Source: Squalus acanthias
Taxonomy: Eukaryota
Assembly (NCBI GenBank): GCA_030390025.1
Contig: CM059453.1
Location: 7,874,001-7,938,000, forward strand
Direction: 5' to 3'
DNA length: 64,000 nt
Program-made: the position numbers and the translations under genes
Notes under the pieces: generated by a model
What the model saw: only the letters and a program-made list of their open reading frames with translations
Databases searched by the model: none
Told to the model about the DNA's origin: nothing
In this document: piece after piece, positions 1-64,000 of the stretch
How positions within the stretch are numbered: the stretch's first letter is position 1
Layout of the letters: every line of letters begins with the position of its first letter

Positions 1-257
1 TAGAGGGGATTTGAGGGAAAACTTTTCCACTCAGAGGGTGGTTGGAATCTGGAACTCACTGCCTGAAAGGGTGGTAGAGGCAGGAACCCTCACAACATTC
101 AAGAAGCATTTAGACGAGCACTTGAAACGCCATTGCATACAAGGCTACGGACCAAGTGCTGGAAAATGGGATTAGAATAGACAGGGCTTGATGGCCGGCG
201 CGGACCCGATGGGGCAAAGGGCCTCTTTCTGTGCTGCATAACTCTATGACTCTATGA
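1..257 (+). mobile_element. CR1 LINE 3' end
   Basis: TQRVVGIWNSLP-type coding end and (ctatga)n tail. Confidence 0.85.
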
Positions 258-648
258 GTATGACTCTATATAGGACAGCAATCATAAGACAATTAGTTCA
301 AATTTACACAGGGGACAAAACCATTGCTGAAATTCAGTGTCAGTCTGTGGAAGGAGAAATCATTTCAAATGATGCCCTCTCTGTGTTCAGTGAACATTGC
401 CCATTAAATGAATAAAATACAATAAGGATTTGTAGGGAGATTAGATTTGGGGTCATTTCCAAGTCGTCCATCTTCAGATTGCCGGGTCAGAGTCCTGTCT
501 GTTTAGGAATAGATAGAAATACTGAACTCTTACTTTTAAGTAGAGAATTTCTAGAAAACTTGCCTGCACAAGCTGACAAAAGTTATCCTAAAACCATGAT
601 GTAATCTTAGAGCAATAATAAACAGCAAAGTCTTTTTGAATATTTTAG

Positions 649-733
649 GAACATTTCCCTGGGAAATTGTCATCCCAATATTAGCAGCCGCCGGAGTTAT
701 CCTGCTGATCCTGATCGTGGTGATGGTGCACAG
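649..733 (+). CDS. Siglec-like gene A, transmembrane exon (GTFPWEIVIPILAAAGVILLILIVVMVHR)
   Basis: ttttag| acceptor and |gtatgt donor; phase 1 to 2; uncharged hydrophobic helix; paralogous exon at 49949-50033. Confidence 0.88.
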
Positions 734-1499
734 GTATGTGTGGTTCATAATTACTTAAACTATTGTGTCAATCACAGATTTGATAGGGGCCATGACATCA
801 GGATATCTGCCTGTGAGAAACTATTGTTTCAAATAATTATCCCATGAGAGCATTGACCCTGAACCTCAGCTAAGATTTGTAAAGGGGAGGATTAAAGAAG
901 TCAAGTGCTTCTGTGCCGCAAGTCCGGAAGTGCGAAAGGCTCATCTGCCCCTGGTCGCTCTATGGCCAGTCTATCGCTGTTCTATCGCCGGCCTATCGCT
1001 TCTCCCAGCACCAGTAACACCAGAATAGTGGTTGTCTAGCCTTTGCCCCAGTAGCTTAAGCTTCCATGTCCAACGCTTTTGCGTTCAAGCATCAAAACAA
1101 AACATGAGCACCACATCTAGTCCGACATTGTGGTGGAGTGCGGCATTGTTGGAGATGCCGTCTTTCAAACAAACATTAAATCAGAAACACCATCTGCCTG
1201 CTCAAGCGGATGTGAAAGATCCCATGATAATATTGGTTGAAGAGCAGTGAAGTTCTCCCTGTGTCACGGCAAACATATATCCCCCAATCACTCCAGAAAA
1301 GATGTTTAACTCTTCATTTGGTTTATTGTTGTTTATGGGATATTGCTGTGCTCAAAATGGCTTCCATGTTTGTCTATAAAACTAGATTCAAGTAATAATT
1401 AATTGGCTGTGGAATGCTTTGCGAAGATCCTGAGGTAAAGGCACAATATAATTGAAAGTTTATTATCCTGGATTTGTCCTTTAACAGCCAACCAACAAC

Positions 1500-1870
1500 T
1501 TGCATTCCTATAACATCTTGTAGGAACAGGTGCAAGGGCTTCACAAGGGAGCATAACTCGGACACGAATTTAAAGAAGCTGATGTAATGAACAGTGATTA
1601 AAATATTGGTCAGAGACGTGGGGTTTAAGGTGGGGCTGAATGTTGCAGAGGGAAGTGGAGCCGCGGTGGAGACGAAGGAGATGTTTCCAGAGTGTGTGGG
1701 CTGAGTGATGGAAGGCACGGCCGCCAATGGAGGGTAATCTTAAGGGGCAAAAAGAGGCTGGAATTACAACATCGGAGATTTTGAACCGGTGCCGATTGTT
1801 GTAGGGCCAGAGGCCGTTACAGAGGCAGAGTGGGGGCCATTGATAGATTTATAAAAATATTAATCTCTTC
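1500..1870 (-). mobile_element. Degenerate L2-type LINE 3' fragment
   Basis: Resembles a common shark L2 3' end in antisense (gttgtagggc..gaggc..ttacagag); recognised from memory only. Confidence 0.5.
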
Positions 1871-1893
1871 AATGGTAAGAAAGTAATGAAATG

Positions 1894-2343
1894 AAGACTT
1901 GATTTTATATAGCGCTTTTCACTACCTCAGCACGTCTCAAAGCGCTTTACAGCCAATGAAGTTCTTTTGAAGTGTAGTCACTGTTGTACTGTAGGAAACG
2001 CGGCAGTCAATCCATGCACAGCAAGCTCCCACAAACAGCAATGTTATAATGACCAGATAATCTGTTAATTGAGGGATAAATATTGGACAAACCACGCGTG
2101 TAGAACTCCCCTGCTCTTCCTCGAAATAGTGTCATAGGATCTTTTACGTCTGCCCCAGAAAGTATATGTAACCTCGGTCGAACGTCTCATTCGAAAGACG
2201 GCACATCCGAAAGAATAGCGCTCCCTCAGTACTGCAGTGGAGGGTCAGCCGGGGTTTTAGTGCTCAAGTCCCTGGAGCGGGAAATTGAACCCACAAACTA
2301 CTTGACTCAGAGGCGAGAGTGCTATCCACTGATCCACGGCTGA
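1894..2343 (-). mobile_element. tRNA-derived SINE (copy at ~51147-51594)
   Basis: Minus-strand head cagccgtggatcagtggatagcac...gtgggttcaa with A/B-box-like motifs; related fragments at ~1100-1460, 32770-33070 and 50330-50715. Confidence 0.7.
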
Positions 2344-2659
2344 AAACCTACCAGCGGGTAGCCGTTAGCAGGAACTCAGTATATGTTTACGTTAGTTGTT
2401 AGGGTGTAATAGAAAAACAACGGTATTTGGAGAAACGTGTTATTCTTATCTTTCACTCTTTCTTCTGAAGCTGTTTAGTTTCACTATGTTTCTTCCAAGG
2501 CTACTGTCAGAATTTCTCAATTGAAGAAAGGTAGGTTGTTGAATACCATCAAAAAAGTAACTGGAAGCAAGTGAATTTAAATAAATCGACAATTAAAAAG
2601 AAGCAGCTAATTTAAATATATTTTAAATAATCAAAGAAGATGTTTGTGTTTGGAAAGCC

Positions 2660-3400
2660 AGAATAGGGAATTGTTGAGGTTCAGTGGGACCTGGTGTCCT
2701 TGTACATGGATCAATTAAAGTTAACATGCAGGTACAGCAAGCAAATGGTATGTTGGCCGTTATTACAAGAGGATTTGAGTATAAGCGTAAAGACTTCTTA
2801 CTGCAATTATATCGGGCCCTGGTGAGACCACACCTGGAGTATTGTGTACAGTTTTGTTCTTACCTAAGGAACGATATACTTGCCATAGAGGGAGTGCAAC
2901 GAAGGTTCACCAGACTGGTTCCTGGGATGGGGGGATTGTCCTGTGAGGAGAGATTAAGTAGACTTGGTCTATATTCTCTAGAGTTCAGAAGAATGAGAGT
3001 TGATCACTTTGAAACATAGAAAATTCTTACAGGGCTTGACAGGGTAGATGCAGAGAGGTTGTTTGCCCTCGCTGGGGAGTCTAGAAACAGGGGTCACAGT
3101 CTCAGAATAAGAGGTCGGCCATTTAGGACTGAGATGAGGAGAAATTTCTTCACTCAGAGGGTGATGAATCTTTGGAATTCTCTACCCCAGAGGGCTCTGG
3201 ATGCTCAGTCGTTGAATATATTTAAGACAGACATCGATAGATTTTTTGGATATTAAGAGAATCAAGAGATTTGGGGATAGTGCAGGAAAGTGGAGATGAG
3301 GTAGAAGATAAGCCATGATCTTATTGAATGGCGGAGCAGGCTCGAGGGGCCGAATGGCCGACTCCTGCTCCTATTTCTTATGTTCTTATGTTCTTATGTT
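2660..3400 (+). mobile_element. CR1 LINE 3' fragment
   Basis: LVRPHLEYCVQF...WNSLP; (tatgttct)n tail. Confidence 0.9.
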
Positions 3401-4191
3401 TTCTTTCCTCAGGCCCATGCCTGATAACAACCTCAGACTGGGCAGCAAGTGTATCTCAATGAAGTCCAACAGTCCTGTTTGAGTGAAGCTGGCTTTTTAA
3501 CTGCAATTTCCCATAACAGAATCAGAAAAAACAATAACAAGCTAAATTTGAAGACAAATTGATTCGTTTTAGTCACAGGAATAAGAAAACAGAATCCAGG
3601 TTTTCAAACTGATTCAAAAAGGAAATTCATTTCTCTCGCAGTTGATAACTCCAATGGACTGGAATTAGACTATGTAATATGAGGAATTAATGTGTTACCG
3701 CACTTCTGTCTGTAATTATAAAATGTTGGTCGCATTTTGCAATAAACCCTTCCGTCTGCTCTTTAGACAGTTTGTCAAGACAATGTGTGCAAATCGTGTC
3801 TATTGAACAATGCGTGAAATACTTGTCTGCTACTTGATAGGGTGTTAAGACAATGTGTGAAACTCATGCATCCGTTCAAGCACAGTCTTAACAAACAGCA
3901 AAACTCCCCCGTCTGATACTTACTCGGTGTGCACGCACTTTACAAAACAAATATATTTGCTCTTTAACCAGTATTAACTTAATGTGCGTAATTCCTGTCT
4001 ACAATGCTGAAGGAACACTGTGCAGGCTGATCATTCCTCCCAGTGCGGACTGCACCATATCATTAACCAGCTTCATTGGATAGGGAGAAATCTTCATTTA
4101 TACATTTGGAAGTGTAAGGATAGAAAAGTAACGGTAATCAAATCCTGTCTATGCTAATCAGGAAATGTCAGACACTCAAGTCACTGATGAT

Positions 4192-5890
4192 TAAGAACAT
4201 ACGAACATAAGAAATAGGAGCAGGAACAGACCAATCGGCCCCTCGAGCCTGCTCCACCATTCAATGAGATCATGGCTGATCTGATCCAAACTCAACTCTG
4301 AAGAACACAAGAAGTAGGAGCAGGACCAGGCCACTCGGCCCCTGGGCCCACTCCGCCACCCACAGGGCCTTGACCGATCCGAACTCATACTCATGTCCAA
4401 TTTCCAGCCCGCTCCCCGTAACCCCTGATTCCCTTTACTTCTAGGAAACGGTCTATTTCTGTTTTAAATTTATTTAATGAAGTAGCTTCCACAGCTTCCT
4501 GGGGTAGCAAATTCCACAGACCTACTACCCTCTGAGTGAAAAAGTTTCTCCTCATCTCAGTTTTGAAAGAGGAGTCCCTTATTCTAAGATTATGTCCCCT
4601 AGTTCTAGTTTCACCCATCATTGGGAACATCCTCACCGCGTCCACCCGATCAAGCCCCTTCACAATCTTATATGTTTCAATAAGATCGCCTCTCATTCTT
4701 CTGAACTCCAATGAGTAGATTCCCAATCTACTCAACCTCTCCTCGTATGTCCACGCCCTCATCCCCGGAATTAACCGAGTGAATCTTCTTTGTACTGCCT
4801 TGAGAGCAAGTATGTATTTTCTTAAGTATGGACAACAAAACTGATTACATAGGATTACATAGGATATACGGCACAGAAACAAGCCATTCGGCCCAACCAG
4901 TCCATGCCGGCGTTTATGCTCCACTCGAGCCTCCTCCCGTCTTTCCTCATCTAAATCTATCAGCATGACCCTCTATTCAATTCTCCCTCACATGTTTGTC
5001 CAGACTCCCCTTAAATGCATTTATACTGTTCCATTCAACCACTCCCTGTGGTAGCGAGTTCCACGTTCTCACCACTCTCTGGGTAAATAAGTTTCTTCTG
5101 AATTCCCTATTGGATTTCTTGTTGACAATCTTAAGTTGACTCCCTCTAGTTATGCTCTTCCCCACAAGTGGAAACATTCTCTCTGTATCCACTCTATCAA
5201 AACCTTTCATAATTTTAAAGACCTCTATTAGGTCACACCTCAGCCTTCTTTTTTCAAGAAAAAAGAGACCCAGCCTGTTCATCCTTTCCTGATATGTTTA
5301 ACCTCGCATTTCTATTATCATCATTGCAGATCTCCTCTGGACCCTCTCCAGTGCCTCTATATCCTTTTTATAATATTGTGGCCAGAACTGCATGCAATAC
5401 TCCAAGTGTGGTCTAACCAAGGTTCCATACAGATTTAGCATAACTTCCCTACTTTTCAATTATATCCCTCTAGAAATAAACCCTAGTGCTTGGTTTGCAT
5501 TTGTGATGGCCTTGCTAACCTATGGCGCAACTTTCAGTGATTTGTGTATTTGTAATCCTAGATCCCTTTGTTCCTCTACCCCACATAGACTCGCACCCTC
5601 CAATTGATAAAGTGACCTCCCTATTCGTCCTACCAAAATGTAATACCTCACATTTATCTGTGTTGCACTTCATTTGCCAAATATTTGCCCATTCTGCGAG
5701 TTTATTAATGTCCTCCTCGAATTTGTTGCAGTCCTCCTCAGTATTTACTATCCCACCAATTTGGTATCATCCTCAAATTTAGAAGTTGCTTGTGATTCTA
5801 AAATCCAAATCGTTAATAAAAATTGTGAGCAGTCTTGGTCCCAGCACTGATCCTTGTTGAACACCACTACCCAATTCTGCCACTGTGAAT
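4192..5890 (-). mobile_element. Two adjacent CR1 fragments (4192-4841 is specific to copy 1)
   Basis: RT C-terminal ORFs 4391..4966 and 4977..5282; paralog at 56681 lacks the first. Confidence 0.88.
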
Positions 5891-5992
5891 GTAGTATGCA
5901 GCCGTGGTTCAAAACACGAGCACTGTAAGATTTATTGAATTTAATTTTAATCTCTTGTGAGATGTGCCTTATTTTTATTTTTTAACACTCAG

Positions 5993-6041
5993 GAGGAAGA
6001 CAAGAGGTACCACTGGTGTCCTCTTAACCAACAACGATTCG
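5993..6041 (+). CDS. Gene A cytoplasmic exon 1 (RRKTRGTTGVLLTNNDS)
   Basis: T-rich tract and ctcag| acceptor, |gtgagt donor; phase 2 to 0 matches the TM exon; basic stop-transfer residues. Confidence 0.8.
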
Positions 6042-6381
6042 GTGAGTTACTTTGTGCTGTAGACCCCGTTTAACACGGAGGTAAGTGAGTGCATGGCAGC
6101 TGCCCAGCATTCGATGGAGTTACCCCTGTCTGATATTGGCACTGTTTGTAACCACAGTGAGTCACATTAACCATGCAGTTCAACGGGTCAACAGGTGTTC
6201 TAGAAAATTGTTTGACTGAGTTTTTAAGGGGTGGAATGAACACCTTACACTACTAACAGAAAGTGATGTGCTGGTCATGTCCTGGTCAATGCATCGTGCA
6301 TTTTCTCTGTAGTGGATTTCTATTGAATTCAAAGTGGGTCTAAGGGTATCGATTGACCGTGTCACGACATATATTAATCAG

Positions 6382-6450
6382 TGTAATATTTACACTCACC
6401 TCACCCATGGCAGTACATCCGGTGCTTTAAATTATCAACCAGATCACATA
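6382..6450 (+). CDS. Gene A putative cytoplasmic exon 2 (CNIYTHLTHGSTSGALNYQPDHI)
   Basis: cag|...|gtaaga, 69 nt, phase 0-0, YxxL motif; frame and boundaries are kept in the paralog 58219-58287; acceptor could alternatively lie at 6313. Confidence 0.55.
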
Positions 6451-6674
6451 GTAAGAGGGGATTGTGAGGGTGAAATAGAATGGTATTTCTCTGGGATTAT
6501 CTACATTGTCCTAACTGGTTTTTATGGCGCTATTTTACCGCGGGGTGGCAACAATCCGTGCGCGGGTCCTGGGTGAGCAATAGGCTCGCATGGGACAGGT
6601 TTTAAATCCGGGGTCTTAATTTAATGTCCAGCCCCGACTCCCACCCGAACCCGACTGCAATCATTGGCTATAAT

Positions 6675-7180
6675 AAAAGCTGAAAATGCAGGAAATACTC
6701 AGCAAGTCGGGCAGCATCTGTGGAGAGAGAAACAGATGTAAAGTTTCAGGTCGATGACCTTTCATCAGAACTGGAAAAAAGTTGAAGATGGAACCGGTTT
6801 TAAGCAAGTGCAGGGGCAGAGAAAGGGGGGAGGGGAGGAAACGATAACAGTGAGGGTCTGTGATAGGGTGGAAGGCAGGAGAGATTAAATGACAAAAGAG
6901 ATGATGGTGCAAGACAAAAGGAGATAGTAATAGGACAAGTGAAGGAACATAAGTTGGGCCGAGAGGAGGTGTAAATGGCAGCAGCAGAACCATCACCAAA
7001 AACTGCTGTCCGAAACAATGGTGGCAGTGGTGATGATCTGAAATTGTTAAACTCGGTGTTGAGTCCAGAAGGCTGTAAAGTGCCTATTCGAAAGATGAGG
7101 TGCTGTTCCTCGAGTTTCCATTGAGTTTCATTGGAACAGTGTAGGAGGCTGAGGACAGAGAGGTCAGGGTGGGAGTGGAG
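6675..7180 (-). mobile_element. Penelope-like element fragment with hammerhead core (copy ~58520-59025)
   Basis: Minus strand CTGATGA-A-AGGTC-ATC-GACCT-GAAA. Confidence 0.65.
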
Positions 7181-7433
7181 CGGGGAATTATACTCAGGCT
7201 CTCCCCCGCAACTGCCCCCAGCTGTCGGGTAATGTTGAGTTGTGGAGTATACTATCGGCGCGGCGGTACTCAGGGCCAGGGGAAGCCCAAGGTTTCCTTT
7301 TATGGACAGAAGGAGCTCAATAGGACAATTAGAACGGTGGCAGAGATTTAATAAAGCGGGTTATTCTGGTACAGGAAGCGCACTGTCACCCGGTTCAGTA
7401 TCTCCACATCTAATGCACTACTTTCTGTTATAG

Positions 7434-7601
7434 AGACAAGACATGTATGGAGACACTGATGTGAAAGGGGCTACATCAAACCGGTCAGCACAAAGTGAAG
7501 AGGCCCTGTATGCAGCTGTCAATTTTTCAAAATTTCACAAGCAAGAGCAATATCTCCAGAACGAGGAGACAAGTGAATACGCCGCAATTAAATTTAAATG
7601 A
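7434..7601 (+). CDS. Gene A terminal exon with ITIM-like ALYAAV and distal SEYAAI (RQDMYGD...EETSEYAAIKFK*)
   Basis: ctgttatag| acceptor, phase 0, 55 codons + TGA; two Tyr motifs spaced as in CD33/Siglec-type tails. Confidence 0.88.
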   Translation, partial: RQDMYGDTDVKGATSNRSAQSEEALYAAVNFSKFHKQEQYLQNEETSEYAAIKFK

Positions 7602-7852
7602 AATCTACTATTCTGACAGATGGAATCTATCAATATCAACACGACTGTTGTTATGACTTAGAATAGGAATTTCACATTCCAGGAAGTAGTGTGAATGGAC
7701 ATCTATAAGAGATTAATTGCTATGATTTCAATTCTCTTTGTGAGAAGATTTGCTTTCCAATCCCAAACGAGTTTCTGTTGCAAGCCTCTGTCTGAAATTG
7801 AGCGATAAGCACGCTTTAACTAAATGTAACTTTAAACTATTTTACCTGCTTT

Positions 7853-7858
7853 AATAAA
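7853..7858 (+). promoter_or_regulatory. Polyadenylation signal of gene A
   Basis: AATAAA about 250 nt after the stop; conserved at 59700-59705. Confidence 0.55.
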
Positions 7859-8535
7859 ACAACCTCTCAGCAATTATCCTGTCAATCCCCTTCGGAATCC
7901 TTTGTTTCAATGAGTTCACCTCTCATTCTTCTAAACTCCAGAGTGTCCAGTCCCATTCGACACAATCTCTCCTCATAAGACAGCCCTCTCATCCCAGGAA
8001 TCAATCTAGTAAACCTTCGTTGCACCACCTCCAAGGCAAGTATATCCTTCCTTAGATAAGGAGACCAAAACTGTTCACAGTACTCCAGTTGTGGTCTCAG
8101 CAAGGCCCTGTACAATTGTAGCAAGACTTCCTTACTCTTACACACCAACCCCTTGCAATAAAGGCCAACATGCCATTTGCCTTCCTTATTGCTTGCTGTA
8201 CCTGCATGGTATATTTCTGTGTTTCTTGAACGAGGACACCCAAATCTCTCTGAACACCAGTATTTAAAAGGTTTGCAGCATTTAAAAAATATTCTGTTTT
8301 TCTATTCTTCCTACTAAAGTGAATAACCTCACATGTCACTGCATTATACTCCATCTGCCACCTTACTGCCCAATCACTTAGACTATCTATATCCCTTTGC
8401 CGACTCTTTGATTTCTCCTCACAGCTAAATGCCCCACCTAGCTTTTTATCGTCAGCAAACTTGGATACATTACACTCATTCCCTTCATGTAGGTCGTTAA
8501 TATAGATTGTAAATAGTTGAGGCCCCAACACTGAT
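7857..8535 (-). mobile_element. CR1 RT fragment (copy ~59705-60385)
   Basis: LGPQLFTIYIND, KFADD. Confidence 0.9.
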
Positions 8536-9289
8536 CTGGATTGAGCAAACTTTACGAGGCTCCTTTGATTAAGTCACTTTGATCAGTACTGGAAGACAGC
8601 AGTTGACCCTTAACCTCAGCTGTATGCCAACAATTGCACAAGCCTCTTATCTCCTGCAGGCAGATCTCATCTGAACTGATTCTGTTTCTCAATCTAATGA
8701 TTAAGGTCGACGTGGCTTACTTGAGATTCCGATTGAGTCCAGAAGTGGTTCAAACTGATCAAATTAAAGGGACTTGTTCATGTAGATAAAACATGGCAAT
8801 ATTGATTCATATAGCATTGACACTCGAATATAAAAGCTGAAGCCACACTTCCCAGATCCAGCATTGAAATGAGAAAACAGTCATGAAAGGGCCACTGTGG
8901 CAACTGGGATATGAATGAGTTAATTTCACCAAATGTCATATCGCTGAAGTGTGAATATAAACAGTTGAGGTCACTTCGAAAAAAGGAAGTTTACCGTGTG
9001 AAACTTTCAAACTATTGTGACCCTTTGACATTTTAGCCTGCTGAAGGTGATAAACCCACATGTCTGCAGAGAGCGGCTACAGAACAAACCACTGCATCTC
9101 GTTCACAGCACATTGGCAGCCAAGTACCTAAACATATGAGAGATATGAGGCTAAAGTGTGCGCACGAGGCTATTTTAGATATTCGAATCATAAATGTTGG
9201 TTCCTGTCCTGTAACTGTGTAGCTGATGAGGGGGGAGGAGGGGTAATTATCTGTTCGGGCGTCTTTGGCATTATGTTGATATCATCATA

Positions 9290-10655
9290 GCAAACGTAAT
9301 AACGATATTTAAGAAGGGAGATAGAACATTTCAAGGGAATTATAGACCAGTCAGCTTAACATCGGTGGGAGAAAAATTATTGGAATCCCTACTTAAGGAG
9401 AAAATGGAAGAACATCTGGAAACCAAAAATATAATAATGAATGGTCAGCATGGATTTCAACAGGGAAAGTCTTGCTTGACCAACTTTATTGAATTTTTTG
9501 AAGAGATAACTGCGAGAGTAGACAATTGCAATGCAGTAGATCTAATTTATCTGGATTTTCAAAAGGCCTTTGATAAGGTACGCCATAATAGACAGATGAA
9601 CAAGGTCAGCGAATCTGGAGTCAGGGGACAAGTAGCAGATGGGATTGCTAGCTGGATTAAGAACAAACAGCAGAGAGTAGGAGTAAAGGGCGGCAGCTAT
9701 TCACAGTGGCAGCAGGCGGGTAGTGGTGTTCCACAAGGATCAGTGCTGCGACCACTGCTGTTCAAAATTTGCATTAACGATTTAGACTTTGGAATCAAAA
9801 ACAATTAAAAATGACACCAAATTGGGGGCGATAGTCAATACTGAGGAGGACTGCAAAAAATTACAGGAGGGCATTAATAAACTTATAGAATGGGCAAATA
9901 ATTGGCAAATGAAGTTCAAAACAGATAAATGTGAGGTATTACATTTTGTTACGAAGAATAGGGAGGTCACTTGTTACTTGGATGGTGTGAGTCTAGGAGG
10001 GGTAGAGGAACAAAGGGATCTCGGAGTACAAATACACAAATCACTAAAAGTTGCGCCACAGGTTAGCAAGGCCATAAAAAGCAAATCAAGCACAACGCTT
10101 TAAGGATTGTTTCTAGAGGGAGAGAATTGAAAAGTAGGGAAGTTATGCTAAACCTGTAGGGGCAGAGAAGATTTACAAGGATGATACCAGAAATGCAAGG
10201 GTATACCTATCAGGACAGGATGAACAGGCTGGGTCTCTTTTCTCTTGAAAAAAGAAGACTGAGGGGTGACCTAATAGAGGACTTTACAATTATGGAAGAT
10301 TTTGATGAAGTGGATACAGAGAGAATGTTTCCACTTGTGGGGAAGAGCATATCTAGAGGCCATCAATGTAAGATGGTCACCAAGAAATCCAATAGGGAAT
10401 TCAGAAGAAACTTATTTACCAAAAGCGTGGTGAGAATGTGGAATTCGCTACTACAGGGAGTGGTTGAAGCGAATAGTATGGATGCATTTAAGGGGAGGCT
10501 AGACAAGCATATGAGGGAGAAGGGAACAGAGGGTTTTGCTGACAGATTTAGGTGAGTAAAGATGGGAGGAGTCTGGAATGGAACATAAACGCCGGCAGGG
10601 TCTGGTTGGGCCGAATGGCCTGTTTCTGTGCCGTATATCCTAAGTGATTCTATGT
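9290..10655 (+). mobile_element. CR1 RT fragment (copy ~61135-62507)
   Basis: QHGF, YLDFQKAFD, SGVPQGSVL. Confidence 0.9.
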
Positions 10656-10902
10656 AATCATCAGTAAATCTGAACATGTTCGCAGACATATTCGAACTGT
10701 CCGAGAGTGACAACAGTTATGTTCACTAACAGTGAAGGAGTTTCACAACCTATGTGAGGTAACACGGTTGCCAATGATTGGTGGATTTCCAACAGTTGAT
10801 ATCCCGATGCTCTTATACAATAGATGACCGGCGAGCTGAATCCAGCACCGTGATTAGTCTTAGACTGAGAAGGCTGTTATACATCGTGAACTCTCTGCAG
10901 TG

Positions 10903-10939
10903 ATGAAGTTTATTTCACTCCTCCTGATATTTTTCGAAT
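10903..10939 (+). pseudogene. Orphan signal-peptide exon (MKFISLLLIFFE)
   Basis: ATG...|gt, phase 1; exon and flanks are homologous to the leader exons at 23363 and 39667; no V exon seen until 24545. Confidence 0.6.
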
Positions 10940-11472
10940 GTATAATTAGTACTCATGGAGGCAATTTCCATCGTGTGGGAAAATAACCAAATAACTAGTA
11001 ATCGATCCAGGATTGTACCCATACTGATTGGTTTGGCAGGACCTGTTGTTTAAATCACTTTCAGCTGTGTATTTTCTCGACAAAAACTCCAGGTCCATTT
11101 CACACGTACCAGACATCAGACCGAAATTTGCAAAAATAAACACTGCAACACATAGGGGGGGGATTTGTGTTAAGTTGTGCAAAATTAGAGAGCTTGAGTG
11201 TGCAATTCAAAAATTAAATCAAAAGGGAAAACAAGCTGTTTACCACAGCGTCAAACGGTTTACTATCAAACAGCTCCTATCTATGACGTCACAGATGCAT
11301 GTTGGAGCCCTCATTAACGAAGGTGACGAAACCACACGTCTACAGACTGCAGCAAGCTAACCAACTGAAGTTAACAACTCTACAACATTCAGCTCGTATT
11401 AGCTGCCAGAAAGCGGAATATGTGTGAAATGTGAGTCAGAGGCGTCTGCAAGCGTGCGCGTTGCCATTCTGA

Positions 11473-14400
11473 CACAGAATATAGGGAGTTAGGAGGTAAA
11501 TTAAAAAAGAGGACCTCAAAGGTAGTAATCTCAGGATTGCTACCAGTGCCACGTGCTACTCAGAGTAGAAATAGGAGTATATTTCAAATGAACACGTGGC
11601 TAGAGGAATGGTGCAAGGGGGAGGGATTCAAATTCCTTGGACATTGGAACCGGTTCTGAGGGAGGTGGGACCAGTACAAACGGGACGGTCTGCACCTGGG
11701 CAGGGCCGGGACCGATGTCCTAGGGGGAGTGTTTGCTAGTGCTGTTGGGGAGGGTTTAAACTAAAGTGGCAGGGGGTTGGGAACCTGAGCAGGGAGACAG
11801 AGGAAAGGGAAATAAGGATAAAAGCTAAAGACAGGAAGGAGAAAAAACAAAAGTAGAAGGCAAAGAACTCAACGGTTTAAATCAAACATGGTCACAGTAA
11901 ATAATAATTCATATAGGTCTGAGAGCGTTAAAAAAACAAGCCTGAAGGCTTTGTGTCTTAATGCAAGGAGCATTCGGAACAAGGTGGATGAATTAGCTGC
12001 GCAAATAGAGGTAAATGAATACGATTTGATTGGGATTACAGAAACATGGCTCCAGGGTGGCCAAGGCTGGGAACTCAACATCCAGGGTTATTCAATATTT
12101 AGGAAAGATAGGCAAAAAAGAAAGGGAGGTGGGGTAGCATTGCTGGTTAAAGAGGGGATTAACACAATTGAAAGGAAGGATATTAGCTCTGATGGTGCGG
12201 AATCTGTATGGGTGGAACTGAGAAATAACAAGGGGCAGAAAACGTTAGTAGGAGTGGTATATAGACCTCCAAACAGTAATACGGAGGTTGGGGACGGCAT
12301 TAAAAGGGAAATTAGAGAAGCATGCAGTAAGGGCACAGCAGTCATCATGGGTGACTTTAATTTACATATAGATTGGGCTAACCAAATTAGTAAAAATACT
12401 GTGGAGGAGGAATTCCTAGAATGTTTACGAGATGGTTTTCTGGAACAATATGTCGAGGAACCAACCAGAGATCAGGCCATCTCAGACTGAGTAGTATGCA
12501 ACGAGAAAGGATTAATTAGCAATCTTGTTGCACGAGGCCCCTTAGGTCAGAGTAATCATAATATGATAGAATTCTTCATTAGGATGGAGAGTGAAGTAGT
12601 TGAATCAGAGACTAGGGTCCTCAATTTAAATAAAGGAAACTACGATGGTATGAGGCGCAAATTGGGTAGGATTGATTGGGGAATGTCACTCAAGGAATTG
12701 ACGGTGGATAGGCAATGGCAATCATTCGAAGACTGCATGGATGAACTACAGAATTTGTACATCCCAGTGTGGCATAAGAATTAAACAAAAAGGGTGACAC
12801 AACCATGGCTAACAAGGAAAATTAGGGATAGCATAAGATCCAAGGAGAGGGCATATAAATTGGCCAGAAAAAGCGGTAGCCCTGAGGATTGGGAACAGTT
12901 TAGGATTCAACAAAGGAGGACAAAGGGATTAATTAAGAAGGGGAAAATAGAATATGAAAGTAAGCTTGCTGGGAACATAAAAACTGGCTGTAAGAGCTTT
13001 TATAGATATGTGAAGAGAAAAAGATTAGTGAAATCAAGTGTAGGTCCCTTGCAGTCAGAAGCGGGCGAAGTTATAATGGGGAACAAAGAAATGGCAGCCC
13101 AATTAAATGCATATTTTGGTTCTGTCTTCACAAAGGAGGACACAAATAACCTCGCAGAGATGTTGGAGAACATACGGTCTGATGAAAGGGAGGAACTGAA
13201 AGAAATCAGTATTTGCAGGGAAATGGTGTTAGGGAAATTGACGGTATTGAAGGCCGATAAATCCCCAGGGCCTGATAATCTACATCCTAGGGTACTTAAG
13301 GAAGTGGCCCTAGAAATAGTAGAGGCATTGCTGATCATCTTCCAACATTCGATGGAATCTGGAACTGTATCCATGGATTGGAGGGTAGCTAATGTTACCC
13401 CACTATTCCAAAAGGGTGGTAGAGAGAAAGCGGGGAATTACAGCCCGGTAAGCCTGACATCGGTAGTGGGGAAAATGCTAGAGTCCATTATAAAGGATGT
13501 AATAGCTGAGCATTTGAAAAACAGTGACAGGATCGGACAAAGTCAACATGGATTTACAAAAGGTAAATCGTGCTTGACTAATCTACTGGAATTTTTTGAG
13601 GATGTAAGTGGGAAAATAGATAAGGGAGAACCAGTAGATGTGGTGTATTTGGACTTTCAAAAGGCTTTCGATAAGGTCCCGCATAAGAGATTAACGGGTA
13701 AGGTTAAGGCACATGGGATTGGGGGCAAGGTATTGACTTGGATAGAGAACTGGTTGGCGGACAGAAAGCAGAGTGTAGGAATTAATGGGTCTTTTTCCGA
13801 GTGGCAAGCAGTGACTAGTGGGGTACCGCAGGGATCGGTCCTTGGACCCCAGCTATTCGCAATATACATTAATGATCCAGATAAGGGAATTAAATGTAAT
13901 ATCTCCAAGTTTGCAGATGACACAAAGCTGGGTGGGAGTGTGTGCAGCGAGGAGGATAGCGAGAAACTCCAGGATGTTCTGGACAGGTTGGGTGAGTGGG
14001 GAGAAGCGTGGCAGATGCAATATAACGTGGATAAGTGCGAGGTTATGCACTTTGGTGTCAAAAACAGAAAGGCAGACTATTATCTGAATGGCATTAGATT
14101 GGGACAAGGGGAAGTGCAACGAGACCTGGGTGTCCTTGTGCACCAGTCGCTGAAAGTAAGCATGCAGGTGCAGCAGGCGGTGAAGAAGGCAAATGGTATG
14201 TTGGCCTTCATAGCGAAAGGGTTTGAGTTTCGGAACAGGGATGTCCTGCTGCAGTTCTACAGGGCCTTGGTGAGACCACACCTTGAGTACTGTTTGCAGT
14301 TTTAGTCGCCTTATCTGAGGAAGGATGTTCTTGCCATGGAAGGAGTTCAGCAAAGATTCACAAGGCTGATACCTGGGATGGCAGGAATGACATATGAGGA

Positions 14401-14831
14401 GAGATTGGGTCGATTGGGCTTATACTCACTGGAGTATAGAAGAATGAGAGGGGATCACATCGAAACATATAAAATTCTGACAGGTCTGGACAAACTAGAT
14501 GCAGGAAGAATGTTCCCGATGGTCGGAGAGTCCAGAACCAGGGGTCATAATCTACGGATAACGGGTAAACCATTTAGGACAGAAATTAGGAAGAATTTCT
14601 TCACCCAGAGAGTGGTGAACCTGTGGAATTCTCTACCACAGAAGGTAGTTGAGACGAAGTCATTAAATATATTCAAGGATGACTTAGATATATTTCTTAA
14701 AGCTAAAGGTATCAAGAGATATGGGGAGAAGGCAGGTATAGCGTACTGAGTTTAGATGATCAGCCATGATCTCATCGAATGGCGGAGCAGGCCGAATGGC
14801 CTACTCCTGCTCCTATCTTCTATGTTTCTAT
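11473..14831 (+). mobile_element. Near-complete CR1 LINE (ORF1 esterase end + ORF2 APE endonuclease/RT), specific to copy 1
   Basis: LNARSI, GITETW, MGDFN; 503-aa RT ORF with FADD; only a few stops; absent at the paralogous site ~63328. Confidence 0.95.
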
Positions 14832-15242
14832 GCTTATTTGACTCCAATTATTAATATCATAAACAACAGTACATTTGTGTGTTTGTATATGAGAGAGAGA
14901 AGTTATTTCTGTATTAAGCATTCTGTAGCAACTGATAAACATACCATAACATCATATTCAGTAACCGTCGGTCACACGCAGCCAATGTACATTCATTTAG
15001 TATTATACTGTACGAAAGACTGATATTTAAAGATATTTAGTAAACGAGAATCATATATCTATAACTTCAAGTGTAGCCATTGACCAAATAATATGACCCA
15101 TAATTACTCCTGAGTAACTGAGAAAACTAAGACTTGTTCAAAATACAGCTGCGAGGACAGTCAACAGCAGTTTTGATGAAGCTTTGATAAGAAACAGTCG
15201 CAGGCTGCTAGTGAAGGTTAAATCATTAAATAACATATTATT

Positions 15243-16000
15243 GGCCAGAAATTCGGCTGTTGTCGGGTGAGTACGCGCTGTGTACTCACCCGGAAGGCAA
15301 CCTGAAGTGCTGGTTTCCTGCGTGCACTGCGCATGTGCAGGAAACCGGAACTTCCGTTCCCCTGAAGGGAGGGGTTCAGAAGTCGAACGCGTGCGCGGGA
15401 GAGGCTGCGCGCACGCAGCAAACTTCGTTTTTTTTCCGATTTCTCCGTGAGGGTGTGTATGGAGAAGCTGCAATTTTAAAAAGGAGACGCAAGGCCTGTT
15501 TTTAACATGGTGAGTGGTTAACTAATTACAATTTAAACATTTTTTCAGCAGGTTTATACTTTTAGATACTTAAAAGAACGGTAAAAAAATTTTAAAACCG
15601 TTAAAAAGTATAATTAATTTTTTCAAAAATGTCAATTTTTGTTTAAAGTAGTTAATTTATGTAACTTACAGTTATTTAAAAATTGTGATTTTTTTTAAAG
15701 TTTATTTGAAGTTTAAGTGTGGTTTAGGGGCCGATCTCTATTCATAGATTTGACAGGCCTTCCTGTCAAATCTATGAATGAAAATGCCCTGCTCGGATTG
15801 GCTCTCCATGGCCCACGTGATCCAAGGGGACGCTTCGAACTAACTGCGCAACTGGGATACGCAAGCACTGCGCGCCGGCAGCTGGAGGTGGCCCAGGACG
15901 CAAAGTCCTCGAGGGCCCAAAGCACAACTGCAGACGCGGTACGTAAGTACTCATGTGATGCTTGCAACCGCAGGCATCCAGAAAGCCGAATTTCTGGCCC
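15243..16000 (+). mobile_element. MITE (PIF/Harbinger-like), divergent subfamily
   Basis: TIR ggccagaaattc..gaatttctggcc; empty sites at ~18657 and ~63728. Confidence 0.8.
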
Positions 16001-16682
16001 ATTAAGTTGCTAAGTAGAAATTAGAATTCACTTAACAAAACTAATTGCATCGATCTTTAAAAAATAATTAGTATAATCACATAAAATGAGAGAGATCATG
16101 GAGATAAAGTATTTATCTGGTAGATTAAAGTGAGATAGTCTGGATACCTCAAGACTAGTGAAACAGCGATGAAATGGGGCCTAGGTATAAAGTCCTTGTA
16201 CGAGGGAAGCTAGAAATGAAAGAGATAAAGTAAATTCCAATGGGGTGAAAAACTCTAAACAAGATAACACTGAACATAGCAAAGTTGGTGGAAAAATAAT
16301 GGAAAGGTGGGATGCTACTTTAGTCTGAGTGACAATGGTATTTTGACCATTGAAACCAATTAAAAAAGGTGATTTTGTTAAAGACCTTACATGGACACTT
16401 TCCAAACGAACTGTTGATAAGACAAGGGTTAAAAGCTCGACATTCAAAGAACAACTTCACACAGATGTATTGCGAGGACAAAGGAACAGAATTAAGAGGG
16501 CATTATCTGTGTCCGAGAGGTTCCAGAGACCTAGGGCTGCGAGCTACTCGCTAAAACTATCGCCTTATATTAAGTATATTACGCTGTATGCTTAATAAAT
16601 CTTGATCTATAGCTCATTCATACTGGCTGCTGCCTATTTGTGTCTTGTCCAAGAACTCACAGATCGTTAAGATCTTACAAAT

Positions 16683-16700
16683 TGGCACCCCAGATCGGAC
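16683..16700 (+). promoter_or_regulatory. Primer-binding site complementary to tRNA-Arg(CCU)
   Basis: TGGCACCCCAGATCGGAC vs TGGCACCCCAGATGGGAC expected from the vertebrate tRNA-Arg-CCT 3' end (recalled sequence). Confidence 0.75.
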
Positions 16701-19064
16701 AAGACAAAGCCGCTAGTATTGTGTAATAGATCGGACCTGGAAAGTAGCTTCCTGATCAGCTGCAGCACTTGAGGAGGGATAAATCCCGTGGGGAGTGGAG
16801 AGTGCCTATGAATTGCGCGCGGATAGTTATTGATGTTAGAGTTCTGTTAAGAAAATCACCAAATGGCTAGTAAAAGTTGTGTTAAAGCATATAAGTGTAA
16901 CTTAGACATAGGAGCATGTGCGGAAAAAGTGCAGGTATTATTGATGGAATGTTTAATCAAAGGAGACCGAGTCCCCTTTGAAAAAGTGATAAACTTTATT
17001 GCAGAAAGTCTGTCTCAGAAAAAACACAACGGGTTCAGAGAGAAATATAGGCAGGTGGTTAAGCATAAAGTGCAGGAGAGAGAGGGAGAGATAAAGAAGG
17101 AAAAAGATCTAATTTGCAGGCTAACCAATCTGAAAACTTAGCAAAGGAAGGAAAAAACAGGGATTTGGAAAGCCAGGAAAAGCTGCTGAAACGACGATGC
17201 AAAAAGAGAAAAAAAAAAGTGAAACTTAAAGATTTACGGACATGGAAGTTATTAACATTTGTGCCGAGACAAATAAAAAAAAGATTTGCTGAGTGAAAGG
17301 AAACTTAAAAAAATGCAGGAATTTCAGTTTGTGTAAAAGTGTGCAATTTTCCTCGACTATGAAGGCTTAAGACGTTATAATATTCCTTTCTCTGAAAGTC
17401 AGTCTATAAAACAAAAAGTGTTTGTTATGTGTGTTTTAGCTCCACCCACTTCTCTGTGTTAAATGCGTTTAACACTTTGGTCTTTTATTGGATTTTGGAA
17501 GTTTTAAGAATGTGCGAATAAGATGGTGCCCCAAGAATTGGAAAAAAATACTTTGAACTACAATTTAAGTTAAGCTGGTGTGTAAAAACTGAGAAGAACA
17601 ACAAAAAATTTGTTTAACAAAAGATTAAGTTTCGGTCTAAGATTTAACCTTGGAGTTGCGGTTGCTATGGTGAAATCTTCCAAAGCAGTTTGATATGATT
17701 TGTTTAAATGTGAAAAACTAATTTTTCTCCAGTTATATTCAATGCTTTTACAGTATTTTGGAAAGGCATCTGAAGAAAGGATAATAAGAAATATGATGTA
17801 ATTTATGGTTTTCTACAAGCATGTACTAGTTTGTTTTTTATCTGTTCTGTTCATGTTTAGTTAAAGTGTGAAAACACAACTGTCTTTTTCGATCGGGAAA
17901 GTTTTTTTTTAATTTTCGTGAAGTGACGCAATTGCGTGCACTTGACAATGTTTCGCTCCATCTTCTTAAAGACCTGCAAAGGAGTTCACCCTTTCCACTG
18001 ACAGCTGTTTAGGTTCACCAAGCAACAACTTTAGTATGACATTTAAAGATATTGGACATTATTAAATATAAGTTTCTTAATTTTAAGTTAATATTTCCCC
18101 AGAGTGACAGAAGGAAAATTATGATTTGATAAATTAACACATTGGGCTCCGAGGAGAGCCACAATGAATTATCTTCTTTCTTTTGTAATATGGAAGTTAC
18201 CTTGTAAACTAATTGCAGCACTTCTGTCTCTAATGTTAAAACACTGTGTAAGCCACCTAGCCTGAGAATCACTTGTTTCTGAAATTGGAAATGGAAGATA
18301 AATTGATAGAAATGAAATTGAACATTGACAAACCCTTTCAGTTCAACAATACTGCTGTTAGGAATTTAGAATAATGTTGTATTAACAAAATGGAATCGGG
18401 CACTATATATTGGGTTACTTTTGGGAAAATAACAGATCCTCTAAAATAATGATAATTAAAAAAATGTTAATAACTTGGACCAAGTGAGAATGTTTGATCT
18501 ATGTTTGCAATCTTAAATATTGTACTGGACAGTAAAGTTCCTCCAGGGCTCATGAATGAGATATGAATAGTAATTAATAGGCTGCGTAAAATTGAGAGAG
18601 GAAGTGTTTGAGGGTGTGAGATAGAAACAGGAGAATTAAATCATTAAATAACATATTATGATGCTAAGTAGAAATTAGAATTCGCTTAGCAAAACTAATT
18701 GCAACGATATTTAAAAAATAATTAGTATAAGGACATAAAATGAGAGAAATCATGGAGATAAAGTATTTATCTGTTACATTAAACTTGAGATAGTCTGGAT
18801 TCCTCAAGACTAGTGAAACAGCGCTGATATGGGCTCTTGGTATAGAAAGACCTTGTACTGCTTGAAGCTGGAAATGAAAGAGATAAAGTAAATTGCAATG
18901 GGGTGAAAAACTATAAACAATATAACACTGAAAATGGTAAAGTTGGTGGAAAAATACTGGAAAGACGAGGACAAAGGAACAGTCTTAAGACGACATCATC
19001 TGTGTCCGAGAGGTTCCAGAGACCTAGGGCTGCGAGCGACTCGCTAAAACTATCGCCTAATATT

Positions 19065-19780
19065 GGGCCGAAAATTGCGTACTCTCGCGTATTCCCACTC
19101 CAATTGCCGGTTTTCTGCATGCCCTGCGCATGCGCTGAAAACCGGCAATTGCTCTTCTGAAAAGGGGGCGGGTCCTGGGTGCATCGCGTGCGCGCTACAG
19201 GCTGCGCACACGCTGTGCACTTCATGCTTTGGACGCGCAGGTAAGTACGGATGATTTTGGAAATGTAAAAAGGAGGAGTAAGACCCGCGTTTAAGAAGGT
19301 AAGTAGTGAATTAAGTATTTTTTTGAAATTTTTTTTACAGGTATATCTTTTTTAGAGATTTTAAAGACAGGTAAGTTTATTTTTATAACTTTTTAATAGA
19401 TTTAAAATTTTTTCAAAAATTAAATTTTTTATTTAAAATGGTTAATTTAATTAACTATACTTACTTTATTAATGTGATGGTTTTTTTTTTAAATTTAATT
19501 GAGGTTTAGCTGTTATTTTGGGGGGGGTCAGATTCATAGATTTCACAAGGTGCTGTGAAACTTATGAATGGAAGATGGTGTGCTGCCATTGGCTCTAACT
19601 AAGTCACGTGATCCCACAGCTCGCACGAATTCACTACGCCGCTGGGATACGCAAGCACTGCACAGCAGCTGTCCAGAACATCAAGTTCGTGCGAGCGGGA
19701 TCTGAAAAAGCACAAGCGAGGTGAGAGATCGCGGGAAAGCCTTACCCCCGCGGGAACAGAGCGAGATCATTTTCTGGGCC
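19065..19780 (+). mobile_element. MITE (PIF/Harbinger-like), ATT TSD
   Basis: Imperfect TIRs; empty site in the other LTR at ~16569. Confidence 0.88.
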
Positions 19781-20444
19781 ATTAAGTATATTACGCTGTA
19801 TCCTTAAAAAATCTTAATCTATTGCTCAAACATACTGGCTGCTGCCTATTGGTGTCTTGTCCAAGAACTCGGTGACCGTTAAAATCTTACAATACAGCAC
19901 ATTTAATAACATTTTAATTCATAGTTATTGAGAAATCCATTGAATGTTTATTATAGATATATTTTGATCAATATTTTAATGTATATTTGAAAAGTTTTTA
20001 TTAGGCATTCACTTGCTTTTTAGTGTATATTTATTTGGCTTTTGCAGGGCTGTGGTGAAACAGCAAGGGAGTGGGACCAATTGGCTAGCTCTTTCAAAGA
20101 GCCGGCACAGGCACGATAGAGTAACTAATTACCTTCTGTGTTGTATTATTCTATGATTCTACTGATAAACATCAGAACAGGAATGTTGGAGAGGCGGGTC
20201 AGTACGGTTTCCTGAAATTCAGTGCAAAAACTACTAATAAACTATTTGCCATCACAGTCTAACAGATTGCAATGTCCCAATTCAATTTAAAAACCACGTT
20301 GATTTCCATAAAGTAACTGTATGTTCCAAGCATCAAACAGAATGATTTGAATGAAATGTCGTATCGAGACCCCTTTGGTAAAACACCAGCCTTTACTATA
20401 ATTCAACCTAATACACCAAGACTGTGTATACCAGTAAGAGCAGA

Positions 20445-20590
20445 GTTGGGACCTGGATCTGAACAAATATCCCTAAACTAGTCAGAAAAGCCAAGTTGAG
20501 ACCTGGGTCTGAACACACATCCCTAAACAAGTCTGTAAAGCCAAGCTGAGACCTGGGTCTGAACACACATCCGTCAACTAGCCTGTAAAT
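20445..20590. repeat. 50-bp minisatellite, about 3 units
   Basis: aaagccaagctgagacctgggtctgaacacacatccctaaactagtcagt units. Confidence 0.85.
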
Positions 20591-21259
20591 CCAGATTATG
20601 ACATGGATCTTACCACGCATTCCCTATTCCCCTTTTTCTCTGTCATATTCTCTCTCACACACTTTCTCTCTGTCTCTCTCTGCTCTAGAAAACAAGAAGA
20701 CAGAGCAGTGACTTCACAGATATCTTGAACATTTTAACTTAAGAATCCGAGATTCATACAGTAAATAGTGGCCGAATATTTACTGTAAATGTGTAATAAC
20801 TCTATTTAATAGTTACAACAACAGTTGGTACGAGGAAGTGACCAGTTGCAGCAAGAACTGTGAGAGTAACTAAGTAGGAAATAATTTGATATAGTCAGTG
20901 GCATCAAGGGATTGAAGGGAACTGCTTAACCCAACAACAGGATCGTGCTTAAGAAAACCAGCTAAAATCACATAGAATACCTTCAAGGAGATAATAAATA
21001 CATGACAAGAAATAGGTAATGCAGATTATTAATACAGTGTGAAGGAAATCAGTGGCAATATGGAATATCACAGGTGGTGTTTGAGGTAGGTTGGGGTGGA
21101 GGGCTGGGGGGTGGGGAGATTATTCCAGAGACACCAGTAGGAACATTGCGGCAGAGGAGGGGGTATCTAGTTGGAGGAGGAGGGAGGTGCGAGGAATTTC
21201 TTTGAGACACCATGTATAGCTCTGAGGAAGGGAAACAATTCGCTGAATGCGATGAGTTA

Positions 21260-21775
21260 ATTACATCGAATTTGCAGCTTAGAAACAGTCCATTAGGCCC
21301 AACTGGTCTGAGCCTTCTCCCACCCCTCTTCATCTAACTCTATCAACATAACCTTCCTTTGCTTTCCCACTCATATACTTATCTAGCAGACCAGTAAATG
21401 CATCTATGATATTCGCCTCAACTATTCCTTGTGCTAGCAAGTTCCACCTTCTAATCACTCGCTCGGTAAAACAGTTTTTCCTGAATTCCTTCTTATATTT
21501 CTCAGTGACTAACTTATATCGAGGAACTCGAGTTTTGATCTCCCTACGAATGGAAACATCTTCTCTACGTCAACCCTATCGAACCCCTTCATAATATTAA
21601 AGGCCTCTATTAGGACACCTGTCAGCCTTCTCTTTTCTAGAGCAAAGCGCCCCAGACCGTTCAATCTTTCCTCCTGTTTATAAACTCTTATTTCTGGTAT
21701 AATACTTGAAAATCTGTTTTGTACCTTCGCCAGTGCATCTATATTCTTTTCTGTAATATGTAGACCAGAACTGTG
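21260..21775 (-). mobile_element. CR1 3' fragment
   Basis: LEKRRLTGVLIEAFNIMKGFDRVD. Confidence 0.85.
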
Positions 21776-23362
21776 TATTGATTTAATTGTTAACCTGCCG
21801 ATGCACAATCCTTTCGTCTGCACACCCCAAATACAGCAACCGTTCCATGTACCCCACAATTAGTGTCAGGACCGATTTTAACGAGAATTGGACGGGTGAA
21901 TGACTATTGGTCGCGTGGATGCTGCAAAGTGACCATGTGCAATTCACTCTCACTGACACTTATTCACTTATTTAATATCCTTGAGGGAGTGGAATAACCA
22001 CGAGGCGCTCCCGAGAAGGCACTGTTTCAACAGTTCCGGGTGGTCCACAAGGCTTTGTTTGCCCGGGATGTTCAGGAGCCCTGATTTATCTGTCGCGGCT
22101 GCAGAGCCCCTCTCATTGTGTTCGTTGGAAAAACCAGGAGAATTAAATATCTTTCCTGTGTGGAGACGTCCAATTAGCAGGAATAGAACGCTCAACATAT
22201 TGTAATGGGAGAGGTCCAGAAAATAAGCAATTTGCTCAGAAAATATAACGGATTTGAGATTTAGAATTGTGAAAATGGGAAAGAGTGGGTTGTTCAAACT
22301 GCACGAGGCTCATCCGAGTTGCTTTACTGAGATCTATAAGGTAAGGTAGTGATTGATCACTAACCCCTGCATGGCAGCAGTGATACGGTCCTCTTATCTT
22401 CCAACTAATCTGAAGTGATTCTGCTTCATAATCTGATTCCAAATGCGCCCAGTTTGAAGCTGGACTGTGTTCGAATGAGGCTCCCGTTTAGATCCAGGAT
22501 TTGATCCCACTGATCAATTTGCAGGCATTTATTCCCGTAGATAAAAATATCCGCGTTATTTCCAGCAACATTGACACACCAATCTGAAAGCTCACGTCAC
22601 ACCTCACAGTTCTAGCACTGACGTCAGAAACTTCATAAACCCGTCATTGTAGCAACTCGGATCTCAATGAGTTAATTTCAGCAGATTTCATTTCGCTGCA
22701 GTGTCAGTATAAACAATTGACGTCACTTCTATAAATGGCACTTCACCCACTTGAAACTGTTTACTGATAATGTCCTGTGTGTCTTTTGACATTTCAGATA
22801 GGTGTTGTGTCCCCGAACTACTGAAGGTGATCAACCCACACGTCTGCAGACAACGGCTACAGGACTAACCACAGCTTCACACTTCAAACACTCACAGTTC
22901 AAGGGCTGATAAATAGCTCAGTGTGTGGGAGTTGTGAGTCGGGGCTTCTAAAGCTGGTGGAGAGGCTAATTTAGATATTGCAATCGAAAGTACCATCGCC
23001 TGTCCTGTAACTGTACAGATGATGAGAGGGCTGGTTTCAGCTCTGCTCAGGGTTAATCAGCATTGGCGGGGCCTCATCATATCCTGCAACTGAGGGCCAA
23101 TCACTGATGCACTCTGTCATATTTGAAGTGGCTCAGATTTCCAGCAGTTTTGATCATCAGCATTTGAGGAGTGGCGCAAGCTGTGTGAGCTACCGCGGCT
23201 TCCAATGATTGGTGGGTGGCGAACAGCTGACCTCCTAATACTCTGATTCGATTCGCAATGAACTCCAGTCTATTACCGGTGAATGGAATCAAGAAACCTG
23301 ATTAATTATATCCGAGATAAAAACAATTTCAGACATTTTGACATCGTCATCCGCCTCCAGTC

Positions 23363-23405
23363 ATGAAGAGTATTAGATTGATCTCCATACTGATATTTAA
23401 CGAAG
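23363..23405 (+). CDS. Siglec-like gene B, signal-peptide exon (MKSIRLISILIFNE)
   Basis: gtcATG, hydrophobic core, G|gtaaaa phase 1 joining the V exon (..EVVHS). Confidence 0.8.
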
Positions 23406-23756
23406 GTAAAATATTCATTTTAATAATTAATTTCAGAAGCGATTTCCATTCTGTGGGAAATTAACACGTTCATTGTTTGTGGAGATAGTACATGTTTAGT
23501 TGGTAATTTACAAATTCCCAATTTGCCCATTTAATGCATATTTCATTGGAAACTTTATCTTGTATTTTATAAGATTGATTTAATATTCACTCTATGATTT
23601 ATCGACATTCAATTGAATAACTAATGGATTCTGAAGAGTTTTAATGAAACTTTCACCAGTTTTAATGGATGTAATAATGAATATGTTAGTGGATGTTTAA
23701 AGGTTAAATTAATAGTATTTAACCTGACGGTCATGGTATGTTTTAATTGCGATATT

Positions 23757-24498
23757 GGGCCGAAAATTGATCCCGGTGCGCGAGAGTACGCACTGCGTAC
23801 TCTCGCGTATTCTCTCTCCAATTGCCGGTTTTCTGCATGCCCTGCGCATGCGCTGAAAACCGGCAATTGCTCTTCTGAAAAGGGGGCGGGTCCTCGGTGC
23901 ATCGCGTGCGCGCGACAGGCGGCGCGCACGCTGTGCACTTCATGCTTTGGACGCGCAGGTAAGTTCGGAAGATTTTGGAAATGTAAAAAGGAGTAGTAAG
24001 ACCCACTTTTAAGAAGGTAAGTAGTGAATTAAGTATTTTTTTGAATTTTTTTTAACAGGTATATCTTTTTTAGAGACTTTAAAGACAGGTAAGTTTATTT
24101 TTATAACTTATTAAAAGATTTTAAATTTTTTCAAAAATTTAATTTTTTATTTAAAATGGTTAACTTAATTAACTATACTTATTTTATTAATGTGATGGTT
24201 TTTTTTTAATTTAATTGAGGTTTAGCTGTTATTTTGGGGGGGTGTAAGATTCATAGATTTCACAACCGTGCTGTGAAACTTATGAATGGAAGATGGTGTG
24301 CTGCCATTGGCTCTAACTGAGTCACGTGATCCCACAGCTCGCACGAATTCACTGCGCCGCTGGGATACGCAAGCACTGCCCAGCTGATGTCCAGTACATC
24401 AAGTTCGTGCGAGCTGGATCTGAAAAAGCACAAGCGAGGTGAGAAATCGCGGGGAAGCCTTACCCCCGCGGGAACAGAGCGAGATCAATTTCTGGGCC
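23757..24498 (+). mobile_element. MITE in gene B intron 1
   Basis: TIRs, ATT/AAT TSD; empty site at ~40058. Confidence 0.88.
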
Positions 24499-24544
24499 AA
24501 TATTGCGGATTTCAATGGGTGTTTAATTTCTGTTTTTTCACCAG

Positions 24545-24925
24545 TTGTCCATAGTTTACGATGGTATGTGAAGGTGCCGTGGAATGTGTCGGCGGTGAGC
24601 GGGTCATGTGCTGAGATCCCGTGTACATTTGATTATCCCGCCTATGGCCGCAGTCCACGGGGTACGTGGTTAAAGGGGGGGCCTGATCCTGGAACCTCAG
24701 GGTTGTTGATTATCTGTGATTCCCGGAATTCAGACAAAGTGCCCTTGAACTATAGAGGGCGAGCTCAGTTCACTGGCGACTTTGAAAAGAAACAATGTTC
24801 CTAACGGTTAAAGGACATCAGGAAGATCGATGAAGGTGTTTATTATTTCATATTGAAGATCATCACCGCCCAGAATACTACAGGAGAATATTCTACCGAA
24901 ACTAAGGTCACTCTTTCTATTTTAG
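24545..24925 (+). pseudogene. Gene B V-set Ig exon with in-frame TAA (24802-24804) and essential Arg replaced by Ile
   Basis: GSCAEIPCTFDYP...W...GRAQFTGD..KQCS*...DEGVYYFI; 381 nt like the paralog; TTA to TAA and AGA to ATA relative to gene C. Confidence 0.88.
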
Positions 24926-25108
24926 GTAAGATTTTTCATTTGTTCCTTTTGTAGTTTATATTCCATCTCCCCAGTGCCATTTAATTTTTAGCCTAAAATG
25001 GATAGTTTTGTTACTCTTGGCCCATATCACAGGCTGCAGCGGCAGGACTGGTCCATTGTGTAATACACAGGTGTGTGTTATGTTTTGACTTGAACTGAAA
25101 TAGGGCGC

Positions 25109-25445
25109 TGCAGCAACTCGCCAAGGTTTCTTCGGCAGCACCTCCCAATCCCGCGACCTCTTCCACCTGGAAGGACAAGGGCAGCAGGCGCATGGGAACA
25201 CCACCACCTCCAAGTTCCCCTCCAAGTCACACACCATCCTGACTTAGAACTATATCGCCGAACTTTCATCGTCGCTGGGTCAAAATCATAGAACTCCCTC
25301 CCGAACAGCACTGTGGGAGTACCTTCAGCACACGGATAGCAGCGGTTCAAGAAGGTGGCTCACCAACACCTTCTCAAGGGCAATTAGTGATGGGCAATAA
25401 ATGCTGGTCTTGTCAGCGACGCTCACATTCCATGAATGAATAAAA
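25109..25445 (+). mobile_element. LINE 3' end of a second family (also ~34875-35300 and ~36480-36740, both minus)
   Basis: Three matching copies ending catgaatgaataaaa; ORF HRRTVAAVCTIYKMHC. Confidence 0.75.
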
Positions 25446-25691
25446 GTAAAGACCGGTGTGTCAAAATCCAATCCCTCAAGGATGTGGAAAAATAAATCAA
25501 GATTTGTACTTCTAATGGACAGGTCAGATGACATGGACAATACTTTGGAGTGATTTCTTCAATCAGATCATTTACAGGCCCCCATATCATAGGGTAATTT
25601 TGCAAAGTCTTTCGGCTGAATCAACTTGCACACCATTGGCCATTTTTAAATTAAAATCTACGGTAACGCGAATGTCCTTCTCTCCTTTCAG

Positions 25692-26003
25692 ATAAACCAC
25701 GGATATCAGTCTCGGGGGAATTCATTGCAGGAAAGACAGCACACCTGACCTGCTCAGTCACCCACAGTTGCCCGTCCGCCAACCTTGAATTGATGTGGAC
25801 CCACGACAATGTTGTGCCTCCAATTCTGCCAGCGATTAAAGCTTCAAAAGTACATGATAACGCTTTCGAGGGTTCCCAGAAGGTTTCATCCACTTTCAAC
25901 TTCAGCCCATCACTGGACCATCATGGGAAGAAGCTGGGATGTAAACTTATAGTCGGCGGTGTCACAGCTACTGTTGAAGAAACTCTTACACTGGATGTTA
26001 AAT
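25692..26003 (+). CDS. Gene B Ig domain 2 exon (C2-set, CSVTHSCP motif)
   Basis: ttcag|...|gtaagt; DKPRISVSGEFIAGKTAHLTCSVTHSCP...DHHGKKLGC; Siglec domain-2 CxxxxxCP signature. Confidence 0.88.
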
Positions 26004-26289
26004 GTAAGTACCTGCTCTAAGCTACAGTCTACCAAGTTCTTGATGAATCGGTTCAATAGATGTCTGTATGCTAAATATAGTGATAGCTCGCCTGGATAAT
26101 CGAAGCTTCATGTAAGTCACCTTATTTGACATTTGCCCCAGACCCATGTAGCAAATTGGTCACTCCAGGGCTGTGGTTTATATGAAATATAATTGCAAAG
26201 GCTTGCAATGCCTGATTTTTTGCAGCCACAGATTACCTGAAACATACAGGCCAAGGAGAGTCCATTCATGGCCTGAGCTAACTCACATA

Positions 26290-26968
26290 CATACATAGGA
26301 TATACGGCACAGAAACAGGTCATTGGGTCCAACCAATCCATGCCGCCTTTAATGCTCCACTCAAGCGTCCTCCCGTCTTTCCTCATCTAAATCTATCAGC
26401 CTAACGCGCCGCTCCTTTCTCCCTCATATGCTTGGCCAGCCTCCCCTTAAATGCATCTCTACTATTCGCTTCAGCCACTCGCTGTGGTAGCGAGTTCCAC
26501 ATTCTCACCACTCTCTGGGTAAAGAAGTTTCTTCTGAGTTCCCTATTGGATTTCTTGCTGACTATCTTATATTGATGGCTTCTAGTTATGCTCTTCCCCA
26601 CAAGTGGAAACATTCTCTCTGTATCCGCTCTATGAAAGCCTTTCATAATTTTAAATACCTCTATTAGGTCACCCCACAGCCATCTTTTTTCAAGACAAAA
26701 GAGACTCAGCCTGTTCATCCTTTCCTAATATGTATACCCCCGCATTTCTGGTATCACCGTTGTAAATCTTCTCTGCTCCCTCCCCAGTGCCTCTATATCA
26801 TTTTTATAATATGGCGACCAGAACTGCACGCAGTTCTCTAAGTCTGGTGTAACCGAGATACGATACAGATTTAGTGTAACTTCCCTACTTTTCAATTCTA
26901 TCCGTCTCGGAATAAACCCTAGTGCTTGGTTTGCTTTAGATATAAACTTGCTGACCTGTGGCGCAATT
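26290..26968 (-). mobile_element. CR1 3' fragment (orthologous copy inverted at ~42146-42812)
   Basis: RT C-terminal ORF 26401..26718. Confidence 0.88.
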
Positions 26969-27331
26969 TAGCTGGGGGGTAGTCAGCATTCTACAATTTC
27001 CCTCAGCAACCATATGTAAGAGATGGGAAAGTCCACCCTACTTATTCTGGGAGAAATGGCCACTTGGTTGATGTATCCGGGGAATAGAACCTTACGTGGG
27101 AAAACATACAACTCTTCAAATCCTTGAAGATAAGAGGGGTAAGAATGCTTATTTTTGAAAGAAGCTTAGGATCTAGTGCCTAAAAGTCATGAACGGCTTT
27201 TTGAATTTATAGTTTACAAGAAAACCACCATAGCTTACTTTAATATTTTTCTTTAGTTGTCACATATATTGTTTATTTTTCTAATCCGCACTGATAACCA
27301 CATTTAGAACCAATGGCATCATCCCTTCCAG

Positions 27332-27589
27332 ATGGCCCACAAAAACCAACCATCAATTCCTCTATAGCGGCAGTGGAAGGGAGGTCTTTATTATTATACT
27401 GCACGGCCCGGGGGACCATACCAGGCAACTTAACTTTGGTCCGAAATAGTGAAGAGATCAGCACGTCTTCCACTGGGGAACTGAAGCAGATATTCCACAA
27501 CGTTAGTTCTGGAGATAACGGTGAATATTGGTGCGTGGCTGATAATAACTTGGGCAAAGCGAACAGCTCCACACTGATTTCTGTACAAT
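27332..27589 (+). CDS. Gene B Ig domain 3 exon (C2/I-set)
   Basis: ccag|...|gtaagt; EGRSLLLYC...DNGEYWCVADNNLG. Confidence 0.9.
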
Positions 27590-27902
27590 GTAAGTGCTGT
27601 GTCAACCTATCAAATGTATATTGGGACATCAACCCGTCTTACATTGATTAGGAATCGGTGTTTTTCCCCCAGTGTTCGTACAACGGTCTCAATATCCATC
27701 AGTAATATTGCCTGAAATGTCAGTAAAAGAAGGGTTCTTGAACCAAATCATTAAGTAAATGACACTTTTATAAACAAACTGGAGACCCCAATACACAACT
27801 CCAGTTAGAATGTATCTCTGATTGGCTAAACCAACTGAATGAATATGTGAGATGTGCAACTACACATTTTCTGTACGGCGGACTGATCCCAGCGGCCCTG
27901 AT

Positions 27903-28942
27903 TCATAGAATGATAGAAATTTACTGCACAGAAGGAGGCCATTCGGCCCACCGTGTCCGTGCCGCCGACAAAGAGCTATCTAGCCTAATCCCACTTTCCA
28001 GCTCTTGGTCCGTAGCCTTGTAGGTTTCGGCACTTCAATTGCATATCCAGGTACTTTTTAAATGTGATGAGTGTCTCTGCGTCGAACATCCTTTCAGGCA
28101 GTGAGCTCCAGAATCCCACCACCCTCTAAGTGAAAAAAATCTCCTCAAATCCCCTCTCAACCTCCGACCAATTACTTTAAATCTATGCGCCTGGTTATTG
28201 ACCCTTCTGCTAGGGGAAATAGGTCCTTCCTATCCACTCTATCTAAGCTCCTCATCATTTTATACACCTCAATTAAGTCTCAACTCAGCCGCCTCTGTTC
28301 CAAAGAAAACAACCCCAGCCTATCCAAACTTTTCTCAAAGCTAAAATTCCCCAGCCCAGGCAAAATCCTCGTAAATGTCCTCTGCACCCCCTCAAGTGCA
28401 ATCAGATCCTTCCTGTAATGTGGTGACCAGAACTGCACGCAGTATTCTAGCTGCGGCCTAACTAATGTTTTATACAGTTCAAGCATAACCTCGCTGTTTT
28501 TATATTCTATGCCTCGGCTAATAAAGGAAAGTATCCCGTATGCCTTCTTAACCACCTAATCTACCTGTCCTGCTACCTTCAGGGATCTGTGGACATGCAC
28601 TCCAAGGTCCGTCTGATCCTCTGCACTTCTCAGTGTCCTACCATTTATAGTGTATTCCTTTGCCTGTTAGCCCTCCCTAAATGCATTACCTCACACTTCT
28701 CCAGAATGAATTCCAATTGCCACTGTTCTGCCCACCTGACCAGTCCATTCATAACATCTTGCAGTCCACAGCTTTCTTCTTCATTCTCAACCACACGGCC
28801 AACTGTTGTATCATCTGCAAACTTCTTAGTCATATTCCTACATACAAGTCCAAATCATTGATATATACCACCAAAAGCAAAGGACCCAGTACTGAGCCTT
28901 GCGGATTCCCACTGGAAACAGCCTTCCAGCCACAAAAACACT
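27903..28942 (-). mobile_element. CR1 RT fragment
   Basis: KFADD, LVRPQLEYCVQFW. Confidence 0.9.
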
Positions 28943-29094
28943 GAAGTGCAGGAACATTTTAGTCCAACACAAAGGTAGATAAAGACAACAACTGATCAGA
29001 AGTTATTGAAATGTTTAGCAGAAATTACATGTTGGAGTATTTAGCCAGGTTTGTTTACAAGATTGTAACTCGGAAATCCTCACAACATAACAGC

Positions 29095-31650
29095 ATTAGA
29101 ACATAAGAATTAGGAGCAGGAGTTGGCCATTCGGCTCCTCGAGCCTGCTCCGCCATTCATTTGGTCATGGGTGACCTTTGACATCAACTCCACTTCCCGC
29201 CCGATCCCCATATCCCTTTCGCTCCATAGAATCCAAAAATCTATCTATCTCAAACTTGAATATACTCAACGACTCAGCATCCACAGCGCTTTTGGGTGGA
29301 AAATTCCATATATTCGCAACACTCTGAGTGAAGAGATTCTTCCTCATCTCAGTCAGTTGAAAATACGAACATAAGAAATAGGAGCAGGAGTAGGCTATAC
29401 AGCCCCTCGAGCCTGTTCCGCCATTCAATAAATCATGGCTGATCATCGACCTCAACTCCACTTTCCCGCCCGATCTCCATATCCCATTGATTCCATATTA
29501 GTCCAAAAATCTACCTGTCTCTGCCTTTTAAACATATTCAAAGACGCAGCATTCACAGACCTCTAGGGCAGGGAATTCCAAAGATTCACAACCCTCTAAG
29601 TGAATAAATGTCTCCTCATCTCAGTCGTAAATCGCCTACCCCTTAACCTGAGACTGTGCCCCCCGGTTCTAGACACACCAGGCTGGGCGAAACATCCTCT
29701 CAGCATCTGCACTGTCTTTCCCCTTCAGAATCTTCTATATTTCAATGAGATCACTGTCATTTTTCTAAACTCCTTTCTCCACCCATACTGATTATATTTC
29801 CAGATCTTCCGAGCCGAGATCATTTTTCTCTACTGTCCATATGTTATCCTTTATAATCGTGGCTACTCACCCTGCTTTTCCATTCCGTCGGTCTTTTTGA
29901 AACTCCTGGAACATTTAGTTCCCAACCTTGCTCACCTTGCAACCACGTCTTTGTAATGGCTATTAGAACAAACACATTTTATTCTATTTGTGCCACTACT
30001 TCGTCTATCTGGTTACGAATGCTTCGTGCTTTCAGATAAAGAGCCTTTAATTTTTTGTACCATTATTCCCTGCTTTGACTTCATTCTCTGCTGAACTGCT
30101 CCCGTTAAACTCTCTGTCCTTTCCTGTCACACTCTGCTTATATTTTCCCAAATCACGACACTGCTCTATTGCCTTGACCATGCTTTTTAGATTTCTAAAC
30201 TTCCCCTCACCTGACCCCTCCCCCTTATTTAGTTTAAAGCCCTATCTACAGCCCTAGTCAAGACGCTTGTCCCAGCCCAGTTTAGGTGGAGCCCTTCCCG
30301 AGGGAACAGCTCCCTCTTTCCCCAGTACTGATGCCAGTGCCCCATTAATTGATATCCCTTCTTCCAACACCACATTCTGAGCCAAGCATTTACGTTTCCG
30401 ATCTGCTTGACCCTATGCCAATTTGAACGTGGCTCAGGTAGTAAACCAGAGATTATTACCCTTGAAGTTGCGCTTAATAACTTAGACCCAAGCACCTCGA
30501 ACTCCCTCAGCAGAAACGAATTATTTGTTCTACCTATGTCGCTGGTTCCTACATGGAGCACGACAACTGGATCCTCCCCCTCCCACTCCAAATTCTTAAC
30601 CAGCCGCGTGGAGATATCCTTAACCCTGGTATCGGGCAGGCAACACAGCCTTCGGGACTATCTTTCACAGCTGCAGAGAACAGTATCAATTCCCCTGATT
30701 ATACTGTTCCCTACTAACTACCACATTCCTTCCTTCTCCACCCACTTGTTGGCCCCCTGTACCACAGTGCCATGGTCAGTTTTCCCATCCTCCCTGCAGT
30801 CCTTTTCCTTATCCATACAGGTAGCAAGTACCTCGTACCTATTGGACAAGGTCCAGGGCTGAAGCTCATCCACCACTACATGCTGGGTCCCCATACCTTC
30901 CTGACTCGCAGTCATACCTTCATTTCCCTGACCACTGACGAACTCTAATGTAGTACTGAACCGAAAGGTTGTTGCTGCCATCTGGGACAAAGTGTCCAGG
31001 TAATTCTCCCCCTCCCTGATGCATCGCAATGTCTGCAGCTCGTACTCCACCTCAACAATTCTGAGCCGAAGTTCCTCGAGTTGCAGACACTTACTGCAGA
31101 TGTGGTTGGTCAGAATCGCGTTGCACTCCAGAGAAGCCCACATGCTGCAGTTGCGACGCACCAGCTGCCCTGTCATCTCTAACCTTGTTTTATTTATTAA
31201 TTCATTAGTGAAAGCTTTTATTCAATCGATATTTCAGTTTTATTGTTTCATTATTTTATCTAGGCTAAGTTTACAATTTAATAAGTATTGGAAGTTGGAA
31301 TTTATCAGCTCTTAATTTAATGCCTTCCCTAAATTAGAGAGCAAAAAAGAGCTGAAATATTCAACAACCAATCGCCTACCTGCTCTCCTGTGACGTCACT
31401 CTGATTTTTTTGTAGTTTTCGATTCGGATCCTGGCCGCTGCCGCTTTTCCAAATGGCCGATCCCTCATCCTGAGACTATTCCCCCTAGTTCTAGATTCCC
31501 CCACGAGGGAAAACAGCCTCTCAGCATCTACCCTGTCAATCCCCCTCAGAATCTTATATGTTTCAATGAAATCACCTCTCATTCTTCTAAAATCCAGAGA
31601 GTATAGGCCCAATCTACTCCATCTCTTCTCATCGAACAACACTCTCAACA
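29095..31650 (-). mobile_element. CR1 cluster including ORF1 (Zn finger/coiled coil + SGNH esterase) at ~29760-31420
   Basis: HICSKCLQLEEL; VLHVGTSDIG...EGLHLN. Confidence 0.85.
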
Positions 31651-31911
31651 CACATATTGCTCCAGGAAATATATGGATTAATTGACTCCTCATTGGCTCG
31701 ATGCAATTCCATACCTGAGTTATTGCCTTGCTAGAAATTAGGGGAAAGTAAATTCTGATGAAGCTTTAAATGAATTTAATATTGACTGGTTCTAATCAAG
31801 CTCGTTATGTGCAGTGACCTCTCTGCTTAATCTAAACGAATAAATTGGTTCTATTTAGACACTGCAAACTGCTGTATGGAAACTATCTCAAGCTGGCTTC
31901 TCTATTTTCAG

Positions 31912-32199
31912 ATAAACCCACAATAGTATCAGGCCCGACCTGCACCAGCTCTGAGGGTGGGGTTCATTGTACCTGCAGTATCAGAGCCAACCCCCCAGCA
32001 AACATCACCTGGGGCATCAATGGGAGAAACATCACTGCGAACAGTTCAGATATCAATATACTCTCCTCGGGGTTGAAAAGTCACCTGGTGCAGAGCTCCC
32101 TGACACTGACTCAACCAATTGGAACTGAACACCTGATCTCATGTTTTGGAGTAAACGAGCATGGCATTACTGTCGGAAAATATCAGCTCCAAGCTGAAG
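31912..32199 (+). CDS. Gene B membrane-proximal Ig domain 4 exon (MAG-like CxC)
   Basis: ttcag|...|gtatat; PTCTSSEGGVHCTCSIRANPPANITW...SCFGVNEHG. Confidence 0.88.
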
Positions 32200-33176
32200 G
32201 TATATATTGTATTTTACTGTAATTTAATTACTGCGAATGTTTCTGTCCTCACCTGTCAGTGACTAACTCAACGGTGTTAGTGTCAGCATGTTCCAGTTCC
32301 ACTGAGCTGAAATATCATTCTTATCTGCAAAGTAGGACTGAATTCAATTTTAATTTCAGTAGTGTTTGGGACTGGTTCATGACTGAGCGCTACCTCACTG
32401 AATGTTACGATGGGAATAATTCATGTGAAGTTTAGAGTCTGGTATCTGAATTTGATTATTGTCGCCTTGTTTTTGTGAAGATAGGAGGGATAATATAAAA
32501 CACTCGGAGCAGCGTGTCATCTTTCATAAAATAAACCCTTCTAACTTAGTGACACACTCGATGAAATCATGTTTCCTCTCATTGTAACGGTAGTGGGGTA
32601 CAGTCGATCAGTTCAACATTTTTTCACAGATATTTCAGCCTACTGCCGGTTTTGTTGTCCTGAAGATATTCTGAAAGAACTATACAGTGCGATAACACTG
32701 ACAATGGAGCCAGGAGAACTTCGATAACTGAAAGAGCCGGTTATAGACTGAATTAACTTATCGGATAGCAAGCGAACAGATCCGAGTATGTGGCGTGGAT
32801 TGATGCAGTCTCTCAGGGAGACTGCGTTATTTAATGGTTTGAAGAAGCGCAGGGGAGTTATCTCTGGTGCCCTGGCCAATATTTATCCCTAAACCAATAA
32901 CACAGAAACAGATTTATCTGCTGATTTACTGTATGGCTGTTTGTGGGATCTTGCTGTGCGCAATTTTGCGGCCACGTTCCCTACAGTACAACGTTGACTA
33001 CACTTCAAAAGTACTTCATTGGCTGCAAAGCGCTTTGAGACGTCGGCAAAAGCGGTATATAAAAACAAGTTCATTTTGTTCTTAACAGCTTCCCGTACAT
33101 GCTGTTAAATGTTATGTTGAATCTTGGTATAATCTTAGAGCAATAATGAAGAGCACGGTTTTTTTTTATATTTTAG

Positions 33177-33276
33177 GATCATTTTGGAGAATTGTCATGC
33201 CAATCAGAGCCGCCGTCGCAGTTCTCATTCTGATTGGCATCATTGTCTTGGTGAGGATAGAGATTGATTCACACAG
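33177..33276 (+). CDS. Gene B transmembrane exon with intramembrane Arg (GSFWRIVMPIRAAVAVLILIGIIVLVRIEIDSHR)
   Basis: ttttag|...|gtatgg; homologous to the A/C TM exons and their flanks. Confidence 0.82.
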
Positions 33277-33876
33277 GTATGGTTCATATTACTTATACTC
33301 ATGCTTTAATAAGACAGATTTCAAAAGAACGTGACATCAGGATTTCAGCCCATGAGCAAATATTGCATAATATAATTATCCCCAGCTATCATTGACCCTG
33401 AATCTCAGCGAAGAGTTGACAAGGGAAGGCTTGCTGGAGTTCAGTTGCTTGTGAAGGGAAAGTAGGGGAATGTCAGAAGTTCAGCGTCCCATGTCTGATC
33501 TTTCACTTCTTAGTTCAAATATTGTACATCAAGGGCCAGTGCAGAAATTGGGTGCAAAATCTAGCCTGTCACTTGAGCGGAGGCGCCGTATTTCATGCCA
33601 GACAATTTAAGCTGAACACGGTTTGGCAGCTCAAAGCTCCCGTGGCCATATTGGCGGAGGACCTCATGACTCCGGAGGCCATAAAATGCTGCACAGAAAC
33701 ATTGCTGGCCACGAAAGGGCAAATTCCGGTGCATTTTTAAGACATGGCGGAAATTGCTATGGTTATTCTGCACCAGTAGATGCCGCTCGCTTTGCATTTA
33801 TAAAATGTTCAGTGAACACTGAATTTATCAAAGCAGATCAAGATAGATATAACCAGCTTCATCAGATAGAGATAAT

Positions 33877-34589
33877 GGCCCAAAAATTCGTGAGGAAGCC
33901 TTCGTGCGAGGGTAAGGCTTCTGCGCGATCTCTCACTGCGCGTTGGCTTTTTCAGTTCCAGCTCGCACGAACTTGATGTTCTCGACAGCTGCTGTGCTCG
34001 GCTTGCGTATCCCACAAGCGCAGTTAATTCGTGCGAGCTGTGGGATCACGTGACTCAGTTATAGCCAATGGCAGCACACCATCTTCCATTCATAACTTTC
34101 ACATCAGTGCTGTGAAAGCTATGAATAATATAGCCCCCCAAAATAACAGCTAAACCTCAATTAAATTTTAAAGAACATCACATTAATAAAATAAGTATAG
34201 TTAAATAAATTAACCATTTTAAATAAAAAATTAAATTTTTGAACATTTTTTAAATCTTTTAAAAAGTTATAAAAATAAACTTACCTGTCTTTAAAGTCTC
34301 TAAAAAAGATATACCTGTTAAAAAAAATTCAAAATAATACTTAATTCACTACTTACCTTGTTAAAAGTGGGTCTTACTCCTCCTTTTATTATGTGTAAAA
34401 TCTTCCATACTTACCTGCGCGTTGAAACCACTAAGTGCACTGCATGCGCGCAGCCTGTAGCGCGCACGTGGTTCAGCTAGGAACCGCCCCCTTTTCCATT
34501 CACCAAGTGCCGGTTTTCAGCGCATGCGCAGTGCATGCAGAAAACCGGCAATTGGAGACAGAATACGCGAGAGTACACAGTGCGTACTC
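33877..34589 (-). mobile_element. MITE, reverse orientation, one end truncated
   Basis: Reverse complement of the 19065/55604 family. Confidence 0.85.
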
Positions 34590-37394
34590 AACATGAAAAT
34601 CAACTTTAACATAGTGCCTTGAAGTATAAAACGTCCTGAAGCGCTTTCAGAGTTTATAGCAAGAGAAGTACATTCCAAGACAGTGGAGAAAGTTTAAGAG
34701 ATTTAGAGAGAGTAAATTGAAGGCTAGGACCAAAAGATGACGTTCAAGGATGATAGAGACATAGAGAGGGGAAGTGGATATAATGCGGGGTTCCACAGGG
34801 CCTCGGCAACAGTCAGTCCTGGGAACAAATTGCAGGATGCATGGAAAGGAGATATGCACAGGGCGCCACGTCTTTTTTATTGATTCGTGTGATGTGGGCG
34901 TCGCTGACAAGGCCAGCATTTATTGCCATCTCTAATTGCCCTTGAGAAGGTGGTGGTGAGCCTCCTTCTTGAACCGCTGCAGTCCGTGTAGTGAAGTTAC
35001 TCCCCCAGTGCTGTTAGGGAGGGAGTTTCAGGATTTTGACCCAGCGACGATGAAAGATCGGCGATATATTTCCAAGTTAGGGTGGTGTGTGACCTGGAGG
35101 GGAACTTGGAGGTTGTGGTGTTCCATTGCGCCTGCTGCCCTTGTCCTTCTAGGTGGAAGGGGCCTCTGGTGTGGGAGGTGCTGCCAAAGAAGCCTTGGCG
35201 AGTTGCTGCAGTGCATCTTGTAGATGGTACACACTGCAGCCACGGTACGCCGGTGGTGGAGGGAGTGAATGTTTAAGGTGGTGGATGGGGTGACGATCAA
35301 ACATGCATAACACTGAAAGGCGCTGGAAAGTAAATTTGGAAAAAATTGCAGAGTATAAACGGAGAATTGCTATGACATGGAATGCACTGCCTGAAGCTGT
35401 GATAATAGCAAATTCAATCGTAACTTTCTAAAGTGAACTGGAGTTATACTTTAAAAGGAATAATTTGCAGGGTCATGGAGAAAGAACAGGCGCGTGGGAC
35501 TAATTGCATAGCTCTTTCAAATAGCCGGCACAGGCACGATGGGGTGAATAATTACTTTCTGTATTGTATTATTCTATGATTCTACCAATAAACAATAGAA
35601 CAGAAATGTTGGAGAGGCGGGTCAGTAGGGTTTCCTGAAACTCAGTGCAAAAATCAACAGTAACTTATGTGTGCCAGTAAGAGCAGAGTGTCTTAACAAG
35701 AGGAATGTAGCAAGCTTTAAAACTTGTTCCGGATGCGTTTACCTTGGATAGCAGAAGATTCATGGGCCTGGTCTCCAACGTGATTCAAATGGCAGTTGGA
35801 GCGCTTCCTTCTATTGAGAGGATGTGTGGAAATCGACCAGATCACAGCACACGTCACATCTGTTGGACAATGGTGGAAAGTGCATTGCATCAGGAAGAAG
35901 ACATTATCCGGCCACAGTTGCTTCGTTCTGCACAAGCTGTAACAAATTTCGATAGTCCATTTTGGGGAGGGTGAGGTGGACTCGGAGTTTACCTTGGCAT
36001 GCTACAGGATGTCTGCCTCAGTTGGGCTCAAATGTGTCTGATGATATAGTGACAAATAGCCCATGTAATAACGGCGTTCGGCCACTTTGTGGCGCTGTTG
36101 GATTTAGACGCTTTTCTCAATCACACTGAGCACAAGGAACATACATGACTTCAGGCTGCAGAAGGAATCAGAGAAATTGCAACAAATAGCAATTCCTAAC
36201 GCAATTGCAGATATTCCAGCACTCTAAATATCCAAGGAGCAATTCAGCAATTAGTATGTCCCCATCCCAGCTAACCTGGGCCAGGCACTTAAAGATCTGT
36301 CAGTGCTCGCGCTCCGGTCTAAAACCCCACAGACACTCTTTGTTAGACTTGCAAGTTAAAAATGGGCAATTGTTTGAGGTACTGGCGGGAATGTATTTTA
36401 ATAATAGACAAGCATTTCACAACAGGGGCAAAATTGCAACATGGGAGTGGAGTGGAAAAGTACAGGGGCATAATTTTTAATTCATGCTTGGGATGTGGGC
36501 GTCGCTGGCATGGCCTCGTTTATTGCTCCTTCCTAGTTGCCCTTGAAAAGGTGGTGGTGGGCCTTCTTCTTGAAATACTGCAGTATGTGTGGCGAAGCTG
36601 CTCCCACATTGCTGTTAGGGAGGGAGTTCCAGTATTTTGACCCAGCGATGTTGAAGAGATGGTCGTATATTTCCAAGTCAGGTTGAGTTGTGAGTTGGAG
36701 GGGAACTTGGAGGTGATGGAGTTCCCATGCACCTATTGTCCTGATATGGAGGCAGTGACATCTTCCTTGTCTCTTACTTTCTGATTGTAGGGATAAATGC
36801 ACAATCCCATTCTCCAAGCAGTGGGCCGAACATGCAGCGGTGGTTGGTCAGAGAATCGCGCTCAGTGTTGCGGCCTATCTTCGATCCGTGCTTCCTGTAA
36901 TTCATTGTCAACTCTGAGCTCTCACTTTGCAGTACAGTTTAAACACTGAGCTGCAAACACAACAGGTCCTTTCAAGATGCAGCATAGAGTATAAGACGGA
37001 TGGTGCCTGAGCACAGATAAACTCATTCTGGTTCAATGTCCAGAATGATTCACACCCAAGAACGTCATAGATAGCAGCGGGCTGACGGCTGTAGTAATCA
37101 CATACAGGGGCTCTAAATAGAACCCAGCACTTCACACCTCCGCTTTGGTGCTATACTGGCCCATGGTGTAAATAAACCCACCTCGGTGCAGCCACAGTGA
37201 ATGAGGCACAGAGCAAGCACCATAGGAACATTATGTGTTAAACCCAAAGTCTGCCCCGAAGTTGACCACACCTCACATCACCTGACACTCTCAAAGCAAA
37301 CTGGGCCTTGTGTGGAGCATATTTGAGCAGAGTGCATTGCACAAACCTTCATTCTGGGATTGACCAGACATACGGCATCACTTGTTGTTTATAC

Positions 37395-37990
37395 AAAACT
37401 GGGCCCTGGAGCTGAACACATCTCCCTAAATGAGTCCCTGAAACCCAACTGGGCCCTGGATCTGTACAGACAATTCTAATCTAGACAGTCAAACCAACCG
37501 GGCGCCTGGAGTGAACACACATTCAATAAACTAGTCAAAAAAGAAACAAAAAAAAAAGTAATTTCAGTCCTCAATCTGAACACACATCCCTAAATGTGTC
37601 CAGAAAACCCAACTGGTCTCTGGGCATGAACATATATTTTTATACTGGTCACAAAAGCCAAGCTGTGACCTGGGTCTGGACACACATCCCTAAACTAGTC
37701 AGTAAAGCCAAGCTGAGACCTGGGTCTGAACACACATCCCTAAACTAGTCAGTAAAACCAAGCTGAGACCTTGGTCTTAACATACACCCCTAAACTAGTC
37801 AGTTAAACCAAACTGGGCCCGCAAACTGGATAGAAAAACAAACAAACTGTGCCCTGGTTCTGAACCCAAGCCCACCAACACACACACAATGCAACGGGTG
37901 TCCCCACTTATGATTTGATCATCTTATTTGTTTAACAAGAAAAACTGGGCCCTGGAACTGAACTCACATCCCTAAACTAGCCTGTACATC
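37395..37990. repeat. 50-bp minisatellite, expanded and degenerate
   Basis: Same unit; period 50 (37704 and 37754). Confidence 0.85.
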
Positions 37991-39666
37991 CAAAGTGTGA
38001 CATGGTTCTTAGCACACATTCCCTGTCTCCCACTTTCTCTGTCATATTCTCTCTCTCAGGCTTTCTCTCTCTCACTCTTTATTCTGTAGAAAACCTAATA
38101 GATACCATGAAAATTTGATCTTAAGAAGCTGAGATTCTTGAAGTAAATAGTGGCCTAATATTTATGTTATTAAATAGAGGGCAAGAAATCTATTTAATAG
38201 TTACAGCAACAGGTGGTACTAGGAAGTTACCAGGTGCAGGAAGTACTGTGAGAGTAATTAAGTGGGGTAGAATTTGATATTGTCAGTGGCATAAAGAAAT
38301 TAAGGGAACTGCTTACCTCAACAACAGGGTCGTGCTTAAGAAAACCAGCAAAAAGCACATAGCATACCTTCAAGGAGATAATAAAGTTAAATACATAACA
38401 AGAAATAGAAAATGCAAACTAATAATACAGTGTGAATGAAATCATTGCAATGTGGAATATCTTAGGTGTTGTTGGATGTAGGTTTGGGCGGAGAGGTGGG
38501 GGTGGAGATTATTCCCGAGACAGCAGAAAAATAAGCAATTTGCTCAGGAAACTGTAACGGATTTCATATTTAGAACTGTGCAAATGGAAAAGAGTGAGTT
38601 GTTCAAACTGCACGAGGCTCATCCGAGGTGCTTTACTGAGATCTATAAGGTAATGTAGCGATTGATCACTGACCCCTTCATGGTAGCAGTGATACGGTCC
38701 TCTTATCTTCCAACTAATCTGAACTGATTCTGCTTCTTAATCAGGTGCGAAATGCGCACAGTTTGAAGCTGGACTGTGTTCGAATGAGATGCCCGTTTGG
38801 ATCCAGGATTTGATCCCACTGATCAATTTGCAGAGTTTTTTTCCTGTAGATAAAAATATCCACGTTATTTCCAGCAGCATTGACCCTCCAATCTAAATGC
38901 TCACGTCAAACCTCACAGTTCTAGCACTAAAATCAGAATCTTCATAAACCCGTCATTGTAGCAACTCGGATCTCAATGAGTTAATTTCAGCAGATTTCAT
39001 CTCGCTGCAGTGTCAGTATAAACAGCTGAAGTCACTTCTATAAATGGCACTTTACCCACTGGAAACTTTTTACTGATACACTTCTTTGTATCTTTTGGCA
39101 TTTCAGATACGTGTTGTGTCCCCGAACTACTGAAGGTGATCAACCCACACGTCTGTAGACAACGGCTACAGGAATAACCACAGCTTCACACTTCAAACAC
39201 TCACAGTGCAAGGGCTGATAAATAGCTCAGTGTGTGGGAGTTGTGAGTCGGGGCTTCTAAAGCTGGTGGAGAGGCGATTTTAGATTTTGCAATCTAAAGT
39301 GTCACCGCCTGTCCTGTAACTGTACAGATGATGAGGGGTTCATCTCTGCTCAGGGTTAATCAGCAGTAACCGGGCCTCATCATATCGTGTAACTGAGGGC
39401 CAATCACTGATGCACACTGTCATATTCGAAGTGGCCCCAGATTTCCAGCAGTTTTGATCATCAACATTTGAGGAGTGGCGAAAGCTGTGTGAGCTACCGT
39501 GGCTCTCAATGATTGGTGGGTGGCGAACAGCTGACGCCCTAATACTCTGATTCGATTCGCTATGGACTCCAGTCTATTACCGGCGAATGGAATCTAGAAA
39601 CTTGATTAATTATATCTGAGATAAAAACAATTTCTGCCATTTTGACATCGTCAACCGCCTCCAGTC

Positions 39667-39709
39667 ATGAAGAGTATTACATTGATCTCCATTCTGATAT
39701 TTAGCGAAG
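39667..39709 (+). CDS. Siglec-like gene C, signal-peptide exon (MKSITLISILIFSE)
   Basis: gtcATG...G|gtaaaa, phase 1; paralog of 23363-23405. Confidence 0.82.
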
Positions 39710-40103
39710 GTAAAATATTCATTTTAATAATTAATGTCAGAAGCGATTTCCATTCTGTGGCAAATTAATACGTTTATTGTTTGTGGAGATAGTACATGTT
39801 TAGTTGATAATGTGCAAATTCCCGATTTGCGCATTTAATGTATATTTCATTCGAAAAATTATCTTATATTTTATAAGATTGATTTAATATTTACTCTCTG
39901 ATTTATCGACTTTCAATGGAATACTTAATGGAATATGAAGAGTTTTAATGAAACTTTCTCGAGTTTTAATGGATGTATTATTGAATATGTTAGTGGATGT
40001 TTAAAGATTAAATGAATAGTATTCAACTTGACGGTCAGGGTATGTTTTAATTGCGATATTATTGCGGATTTCAATGGGTGTTTAATTTCTGTTTTTTCAC
40101 CAG

Positions 40104-40484
40104 TTGTCCATAGTTCACGATGGTCTGTGAAGGTGCCGTGGAAGGTGTCGGCGGTGAGCGGATCATGTGCTGAGATCCCGTGTACATTTGATTATCCCGC
40201 CTCTGGCCGCAATCCAGGGTGTATGTGGTTAAAGGGGGGTCCTAAACCTGGTACCTCAGGGGTCTCGATTGTCTATGATTCCAGTGATGCAAACAATAAA
40301 GACTATAACGATAGAGGACGAATTGAATTCACCGGCGATTTTCTAAAGAAACAATGTTCCTTACAGATTAATGTCACCAGGAAGAGCGATGCAGGTGACT
40401 ATTACTTCAGAGTGAAGATCACCACCGCCTGGAATATAACAGATCAATACGTTTCCAAATCTCCTGTCTCTCTTTCTATTTTAG
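40104..40484 (+). CDS. Gene C V-set Ig exon, intact, with essential Arg (DAGDYYFRV)
   Basis: Open 381-nt exon, ccag|...|gtaagt; Siglec-type Cys pattern (GSCAEIPC, CSL) and F-strand Arg at 40409-40411. Confidence 0.92.
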
Positions 40485-41288
40485 GTAAGTGTTTTTATTT
40501 GCTCCTGTTGTATTTTATATTCCATCTCCTCAGTGCCATTGAACTTACGACTAACATACCAATATCCCGAGTAATTGTTGGCCCATGTCACATGATACAG
40601 CGGCAGGACTGCTCCGCTGACTCTCACCCAGGTGTGTGTTATGTTTTGACTTGAACTGTAATAGGGCGCAGGCCTTCTTAATAACTTACAGAAGCTCCCT
40701 GGCAAGGCAAGAAGAATACTTTATCATACGAATATATTAAACTGCAGGTGGAGGAAATATACAGGTAGATGTGAAATTCTATGCAAAGGAAGCAGGTGGA
40801 CCATTTCTGTAAATAGACTGCTTGATGTGGTGCCGAAGCGTTACGCCAACAGTGTCCCAGATTCTATCCCATGTCTGTGCTTGGGATAGAATCAAGGACA
40901 CGCTTAGTCTAATGACTCAGTGTCAGATCAAACAATTAATTTACCCAAAGCGGCATGGACGGGTTGAATTGTTGCTGATATTTGAAAGTTTCATTTTGCA
41001 TTTTGAGCAATGCAGTGAGTGCGTGGTCAATAAATCACCTGACAATAATGTGAATTATTCACGTGATAAAGCGACTGACTATTAATTATACGAGTACATA
41101 AATGCTCCGATTGATTCTTTAACTCTAAGAACTTTTAGCATATTTCGATGCACCATAGCGCGGGAAAAAAACAGTAGATGAATTCTTAAGGGGATATTTT
41201 CTCAGACTTTGGGCTGAATCACCTTGCACACCATTGGCCATTTTAAAATTGAAATCTACTGTAACGCGAATGTCCTTCTCTCCTTATT

Positions 41289-41349
41289 ATAAACCACGGA
41301 TATCAGTCTCTGGGGAATTGATTGCTAGAAAACCAGTACACCTGACCTG
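41289..41349 (+). pseudogene. Truncated 5' remnant of gene C domain-2 exon
   Basis: KPRISVSGELIARKPVHLT then an abrupt switch to CR1; AG acceptor absent. Confidence 0.85.
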
Positions 41350-41350
41350 T

Positions 41351-41805
41351 AGGCGGTTCACTAGATTTATTTCAGGGATGAGAGGGCTGTCCTATGATGA
41401 TAGGTTCTGAAGAATGGGCCTATAATCTCTGCGTTTAGAAGAATGCGAGGTGATCTCATTGAAACATGCAAAATCTGAAGGGGATTGACAGGGTAGATGC
41501 TGAGAGGTTGTTTCCCCTGGCTGGATTGCCTAGAATTAGGGGGCATAGTCTCAGGATAAGGGGTAGGCCATATAAGTTGAAGATGAGCAGGAATTCTTCA
41601 CTCAGAGGGTTGTGAATCTTTGGAATTCTCTGCTCTAGACTGCTGTGAATGCTGAGTTTCAAGGCTGAGGTGAATCAAGGGATATGGAGATCGGGTGGGA
41701 AAGTGGAGTTGAGGTCGATGATCAGCCATGATCTTACTGAATGGCGGAGCAGGCTCGAGGGGCCATATGGCCTACCCCTGCTCTTACTTTTTATATTCTT
41801 ATGTT
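41351..41805 (+). mobile_element. CR1 3' part at the inversion breakpoint
   Basis: Starts mid-RT (cggttcactaga) and ends in a tail. Confidence 0.85.
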
Positions 41806-43107
41806 ATTAAATGTAATTATCAGTGCGGATGAGGAATATAAAATAATAGATGTGACAACTAAAGAAGAATATTGAAGTAAGATATAGTGGCTATCTTGCA
41901 ATCTATTAATTCAAAATCCATTTCCTGATTTTTATGCCCTCGATCTTACGCTTATGTCAAACATACGCATTCCTTCTCCTCTTCTCTTCAACGATTTGAA
42001 GATGGATATGTTTTCCCGCATAATGTTCTATTCCACCGGTACATCAACCTCGTGGCAATTCCTACCAGATTAAGTACGGTGGACTTTCCCATGTCTTACA
42101 CAGGGGTGCTGAGGCTAATTATAGAATCCAGACTAACGCCCCAGCTAAATTGTGCCACAGGTTAGCAAGGCCATGAAAAAAAACAAGCACTGGAGTTTAT
42201 TTCGAGAGGGATAGAATTGAAAGGTATGGAGGTTATGCTAAACCTGTATCGAACATTGGTTAGGCCACACTTGGAGTACTGCATACAGTTCTGGTCACCA
42301 TATTATAAAAAGGATATCGAGGCACTGGCGAGGGTGCAGAGATTTACAAGGATGATACCAGAAATGCGAGGGTATACATATCAGGTAAGGATGAACAGGC
42401 TGGGTCTCTTTTCTCTTGAAAAAAGAATGCTGAAGGGTGACCTAATAGTGGGCTTTAAAATTGTGGCAGGCTTTGATAGAGTCGATGCAGAGAGAATGTT
42501 CCCACTTGTGGGGAAGAGCATAAATGGTGGTTATCAATATAAGATAGTCACCAAGAATTCCAATTGGGAATTCAGAAGAAATTTTTTACCCAGAGTGAGG
42601 TGAGAATGTGGAACTCGCTACCACAGGGAGTGGTTGAAGCGAATAGTAAAGATGCATTTAAGGGGTGGCTGGACAAGCATATGAGGGAGAAGGGAATAGA
42701 GGGTTACGCTGATAGAATTTGATTAGGAAAGATAGGAGGAGGCTCGAGTGGAACATAAACGCCGGCATGGACTGGTTGGGCCCAATGATTTGTTTCTGTG
42801 CCGTATGTCCTATATATGTATGTGAGTTAGCTCAGACCATGAATGGACTCTCCCTGGCCTGTATGTTCCAGTTACTCTGTGGCTGAAACGACATCAAACA
42901 TTGGGAGCCTTTGCAATAAAATTTCAGGTAAACCCTGGAGCGACCAATATTACTCATGGGTCTGGGGTAAATGTCAAATAATGTGACTTACATGAAGCTT
43001 CGATTACTTGTTTATCCAGGCGCGCTATCACTATATTCAATATAAAGACATCTATTGAACCGGTTTATCAACAAGTTGGTTGAATGAAGCTTAGAGTAGG
43101 CACTTAC

Positions 43108-43419
43108 ATTTAATATCCGGTGTAAGAGTTGCTTGAACGGTAGCTGTGACACCGTCGGCTATAGGTTTACATCCCAGTTTCTTCCCATGATGGTCCGGTG
43201 ATGGGCTGAAGTTAAAAGTGGATGAAACCTTCTGGGAACCCTCGACCTTGTCGCCATTTCCTTTTGAAGTTTTACTCTCTGGCAGAAAAGGAGGGACAAC
43301 ATAGTCATGAGTCCACATCAGTTCAAGGTTGGTGGACGGGCAACTGTGGGTGACTGAGCAGGTCAGGTGTACTGGTTTTCTAGCAATCAATTCCCCAGAG
43401 ACTGATATCCGTGGTTTAT
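43108..43419 (-). pseudogene. Gene C domain-2 exon, full length but inverted, acceptor lost
   Basis: 312 nt like 25692-26003; ORF 43091..43474(-) KPRISVSGE...CSVTHSCP...DHHGKKLGC. Confidence 0.9.
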
Positions 43420-43734
43420 AATAAGGAGAGAAGGACATTCGCGTTACAGTAGATTTCAATTTTAAAATGGCCAATGGTGTGCAAGGTGATTCAGCCCAAA
43501 GTCTGAGAAAATATCCCCTTAAGAATACATTCTACTGTTTTTTTCTCGCGCTATGGTGCATCGAAATATGCTAAAAGTTCTTAGAGTTAAAGAATCAATC
43601 GGAGCATTTATGTACTCGTATAATTAATAGTCAGTCGCTTTATCACGTGAATAATTCACATTATTGTCAGGTGATTTATTGACCACGCACTCACTGCATT
43701 GCTCAAAATGCAAAATAAAACTTTCAAATATCAA

Positions 43735-44510
43735 TTTGTTGCACCGCCTCCAAGGCAAGTATATCCTTCCTTATTTAAGGAGAACAAAACTGTGCACAGT
43801 ACTCCAGGTGTGGTCTCACCAAAGCCCTGTACAATTGTAGCAAGACTTCCTTACTCTTATACTCCAACCCCCTTGCAATAAAGTCCAACAAGCCATTTGC
43901 CTTCCTTATTGTTTGCTGTACCTGCATGCTAGCTTTCTGTGTTTCTTGCACGAGGCCACCAAAATATCTCTGAACACCAACATTTGAAATGTTCTCATCA
44001 GTTAAAATATATTCTGCTTTTCTATTCTTCCTAGCAAAGTGAATAACCTCACATTTCCCTACATTATACTCCATCTGCCACCTTACTGCCCACACACTTA
44101 GTCTATCTATATCTCTTTGCAGACTCTTTGTGTTCTCCTCACAGCTTACTGTCCCAACTAGCTTTGTATCATCAGCAAACTTGGATACATTACACTCGGA
44201 CCCTTCATCTTGGTCATTAATATAGATTGTAAATAGCTGAGACCCCAACACTGATCCTTGTGGCCCCACACTAGTTACAGCCTGCCAACCTGAAAAAGAT
44301 CCGTTTATCCCTACTCTCTGTTTTCTGTTCGTTTACCACTCCTCTATCCATGCTATTATATTACCCCCAATCCCGTGAGCCCTAATCTTGTGTAATAACC
44401 TTTTATGTGGCACCTTATCGAATGCCTTTTGGAAATCCAAATATACTACATCCACTGCTTCCCCTTATCTATCCTGCTAGTTACATCCTCAAAAAACTCG
44501 AATAAATTTG
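43735..44510 (-). mobile_element. CR1 RT part at the other inversion breakpoint
   Basis: PQGSVLG, KFADD; ends at ..ALEAVQ. Confidence 0.88.
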
Positions 44511-44542
44511 TCATTCAGAACCAATGACCTCATCTCTTGCAG

Positions 44543-44800
44543 ATGCCCCACAAAAACCGTTCATCAATTCCTCTATAGCGGCAGTGGAAGGGAGTTTGTT
44601 ATGGTTATACTGCACGACCCGGGGGATCATACCGGGCAACTTAACGTTGGTCCGAAATGGTGAAGAGATCAGCACGTCTTCCACAGGTGAACTGAAGCAC
44701 ATATTCCATAACATTAGTTCTGAAGAAAACGGTGAATATTGGTGCGTGGCTGACAATAACTTGGGCAAAGCGAACAGCTCCACACAGATTTCTGTACAAT
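44543..44800 (+). CDS. Gene C Ig domain 3 exon
   Basis: ttgcag|...|gtaagt; 258 nt, open; paralog of 27332-27589. Confidence 0.9.
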
Positions 44801-45262
44801 GTAAGTGCTGTGTCAACCTATCAAATGTATATTGGGACATTAATCCGTCTTACAGTGATTAGGCATCGGTGTTGTTTTCCCCCAGTGTTCAAATAACTGT
44901 CTCAAAATCCGTCAGTTAGATTGTCAGAATAGTCAGTAAAAGAAGGAGAGTTGAACCCAATTCTTGGAGTAAACGACATTGTTAAAAAAAGCAACTGGAG
45001 ACCCCAATACACAACACAAGTTCAATGTTTCTCTGATTGGCTAAAACCAACTGAATGATTAATTGGGAAGATTTTCTGCTCGGCGGACTGAACCCAATGG
45101 CCAGGATGTATCGGAACATTTTAGTCCATCACAAAGGTAGAAATTTATAATGTTAACTAAAGACAAAAACTGAGCAGAAGCTATTGAGCTGTTTACCTGA
45201 AATGGCATGTTGAAGGAGTTAGTCGGGTTTATTTCTAAGATTGTAACTCGGGAGGCCTCACA

Positions 45263-47980
45263 ACATAGAAACATAAGAATTAGCATCAGGAGTTGGCAAT
45301 TCGGCTCCACGAGCCTGCTCCGACATTCAATAAGATCATGGCTGATTTTCGAAATCAACTCCACTTTCCTGCACTATCCCCATATCGCCAGATTACCCTC
45401 GAGTCCAAAAATCTAAGAGGTCTCACCTTTAAAATACTCAACGATTCAGCATCCACAGCCATCTGGGGTAGAGAATTCCAAAAATTCACAATCCTCTGAA
45501 TGAAGAAGTTCCTCCTCATCTCAGTCTTAAATGGCTTCCACTTATCCTGAGACTGTGCCCCCTGGTTCTAGACTCCCCAGCCAGGATAAGCATACTCTCA
45601 GCATCTAACCTGTCAATCCCCCTCAGAATAACTTGTTTCAATGCGATCACCTCACATTCTTCTAATACTCCAGCTCGTATAGGCTCATTCTACTCAATCT
45701 CTCCTCAAAGGACAACCGTCTCATCCCACATGTTGTTCCAGGAAATATAGCGATCAATTGACTGCTTGACGCAATGTTAAACCTGATTTATTGCCTTGCC
45801 AGAGACTAGGGGAAAAGAAAGTCTGATGAAGCCTTAAATGAATGTAACATTTAATGGTTCTGATCGAGCTCGTTATGCGCAGTGACCTCTCTTCTTAATC
45901 TAAACGCCGAAATTGGTTCTACTTTGGCGCTGCAAACTGCTGTATGGAAACTATCTCAATTTGACTTCACTTTTTTTAGATAAACCCAAAATAGTATCAG
46001 GCCCGACCTGCACCAGCTCTGAGAGTGGGATTCATTGTAACTGCAGTGTCGGAGCCAAGCCCCCAGCAAACATCACCTGGGGCATCAATGGAATAAACAT
46101 CACCGCGAACAGTTCAGATATCCAAATCTTCTCCTTGGAGTTGAATAGTCACCTGGTGCAGAGCTCCCTGACACTGACTCACCCAAATGGAACTGGACAC
46201 CGGATCTCATGTTTTGGAGTAAACGAGCATGGCGTTACTGTCGGCAAATACCAGCTCCAATCTGGAGGTAAATACTAAATTTTCCTGTAATATAAGTACT
46301 GCGAACGGTTTGGTCCATCACCTGTCAGTGACTAACTGAACGGTGTTAATGTGAACAAATAACAGTTCCATTCGACAGCTGCATGCCAAATCCAAGTACT
46401 TTAAGTCTGATCCATTGGATATTTGAAGCATTGTATGGTCTGGCCAAAAACTCATTGAATGTTGCGATGGGAATATTGAATGCATTTTAAATCTGTCTCT
46501 CATTTCCGGGTGTGTTTCTTGTCGCCTTGTTTTTCTCACGATTGTAAGGGATTAAAATATAACATTAGAAGTAGCGCGCAATCGTTAATACAACAGAACC
46601 TTCTGAATCAATTTAGCCCTTTGCGAATTCAGGTGTCCTCTCACTCTAACGGAAGCCGGCAGCAGTCTATCATTTAATTGAACATTTGCACAATTTTAGT
46701 ATCGATTTCTGATGTAGGATACACTTGTCTTAGAGGCGGTTCACTAGATTGATTCCTGAGATGAGAGGGCTGTCCTATGAGGAGAGTTTGAGTAGATTGG
46801 CCCTACACTCTCAGAAGATTAGAAGAATGAGAGGTGATCTCATTGACACATATAAGGTTCGGAGGCGATTGACAGGGTAGTTGCTGAGAGGTTGCTTCCC
46901 CTGGCTTGAGAGTCCAGAACTAGCGTGCATAGTCTCAGGATAAAGCGTGAGCCACTTAAGACTGAGATGAGGAGGAATTTCTTCACTCAGAGGGTTGTGA
47001 ATCTTTGGAATTCTCTACCCCAGACGGTTGTGGATGCTGACTCGTTGAGTATATTCAAGGCTGGGATCGATAGATTTTTGGACTGCAGATAAATTAAGGG
47101 ATATGGAGTTTGGGGAGGGAGTGGAGCTGCGATCGAAAGTCAGCCATGATCTTATTGAATGGCGGAGCAGGTTGGAGGGGCCGTAGCAGCGATTCCAGCT
47201 ACTAATTCATATGTTATTTTGTTCTCATGAACTTGCTAGTTTTGAATATTTAAACCAATGTGTCCAGCTCGCTCAATAAAACACATTTTGGAGCTATTTC
47301 AGATTGCCCCTGGATTGTTGTCATGGAGATATTATGAGAAGATACCATGAGATAATCCTGAAAATTGAGCGAGAATATTTGGGATAATTGAAAGAGCAGG
47401 AACTAGATTGATTTGAAGTATTGGATAGCAGGCGAACAGAACCGATTGTGCAGCGAGGATATAGGCAGGCTGCCGGGGTTATACCTGGAAACATATATTT
47501 AGTCAAATCATTAATCACATGTTTTCAAGGTTGATGGCCCCATGTAATTCAAACATCGTATGGTATGAAGAGTAGTCGCGAGTCCCTTAAGGCCCAATTT
47601 TGCAAAACAACTCAGTTAGAATCATAGAGATTTACGGCACAGAAGGAAACCATTCGGCCAATCGTGTCTGTGGCAGCCGAAAAAGAGCTATCCAGCCCAA
47701 TCCCACTTTCCAGTTCTTGCTCCGTAGCTTTGTAGGTTACGGTGCATCAAGTGCATATCCAAGTACTTTTTAAATGCAATTAGGGTTTTTGCCAATATCA
47801 CTCTTTCAGGCAGTGAGTTCCATTCCCCCAGAACCCTCTGGGTGAAATAGGTTCCACTCAAATCCCCTCTAATCCTTCCACCAATTACTTTAAATCTGTG
47901 CCCCCTGGATATTGACATCTCACCTAAGGGAAATAGGTCAATCCTATCCACTCTTTCTACGATTCACATAATTTTATACA
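45263..47980. mobile_element. Three CR1 3' fragments (45263-45728 -, 46715-47225 +, 47618-47980 -)
   Basis: TQRV..WNSLP-type ends and tails. Confidence 0.8.
45980..46267 (+). CDS. Gene C Ig domain 4 exon
   Basis: ttttag|...|gtaaat; 288 nt, open; paralog of 31912-32199. Confidence 0.88.
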
Positions 47981-48084
47981 CGAAAAATTTGCATTAAATG
48001 AATCAACATGTGTTAACTATTCTGAGATGTGTACCGGGTATTGTTTATTTACATTTTCTTATTTTGATTTCTTATGAACTTGAC

Positions 48085-49552
48085 ATAGGGGAGGTACCAG
48101 AGGACTGGAGGACAGCTAACGTAGTACCATTATTCAAGAAGGGTAGTAGGGATAAACCAGGGAATTTACAGGCCAGTGAGCCTAGCATCAGTGGTAGGGA
48201 AATTATTGGAAAAAATTCTGAGGGACAGAATTAGTCTAGACTTGGAGAGGCAAGGATTAATCCAGGATAGTCAGCATGGCCCTTTCAGGGGCAGATCATG
48301 TCTAACCAATTTGATTGAATTTTTCGAGGGGGTGACTCGGTGTGTGGATGAGGGTAGTGCAATTGATGTAGTCTATATGGACTTCAGTAAGGCTTTTGAC
48401 AAAGTCCCACAGGGGAGACTGGTCAAGAAGGTAAGAGCCCATGGGATCCTGGGCAATTTGGCACATTGGATCCAAAATTGGCGCCGTGGCAGGAGGCAGA
48501 GTGTGATGGTCGAAGTTGTTTTTGTGACTGGAAGCCAGCGTCCAGTGGTGTACCGCAGGGATCGGTGCTGGGTCCCTTACTGTTTGTTGTGTACCTTAAT
48601 GATTTAGATATCAATGTAGGAGGTATGATCAGTAATTTCACAGACGACACGCAAATTGGTGGAGTGGTAAATAGCGAGGAGGGAAGCCAAAGACTACAGG
48701 ACGATATAGATGGGTTCGTTAGATGGTCAGAACAGTGGCAAATGGAATTTAACCCTGAAAAGTGTGAGGTGATGCATTTTGCGAGGACTAACAAGGCAAG
48801 GGAATACACAATGAATGGTAGGACCCTAGGAAGGACAGATGATCAGAGGGAACTTTGTGTGCTTGTACAAAGATGCCTGAAGGCAGCAGGACAGTTAGAT
48901 AAGATGGTTAAGAATGCATACGGGATACTTTTCTTCATTAGCCGAGCCATAGAATATAAGAGCAGTGAAGATTTGATGGAGCTGTACAAAACGCTAGTTC
49001 GGCCACAGCTGGAATACTGTATGCAGTTCTGGTCGCCACACTATAGGAAGGATGAGACTGCATCAGAGAGGGTGCAGTGGAGATTCACCAGAATGTTACC
49101 TGGGCTGGAGCGTTTCAGCTATGAAGAGAGGCTGGACAGGCTGGGGTTGTTTTCCTTACAGCAGAGAAGGCTGAGGGGGGACCTGATTGAGGTGTACAAA
49201 TTTATCAGGTGCATAGATAGCGTAGATAGAAAGGAAGTTGTCCCCTTAGTATAGGGGTCAATAACCAGGGGGCATAGTTTCAAGGTGAGGGGCAGGAGGT
49301 TTAGAGGGGATTTGAGGAAAAACTTTTCCACCCAGAGGGTGGTTGGAATCTGGAACTCACTGCCTGAAAGGTTGGTAGAGTCAGGAACCCTCACAACATT
49401 CAAGAAGCATTTAGATGAGCACTTGAAACGCCATAGCATACAAGGCTACGGACCAAGTGCTGGAAAATGGGAATGGAATAAAAGGGCTTGATGGCCGGCG
49501 CGGACACGATGGGCCGAAGGGCCTTTTTCTGTACTGTATAACTCTATGACTA
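48085..49552 (+). mobile_element. CR1 RT-to-3'-end fragment
   Basis: ORFs 48176..48607 and 48466..49254. Confidence 0.92.
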
Positions 49553-49948
49553 GATGAATATGACTCTATATAGGACAGCAATCGTAATACAATTATTTCA
49601 AATTTACACAGGGGTCAAAACCATTGCTGAAATTCAGTGTCAGTCTGTGGAAGGAGAAATCAGTTCAAATGATGCCCTCTCTGTGTTCAGTGCACATTTC
49701 ACAAAAAATCTATACAATAAAATAAGGATTTGTAGGGAGATTAGATTTGGGGTCATTTCCAAGTCGTCCATCTTCTGATTGCTGGGTCAGAGTCTTGTCT
49801 GTTTAGGAATGGATAAAAATACTGAACTCTTACGTTTAAGATGAGAATTTCTAGTAAACTTGCCTGCACAAGCTGACAAAAGTTATCCTAAAAGAAGGAT
49901 GTAATCTTAGAGCAATAATAAACAGCAACGTTTTTTTGAATATTTTAG

Positions 49949-50033
49949 CAACATTTCCCTGGGAAATTGTCATCCCAGTACTAGCAGCCGCCGGAGTTAT
50001 ACTGCTGATCCTGATCCTGGTGATGGTGCACAG
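49949..50033 (+). CDS. Gene C transmembrane exon (ATFPWEIVIPVLAAAGVILLILILVMVHR)
   Basis: Canonical splice sites; 5 of 85 nt differ from gene A. Confidence 0.88.
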
Positions 50034-51868
50034 GTATGTGTGGTTCCTAATTACTTAAACTATTATTTCAAATAATTCACCCATGAGAGCATTGACCCTG
50101 AATCTCAGCTAAGATTTGTAAAGGGGGGTATTCGAGAGGTTAAGTGCTTCTGTGCCGCAAGTACGGAAGTGTTAAAGGCTCATCTGCCTCTGGTCGCTCT
50201 ATGGCCAGTCTATCGCTGGTCTATCGCCGGCCTATCGCTTCTCCCAGCACCAACAACACCAGAATAGTGGCTGTCTAGCCTTTGCCCCAGTAGCTTTCGC
50301 TTCCATGTTCAAAGCTTTTGTGTTCAAGCATCAAACCAAAACATGAGCACCACATCTAGGCTGACATTGTGGTGGAGTGCGGCATTGTTGGAGATGCCGT
50401 CTTTCACAGCAGACATTTAATCAGAAACAGTATTTGCCTGCTCAACTGGATATGAAAGATCCCATGATAATATTGGTGGAAGAGCAGTGAAGTTCTCCCT
50501 GTGTCACGGCAAACATATGTTCCCCAATCAATCCAGGAAAGCAGCTGGAATACTGTATGCAGTTGTCAATTGTCTTTTTGCTGTTTAAGGCATATTGCTG
50601 TGCTCAAAATGGCTTCCATGTTTGGTTACAAAACTAGTTTCAAATAATAATTCATTGGCTGTGGAATGTTTTGGGGAGATCCTGAGGTAAAGGCACTATA
50701 TAACTGCAAGTTCATTCTTCGGGATTATGTGAATTGAAAGCCAAACAACAAATTGGCTTCCTACAGCATCTTGTAAGAATAGTTGCAAGGGCTTCACAAG
50801 GAAACATAACTCGGGCACCAATTCAAAGAGGCTGATCTATTGAACAGTGATTAAAATCTTGGTCAGAGACGTGGGGTTTAAGGAGGGTCTGAATGGAGCA
50901 GAGGGAAGTGGAGCCGCGGGGGAGACGAAGGAGATGATTCCAGAGTGTGTGGGCTGAGTGATGGAAGGCACGGCCGCCAATGGAGGGTGATCGTAAGTGG
51001 CAAAAAGAGGCTGGAATTACAACATCGGAGATTTCGAACCGGTTCCGATTGTTGCAGGACCAGAGGCCGTTACAGAGCCAGTGTGGGGGCCATTGATAGT
51101 TTTATAAAAATATTAATCTCTTCAATGGTAAGAAAGTAAAGAATGAAGACTTGCATTTATATAGCGCCTTTCACTACCTCAGCACGTCTCAAAGCGCTTT
51201 ATAGCCAATGAAGTCCTTTTGAAGTGTAGTAACTATTATAATGTAGGAAACGCGGCAGTCAATTCATGCACAGCAAGCTCCCACAAACAGCAATGTGATA
51301 ATGACCAAATAATCTGTTGATTGAGGGATAAATATTGGACAAACCACTCGCGTAGAACTCCCCTGCTCTTCCACGAAATAGTGCCATAGGATCTTTTACG
51401 TCTGCCCGAGAAAACATATGTAACCTCGGTCTAACGTCTCATCCGAAAGACGGCACATCCGACAGTGCAGCGCTCCCTTAGTACTGCAGTGGAGGGTAAG
51501 CCTGGATTTTAGTGCTCAAGTCCCTGGAGCTGGACTTTGAACCAACAAACTACTTGACTCAGAGGCAAGAGTGCTATCCACTGATCCACGGCTGAAAAGC
51601 TACCAGCGGGTAGCTGTTAGCAGGAACTCAGCATATTTTTACGTTAGTTGTTAGGGTGTAATAGAAAAACAACGGTATTTGGAGAAACGTGTTATTCTTA
51701 TCTGTCACTCTTTCTTCTGAAGCTGTTTAGTTTCACTATGTTTGATTCAAGGATACTGCCAGAATTTCTAAATTGAAGAAAGGTAGGTTGTTGAATACCA
51801 TCAACAAAGTAACTGGAAGCAAGTGAATTAAAATAAATCGACAATTCAAAAGAAGCAGCTAACTTAAA

Positions 51869-52321
51869 ATAACAACAGAAAACGCTGGAAAAACTCAGCA
51901 GGCCAGGCAGCATCCGTAGAGAGAGAAACAGAGTTAACGTTTCAGGTCGAAGACCTTTCGTCAGAACTGGAAAAAGCAGGAAATGAAATAGATTTAAAGC
52001 AAGGATAAAGCTGGGAAAAGGGGAGGGGATGAAAGAACAAAAGGAGAGATAAAGAGACATTGAGAGATGATCAAGGCAAGAGGAGGTGTTAATGTGACAG
52101 GTTGAGGCTAAAAGAAGTGTGAAATTTACTGGCAGAATGAAGGACAGCTGCCAGCTTCTAGGAGCAAAAAAAAAGGGAGGGAGCCAAACAAAAGGGTGGA
52201 AGAAAAAATAAAATATAAATGTGATAGGGGCTGAGTTTATGATCTGAAATTGTTGAACTCGATGTTGAGTCCAGAGGGCTTTAGGGTGCCTAAACGAAAG
52301 ATGAAGTGCTGTTCCTCGATT
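51869..52321 (-). mobile_element. Penelope-like insertion specific to copy 2, with hammerhead ribozyme motif
   Basis: Flanked by taa(c/t)ttaaa; absent at ~2610. Confidence 0.7.
51932..51968 (-). ncRNA. Minimal type I hammerhead ribozyme motif
   Basis: AGUU-CUGACGA-A-AGGUC-UUC-GACCU-GAAA-CG-UUA-ACU. Confidence 0.65.
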
Positions 52322-52391
52322 TAATTTAAATATATTTTCAATATTCACAGAAGATGTTTGTGTTTGGAAAGACAGAATAGGGTATTGTTAA

Positions 52392-54170
52392 GAACAAAAG
52401 AACATAAGAACATAATAAATAGGAGCAGGAGTAGGTCAATCGGCCCCTCGAGCCTGCTCCGCCATTCAATAAGATCATGGCTGATTTGATCCTAACCTCC
52501 AATCTAAAGAACACAAGAATTAGGAGCACGACCCGGCCACTCAGCCCCTGGGCCCGCCCCGCCACCCACAAGGCCCTGACCGATCCGAACTCAGCCTCAT
52601 GTCCAATTTCTTGCCCGCTCACCGTAACCCCTAATTCCCTTTACTTCTGGGAAACTGTCTATTTCTGTTTTAAATTTATTTAATAATGTAGCTTCCACAG
52701 CTACCTGGGGCAGCAAATTCCATAGACCTACTACCATCTGAGTGAAGAAGTTTCTCCTCATCTCAGTTTTGAAAGAGCAGCCCCTTATTCTAAGATTATG
52801 CCCCCTAGTTCTAGTTTCACCCATCCTTGGGAACATCCTTACCGCATCCACCCGATCAAGCCCCTTCACATTCTTATATGTTTCAATAAGATCGCCTCTC
52901 ATTCTTCTGAACTCCAATGAGTAGTGTCCCAATCTACTCAACCTCTCCTCATATGTACAGCCCCTCATCCCCGGGATTAACCGAGTGAACCTTCTTTGTA
53001 CTGCCTCGAGAGCAAGTATGTCTTTTCTTAAGTATGGACAACAAAACGGTATGCATTATTCCAGGTGCGGTCTCACCAATACCTTATATAACTGCAGCAT
53101 TACCTCCCTGTTTTTAAAATCTATCCCCCTAGCAATGAAAGCCAACATTCCATTGGCCTTCTTGATCACCTGCTGCACCTGCATACTAACTTTTTGATTT
53201 TCTTGCACTAGGACCCCCAGATCCCTTTGTACTGCAGTACTTTCCAGTTTCTCGCCATTAAGATAATAACTTGCTCTCTGATTTTTCCTGCCAAATTGCA
53301 TAACCTCACATTTTCCAATATTGTATTGCATCTGCCGAATCTCCGCCCACTCACCCAGCCTGTCTATATCCCCTTGTACGCTTTTTATGTCCTCCTCACT
53401 TTCTACTTTCCCTCCCATCTTTGTATCATCTGCAAACTTTGATATGTTACACTCGGTCCCCTCCTCCAAATCGTTAATAACGATTGTAAAGAGTTGGGGA
53501 CCCAGCACCGACCCCTGCGGAACACCACTGACTACTGGTTGCCAGTCCGAGAATGAACCATTTATCCCAACTCTCTGCTTCCTGTTAAATAACCAATCCT
53601 CCACCCATGCCAGAATATTACACCCAATCCAGTGATTTTTTATCTTGAGCAATAATCTTTTATATGGCACCTTGTCGAATGCCTTCTGGAAGTCTAAATA
53701 CACTACGTCCACTGGTTCCCCTTTATCCACCATGTACGTTATGTCCTCAAAGAACTCAAGCAAATTTGTCAGACATGACTTCCCCTTCATAAAGCCATGC
53801 TGACTTTGTACTATTAAATTATGTTTATCTAAATGTTCCGTTACTGTCTCCTTAATAATAGACTCCAAAAGTTTACCCACCACAGATGTTAGGCTAACTG
53901 GTCTATAATTACCAGCCTTCTGCCTACTACCCTTTTTAAATAAGGGTGTTACATTAGCAGGTTTCCAATCTGCCGGGACCTTTGCTGAGTCCAGGGAATT
54001 TTGGAAATTTTTTACCAAAGTATCCACAATCCCTACTGCCACTTCCCTCAAGACCCTAAGATGTAAGCCATCAGGTCCAGGGGATTTATCCGCCTTGAGT
54101 CCCATGATTTTACTGAGTACCAATTCCTTAGTGATTTTAATCGTATTTAGCTCCTCCCCCCCCCCCTAGA
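52392..54170 (-). mobile_element. Young CR1 (355-aa RT ORF), specific to copy 2
   Basis: ORF 53056..54123; doubled 3' tail module as in 4192-4841. Confidence 0.92.
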
Positions 54171-54171
54171 G

Positions 54172-55140
54172 CCCTTGTACACGGATCAATGAAAGTTAAC
54201 ATGCAGGTACAGCAAGCAATTAGGAAAGCAAATGGTATGTTTACCTTTATTGCAAGAGGATTTGAGTGTAAGAGTAAAGACGTCTTACTGCAATTATATT
54301 GGGCCCTGGTGAGACCACACCTGGAGTATTGTGTACAGTTTTGTTCTCCTTACATAAGGAAGAATATACTTGCCATAGAGGGAGTGCAACGAAGGTTCAC
54401 CAGACTGGTTCCTGGGATGTGGGGATTGACCTATGAGGAGAGATTGAGTAGACTAGGTCTATATTCTCTAGAGTTCAGAAGAATGAGAGTTGATCACTTT
54501 GTAACTTAGAAAATTCTTACAGTGCTTGACAGGGTAGATGCAGAAAGGTTGTTTCCCCTGGCTGGAGAGTCTAGAACCAGGGATCACAGTCTCAGAATAA
54601 GAGGTCGGCCATTTAGGACTGAGATGAGGAGAAATGTCTTCACTCAGAGGGTGATGAACCTTTGGAATTCTGTACCCAACAGGGCTGTGGAGGCTCAGTC
54701 CTTGAATATATTTAAATGAGAAGTCGCACAACACCAGGTTATAGTCCAACAGATTTATTTAATTTTACAAGCTTTCGAAGCAGTTCGCTCCTTCGTCAGG
54801 TAAGTTAGCAATGAGAGAATCTCCCAGAATAACTTACCTGACGAAGGAGCGAACTGCTGCGAAAGCTTGTAAAATTAAATAAATCTGTTGGACTATAACC
54901 TGGTGTTGTGCGACTTCTCATTTTTGTCCACCCCAGTCCAACGCCGGCATCTCCACATCATGAATATATTTAAGACAGAGATCGATAGATTTTTTGGATA
55001 TTAAGGGAATCAAGGGATATGGCGATAGTGCAGAAAAGTGGAGATGAGGTAGAAGATCAGCCATGATCTTGTTGAATGGCGGAGCAGTATCGAGGGGCCG
55101 AAAGGCCGACTCCTGCTCCTTTTTCTTATGTTCTTATGTT
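54172..55140 (+). mobile_element. CR1 3' fragment (paralog of 2660-3400) interrupted by a palindromic insert
   Basis: ORFs 54189..54509 and 54522..54719. Confidence 0.88.
54716..54960. mobile_element. Palindromic Penelope-like insertion with 13-bp TSD
   Basis: Arms 54716-54807 and 54830-54921; TSD tgaatatatttaa at 54703-54715 and 54961-54973. Confidence 0.82.
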
Positions 55141-55603
55141 CTCTTTCCTCAGGCCCTTGCCTGATAACAACCTCAGCATGGGCAGCAAGTGTATCTCAGT
55201 GAAGTCCAACAGTCCTGTTTGAGTGAAGCTAGTTTTTTAACTGCAATTTCCCATAAGAGAATCAGAAAAAACAATAACAAGCTAAATTTGAAGAAAAATT
55301 GATTCGTTTTAGTCAGAGGAATAGAAAACAGAATCCAGGTTTTCAAACTGACTCAAAAAGGAAATTCCTTTCTCTCGCAGTTGATAACTCCAATGGACTG
55401 GACTTAAGCTATGTAATATGAGGAATGAATGTGTTAACGCACTTTCTCAAAGTCCTGTCTGTAATTATAAAATGTTGATCGCATTTTGCATTAAACCCTT
55501 CCGTCTGCTCTTTAGACAGTTTGTCAAGACAATGTGTGCAAATCGTTTCTGTTGAGCAAGGCATGAAACACTTGTCTGCGACGTAATAGGGTGTTGAAAC
55601 AAT

Positions 55604-56342
55604 GGCCCAAAAATTCGTCCCGCGACGCGAGAGTACGCACTGCATACTCTCGCGTATTCTGTCACCAATTGCCGGTTTTCTGCATGCACTGCGCATGCGC
55701 TGAAAACCGGCTCTTGGTTTTTGGAAAAGGGGGCGGTTCCTCGGTGCACCGCGTGCGCGCTACAGGCTGCGCGCACGCTGTGCACTTAGTGCTTTGGACG
55801 CGCAGGTAAGGACGGAAGATTTTAGAAATGAAAAAAGGAGGAGTAAGAGCCACTTTTAACAAGGTAAGTAGTGAATTAAGTATTATTTTGATTTTTTTTT
55901 AACAGGTATATCTTTTTTAGAGACTTTAAAGACAGGTAAATTTATTTTTATAACTTTTTAAAAGATTTTAAATTTTTTCAAAAATTTAATTTTTTATTTA
56001 AAATGGTTAATTTATTTAACTATACTTATTTTATTAATGTGATGGTTTTTTTAAATTAATTGAGGTTTAGCTGTTATTTTGGGGGGGTGTAAGATTCATA
56101 GCTTTCACAGCACTATGTGAAACTTATGAATGGAAGATGGTGTGCTGCCATTGGCTCTAACTGAGTCACGTGATCCCACAGCTCGCACGAATTCACAGCG
56201 CCGGTGGGATACGCAAGCACTGCCCAGCTGATGTCTAGAACATCAAGTTCGTGCGAGCTGGATCTGAAAAAGCCAACGCGGAGTGAGAGAACGCGGGGAA
56301 GCCTTACCCCCGCGTCAACACTCAGTCTTTAATTTCTGGGCC
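55604..56342 (+). mobile_element. MITE, AAT TSD
   Basis: aat-GGCCC...GGGCC-aat; empty site at ~3852. Confidence 0.9.
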
Positions 56343-56680
56343 AATGTGTGAAACACATGCCTGTCGTTCAAACACAGTCTTAACAAACAGCAACTCTCCC
56401 CCGTCTGATACTTACTCGGTGTGCACGCACTTTACAAAACTCCTCCATTTCCTGTTTAAACAGTATTAACTTAATGTGCGGAATTCCTGTCTACAATTCT
56501 AAAGGAACACTGTGCAGGCTGATCATTCCTCCCAGTGCAGACTGCACCATATCATTCACCAGCTTCATTAGATAGGGAGAACACCTCATTTATACATTTG
56601 GAAGTGTAAGGATAGAAAAGTAACGGGAATCAAATCCTGTCTATGCTAATCAGGAAATGTCAGACAGTCAAGTCACTGAT

Positions 56681-57725
56681 GATTACATAGGATTACATAG
56701 GATATACGGCACAGAAACAAGCCATTCGGCCCAACCAGTCCATGCCGGCGTTTATGCTCCACTCGAGCCTCCTCCCGTCTTTCCTCATCTAACTCTATCA
56801 GCGTAACCCTATATTCACTTCTCCCTCACACGTTTGTCCAGACTCCCCTTAAATGCATCTATACTGTTCGCTTCAACCACTCCCTGTGGTAGCGAGTTCC
56901 ACATTCTCACCTCGTTCTGGGGAAAGAAGTTTCTTCTGAATTCCCTTTTGGATTTCTTGGTGACTATCTTAAATTGAGTCCCTCTAGTAATGCTCTTCCC
57001 TACAAGTGGAAACATTCTCTCTGTATCCACTCTATCAAAATCTTTCATAATTTTAAAGACCTCTACCAGGTCACACCTCAGCCTTCTCTTTTCAAAAGAA
57101 AAGATACCCAGTCTGTTCATCCTTTCCTGATATGTTTAACCTCGCATTTCTGGTATCATCCTTGCAGATCTCCTCTGGACCCTTTCCAGTGCCTCTATAT
57201 CTTTTTAATAATATTGTGGCCAGAACTGCACGCAATACTCCAAGTGTGGTCTAACCAAGGTTCGATACAGGTTTAGCATAACTTCTCTACTTTTCAATTC
57301 TATCCCTCTAGCAATAAACCCTAGTGCTTGGTTTGCATTTGTAATGGCCTTGCTAACCTATTGCGCAACTTTTAGTGATTTGTGTAATTGTAATCCGAGA
57401 TCCCTTTGTTCCTCTGCCCCACCTAGACTCGCACCCTCAATTGATAAGTGACCTCCCTATTCTTCTACCAAAATGTAATACCTCACATTTGTCTGTGTTG
57501 CAATTATTTTATCAATTATTTGCCCATTCTTCGAATTTATTAATGTCCTCCTATATTTTGATGCAGTCCTCCTCAGTGTTGACTATCTCACCAATTTGGT
57601 ATCATCCGCAAATTTAGAAGTTGTTTTTGATTCCAAAATCCAAATCCTTAATGTAAATTGTGAGCAGTCTTGGTCCCAGCACTGATCCTTGTAGAATACC
57701 ACTACCCACCTTCTGCCACTGTGAA
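56681..57725 (-). mobile_element. CR1 fragment (paralog of 4843-5890)
   Basis: ORF 56815..57120. Confidence 0.88.
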
Positions 57726-57829
57726 TGTAGTATGCAGCCGTGGTTCAAAACACGAGCACTGTAAGATTTATTGAATTTATTTTAATCTGTTGTGAGATGT
57801 GCCTTTTTTTTATTTTTTAAAACACTCAG

Positions 57830-57878
57830 GAGGAAGACAAGTGGTACCACTGGTGTCCCCTTAACCAACAATGATTCG
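57830..57878 (+). CDS. Gene C cytoplasmic exon 1 (RRKTSGTTGVPLTNNDS)
   Basis: ctcag|...|gtgagt; phase 2 to 0. Confidence 0.8.
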
Positions 57879-58218
57879 GTGAGTTACTTTGTTGTGTAGA
57901 CCCCGTTTAACACGGAGGTAAGTGAGTGCATGGCAACTGCCCAGCATTCGATGGAGTTACCCCTGTCTGATATTGGCACTGTTTGTAACCTCAGTGAGTC
58001 ACATTAACCATGCAGTTCAACGGGTCAACAGGTGTTCCAGAAAATTGTTTGACTGTGTTTTTAAGGGGTGGAATCAGCAGCTCAAACTACTAACAGAAAG
58101 TGATGTGCTGATCATGTCCTGGTCAATGCATCGTGCATTTTCTCTGTAGTGGATTTCTATTGAATTCAAAGTGGGTCTTAGAGAATCGTTTGTCCATATC
58201 ACTACATTTATTAACCAG

Positions 58219-58287
58219 AATAATGTTTACTCTCCCCTCACCCACGACATTATCTCCGGTGGTTTAAATTATCAACAAGATCGTATA
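58219..58287 (+). CDS. Gene C putative cytoplasmic exon 2 (NNVYSPLTHDIISGGLNYQQDRI)
   Basis: ccag|...|gtatca, 69 nt, YxxL kept; weak donor. Confidence 0.5.
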
Positions 58288-59278
58288 GTATCAGGGGTTT
58301 GAGAGGATCAAATTAAGTGATATTTCTCTGGGATTATCGACATTGTCCACCCTGGATTTAATGGCGCTATTTTACCGCGGGGCGGAAACAGTTCGTGCAG
58401 GGGGCGTGGGTGAGCAATAGGCTCGCATGTCCAAGCCCGGACAGGTATTAAATCCGGGGTCTTAATTCGATATCCAACCCCGACTCCCACCCGATCCCGA
58501 CTGCAATCATTGGCTATAATAAAAGCTGAAAATGCAGGAAATACTCAGCAAGTCGGGCAGCATCTGTAGAGAGAGAAACACATGTAATGTTTCAGGTCGA
58601 TGACCTTTCATCAGAACTGGAAAAAAGTTGAAGATGGAACCGGTTTTAAGCAAGTTCAGGGGCAGAGAAAGGGGGAGGGGAGGTAACGATAAAAGTGAAG
58701 GTTTGTGATAGGGTGGAAGGCAGGAGAGATTACATGACAAAAGAGATGATGGTGCGAGGCAAAATGAGATGGTAATGGGACAAGTGAAGGAACATAAGTT
58801 GGGCCGAGAGGAGGTGAAAATGGCAACAGCAGAACCATTGCCAAAAACTGCTGTCCGAAACAATGGGGGCAGTGGTGATGATCTGAAATTGTTAAACTCG
58901 GTGTTGAGTCCAGAAGGCTGGAAAGTGCCTATTCGAAAGATGAGGTGCTGTTCCTCGAGTTTCCATTGAGTTTCATTGGAACAGTGTAGGAGGCTGAGGA
59001 CAGAGAGGTCAGGGTGGGAGTGGAGCGGAGAATTATACTCAGGCTATCCCCCGCAACTGCCCCCTGCTGTCGGGTAATGTTGAGGAGTGGGGAATACTAT
59101 CGGCGCGACGGTACTCAGGGCCAGGGGAAGCCCAAGGTTTCCTTTTAGGGACAGAAGGAGCTCAATAGGACAATTAGAACGGTACCAGAGACGGAATAAA
59201 GCGGGTTATTCTGGTACAGGAAGCGCACTGTCACCCGGTTCAGTATCTCCACATCTAATACACTACTTTCTGTTATAG

Positions 59279-59398
59279 AGACAAGACATGTATGGAGACA
59301 CTGATGTGAAAGGGACTCCATCAAACCGGTCAGCTCAAAGTGAAGAGGTCCTGTATGCCGCTGTCAGTTTTTCAAAAGTTCACAAGATAGAGCAATAG
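59279..59398 (+). CDS. Gene C terminal exon with ITIM VLYAAV; premature TAG before SEYAAI
   Basis: TAT to TAG at 59396-59398; ancestral frame continues to TGA at 59444-59446. Confidence 0.85.
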   Translation, partial: RQDMYGDTDVKGTPSNRSAQSEEVLYAAVSFSKVHKIEQ

Positions 59399-62300
59399 CT
59401 CCAGAACGAGGAGACAAGTGAATACGCCGCAATTAAATTTAAATGAAATCCACTATTCTGACAGATGGAATCTATCAATATCAACACGACTGTTGTTATG
59501 ACTTAGAATAGGAATTTCACATTCCAGGAATTACGTTGTGAATGGACATCTATCAGAGATTAATTGCTATGATTTCAATTCTCTTTGTGAGAAGATTTGA
59601 TTTCCAATCCCAAACGAGTTTCTGTTGCAAGCCTTTGTCTGAAATTGAGCAATAAGCAATATTTAACTCAATGTAATTTTAAACTATTTTATCTGCTTTA
59701 ATAAAACAACCTCTCAGCTTCTATCCTGTCAATCCCCTTCGGAATATTTTGTTTCAATGAGTTCACCTCTCATTCTTCTAAACTCCAGAGTGTCTAGTCC
59801 CATTCTACACAATCTCTCATCATAGGACAGCCCTCTCATCCCAGGAATCAATCTGGTAAACCTTCGTTGCACTGACTCCAAGGCAAGTATATCCTTCCTT
59901 AGATAATGAGACCAAAACTGTACACAGTACTCCAGGTGTGGTCTCAGCAAGGCCCTGTACAATTGTAGCAAGACTTCCTTACTCTTACACACCAACCCCT
60001 TGCAATAAAGGCCAACATGCCATTTGCCTTCCTTATTGCTTGCTGTACCTGCATGCTATCTTTCTGTGTTTCTTGCACGAGGACACCCAATCTCTCTGAA
60101 CACCAGTATTTAAATGTTCTGCACCATTTAAAAAATATTCTGTTTTTCTATTCTTCCTACCAAAGTGAATAACCTCACATGTCACTGCATTATACTCCAT
60201 CTGCCACCTTACTGCCCACTCACTTAGACTATCTATATCCCTTTGCCGACTCTTTGATTTCTCCTCACAGCTAAATGCTCCACCTAGCTTTGTATCGTCA
60301 GCAAACTTGGATACATTACACTCATGCCCTTCATGTAGGTCGTATATATATATTGTAAATAGTAGAGGCCCCAACACTGATCCGGATTGAGCAATCTGTA
60401 CGAGGCTCCTTTGATTACGTCACTGTACTCTGCAATGGAAGACAGCAGTTGACCCTTAACCTCAGCTGTATGCCAGCAATTGCACAAGCCTCTTATCTCG
60501 TGCAGGCAGATCTCATCTGAACTGATTCTGTTTCTCAATCTAATGATTAAGGTCGACGTGGCTTACTTGAGATTCCGATTGAGTCCAGAATTGGTTCAAA
60601 CTGATCAAATTAAAGGGACTTGTTCATGTAGATAAAATATGGTAATATTGTTTCATGCAGCATTGACACTCGAATGTAAAAGCTGAAGCCACACTTCCCA
60701 GATCCAGCATTGAAATGAGAAAACAATCATAAAAGGGTCACTGTGGCAACTGGGATATGAATGAGTTAATTTCACCAAATGTCATATCGCTGAAGTGTGA
60801 ATATATACAGTTGAGGTCACTTCGAAAAATGGAAGTTTACCGTGTGAAACTGTCAAACTATTTTGACCCTTTGACATTTCAGCCTGCTGAAGGTGATAAA
60901 CTCACATGTCTGCAGAGAGCGGCTACAGAACAAACCACAGCATCTCGTTCACAGCACATTGGCAGCCAAGTACCTAAACATGTGAGAGATATGAGGTTAA
61001 AGTGTGCGCACGAGGCTATTTTAGATATTCGAATCATAAATGTTAGTTCCTGTCCTGTAACTGTGTAGCTGATGAGGGGGGAGGAGGGGTAATTCTCTGT
61101 TCGGGAGTCTTTGGCATTATGTTGATATCATCATAGCAAACGTAATAACGATATTTAAGAAGGGGGATAGAACATTTCAAGGGAATTATAGACCAGTCAG
61201 CTTAACATCGGTGGGAGAAAAATAATGGAATCCCTACTTAAGGAGAAAATGGAAGAACATCTGGAAACCAAAAATATAATAATGAATGGTCAGCATGGAT
61301 TTCAACAGGGAAAGTCTTGCTTGACCAACTTTATTGAATTTTTTGAAGAGGTAACTGCGAGAGTAGACAATTGCAATGCAGTAGATGTAATTTATCTGGA
61401 TTTTCAAAAGGCCTTCGATAAGGTACCCCATAATAGACAGATGAACAAGGTCAGCGAATCTGGAGTCAGGGGACAAGTAGCAGATGGGATTGCTATCTGG
61501 ATTCAGAACAAACAGCAGAGAATAGGAGTAAAGGGCAGCTATTCACAGTGGCAGCAGGTGGGTAGTGGTGTGCCACAAGGATCAGTGCTGCGAACACTGC
61601 TGATCAAAATTTCCATTAACGATTTAGACTTTGGAATCAAAAACATTTTCTAAATTTGCAGATGACACCAAATTGGGGGGGATAGTCAATACTGAGGAGG
61701 ACTGCAACAAATTACAGGAGGACATTAATAAACTTACAGAATGGCCAAATAATTGGCAAATGAAGTTCAAAACAGATCAACGTGAGGAATTACATTTTGT
61801 TAGGAAGAATAGGGAGGTCACTTATTACTTGGATGGTGTGAGTCTAGGAGGGGTAGAGGAACAAAGGGATCTCGGAGTACAAATACACAAATCACTAAAA
61901 GTTGTGCCACAGGTTAGCAAGGCCATAAAAAGCAAAATCAAGCACAACGCTTTATGGATTGTTTCTAGAGGGATAGAATTGAAAAGTAGGGAAGTTATGC
62001 TAAACCTGTAGGTGCAGAGAAGATTTACAAGGATGATACCAGAAATGCAAGGGTATACCTATCAGGAAAGGATGAACAGGCTGGGTCTCTTTTCTCTTGA
62101 GAAAAGAAGGCTGAGGGTGACCTAATAGAGGACTTTAAAATGATGAAAGGTTTTGAGGAAGTGGATACAGAGAGAATGTTTCCACTTGTGGGAAAGAGCA
62201 TAACTAGAGGCCATCAATATAAGATAGTCACCAAGAAATCCAATAGGGAATTCAGAAGAAACGTCTTTAACTAAAGCGTGGTGAGAATGTGGAACTCGCT

Positions 62301-62753
62301 ACTACAGGGAGTGGTTGAAGCGAATAGTATGGATGCATTTAATGGGAGGCTAGACAAGCATATGAGGGAGAAGGGAACAGAGGGTTTTGCTGACAGATTT
62401 AGGTGAGCAAAGATGGGAGGAGGCTGGAGTGGAATATAAACGCCGGCAGGGTCTGGTTGGGCCGAATGGCCTGTTTCTGTGCCGTATATCCTATGTGATC
62501 CTATGTAATCATCAGTAAATCTGAACATGTTCACAGACATATTCGAATTGTCCGAGAGTGACAACAGATATGTTCACTAACAGTGAAGGAGTTTCACAAC
62601 CTATGTGAGGTAACACGGTTGCCAATGATTGGTGGATTTCCAACAGTTGATATCCCGATGCTCTTATACAATAGATGACCGGCGAGCTGAATCCAGCACC
62701 GTGATTAGTCTTAGACTGAGAATGTTGTTATACATCGTGAACTCTCTGCAGTG

Positions 62754-62790
62754 ATGAAGTTTATTTCACTCCTCCTGATATTTTCCGAAT
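62754..62790 (+). pseudogene. Second copy of the orphan signal-peptide exon (MKFISLLLIFSE)
   Basis: Duplicate of 10903-10939; |gtaaaa donor. Confidence 0.6.
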
Positions 62791-63706
62791 GTAAAATGAG
62801 TTCTCCTGGAGGCAATTTCCATCGAGTGGGAAAATACCCAAGTAACTAGTAATAGATCCAGGATTGTACCCATACTGATCGGTTTGGCAGGACCTGTTGT
62901 TTAAATCACTTTCAGCTGTGTATTTTCTCGACAAAAACTACAGGTCCAATTCACACGTACCAGACAACAGACCGAAATTTGCAAAAATAAACACTGCAAC
63001 AGATAAGGGGGGGGGGGGATCTGTGTTAAGTTGTGCAAAATTAGAGAGCTTGAGTGTGAAATTCCAAAATTAAATCAATTGGAAACCAAGCTGTTTACCA
63101 CAGCGTCAAACGGTTTACTGTCAAACAGCTCCTATCTGTGACGTCACAGATGCATGTTGGAGAGCTCATTAACGAAGGTGACGAAACCACACGTCTACAG
63201 ACTGCAGCAAGCTAACAAACTGTAGTGACACCTCTCCAACATTCAGCTCGTATTAGCTGCCAGAAAGCGGAATATGTGTGAAATGTGAGTCAGAGGCGTC
63301 TGCAAGCGTGGGCGGTGCCATTCTGAAGCAAACTCCAATTATTAATATCATAAACAACAGTACATTTGTGTGTTTGTTTGTGAGAGAGAGATGTTATTTC
63401 TGTATTAAGCATTCTGTAGAAACTGAAAAAATACCATAACATCATATTCACTAACAGTCGGTCACACGCAGCCCATGTACATTTATTTAGTATTATACTG
63501 TACGAAAGACTGATATTTAAAGATATTTAGTAGACGAGAGTCATATATGTATAACTTCAAGTGTAGCCATTGACCAAATAATATTACCCATAATTACTCC
63601 TGATTAACAAAGAAAACTAAGACTTGTTCAAAATGCAGCTGCGAGGACAGTCAATAGCAGTTTTGACTAAGCTTTGATAACAAACAGTCACAGGCTGCTA
63701 GTGAAG

Positions 63707-64000
63707 GTTAAATCATTAAATAACATATTATGATGCTAAGTAGAAATTAGAATTCGCTTAACAAAACAAATTGCAACGATATTTAAAAAATAATTAGTAT
63801 AAGGACATAAAATGAGAGAGATCATGGAGATAAGGTATTTATCTGGTAGATTAAAGTGAGATATTCTGGATACCGCATGACTAGTGAAACAGCGCTGGTA
63901 TGGGCCCTTGGTATAAAGCCCTTGTACTGCTTGAAGATAGAAATGAAAGAGATGAAGTAAATTCCAATGGGGTGAAAACTATAAACAAGATAACACTGAA
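63707..64000 (+). mobile_element. LTR copy without the MITE, cut by the window end
   Basis: Matches 15218-15240 + 16008-16270 and 18636-18930. Confidence 0.8.

Follow-up and report, generated by a model that had tools for sequence, protein, structure and literature searches.

An arginine-type transmembrane exon beside ITIM-tailed paralogs in a Siglec-like gene cluster of Squalus acanthias: a candidate activating lineage

What kind of receptor would a Siglec-like gene specify when its transmembrane (TM) exon carries an arginine and no ITIM exon follows it? This question is raised by gene B, one of three gene blocks (A, B and C) in a stretch of 64,000 nucleotides of Squalus acanthias DNA (G000:C30:7874001-7938000), hereafter called the window. 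In a genome search, the V exons of the window matched a large Siglec-like cluster on C30; their best shark protein matches, at 62-63% identity, are from Heptranchias perlo and Chiloscyllium. The cluster genes compared here come from 855 kb of its 1,295-kb span, with C30 7.24-7.68 Mb and 6.0-6.77 Mb left out. Their TM exons are of two types, that of genes A and C (A type) and that of gene B (B type or Arg type). The features discussed are collected in Table 1.

The arginine-type TM exon and its retention

As originally noted, an AGA codon (33206-33208) in the gene B TM exon stands opposite leucine codons of the two other genes, TTA in gene A (681) and CTA in gene C (49981), and the exon is five codons longer, with 100 nt (33177-33276, flanked by AG and GTATGG) against 85 nt in both A and C. 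In detail, gene B lacks one codon towards the 5' end and has six additional ones towards the 3' end, and the Arg replaces a Leu within the hydrophobic core of the A type. A second Arg (33254-33256) is common only to gene B and one near-identical copy, that is, 2 of the 11 copies scored. Searches of PDB and Pfam with the B-type TM exon gave no match. The remaining letters were also read correctly: homology to gene A, proposed to end at about 33490, stops close by at 33432 (70.6%), reading through the donor yields the predicted tail with its TGA at 33332-33334, and the interval from 33277 to gene C contains neither a first cytoplasmic exon nor an ITIM exon.

Table 1. Positions of the features of genes A, B and C in the window.
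Feature	Position	Strand	Remarks
Gene A TM exon	649..733	+	85 nt; hydrophobic core without charged residue
Gene A first cytoplasmic exon	5993..6041	+	RKT...
Gene A last exon	7434..7601	+	ITIM-type (LYAAV) and distal (SEYAAI) tyrosine motifs
Gene B signal-peptide exon	23363..23405	+	ATG at 23363; phase-1 donor
Gene B Siglec-type V-set exon	24545..24925	+	TAA at 24802-24804; family call via gene C V exon
Gene B Ig exon 2	25692..26003	+	open
Gene B Ig exon 3	27332..27589	+	open
Gene B Ig exon 4, membrane-proximal	31912..32199	+	open
Gene B Arg-type TM exon	33177..33276	+	100 nt
Intramembrane Arg codon AGA	33206..33208	+	position 6 of best 21-residue window; 23 residues before exon end
Second Arg AGG, inner TM end	33254..33256	+	Thr in 9 of the 11 scored copies
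Read-through tail past donor	33277..33334	+	19 codons to TGA; predicted
3' flank common to B-type copies	33335..33877	+	90-95% identical, 99% to closest; possible 3' UTR
715-bp repeat at deletion site	33878..34592	.	ITIM remnant and ATTAAA (~+646 in paralogs) removed
Gene C V-set exon	40104..40484	+	essential Arg (YYFRV), aligned to sialoadhesin Arg
Gene C TM exon, A type	49949..50033	+	
Gene C last exon	59279..59446	+	ITIM motif, then stop before distal motif
~700-bp repeat copies	15245-15871, 19076-19784, 23756-24501, 33878-34592, 55603-56345		

The Arg is not private to this copy. Genome-wide DNA and protein searches found AGA in all 12 B-type TM exons, and the residue also occurs in proteins of other sharks. 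Within the genome, its retention is weak evidence because the B-type copies are ~95% alike, and at that divergence it would be kept by chance with a probability of ~0.6 under neutrality. Among the 11 in-frame B-type TM exons, nine variants change the amino acid and one is silent; there is no purifying-selection signal in these exons inside this genome. The density of variants is 10 per 100 nt in the TM exon versus ~20 in the flanks (P~0.013).

The evidential weight is carried by retention across species. In the Mustelus asterias (P0005, Carcharhiniformes) and Cetorhinus maximus (P0013, Lamniformes) proteins, the Arg occupies the same alignment column and the 3' extension of six residues recurs; TM identity is only 39% and 48%, respectively, the Arg being kept while its neighbours change. 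In Scyliorhinus torazame (P0010), the Arg is likewise 23 residues from the exon end, MAFFT placing it two columns off, and this protein probably shares the Arg type; a Scyliorhinus-type TM query gave no match in the S. acanthias genome. The Ig domains of this genome cluster with those of Heptranchias, a squalomorph, with modest support (90/82), and the Arg type may be older than the separation of the two shark clades. The TM tree neither supports nor rejects that the Arg-type TM arose only once (p-AU 0.48).

It should be noted that the Arg alone is not diagnostic, because two broken genes of a second subfamily (G000:C30:6841783-6841878 and 6867319-6867414) have a TM Arg together with a tyrosine-motif last exon. 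Charged TM segments were also seen elsewhere. Multi-Ig proteins P0048, P0052, P0122, P0131 and P0138, one of which is named sialoadhesin-like and comes from the teleost Channa argus, have an IIR motif at the TM start and resemble FcR-gamma-type anchors. The P0009, P0065 set contains a Stegostoma family member with a TM Lys and a short tail, and a Siglec-like protein from Chiloscyllium that has a TM Arg and whose short tail is of a different type.

The 3' end and the state of the copies

Two exons make up the A-type tail: the first cytoplasmic exon, 49 nt long, and the last exon, in which an ITIM-type and a distal tyrosine motif are found. The first of these was found 11 times, each time after an A-type TM exon and never after a B-type one. 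The second has left 13 remnants (63% ungapped and 70-73% local identity to the A form), nine of which are located downstream of a B-type TM exon; stops interrupt the ITIM frame in all 13, and 9 of the 12 B-type genes keep a remnant. These stop-bearing remnants 3' of B-type TM exons show that the B end goes back to an ancestor with an ITIM tail. The earlier statement that gene B stops at its TM exon is therefore right in that no ITIM exon is left, and incomplete in that this is partly due to a later deletion, most paralogs retaining a dead ITIM exon. Homology of gene B to the other B-type copies runs to 33877, where a 715-bp repeat replaces ~4.4 kb; the deletion was found in the window copy and in its twin at C30:7095106, both devoid of an ITIM remnant.

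Repeats of this kind (~700 bp, AT-rich at the core and carrying short inverted repeats) are present in at least five copies in the window, one immediately 5' of the gene B V exon and one at the 3' deletion. In the A-type genes, the first cytoplasmic exon (window 57830-57878 and 5993-6041) apparently uses an earlier GT donor, and a stop-containing sequence takes the place of the proximal tyrosine motif (TYAAV-like) of the Mustelus and Carcharodon proteins.

Two endings can be considered for the open B copies. The frame would either run on past the donor for 19 codons, as read-through, or be spliced to the remnant, whose shifted frame lacks tyrosine. The read-through tail shows five silent and seven replacement variants (P 0.057, borderline constraint), and a poly(A) signal at ~+630-650 in 9 of 11 copies fits a read-through last exon, though not beyond chance. 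As regards splicing, the acceptor AG of the remnant is kept in 13/13 and the shifted frame is open for 28 codons in 12/13; silent and replacement changes in that frame occur at similar rates (0.38 vs 0.30), with no sign of coding constraint.

Gene B itself is broken. The TAA of its V exon (24802-24804) corresponds to TTA in the 99.0%-identical V exon of an ITIM-tailed paralog, and in the assembly sequence the joined frame ends after residue 100, with no ORF covering all the exons. The window copy is thus probably a pseudogene or a null allele, and some of the frame breaks in the gene family may be assembly errors. At most, it would give a V-less product through exon skipping or serve as a conversion donor. 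Its 3' half is duplicated at C30:7086039-7111379 (99% over 2.5 kb) beside a different V exon that is broken differently, and this copy appears to be a recent recombinant. We compared RNA runs with the TM region of an open paralog and with the V/Ig2 region of gene B: in three runs labelled as the same species, the TM and V exons were without cover and a single low-depth contig fell on Ig exon 2. For window positions 31800-33600, a look-up gave no RNA data set.

The family is not uniformly broken. Two of the 12 B genes are open through every exon with AG/GT sites (479 aa), and two further ones are open (382 aa) if a second Ig exon devoid of an acceptor is skipped, leaving eight broken copies. 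Open paralogs are located at G000:C30:7772972-7786678 (plus strand) and 6922425-6910729 (minus strand). Decay is equal in the A type: of its 11 genes, two have open 527-aa frames, each with a single AT acceptor, skipping of the acceptor-less second Ig exon would open three more, and early stops interrupt the others. In the region examined, we found no fully canonical full-length A-type gene; those with open frames depart from this by an AT acceptor, by the need to skip an exon or by a truncated tail. The original reading of gene B as an activating Siglec-like receptor can thus be maintained, conditionally, for the Arg-type lineage and its open paralogs; it fails for the window copy, given the stop in its V exon.

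That copies broken at this frequency (8/12) form an amplified pseudogene class, the Arg and tail loss being mere decay, is improbable: such a class would accommodate the lack of a silent excess in the TM exon and an Arg retention attainable by chance within the genome, but it is at odds with two fully open genes, with matching TM segments in proteins annotated for two or three further shark species, with a TM exon at half the variant density of its flanks and with the equal decay of the A-type copies.

Siglec identity and pairing with ITIM-tailed paralogs

The family assignment of gene B relies on gene C, to whose V exon its own is 63% identical. When compared with PDB, the gene C V exon matched Siglecs in all but one of the top 19 hits (sialoadhesin 1e-10), and in Pfam V-set and Ig_CD22 were above cut-off. 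Siglecs are marked by a cysteine pattern of two Cys in strand B and one in strand E, with an extra Cys in domain 2. Aligned to sialoadhesin, the pattern is present here as CAEIPC and QCS in the V domain and CSVTHSC in exon 2.

The sialic acid site is less well preserved. The essential Arg of the F strand is found in 6 of 21 V exons (4 A, 2 B), and the binding position is occupied by Ile in the window gene B and by Lys in both fully open B genes; since the essential Arg is replaced, we use the label Siglec-like, and sialic acid binding is doubtful for these copies. The Arg-type proteins of Mustelus and Cetorhinus keep the essential V-domain Arg. The six genes with the essential Arg, namely one in the window (40104-40484 and 41261-43419) and five paralogs on C30, share an additional Cys that precedes the Trp of the C strand. 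In each of them, the second Ig exon has TT in place of the acceptor; this exon lies inverted in genes A and C. Since skipping of the second Ig exon preserves the frame, this suggests a three-Ig subtype with both tail types.

We then compared the two types at both ends of the gene, using 21 genes (11 A and 10 B, the two B copies without a V exon being left out) for the V and TM trees. Between types, V exons average 88.0% identity, no less than the similarity within them (88.7 and 87.1%) would lead one to expect, A-B values ranging from 79 to 99%; the closest A-B pair is 99.0% identical on opposite tail types. Moreover, the type label changes six times on the V tree, and 111 of 500 label shuffles were as low. 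In contrast, the TM exon with its flanks averages 71.4% between A and B, and the types separate on one branch with support of 100/100. Across species, in a comparison of 20 rows, the membrane-proximal Ig domains of A and B cluster by lineage, and monophyly of the B type is rejected (p-AU 5.8e-9).

Shared V exons joined to cleanly split TM exons, with an ITIM in the A form and, in the B form, a charged TM residue and a short ITIM-free tail predicted from the DNA, correspond to a paired-receptor pattern like that of SIGLEC11/16. A matching pattern is described for SIGLEC11/16 under gene conversion (PMC5701461) and for SIGLEC5/14 (PMC4042635). The shark ectodomains were presumably kept matched by gene conversion or by recombination such as unequal crossing-over.

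Membrane position of the Arg and the candidate adaptor

On the Kyte-Doolittle scale, the Arg comes sixth in the best hydropathy windows of 21 and 23 residues in three copies of this genome as well as in the Mustelus and Cetorhinus proteins. Its predicted location within the membrane is consistent with these windows and less so with the best 19-residue one, which leaves it just outside in two of the three copies. In most copies, 17 hydrophobic residues come after the Arg, and another Arg and a Trp are located just upstream.

The search for partners gave an FcR-gamma (FCER1G)-like TM exon (L105:1504-1596, minus strand; G000:C1222) with its Cys and Asp kept; only this exon was checked, and its best match in PDB is FcR-gamma (24/30 identical, E 9.7e-12). 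A separate CD3-zeta TM exon is located on C5, whereas an exon-split genome search for DAP12 and DAP10 with PF07213 or PF02189 returned only noise.

Given these observations, we favour, with somewhat better than balanced confidence, the view that gene B is a stop-broken member of an Arg-TM, ITIM-less lineage that is likely the activating half of a pair, probably acting through the FcR-gamma dimer. An activating role of the lineage is in itself fairly probable, and about two thirds of that confidence goes to FcR-gamma as the adaptor. The 3' end of an ITIM-tailed ancestor became the Arg type, with the TM Arg, a longer exon ending in SH[R/H] and the loss of the first cytoplasmic exon, and the ancestral ITIM exon stayed behind with stops. 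The open paralogs would give receptors of ~479 aa in which the TM Arg engages the Asp pair of the FcR-gamma dimer; upon ligand binding, the Arg type would signal through ITAM and Syk, and the A-type twins would recruit SHP phosphatases. Matched ligand-binding domains may thereby counter pathogens that exploit the inhibitory form.

The choice of adaptor depends on the depth of the Arg. In Siglec-14, the charged TM residue is an Arg. According to a study of TM assembly (Feng et al. 2006, PMC1440944), the Arg of FcaRI is at TM position 3, the Asp of FcR-gamma at 6 and that of DAP12 at 9; type I partners of DAP12 have a Lys, their basic residue being at TM 7-12, whereas FcR-gamma partners have an Arg in the TM's N-terminal portion, with a strong preference of Arg for FcR-gamma versus Lys for DAP12. 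A depth of ~6 falls between FcaRI and the DAP12 partners. An equally activating paired receptor that recruits DAP12 (or DAP10 or CD3-zeta), as mammalian activating Siglecs do, is unlikely, yet it is the alternative that survives best. Position 6 adjoins the range of the DAP12 partners, Siglec-14, -15 and -16 are described as binding DAP12 via a TM Lys or Arg (PMC9404585, PMC6829431), and for CD3-zeta the TM exon is there. On the other hand, the Arg lies at the very depth of the FcR-gamma Asp, an N-terminal Arg marks FcR-gamma partners, a Lys-to-Arg change is reported to reduce KIR-DAP12 assembly to 15% (PMC1440944), and neither Pfam family of DAP12/DAP10 had a match in the exon-split search, in which such a gene could be missed. 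FcR-gamma is therefore favoured but not established, because the Arg is deeper than that of FcaRI and because DAP12-binding Siglecs can use Lys or Arg.

More doubtful is a tail-less decoy or adhesion form, in which the Arg would snorkel to the outer headgroups, engage no adaptor and compete with the ITIM twin. The 17 hydrophobic residues past the Arg would nearly suffice as a TM segment, the 19-residue window omits the Arg in 2/3 copies, and the upstream Arg and Trp are nearby. However, the Arg supplants a Leu of the A-type core and keeps the same place across shark orders while its neighbours change; in addition, a short tail without basic residues right after the TM fits what is described for adaptor-dependent receptors (PMC13358205).

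Coming back to the activating reading, its closest counterparts are known receptors. LILRA, OSCAR, GPVI and NKp46 are FcR-gamma-coupled Arg receptors, as is FcaRI. The shark lineage resembles FcaRI, as described in PMC1440944, in its type I topology, single Arg predicted for the outer TM, ~15-17 hydrophobic residues thereafter and short ITIM-free tail, and differs from this group by a Siglec-type ectodomain with the V-set first, as opposed to the C2-only LRC type, and by the depth of the Arg (~6 vs 3). As in SIGLEC11/16 and SIGLEC5/14 (PMC5701461, PMC4042635), Siglec-type V-set and C2-type domains are combined, an ITIM member accompanies a short-tailed member with a charged TM, the ligand-binding exons are homogenised and, in the primate pairs described there, the activating member commonly has null alleles. 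Unlike these single pairs, the shark subfamily counts no fewer than 12 TM exons of the Arg type and 11 of the ITIM type, its Arg-type tail visibly derives from an ITIM-type tail with the dead ITIM exon downstream, most of its V domains lack the essential Arg, and the mammalian adaptor is DAP12. The nearest relatives, XP_078093181.1 (Mustelus), XP_078392811.1 (Cetorhinus) and XP_072326203.1 (Scyliorhinus), have the Arg-type TM, the SH[R/H] end and the same Ig family; they are automatic models named MAG-like or Siglec-13-like, and their tails differ from that of gene B.

On a wider view, which we put forward only tentatively, an activating Siglec-like lineage wired to FcR-gamma and not to DAP12 would have existed since before the galeomorph/squalomorph split, its TM-tail module moving between ectodomain subfamilies and its ligand exons being exchanged with ITIM twins, independently of primates. 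No paper on activating or paired Siglecs of sharks emerged from our literature searches, whose coverage did not extend to subscription journals or supplements, so that absence from print is not established.

The significance of these findings is tempered by the fact that the design principle is well known, that the flagged copy is broken and that function is a prediction from sequence. Primates are the group from which paired Siglecs with an activating member are described, and these use DAP12. A shark family that arrived at this design from an ITIM-tailed ancestor would, if true, be a second and older instance of this arms race. As it possibly uses a different adaptor, it offers a testable case of adaptor choice, FcR-gamma versus DAP12, with the Arg at depth 6. 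Moreover, the FcR-gamma exon bears on a 2014 survey that reported FcR-gamma as not found in sharks (PMC4016189), and if the proposed wiring is true, it would mean FcR-gamma signalling in cartilaginous fish.

Follow-up and report, generated by a model that had tools for sequence, protein, structure and literature searches.

A 2.4-kb inversion in a Siglec-like receptor gene of Squalus acanthias, over an immunoglobulin exon that had probably already lost its splice acceptor

In one receptor gene of Squalus acanthias, here called gene C, the exon for the second immunoglobulin (Ig) domain lies reversed between two copies of an inverted duplication, which raises the question of whether the inversion cost the receptor that domain. 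Gene C lies within a 64-kb stretch of a 3.7-Gb genome (C30:7874001-7938000; the window, to which coordinates without a contig name refer), and the proteins nearest to its product in protein comparison are shark MAG-like and Siglec-like models. A genome search with its V exon gave 150 scored matches, many on C30 at 6.0-8.05 Mb. For the closest paralogs, 330 kb and 374 kb of sequence were taken and annotated for the leader (L), V, D2, D3, D4 (D2-D4 being the successive Ig domain exons after V), transmembrane (TM) and two tail exons; gene counts omit partial genes near C30:7025-7043 kb, 7829570, 7946723 and 7991099, and distant genes at C30 6862 kb and 7674 kb were used as tree outgroups only. 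Genome-wide, only six V exons are at least 96% identical to that of gene C or are its own. These six genes form its clade (two inverted, four uninverted, including two near-identical pairs) and cluster in both the V tree (99/97) and the D2 tree (97/94), which were midpoint-rooted and built without a clade test. Judged by its sequence, the cluster is crowded with decaying genes: 12 of the 15 D2-bearing neighbours carry a lesion between L and D4, and three are lesion-free. In the literature on Siglecs of sharks, other cartilaginous fishes and teleosts, covered mostly as open-access text without supplements, no paper on the present cluster was found; the same kind of text yielded none on a D2-less Siglec.

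The original copy of the duplicated sequence (arm 1, 40976..41349, plus strand, 374 nt) runs from intron 2 (313 nt) across the dead D2 acceptor into D2 (first 61 nt), and its counterpart on the inverted block (arm 2, 43359..43733, minus strand) has 375 nt. As the first-pass annotation of this DNA had stated, the first is the reverse complement of the second (98.9% identity over 375 columns, with three substitutions and one indel); no other inverted pair of at least 80 nt in a self-comparison of the window exceeded 92% identity. The same annotation had the reversed segment run from 41350 to 43733. Its reversal is evident against four close uninverted paralogs, but its start is misplaced, since the true block is 41355..43733 (minus strand) and holds the 3' part of a split retroelement, intron 3, the whole D2 exon and the duplicated arm. 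Against the uninverted paralogs at C30:7050577 and 7739069, the window aligns on the plus strand to 41349, on the minus strand from 43733 to 41355, and on the plus strand again from 43735. Two uninverted paralogs that share the intron-3 retroelement thus keep the ancestral order A-R-M-B (R being the 374-bp arm), which in gene C has become A-R-(5 nt)-reverse M-reverse R-(1 nt)-B. Both junctions recur in a second gene, the twin, 49.3 kb upstream of gene C, and the inversion is real in assembly GCA_030390025.1. The twin is 99.2-100% identical to gene C in 500-nt bins over 39000-44500 and 86-94% identical outside ~38500-47000; within this tract of ~38.5-47 kb, bins are mostly 98-100% identical, with one at 94%. 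We infer that an ~8.5-kb tract with the inversion was copied between the two genes by gene conversion or unequal crossover.

The title claim of the first-pass annotation, that the inversion removed D2 from gene C, is not supported by the state of D2 in the other members of the clade. Gene C has a complete D2 exon in antisense (43108..43419, minus strand), with a dead acceptor, and a sense remnant (41289..41349, plus strand) without an AG before its start; both D2 starts were checked, and the absence of an acceptor AG from the two copies was correctly noted. The D2 acceptor is missing in all six clade genes, and an in-frame TAA interrupts D2 in five of them. Among 15 D2-bearing close paralogs, 14 keep the AG and one has lost it differently. 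Since acceptor loss and TAA also occur in uninverted clade genes, D2 was not killed by the inversion. All four uninverted members lack the acceptor, so the earlier proposal that acceptor loss came first holds. In gene C, codon 39 (43303-43301) is TAT where the other five clade genes have TAA; because the twin has TAA, this is most simply read as a later back-change. A sequencing run that bears the name of a different organism offers two single contigs at depth 2-3, a hint and no more: the first agrees exactly, over 89 letters, with the dead acceptor, and the second passes from 41349 into D2 in its uninverted form. Outside the clade, an ITIM gene at C30:7158257, intact in other respects, has lost its D2 acceptor independently, by a change from CAG to CAT.

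The remaining exons of gene C suggest a shorter receptor. An open leader exon of phase 1 (39667..39709) is followed by a Siglec-type V-set exon (40104..40484) with Cys21, Cys26 and Cys84, Cys39 (specific to the clade) and an F-strand Arg102, then by open Ig exons D3 (44543..44800, acceptor and donor intact) and D4 (45980..46267) and an open TM exon of the uncharged type (49949..50033), all on the plus strand. The exon phases of V, D3, D4 and TM are 1-1-1-1, as predicted earlier for the V-to-D3 joint, and from these phases gene C would likely splice V straight to D3, skipping D2. D2 itself is a symmetric-phase Ig exon that is disabled between open flanking exons, as in a KIR-type pseudoexon. 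The first cytoplasmic exon (C1, 57830..57917, plus strand) has two donors, one after 57878, in frame to the last exon, and one after 57917, which includes a TAG. Through the upstream donor, the uncharged TM is joined in frame to VLYAAV in the last exon (59279..59446, plus strand), a motif which we take to be ITIM-like from the general ITIM consensus; a premature TAG (59396-59398) then removes the distal SEYAAI motif. Because of this TAG, the predicted V-D3-D4 product has 407 residues rather than the ~430 first suggested, and an intact tail as in the upstream twin would give 423. All 11 genes with C1 have the two donors, 39 nt apart, and its longer, ancestral-looking form contains a shared TAG, in six genes directly after a VSYxxV/L motif. 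The length of the cytoplasmic tail may be set by the choice of C1 donor.

Several features of the inverted segment may bear on splicing. The inversion places several acceptor-like and donor-like sites on the sense strand, which could make poison exons, and a speculative in-frame mini-exon of 42 nt can be drawn in the sense D2 remnant (plus strand, from a weak AG at 41305-41306 to a GT at 41349-41350). Computed from the sequence, the arms would pair in the pre-mRNA as a duplex of 372 bp, so that the proposed looping-out of the segment by the inverted repeat is physically plausible, yet it is unneeded to explain skipping. For human genes, the accessible text of one study (PMC8052449) associates RNA loops with reduced exon inclusion, but nothing in the duplex loop of gene C needs silencing now.

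The reading that we favour, and hold to be rather probable, is that a 2.4-kb inversion with a 374-bp inverted duplication hit a D2 exon that no longer had an acceptor in any member of the clade, and that gene C, likely spliced from V to D3, would encode a three-Ig inhibitory receptor of 407 residues. In all six sister genes a short sugar-sensing product would likely arise by splicing round D2. Whether the clade is expressed and functional is close to an even call. L, V, D3, D4 and TM are open in all six genes, and none of the 52 substitutions in L, V, D3, D4, TM and C1 of the clade is disabling, against ~4.2 disabling changes expected without constraint (P ~0.015, calculated without regard to conversion, by which intact exons can be brought in, or to the non-independence of six genes with two near-identical pairs). 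The alternative that the whole clade has been pseudogenic since acceptor loss, its open frames reflecting youth and conversion and the inversion being neutral debris, is somewhat unlikely. It would accord with a dN/dS near 1 in D4, a replacement-rich D3, the tail stop of gene C, the damage in 12 of 15 neighbours and the retention of an unpaired Cys21. It accords poorly with the lack of disabling changes, with a V exon that varies by 2.6% against 3.6-8.3% in flanking non-coding DNA, with three genes that still have the arginine and full ITIM tails, and with the occurrence of both tail types beside the same V. Replacement and silent changes in the clade number 25 and 6 in D3 plus D4 and 6 and 4 in V, so that amino-acid constraint is not evident in D3 and D4, and dN/dS inside the clade gave no clear signal.

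A second alternative concerns what the inversion may have taken away. D2 contains an internal acceptor, in frame, 141 nt into the exon and 3' of the TAA, from which a potential half-D2 exon of 171 nt (43108..43278, minus strand; 57 residues) would run in frame to an intact donor; it has lain antisense since the inversion. Because the inversion turns the internal acceptor and the D2 donor antisense, it may have removed this half domain, overlooked in the first-pass annotation, and not the whole domain. According to the stronger form of this argument, which we consider unlikely, the clade had switched to the internal acceptor (V-half-D2-D3), and the inversion removed the last spliceable piece, changed the protein and was possibly favoured. 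The half exon is indeed open with an intact donor in five of six clade genes, but one uninverted clade gene has a frameshift in it, and it has gathered eight replacement changes against one silent. Five differences separate the clade from other genes in the 36 nt before the internal acceptor: two lie in the tract and replace a purine by a pyrimidine, and another two, which produce the stop codon, at the same time create CTAA at -25, which is presumably branch-point-like; even so, the tract holds 13 of 17 pyrimidines against 11-12 in D2-bearing paralogs. Furthermore, RefSeq models of Heptranchias perlo (XP_067831352-4) join V to D2 residue 48, at the same place, and in a fold model of the H. 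perlo protein the half domain scores low (pLDDT blocks 36-66), as a linker would; these models are, however, predictions. The presence of the inversion in two genes would fit a favoured change, but conversion alone can give two inverted copies. In the reading of a late inversion over an already dead exon, the inversion is most likely a tolerated passenger, with the loss of the residual half-D2 exon and the D2 donor from the sense strand as its one plausible effect.

That the inversion is an assembly artefact is scarcely credible, for although the locus is densely packed with near-identical tandem genes and the junctions are present in one assembly only, the arms differ at four places (two changes common to both of the separate inverted genes and two private to gene C, with one more private to the twin), the bases at both junctions are absent from uninverted paralogs and the flanks differ between the two inverted genes. 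Among public contigs, a search of four runs with 41290-44900 gave no piece bridging either junction, matches being swamped by the retroelement, and a search of four runs with 41230-41395 placed 2, 0, 3 and 0 contigs, none across junction 1. Of 12 public runs considered, none was on record as RNA that contains this DNA, and three presumed RNA runs had a share of 0.00, a result without bearing on expression. The arms differ by ~1%, whereas the inverted block has 61 lineage-specific changes in ~2,000 aligned bases (~3%); therefore the inversion is late and the duplication much younger than the lineage. The order of events would have been (i) acceptor loss and the TAA in the clade ancestor, (ii) expansion of the clade with exon shuffling between neighbours, (iii) a late inversion in one gene, (iv) copying of the ~8.5-kb tract across 49.3 kb by conversion or unequal crossover, and (v) the private tail stop of gene C.

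The junctions point to how the inversion may have formed. Junction 1 carries a 5-nt filler (41350..41354, plus strand), whose last 4 nt, continued into the adjoining bases, match the retroelement in a form with 11 nt deleted, and junction 2 carries a filler of 1 nt (43734..43734, plus strand); neither has perfect microhomology. The left break lies in unique intron and exon DNA and the right break inside one retroelement, whose 5' part (43735..44513, minus strand) is the remnant of a non-LTR reverse transcriptase that matches Pfam RVT_1 (E 1e-8; the name CR1 was the label of the first-pass annotation). One element was split by the breakpoint, as had been suspected: its halves are contiguous in uninverted paralogs, with no base lost. 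A second copy (46720..47226, plus strand) has the same 11-nt deletion and is a candidate template for the filler; it predates the inversion and is also found in both uninverted paralogs. The deleted form makes up 6 of 39 motif hits in 704 kb, which lie either at junction 1 or in a single clade-specific copy 5.4 kb further downstream, and the filler was probably templated, from this copy or by slippage in the broken element. The ancestral form has no repeat pair at both ends, which speaks against ectopic recombination. The arm sequence has one copy in uninverted paralogs and two inverted copies in gene C and the twin, and such a one-sided inverted duplication fits the known staggered-break or template-switch class, the origin proposed in the first-pass annotation. 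The origin was likely one staggered break (or template switch) plus one flush break; two replication template switches yield the same product as a staggered break.

One-sided inverted duplications account for 12 of 18 cases, more than any other form, in the accessible text of Ranz et al. (2007; PMC1885836). Gene C resembles the inversions described in that text in that formerly unique sequence is duplicated in inverted orientation at the breakpoints, in that the duplication comes from one breakpoint only and in that polarity can be read from it. It differs from them in being a 2.4-kb, intragenic event rather than one of chromosome scale, in having one break inside a retroelement and in a 5-nt filler that looks templated. 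By itself, the inversion is an ordinary, textbook rearrangement. A templated filler would also fit replication template switching, a known class of mechanism. Error-prone repair was considered as a source of clustered mutations at the junctions and rejected, as lineage changes are spread evenly, at 4-12 per 250 nt, across the block and the first 500 nt of the right flank.

The V domain of gene C matches Pfam V-set and Ig_CD22 above cut-off. Its fold model has a pLDDT of 88, with sialoadhesin as the best structural match (TM 0.77-0.78); folding covered V alone and the H. perlo half-D2 model. In alignment, Arg102 corresponds to the Arg in NFR of sialoadhesin and in FFR of Siglec-10, which we take to be the essential Siglec arginine. 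Gene C shares with Siglecs (sialoadhesin, MAG, CD33-related) the V-set fold, cysteine pattern, F-strand arginine, Ig stalk, TM and ITIM-like tail, but it differs from them in an extra Cys39, a missing distal tyrosine motif and the lack of D2 and hence of the V-C2 disulfide. It is called Siglec-like here because, by sequence, the Siglec features are present and the V-C2 feature is not. Cys21 is kept in gene C without a partner exon, the D2 acceptor being dead and D2 antisense. Because the normal partner of Cys21 is in D2, the product may fold or traffic poorly. The V-C2 disulfide is needed for one binding mode of Siglec-6, the mutants still being expressed well, in the accessible part of that study (PMC10122656). 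Pairing of Cys39 with the orphan Cys21 is unlikely, as the modelled Cys21 sits where strand 22-29 begins and Cys39 inside strand 35-43, places that lie far apart in general V-set geometry.

The V exon also occurs with a second type of tail. In the genes at C30:7101782 and 7844494, the clade's L, V and dead D2 are joined to D3, D4 and a TM with Arg that derive from another lineage, and the last exon is degraded. These two genes are likely the activating partners of the four ITIM-tailed clade genes. The TM Arg of these two genes lies near the start of the TM, unlike the mid-TM Lys that DAP12-coupled Siglecs carry. Near-identical V exons on four inhibitory-tail genes and two TM-arginine genes without an ITIM are as in paired Siglec-11/16, so far as the available text describes them (PMC5701461), and the same pattern may be likened to Siglec-5/14.

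Receptors without D2 are not peculiar to gene C. Among 25 proteins mapped, three, from S. canicula, S. torazame and H. francisci (Scyliorhinus and Heterodontus), are D2-less V-D3 models of the same build. Asp replaces the interdomain Cys in two of these three, whereas gene C keeps Cys21. No older D2-less member with a Cys-to-Asp change was seen in a 200-kb sample of the cluster's more distant part. The closest analogue, in the text available to us, is pseudoexon 3 (D0) of lineage III KIR genes and Mamu-KIR1D, in which an Ig-domain exon is retained but skipped, recurrently in functional genes, leaving a clustered immune receptor one domain shorter (PMC6288254, PMC2194033). As far as those texts describe it, the KIR pseudoexon has intact splice sites and its skipping is seen in transcripts, whereas in gene C the acceptor is destroyed and skipping is predicted from the DNA; unlike the KIR case, the exon was later inverted and the lost domain is the disulfide partner of V.

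Interest lies more in the clade than in the inversion. Arg102 is present in all six clade genes and in none of the readable V exons of 15 close paralogs, so that, among the close paralogs, possession of the Siglec arginine coincides exactly with the loss of D2, and the genes concerned bear inhibitory and likely activating tail types. It is a distinctly improbable proposition that this young shark clade of arginine-bearing paired Siglec-like receptors sheds a V-linked C2 domain presumed to be obligatory, in steps that can all be seen in one genome (acceptor loss, an internal-acceptor half-domain linker, an inversion silencing the remnant in a 374-bp RNA duplex, and spread to a second gene by conversion), its products being working sialic-acid receptors without the V-C2 disulfide. 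If expressed, the genes form a naturally occurring series, with full, half or no D2, in which to ask whether a Siglec needs the V-C2 disulfide, and a dated example of exon retirement in a tandem receptor family; if not, they represent ordinary decay in a birth-and-death cluster.

Other observations concern the cluster at large. Gene C and the gene at C30:7051014, which lie 863 kb apart, have identical V exons (40104-40484 in gene C); the identity falls at the start of arm 1, consistent with a recent long-range conversion tract over L-V. At C30:7829570 and 7946723 the leader is followed directly by D4, and V to D3 were not found there, while triple D2 copies occur at C30 7032-7041 kb. Gene B, the reference used in the first-pass annotation, has a TAA in its V exon (24545-24925) and an Arg-type TM and looks like a pseudogene. 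An element of ~700 bp, with terminal inverted ends, is present in four copies in the window (23756-24501, 19076-19784, 33906-34589 and 55603-56345; 87-95% alike); one copy sits in intron 1 of gene B, and the element looks like a non-autonomous DNA transposon.
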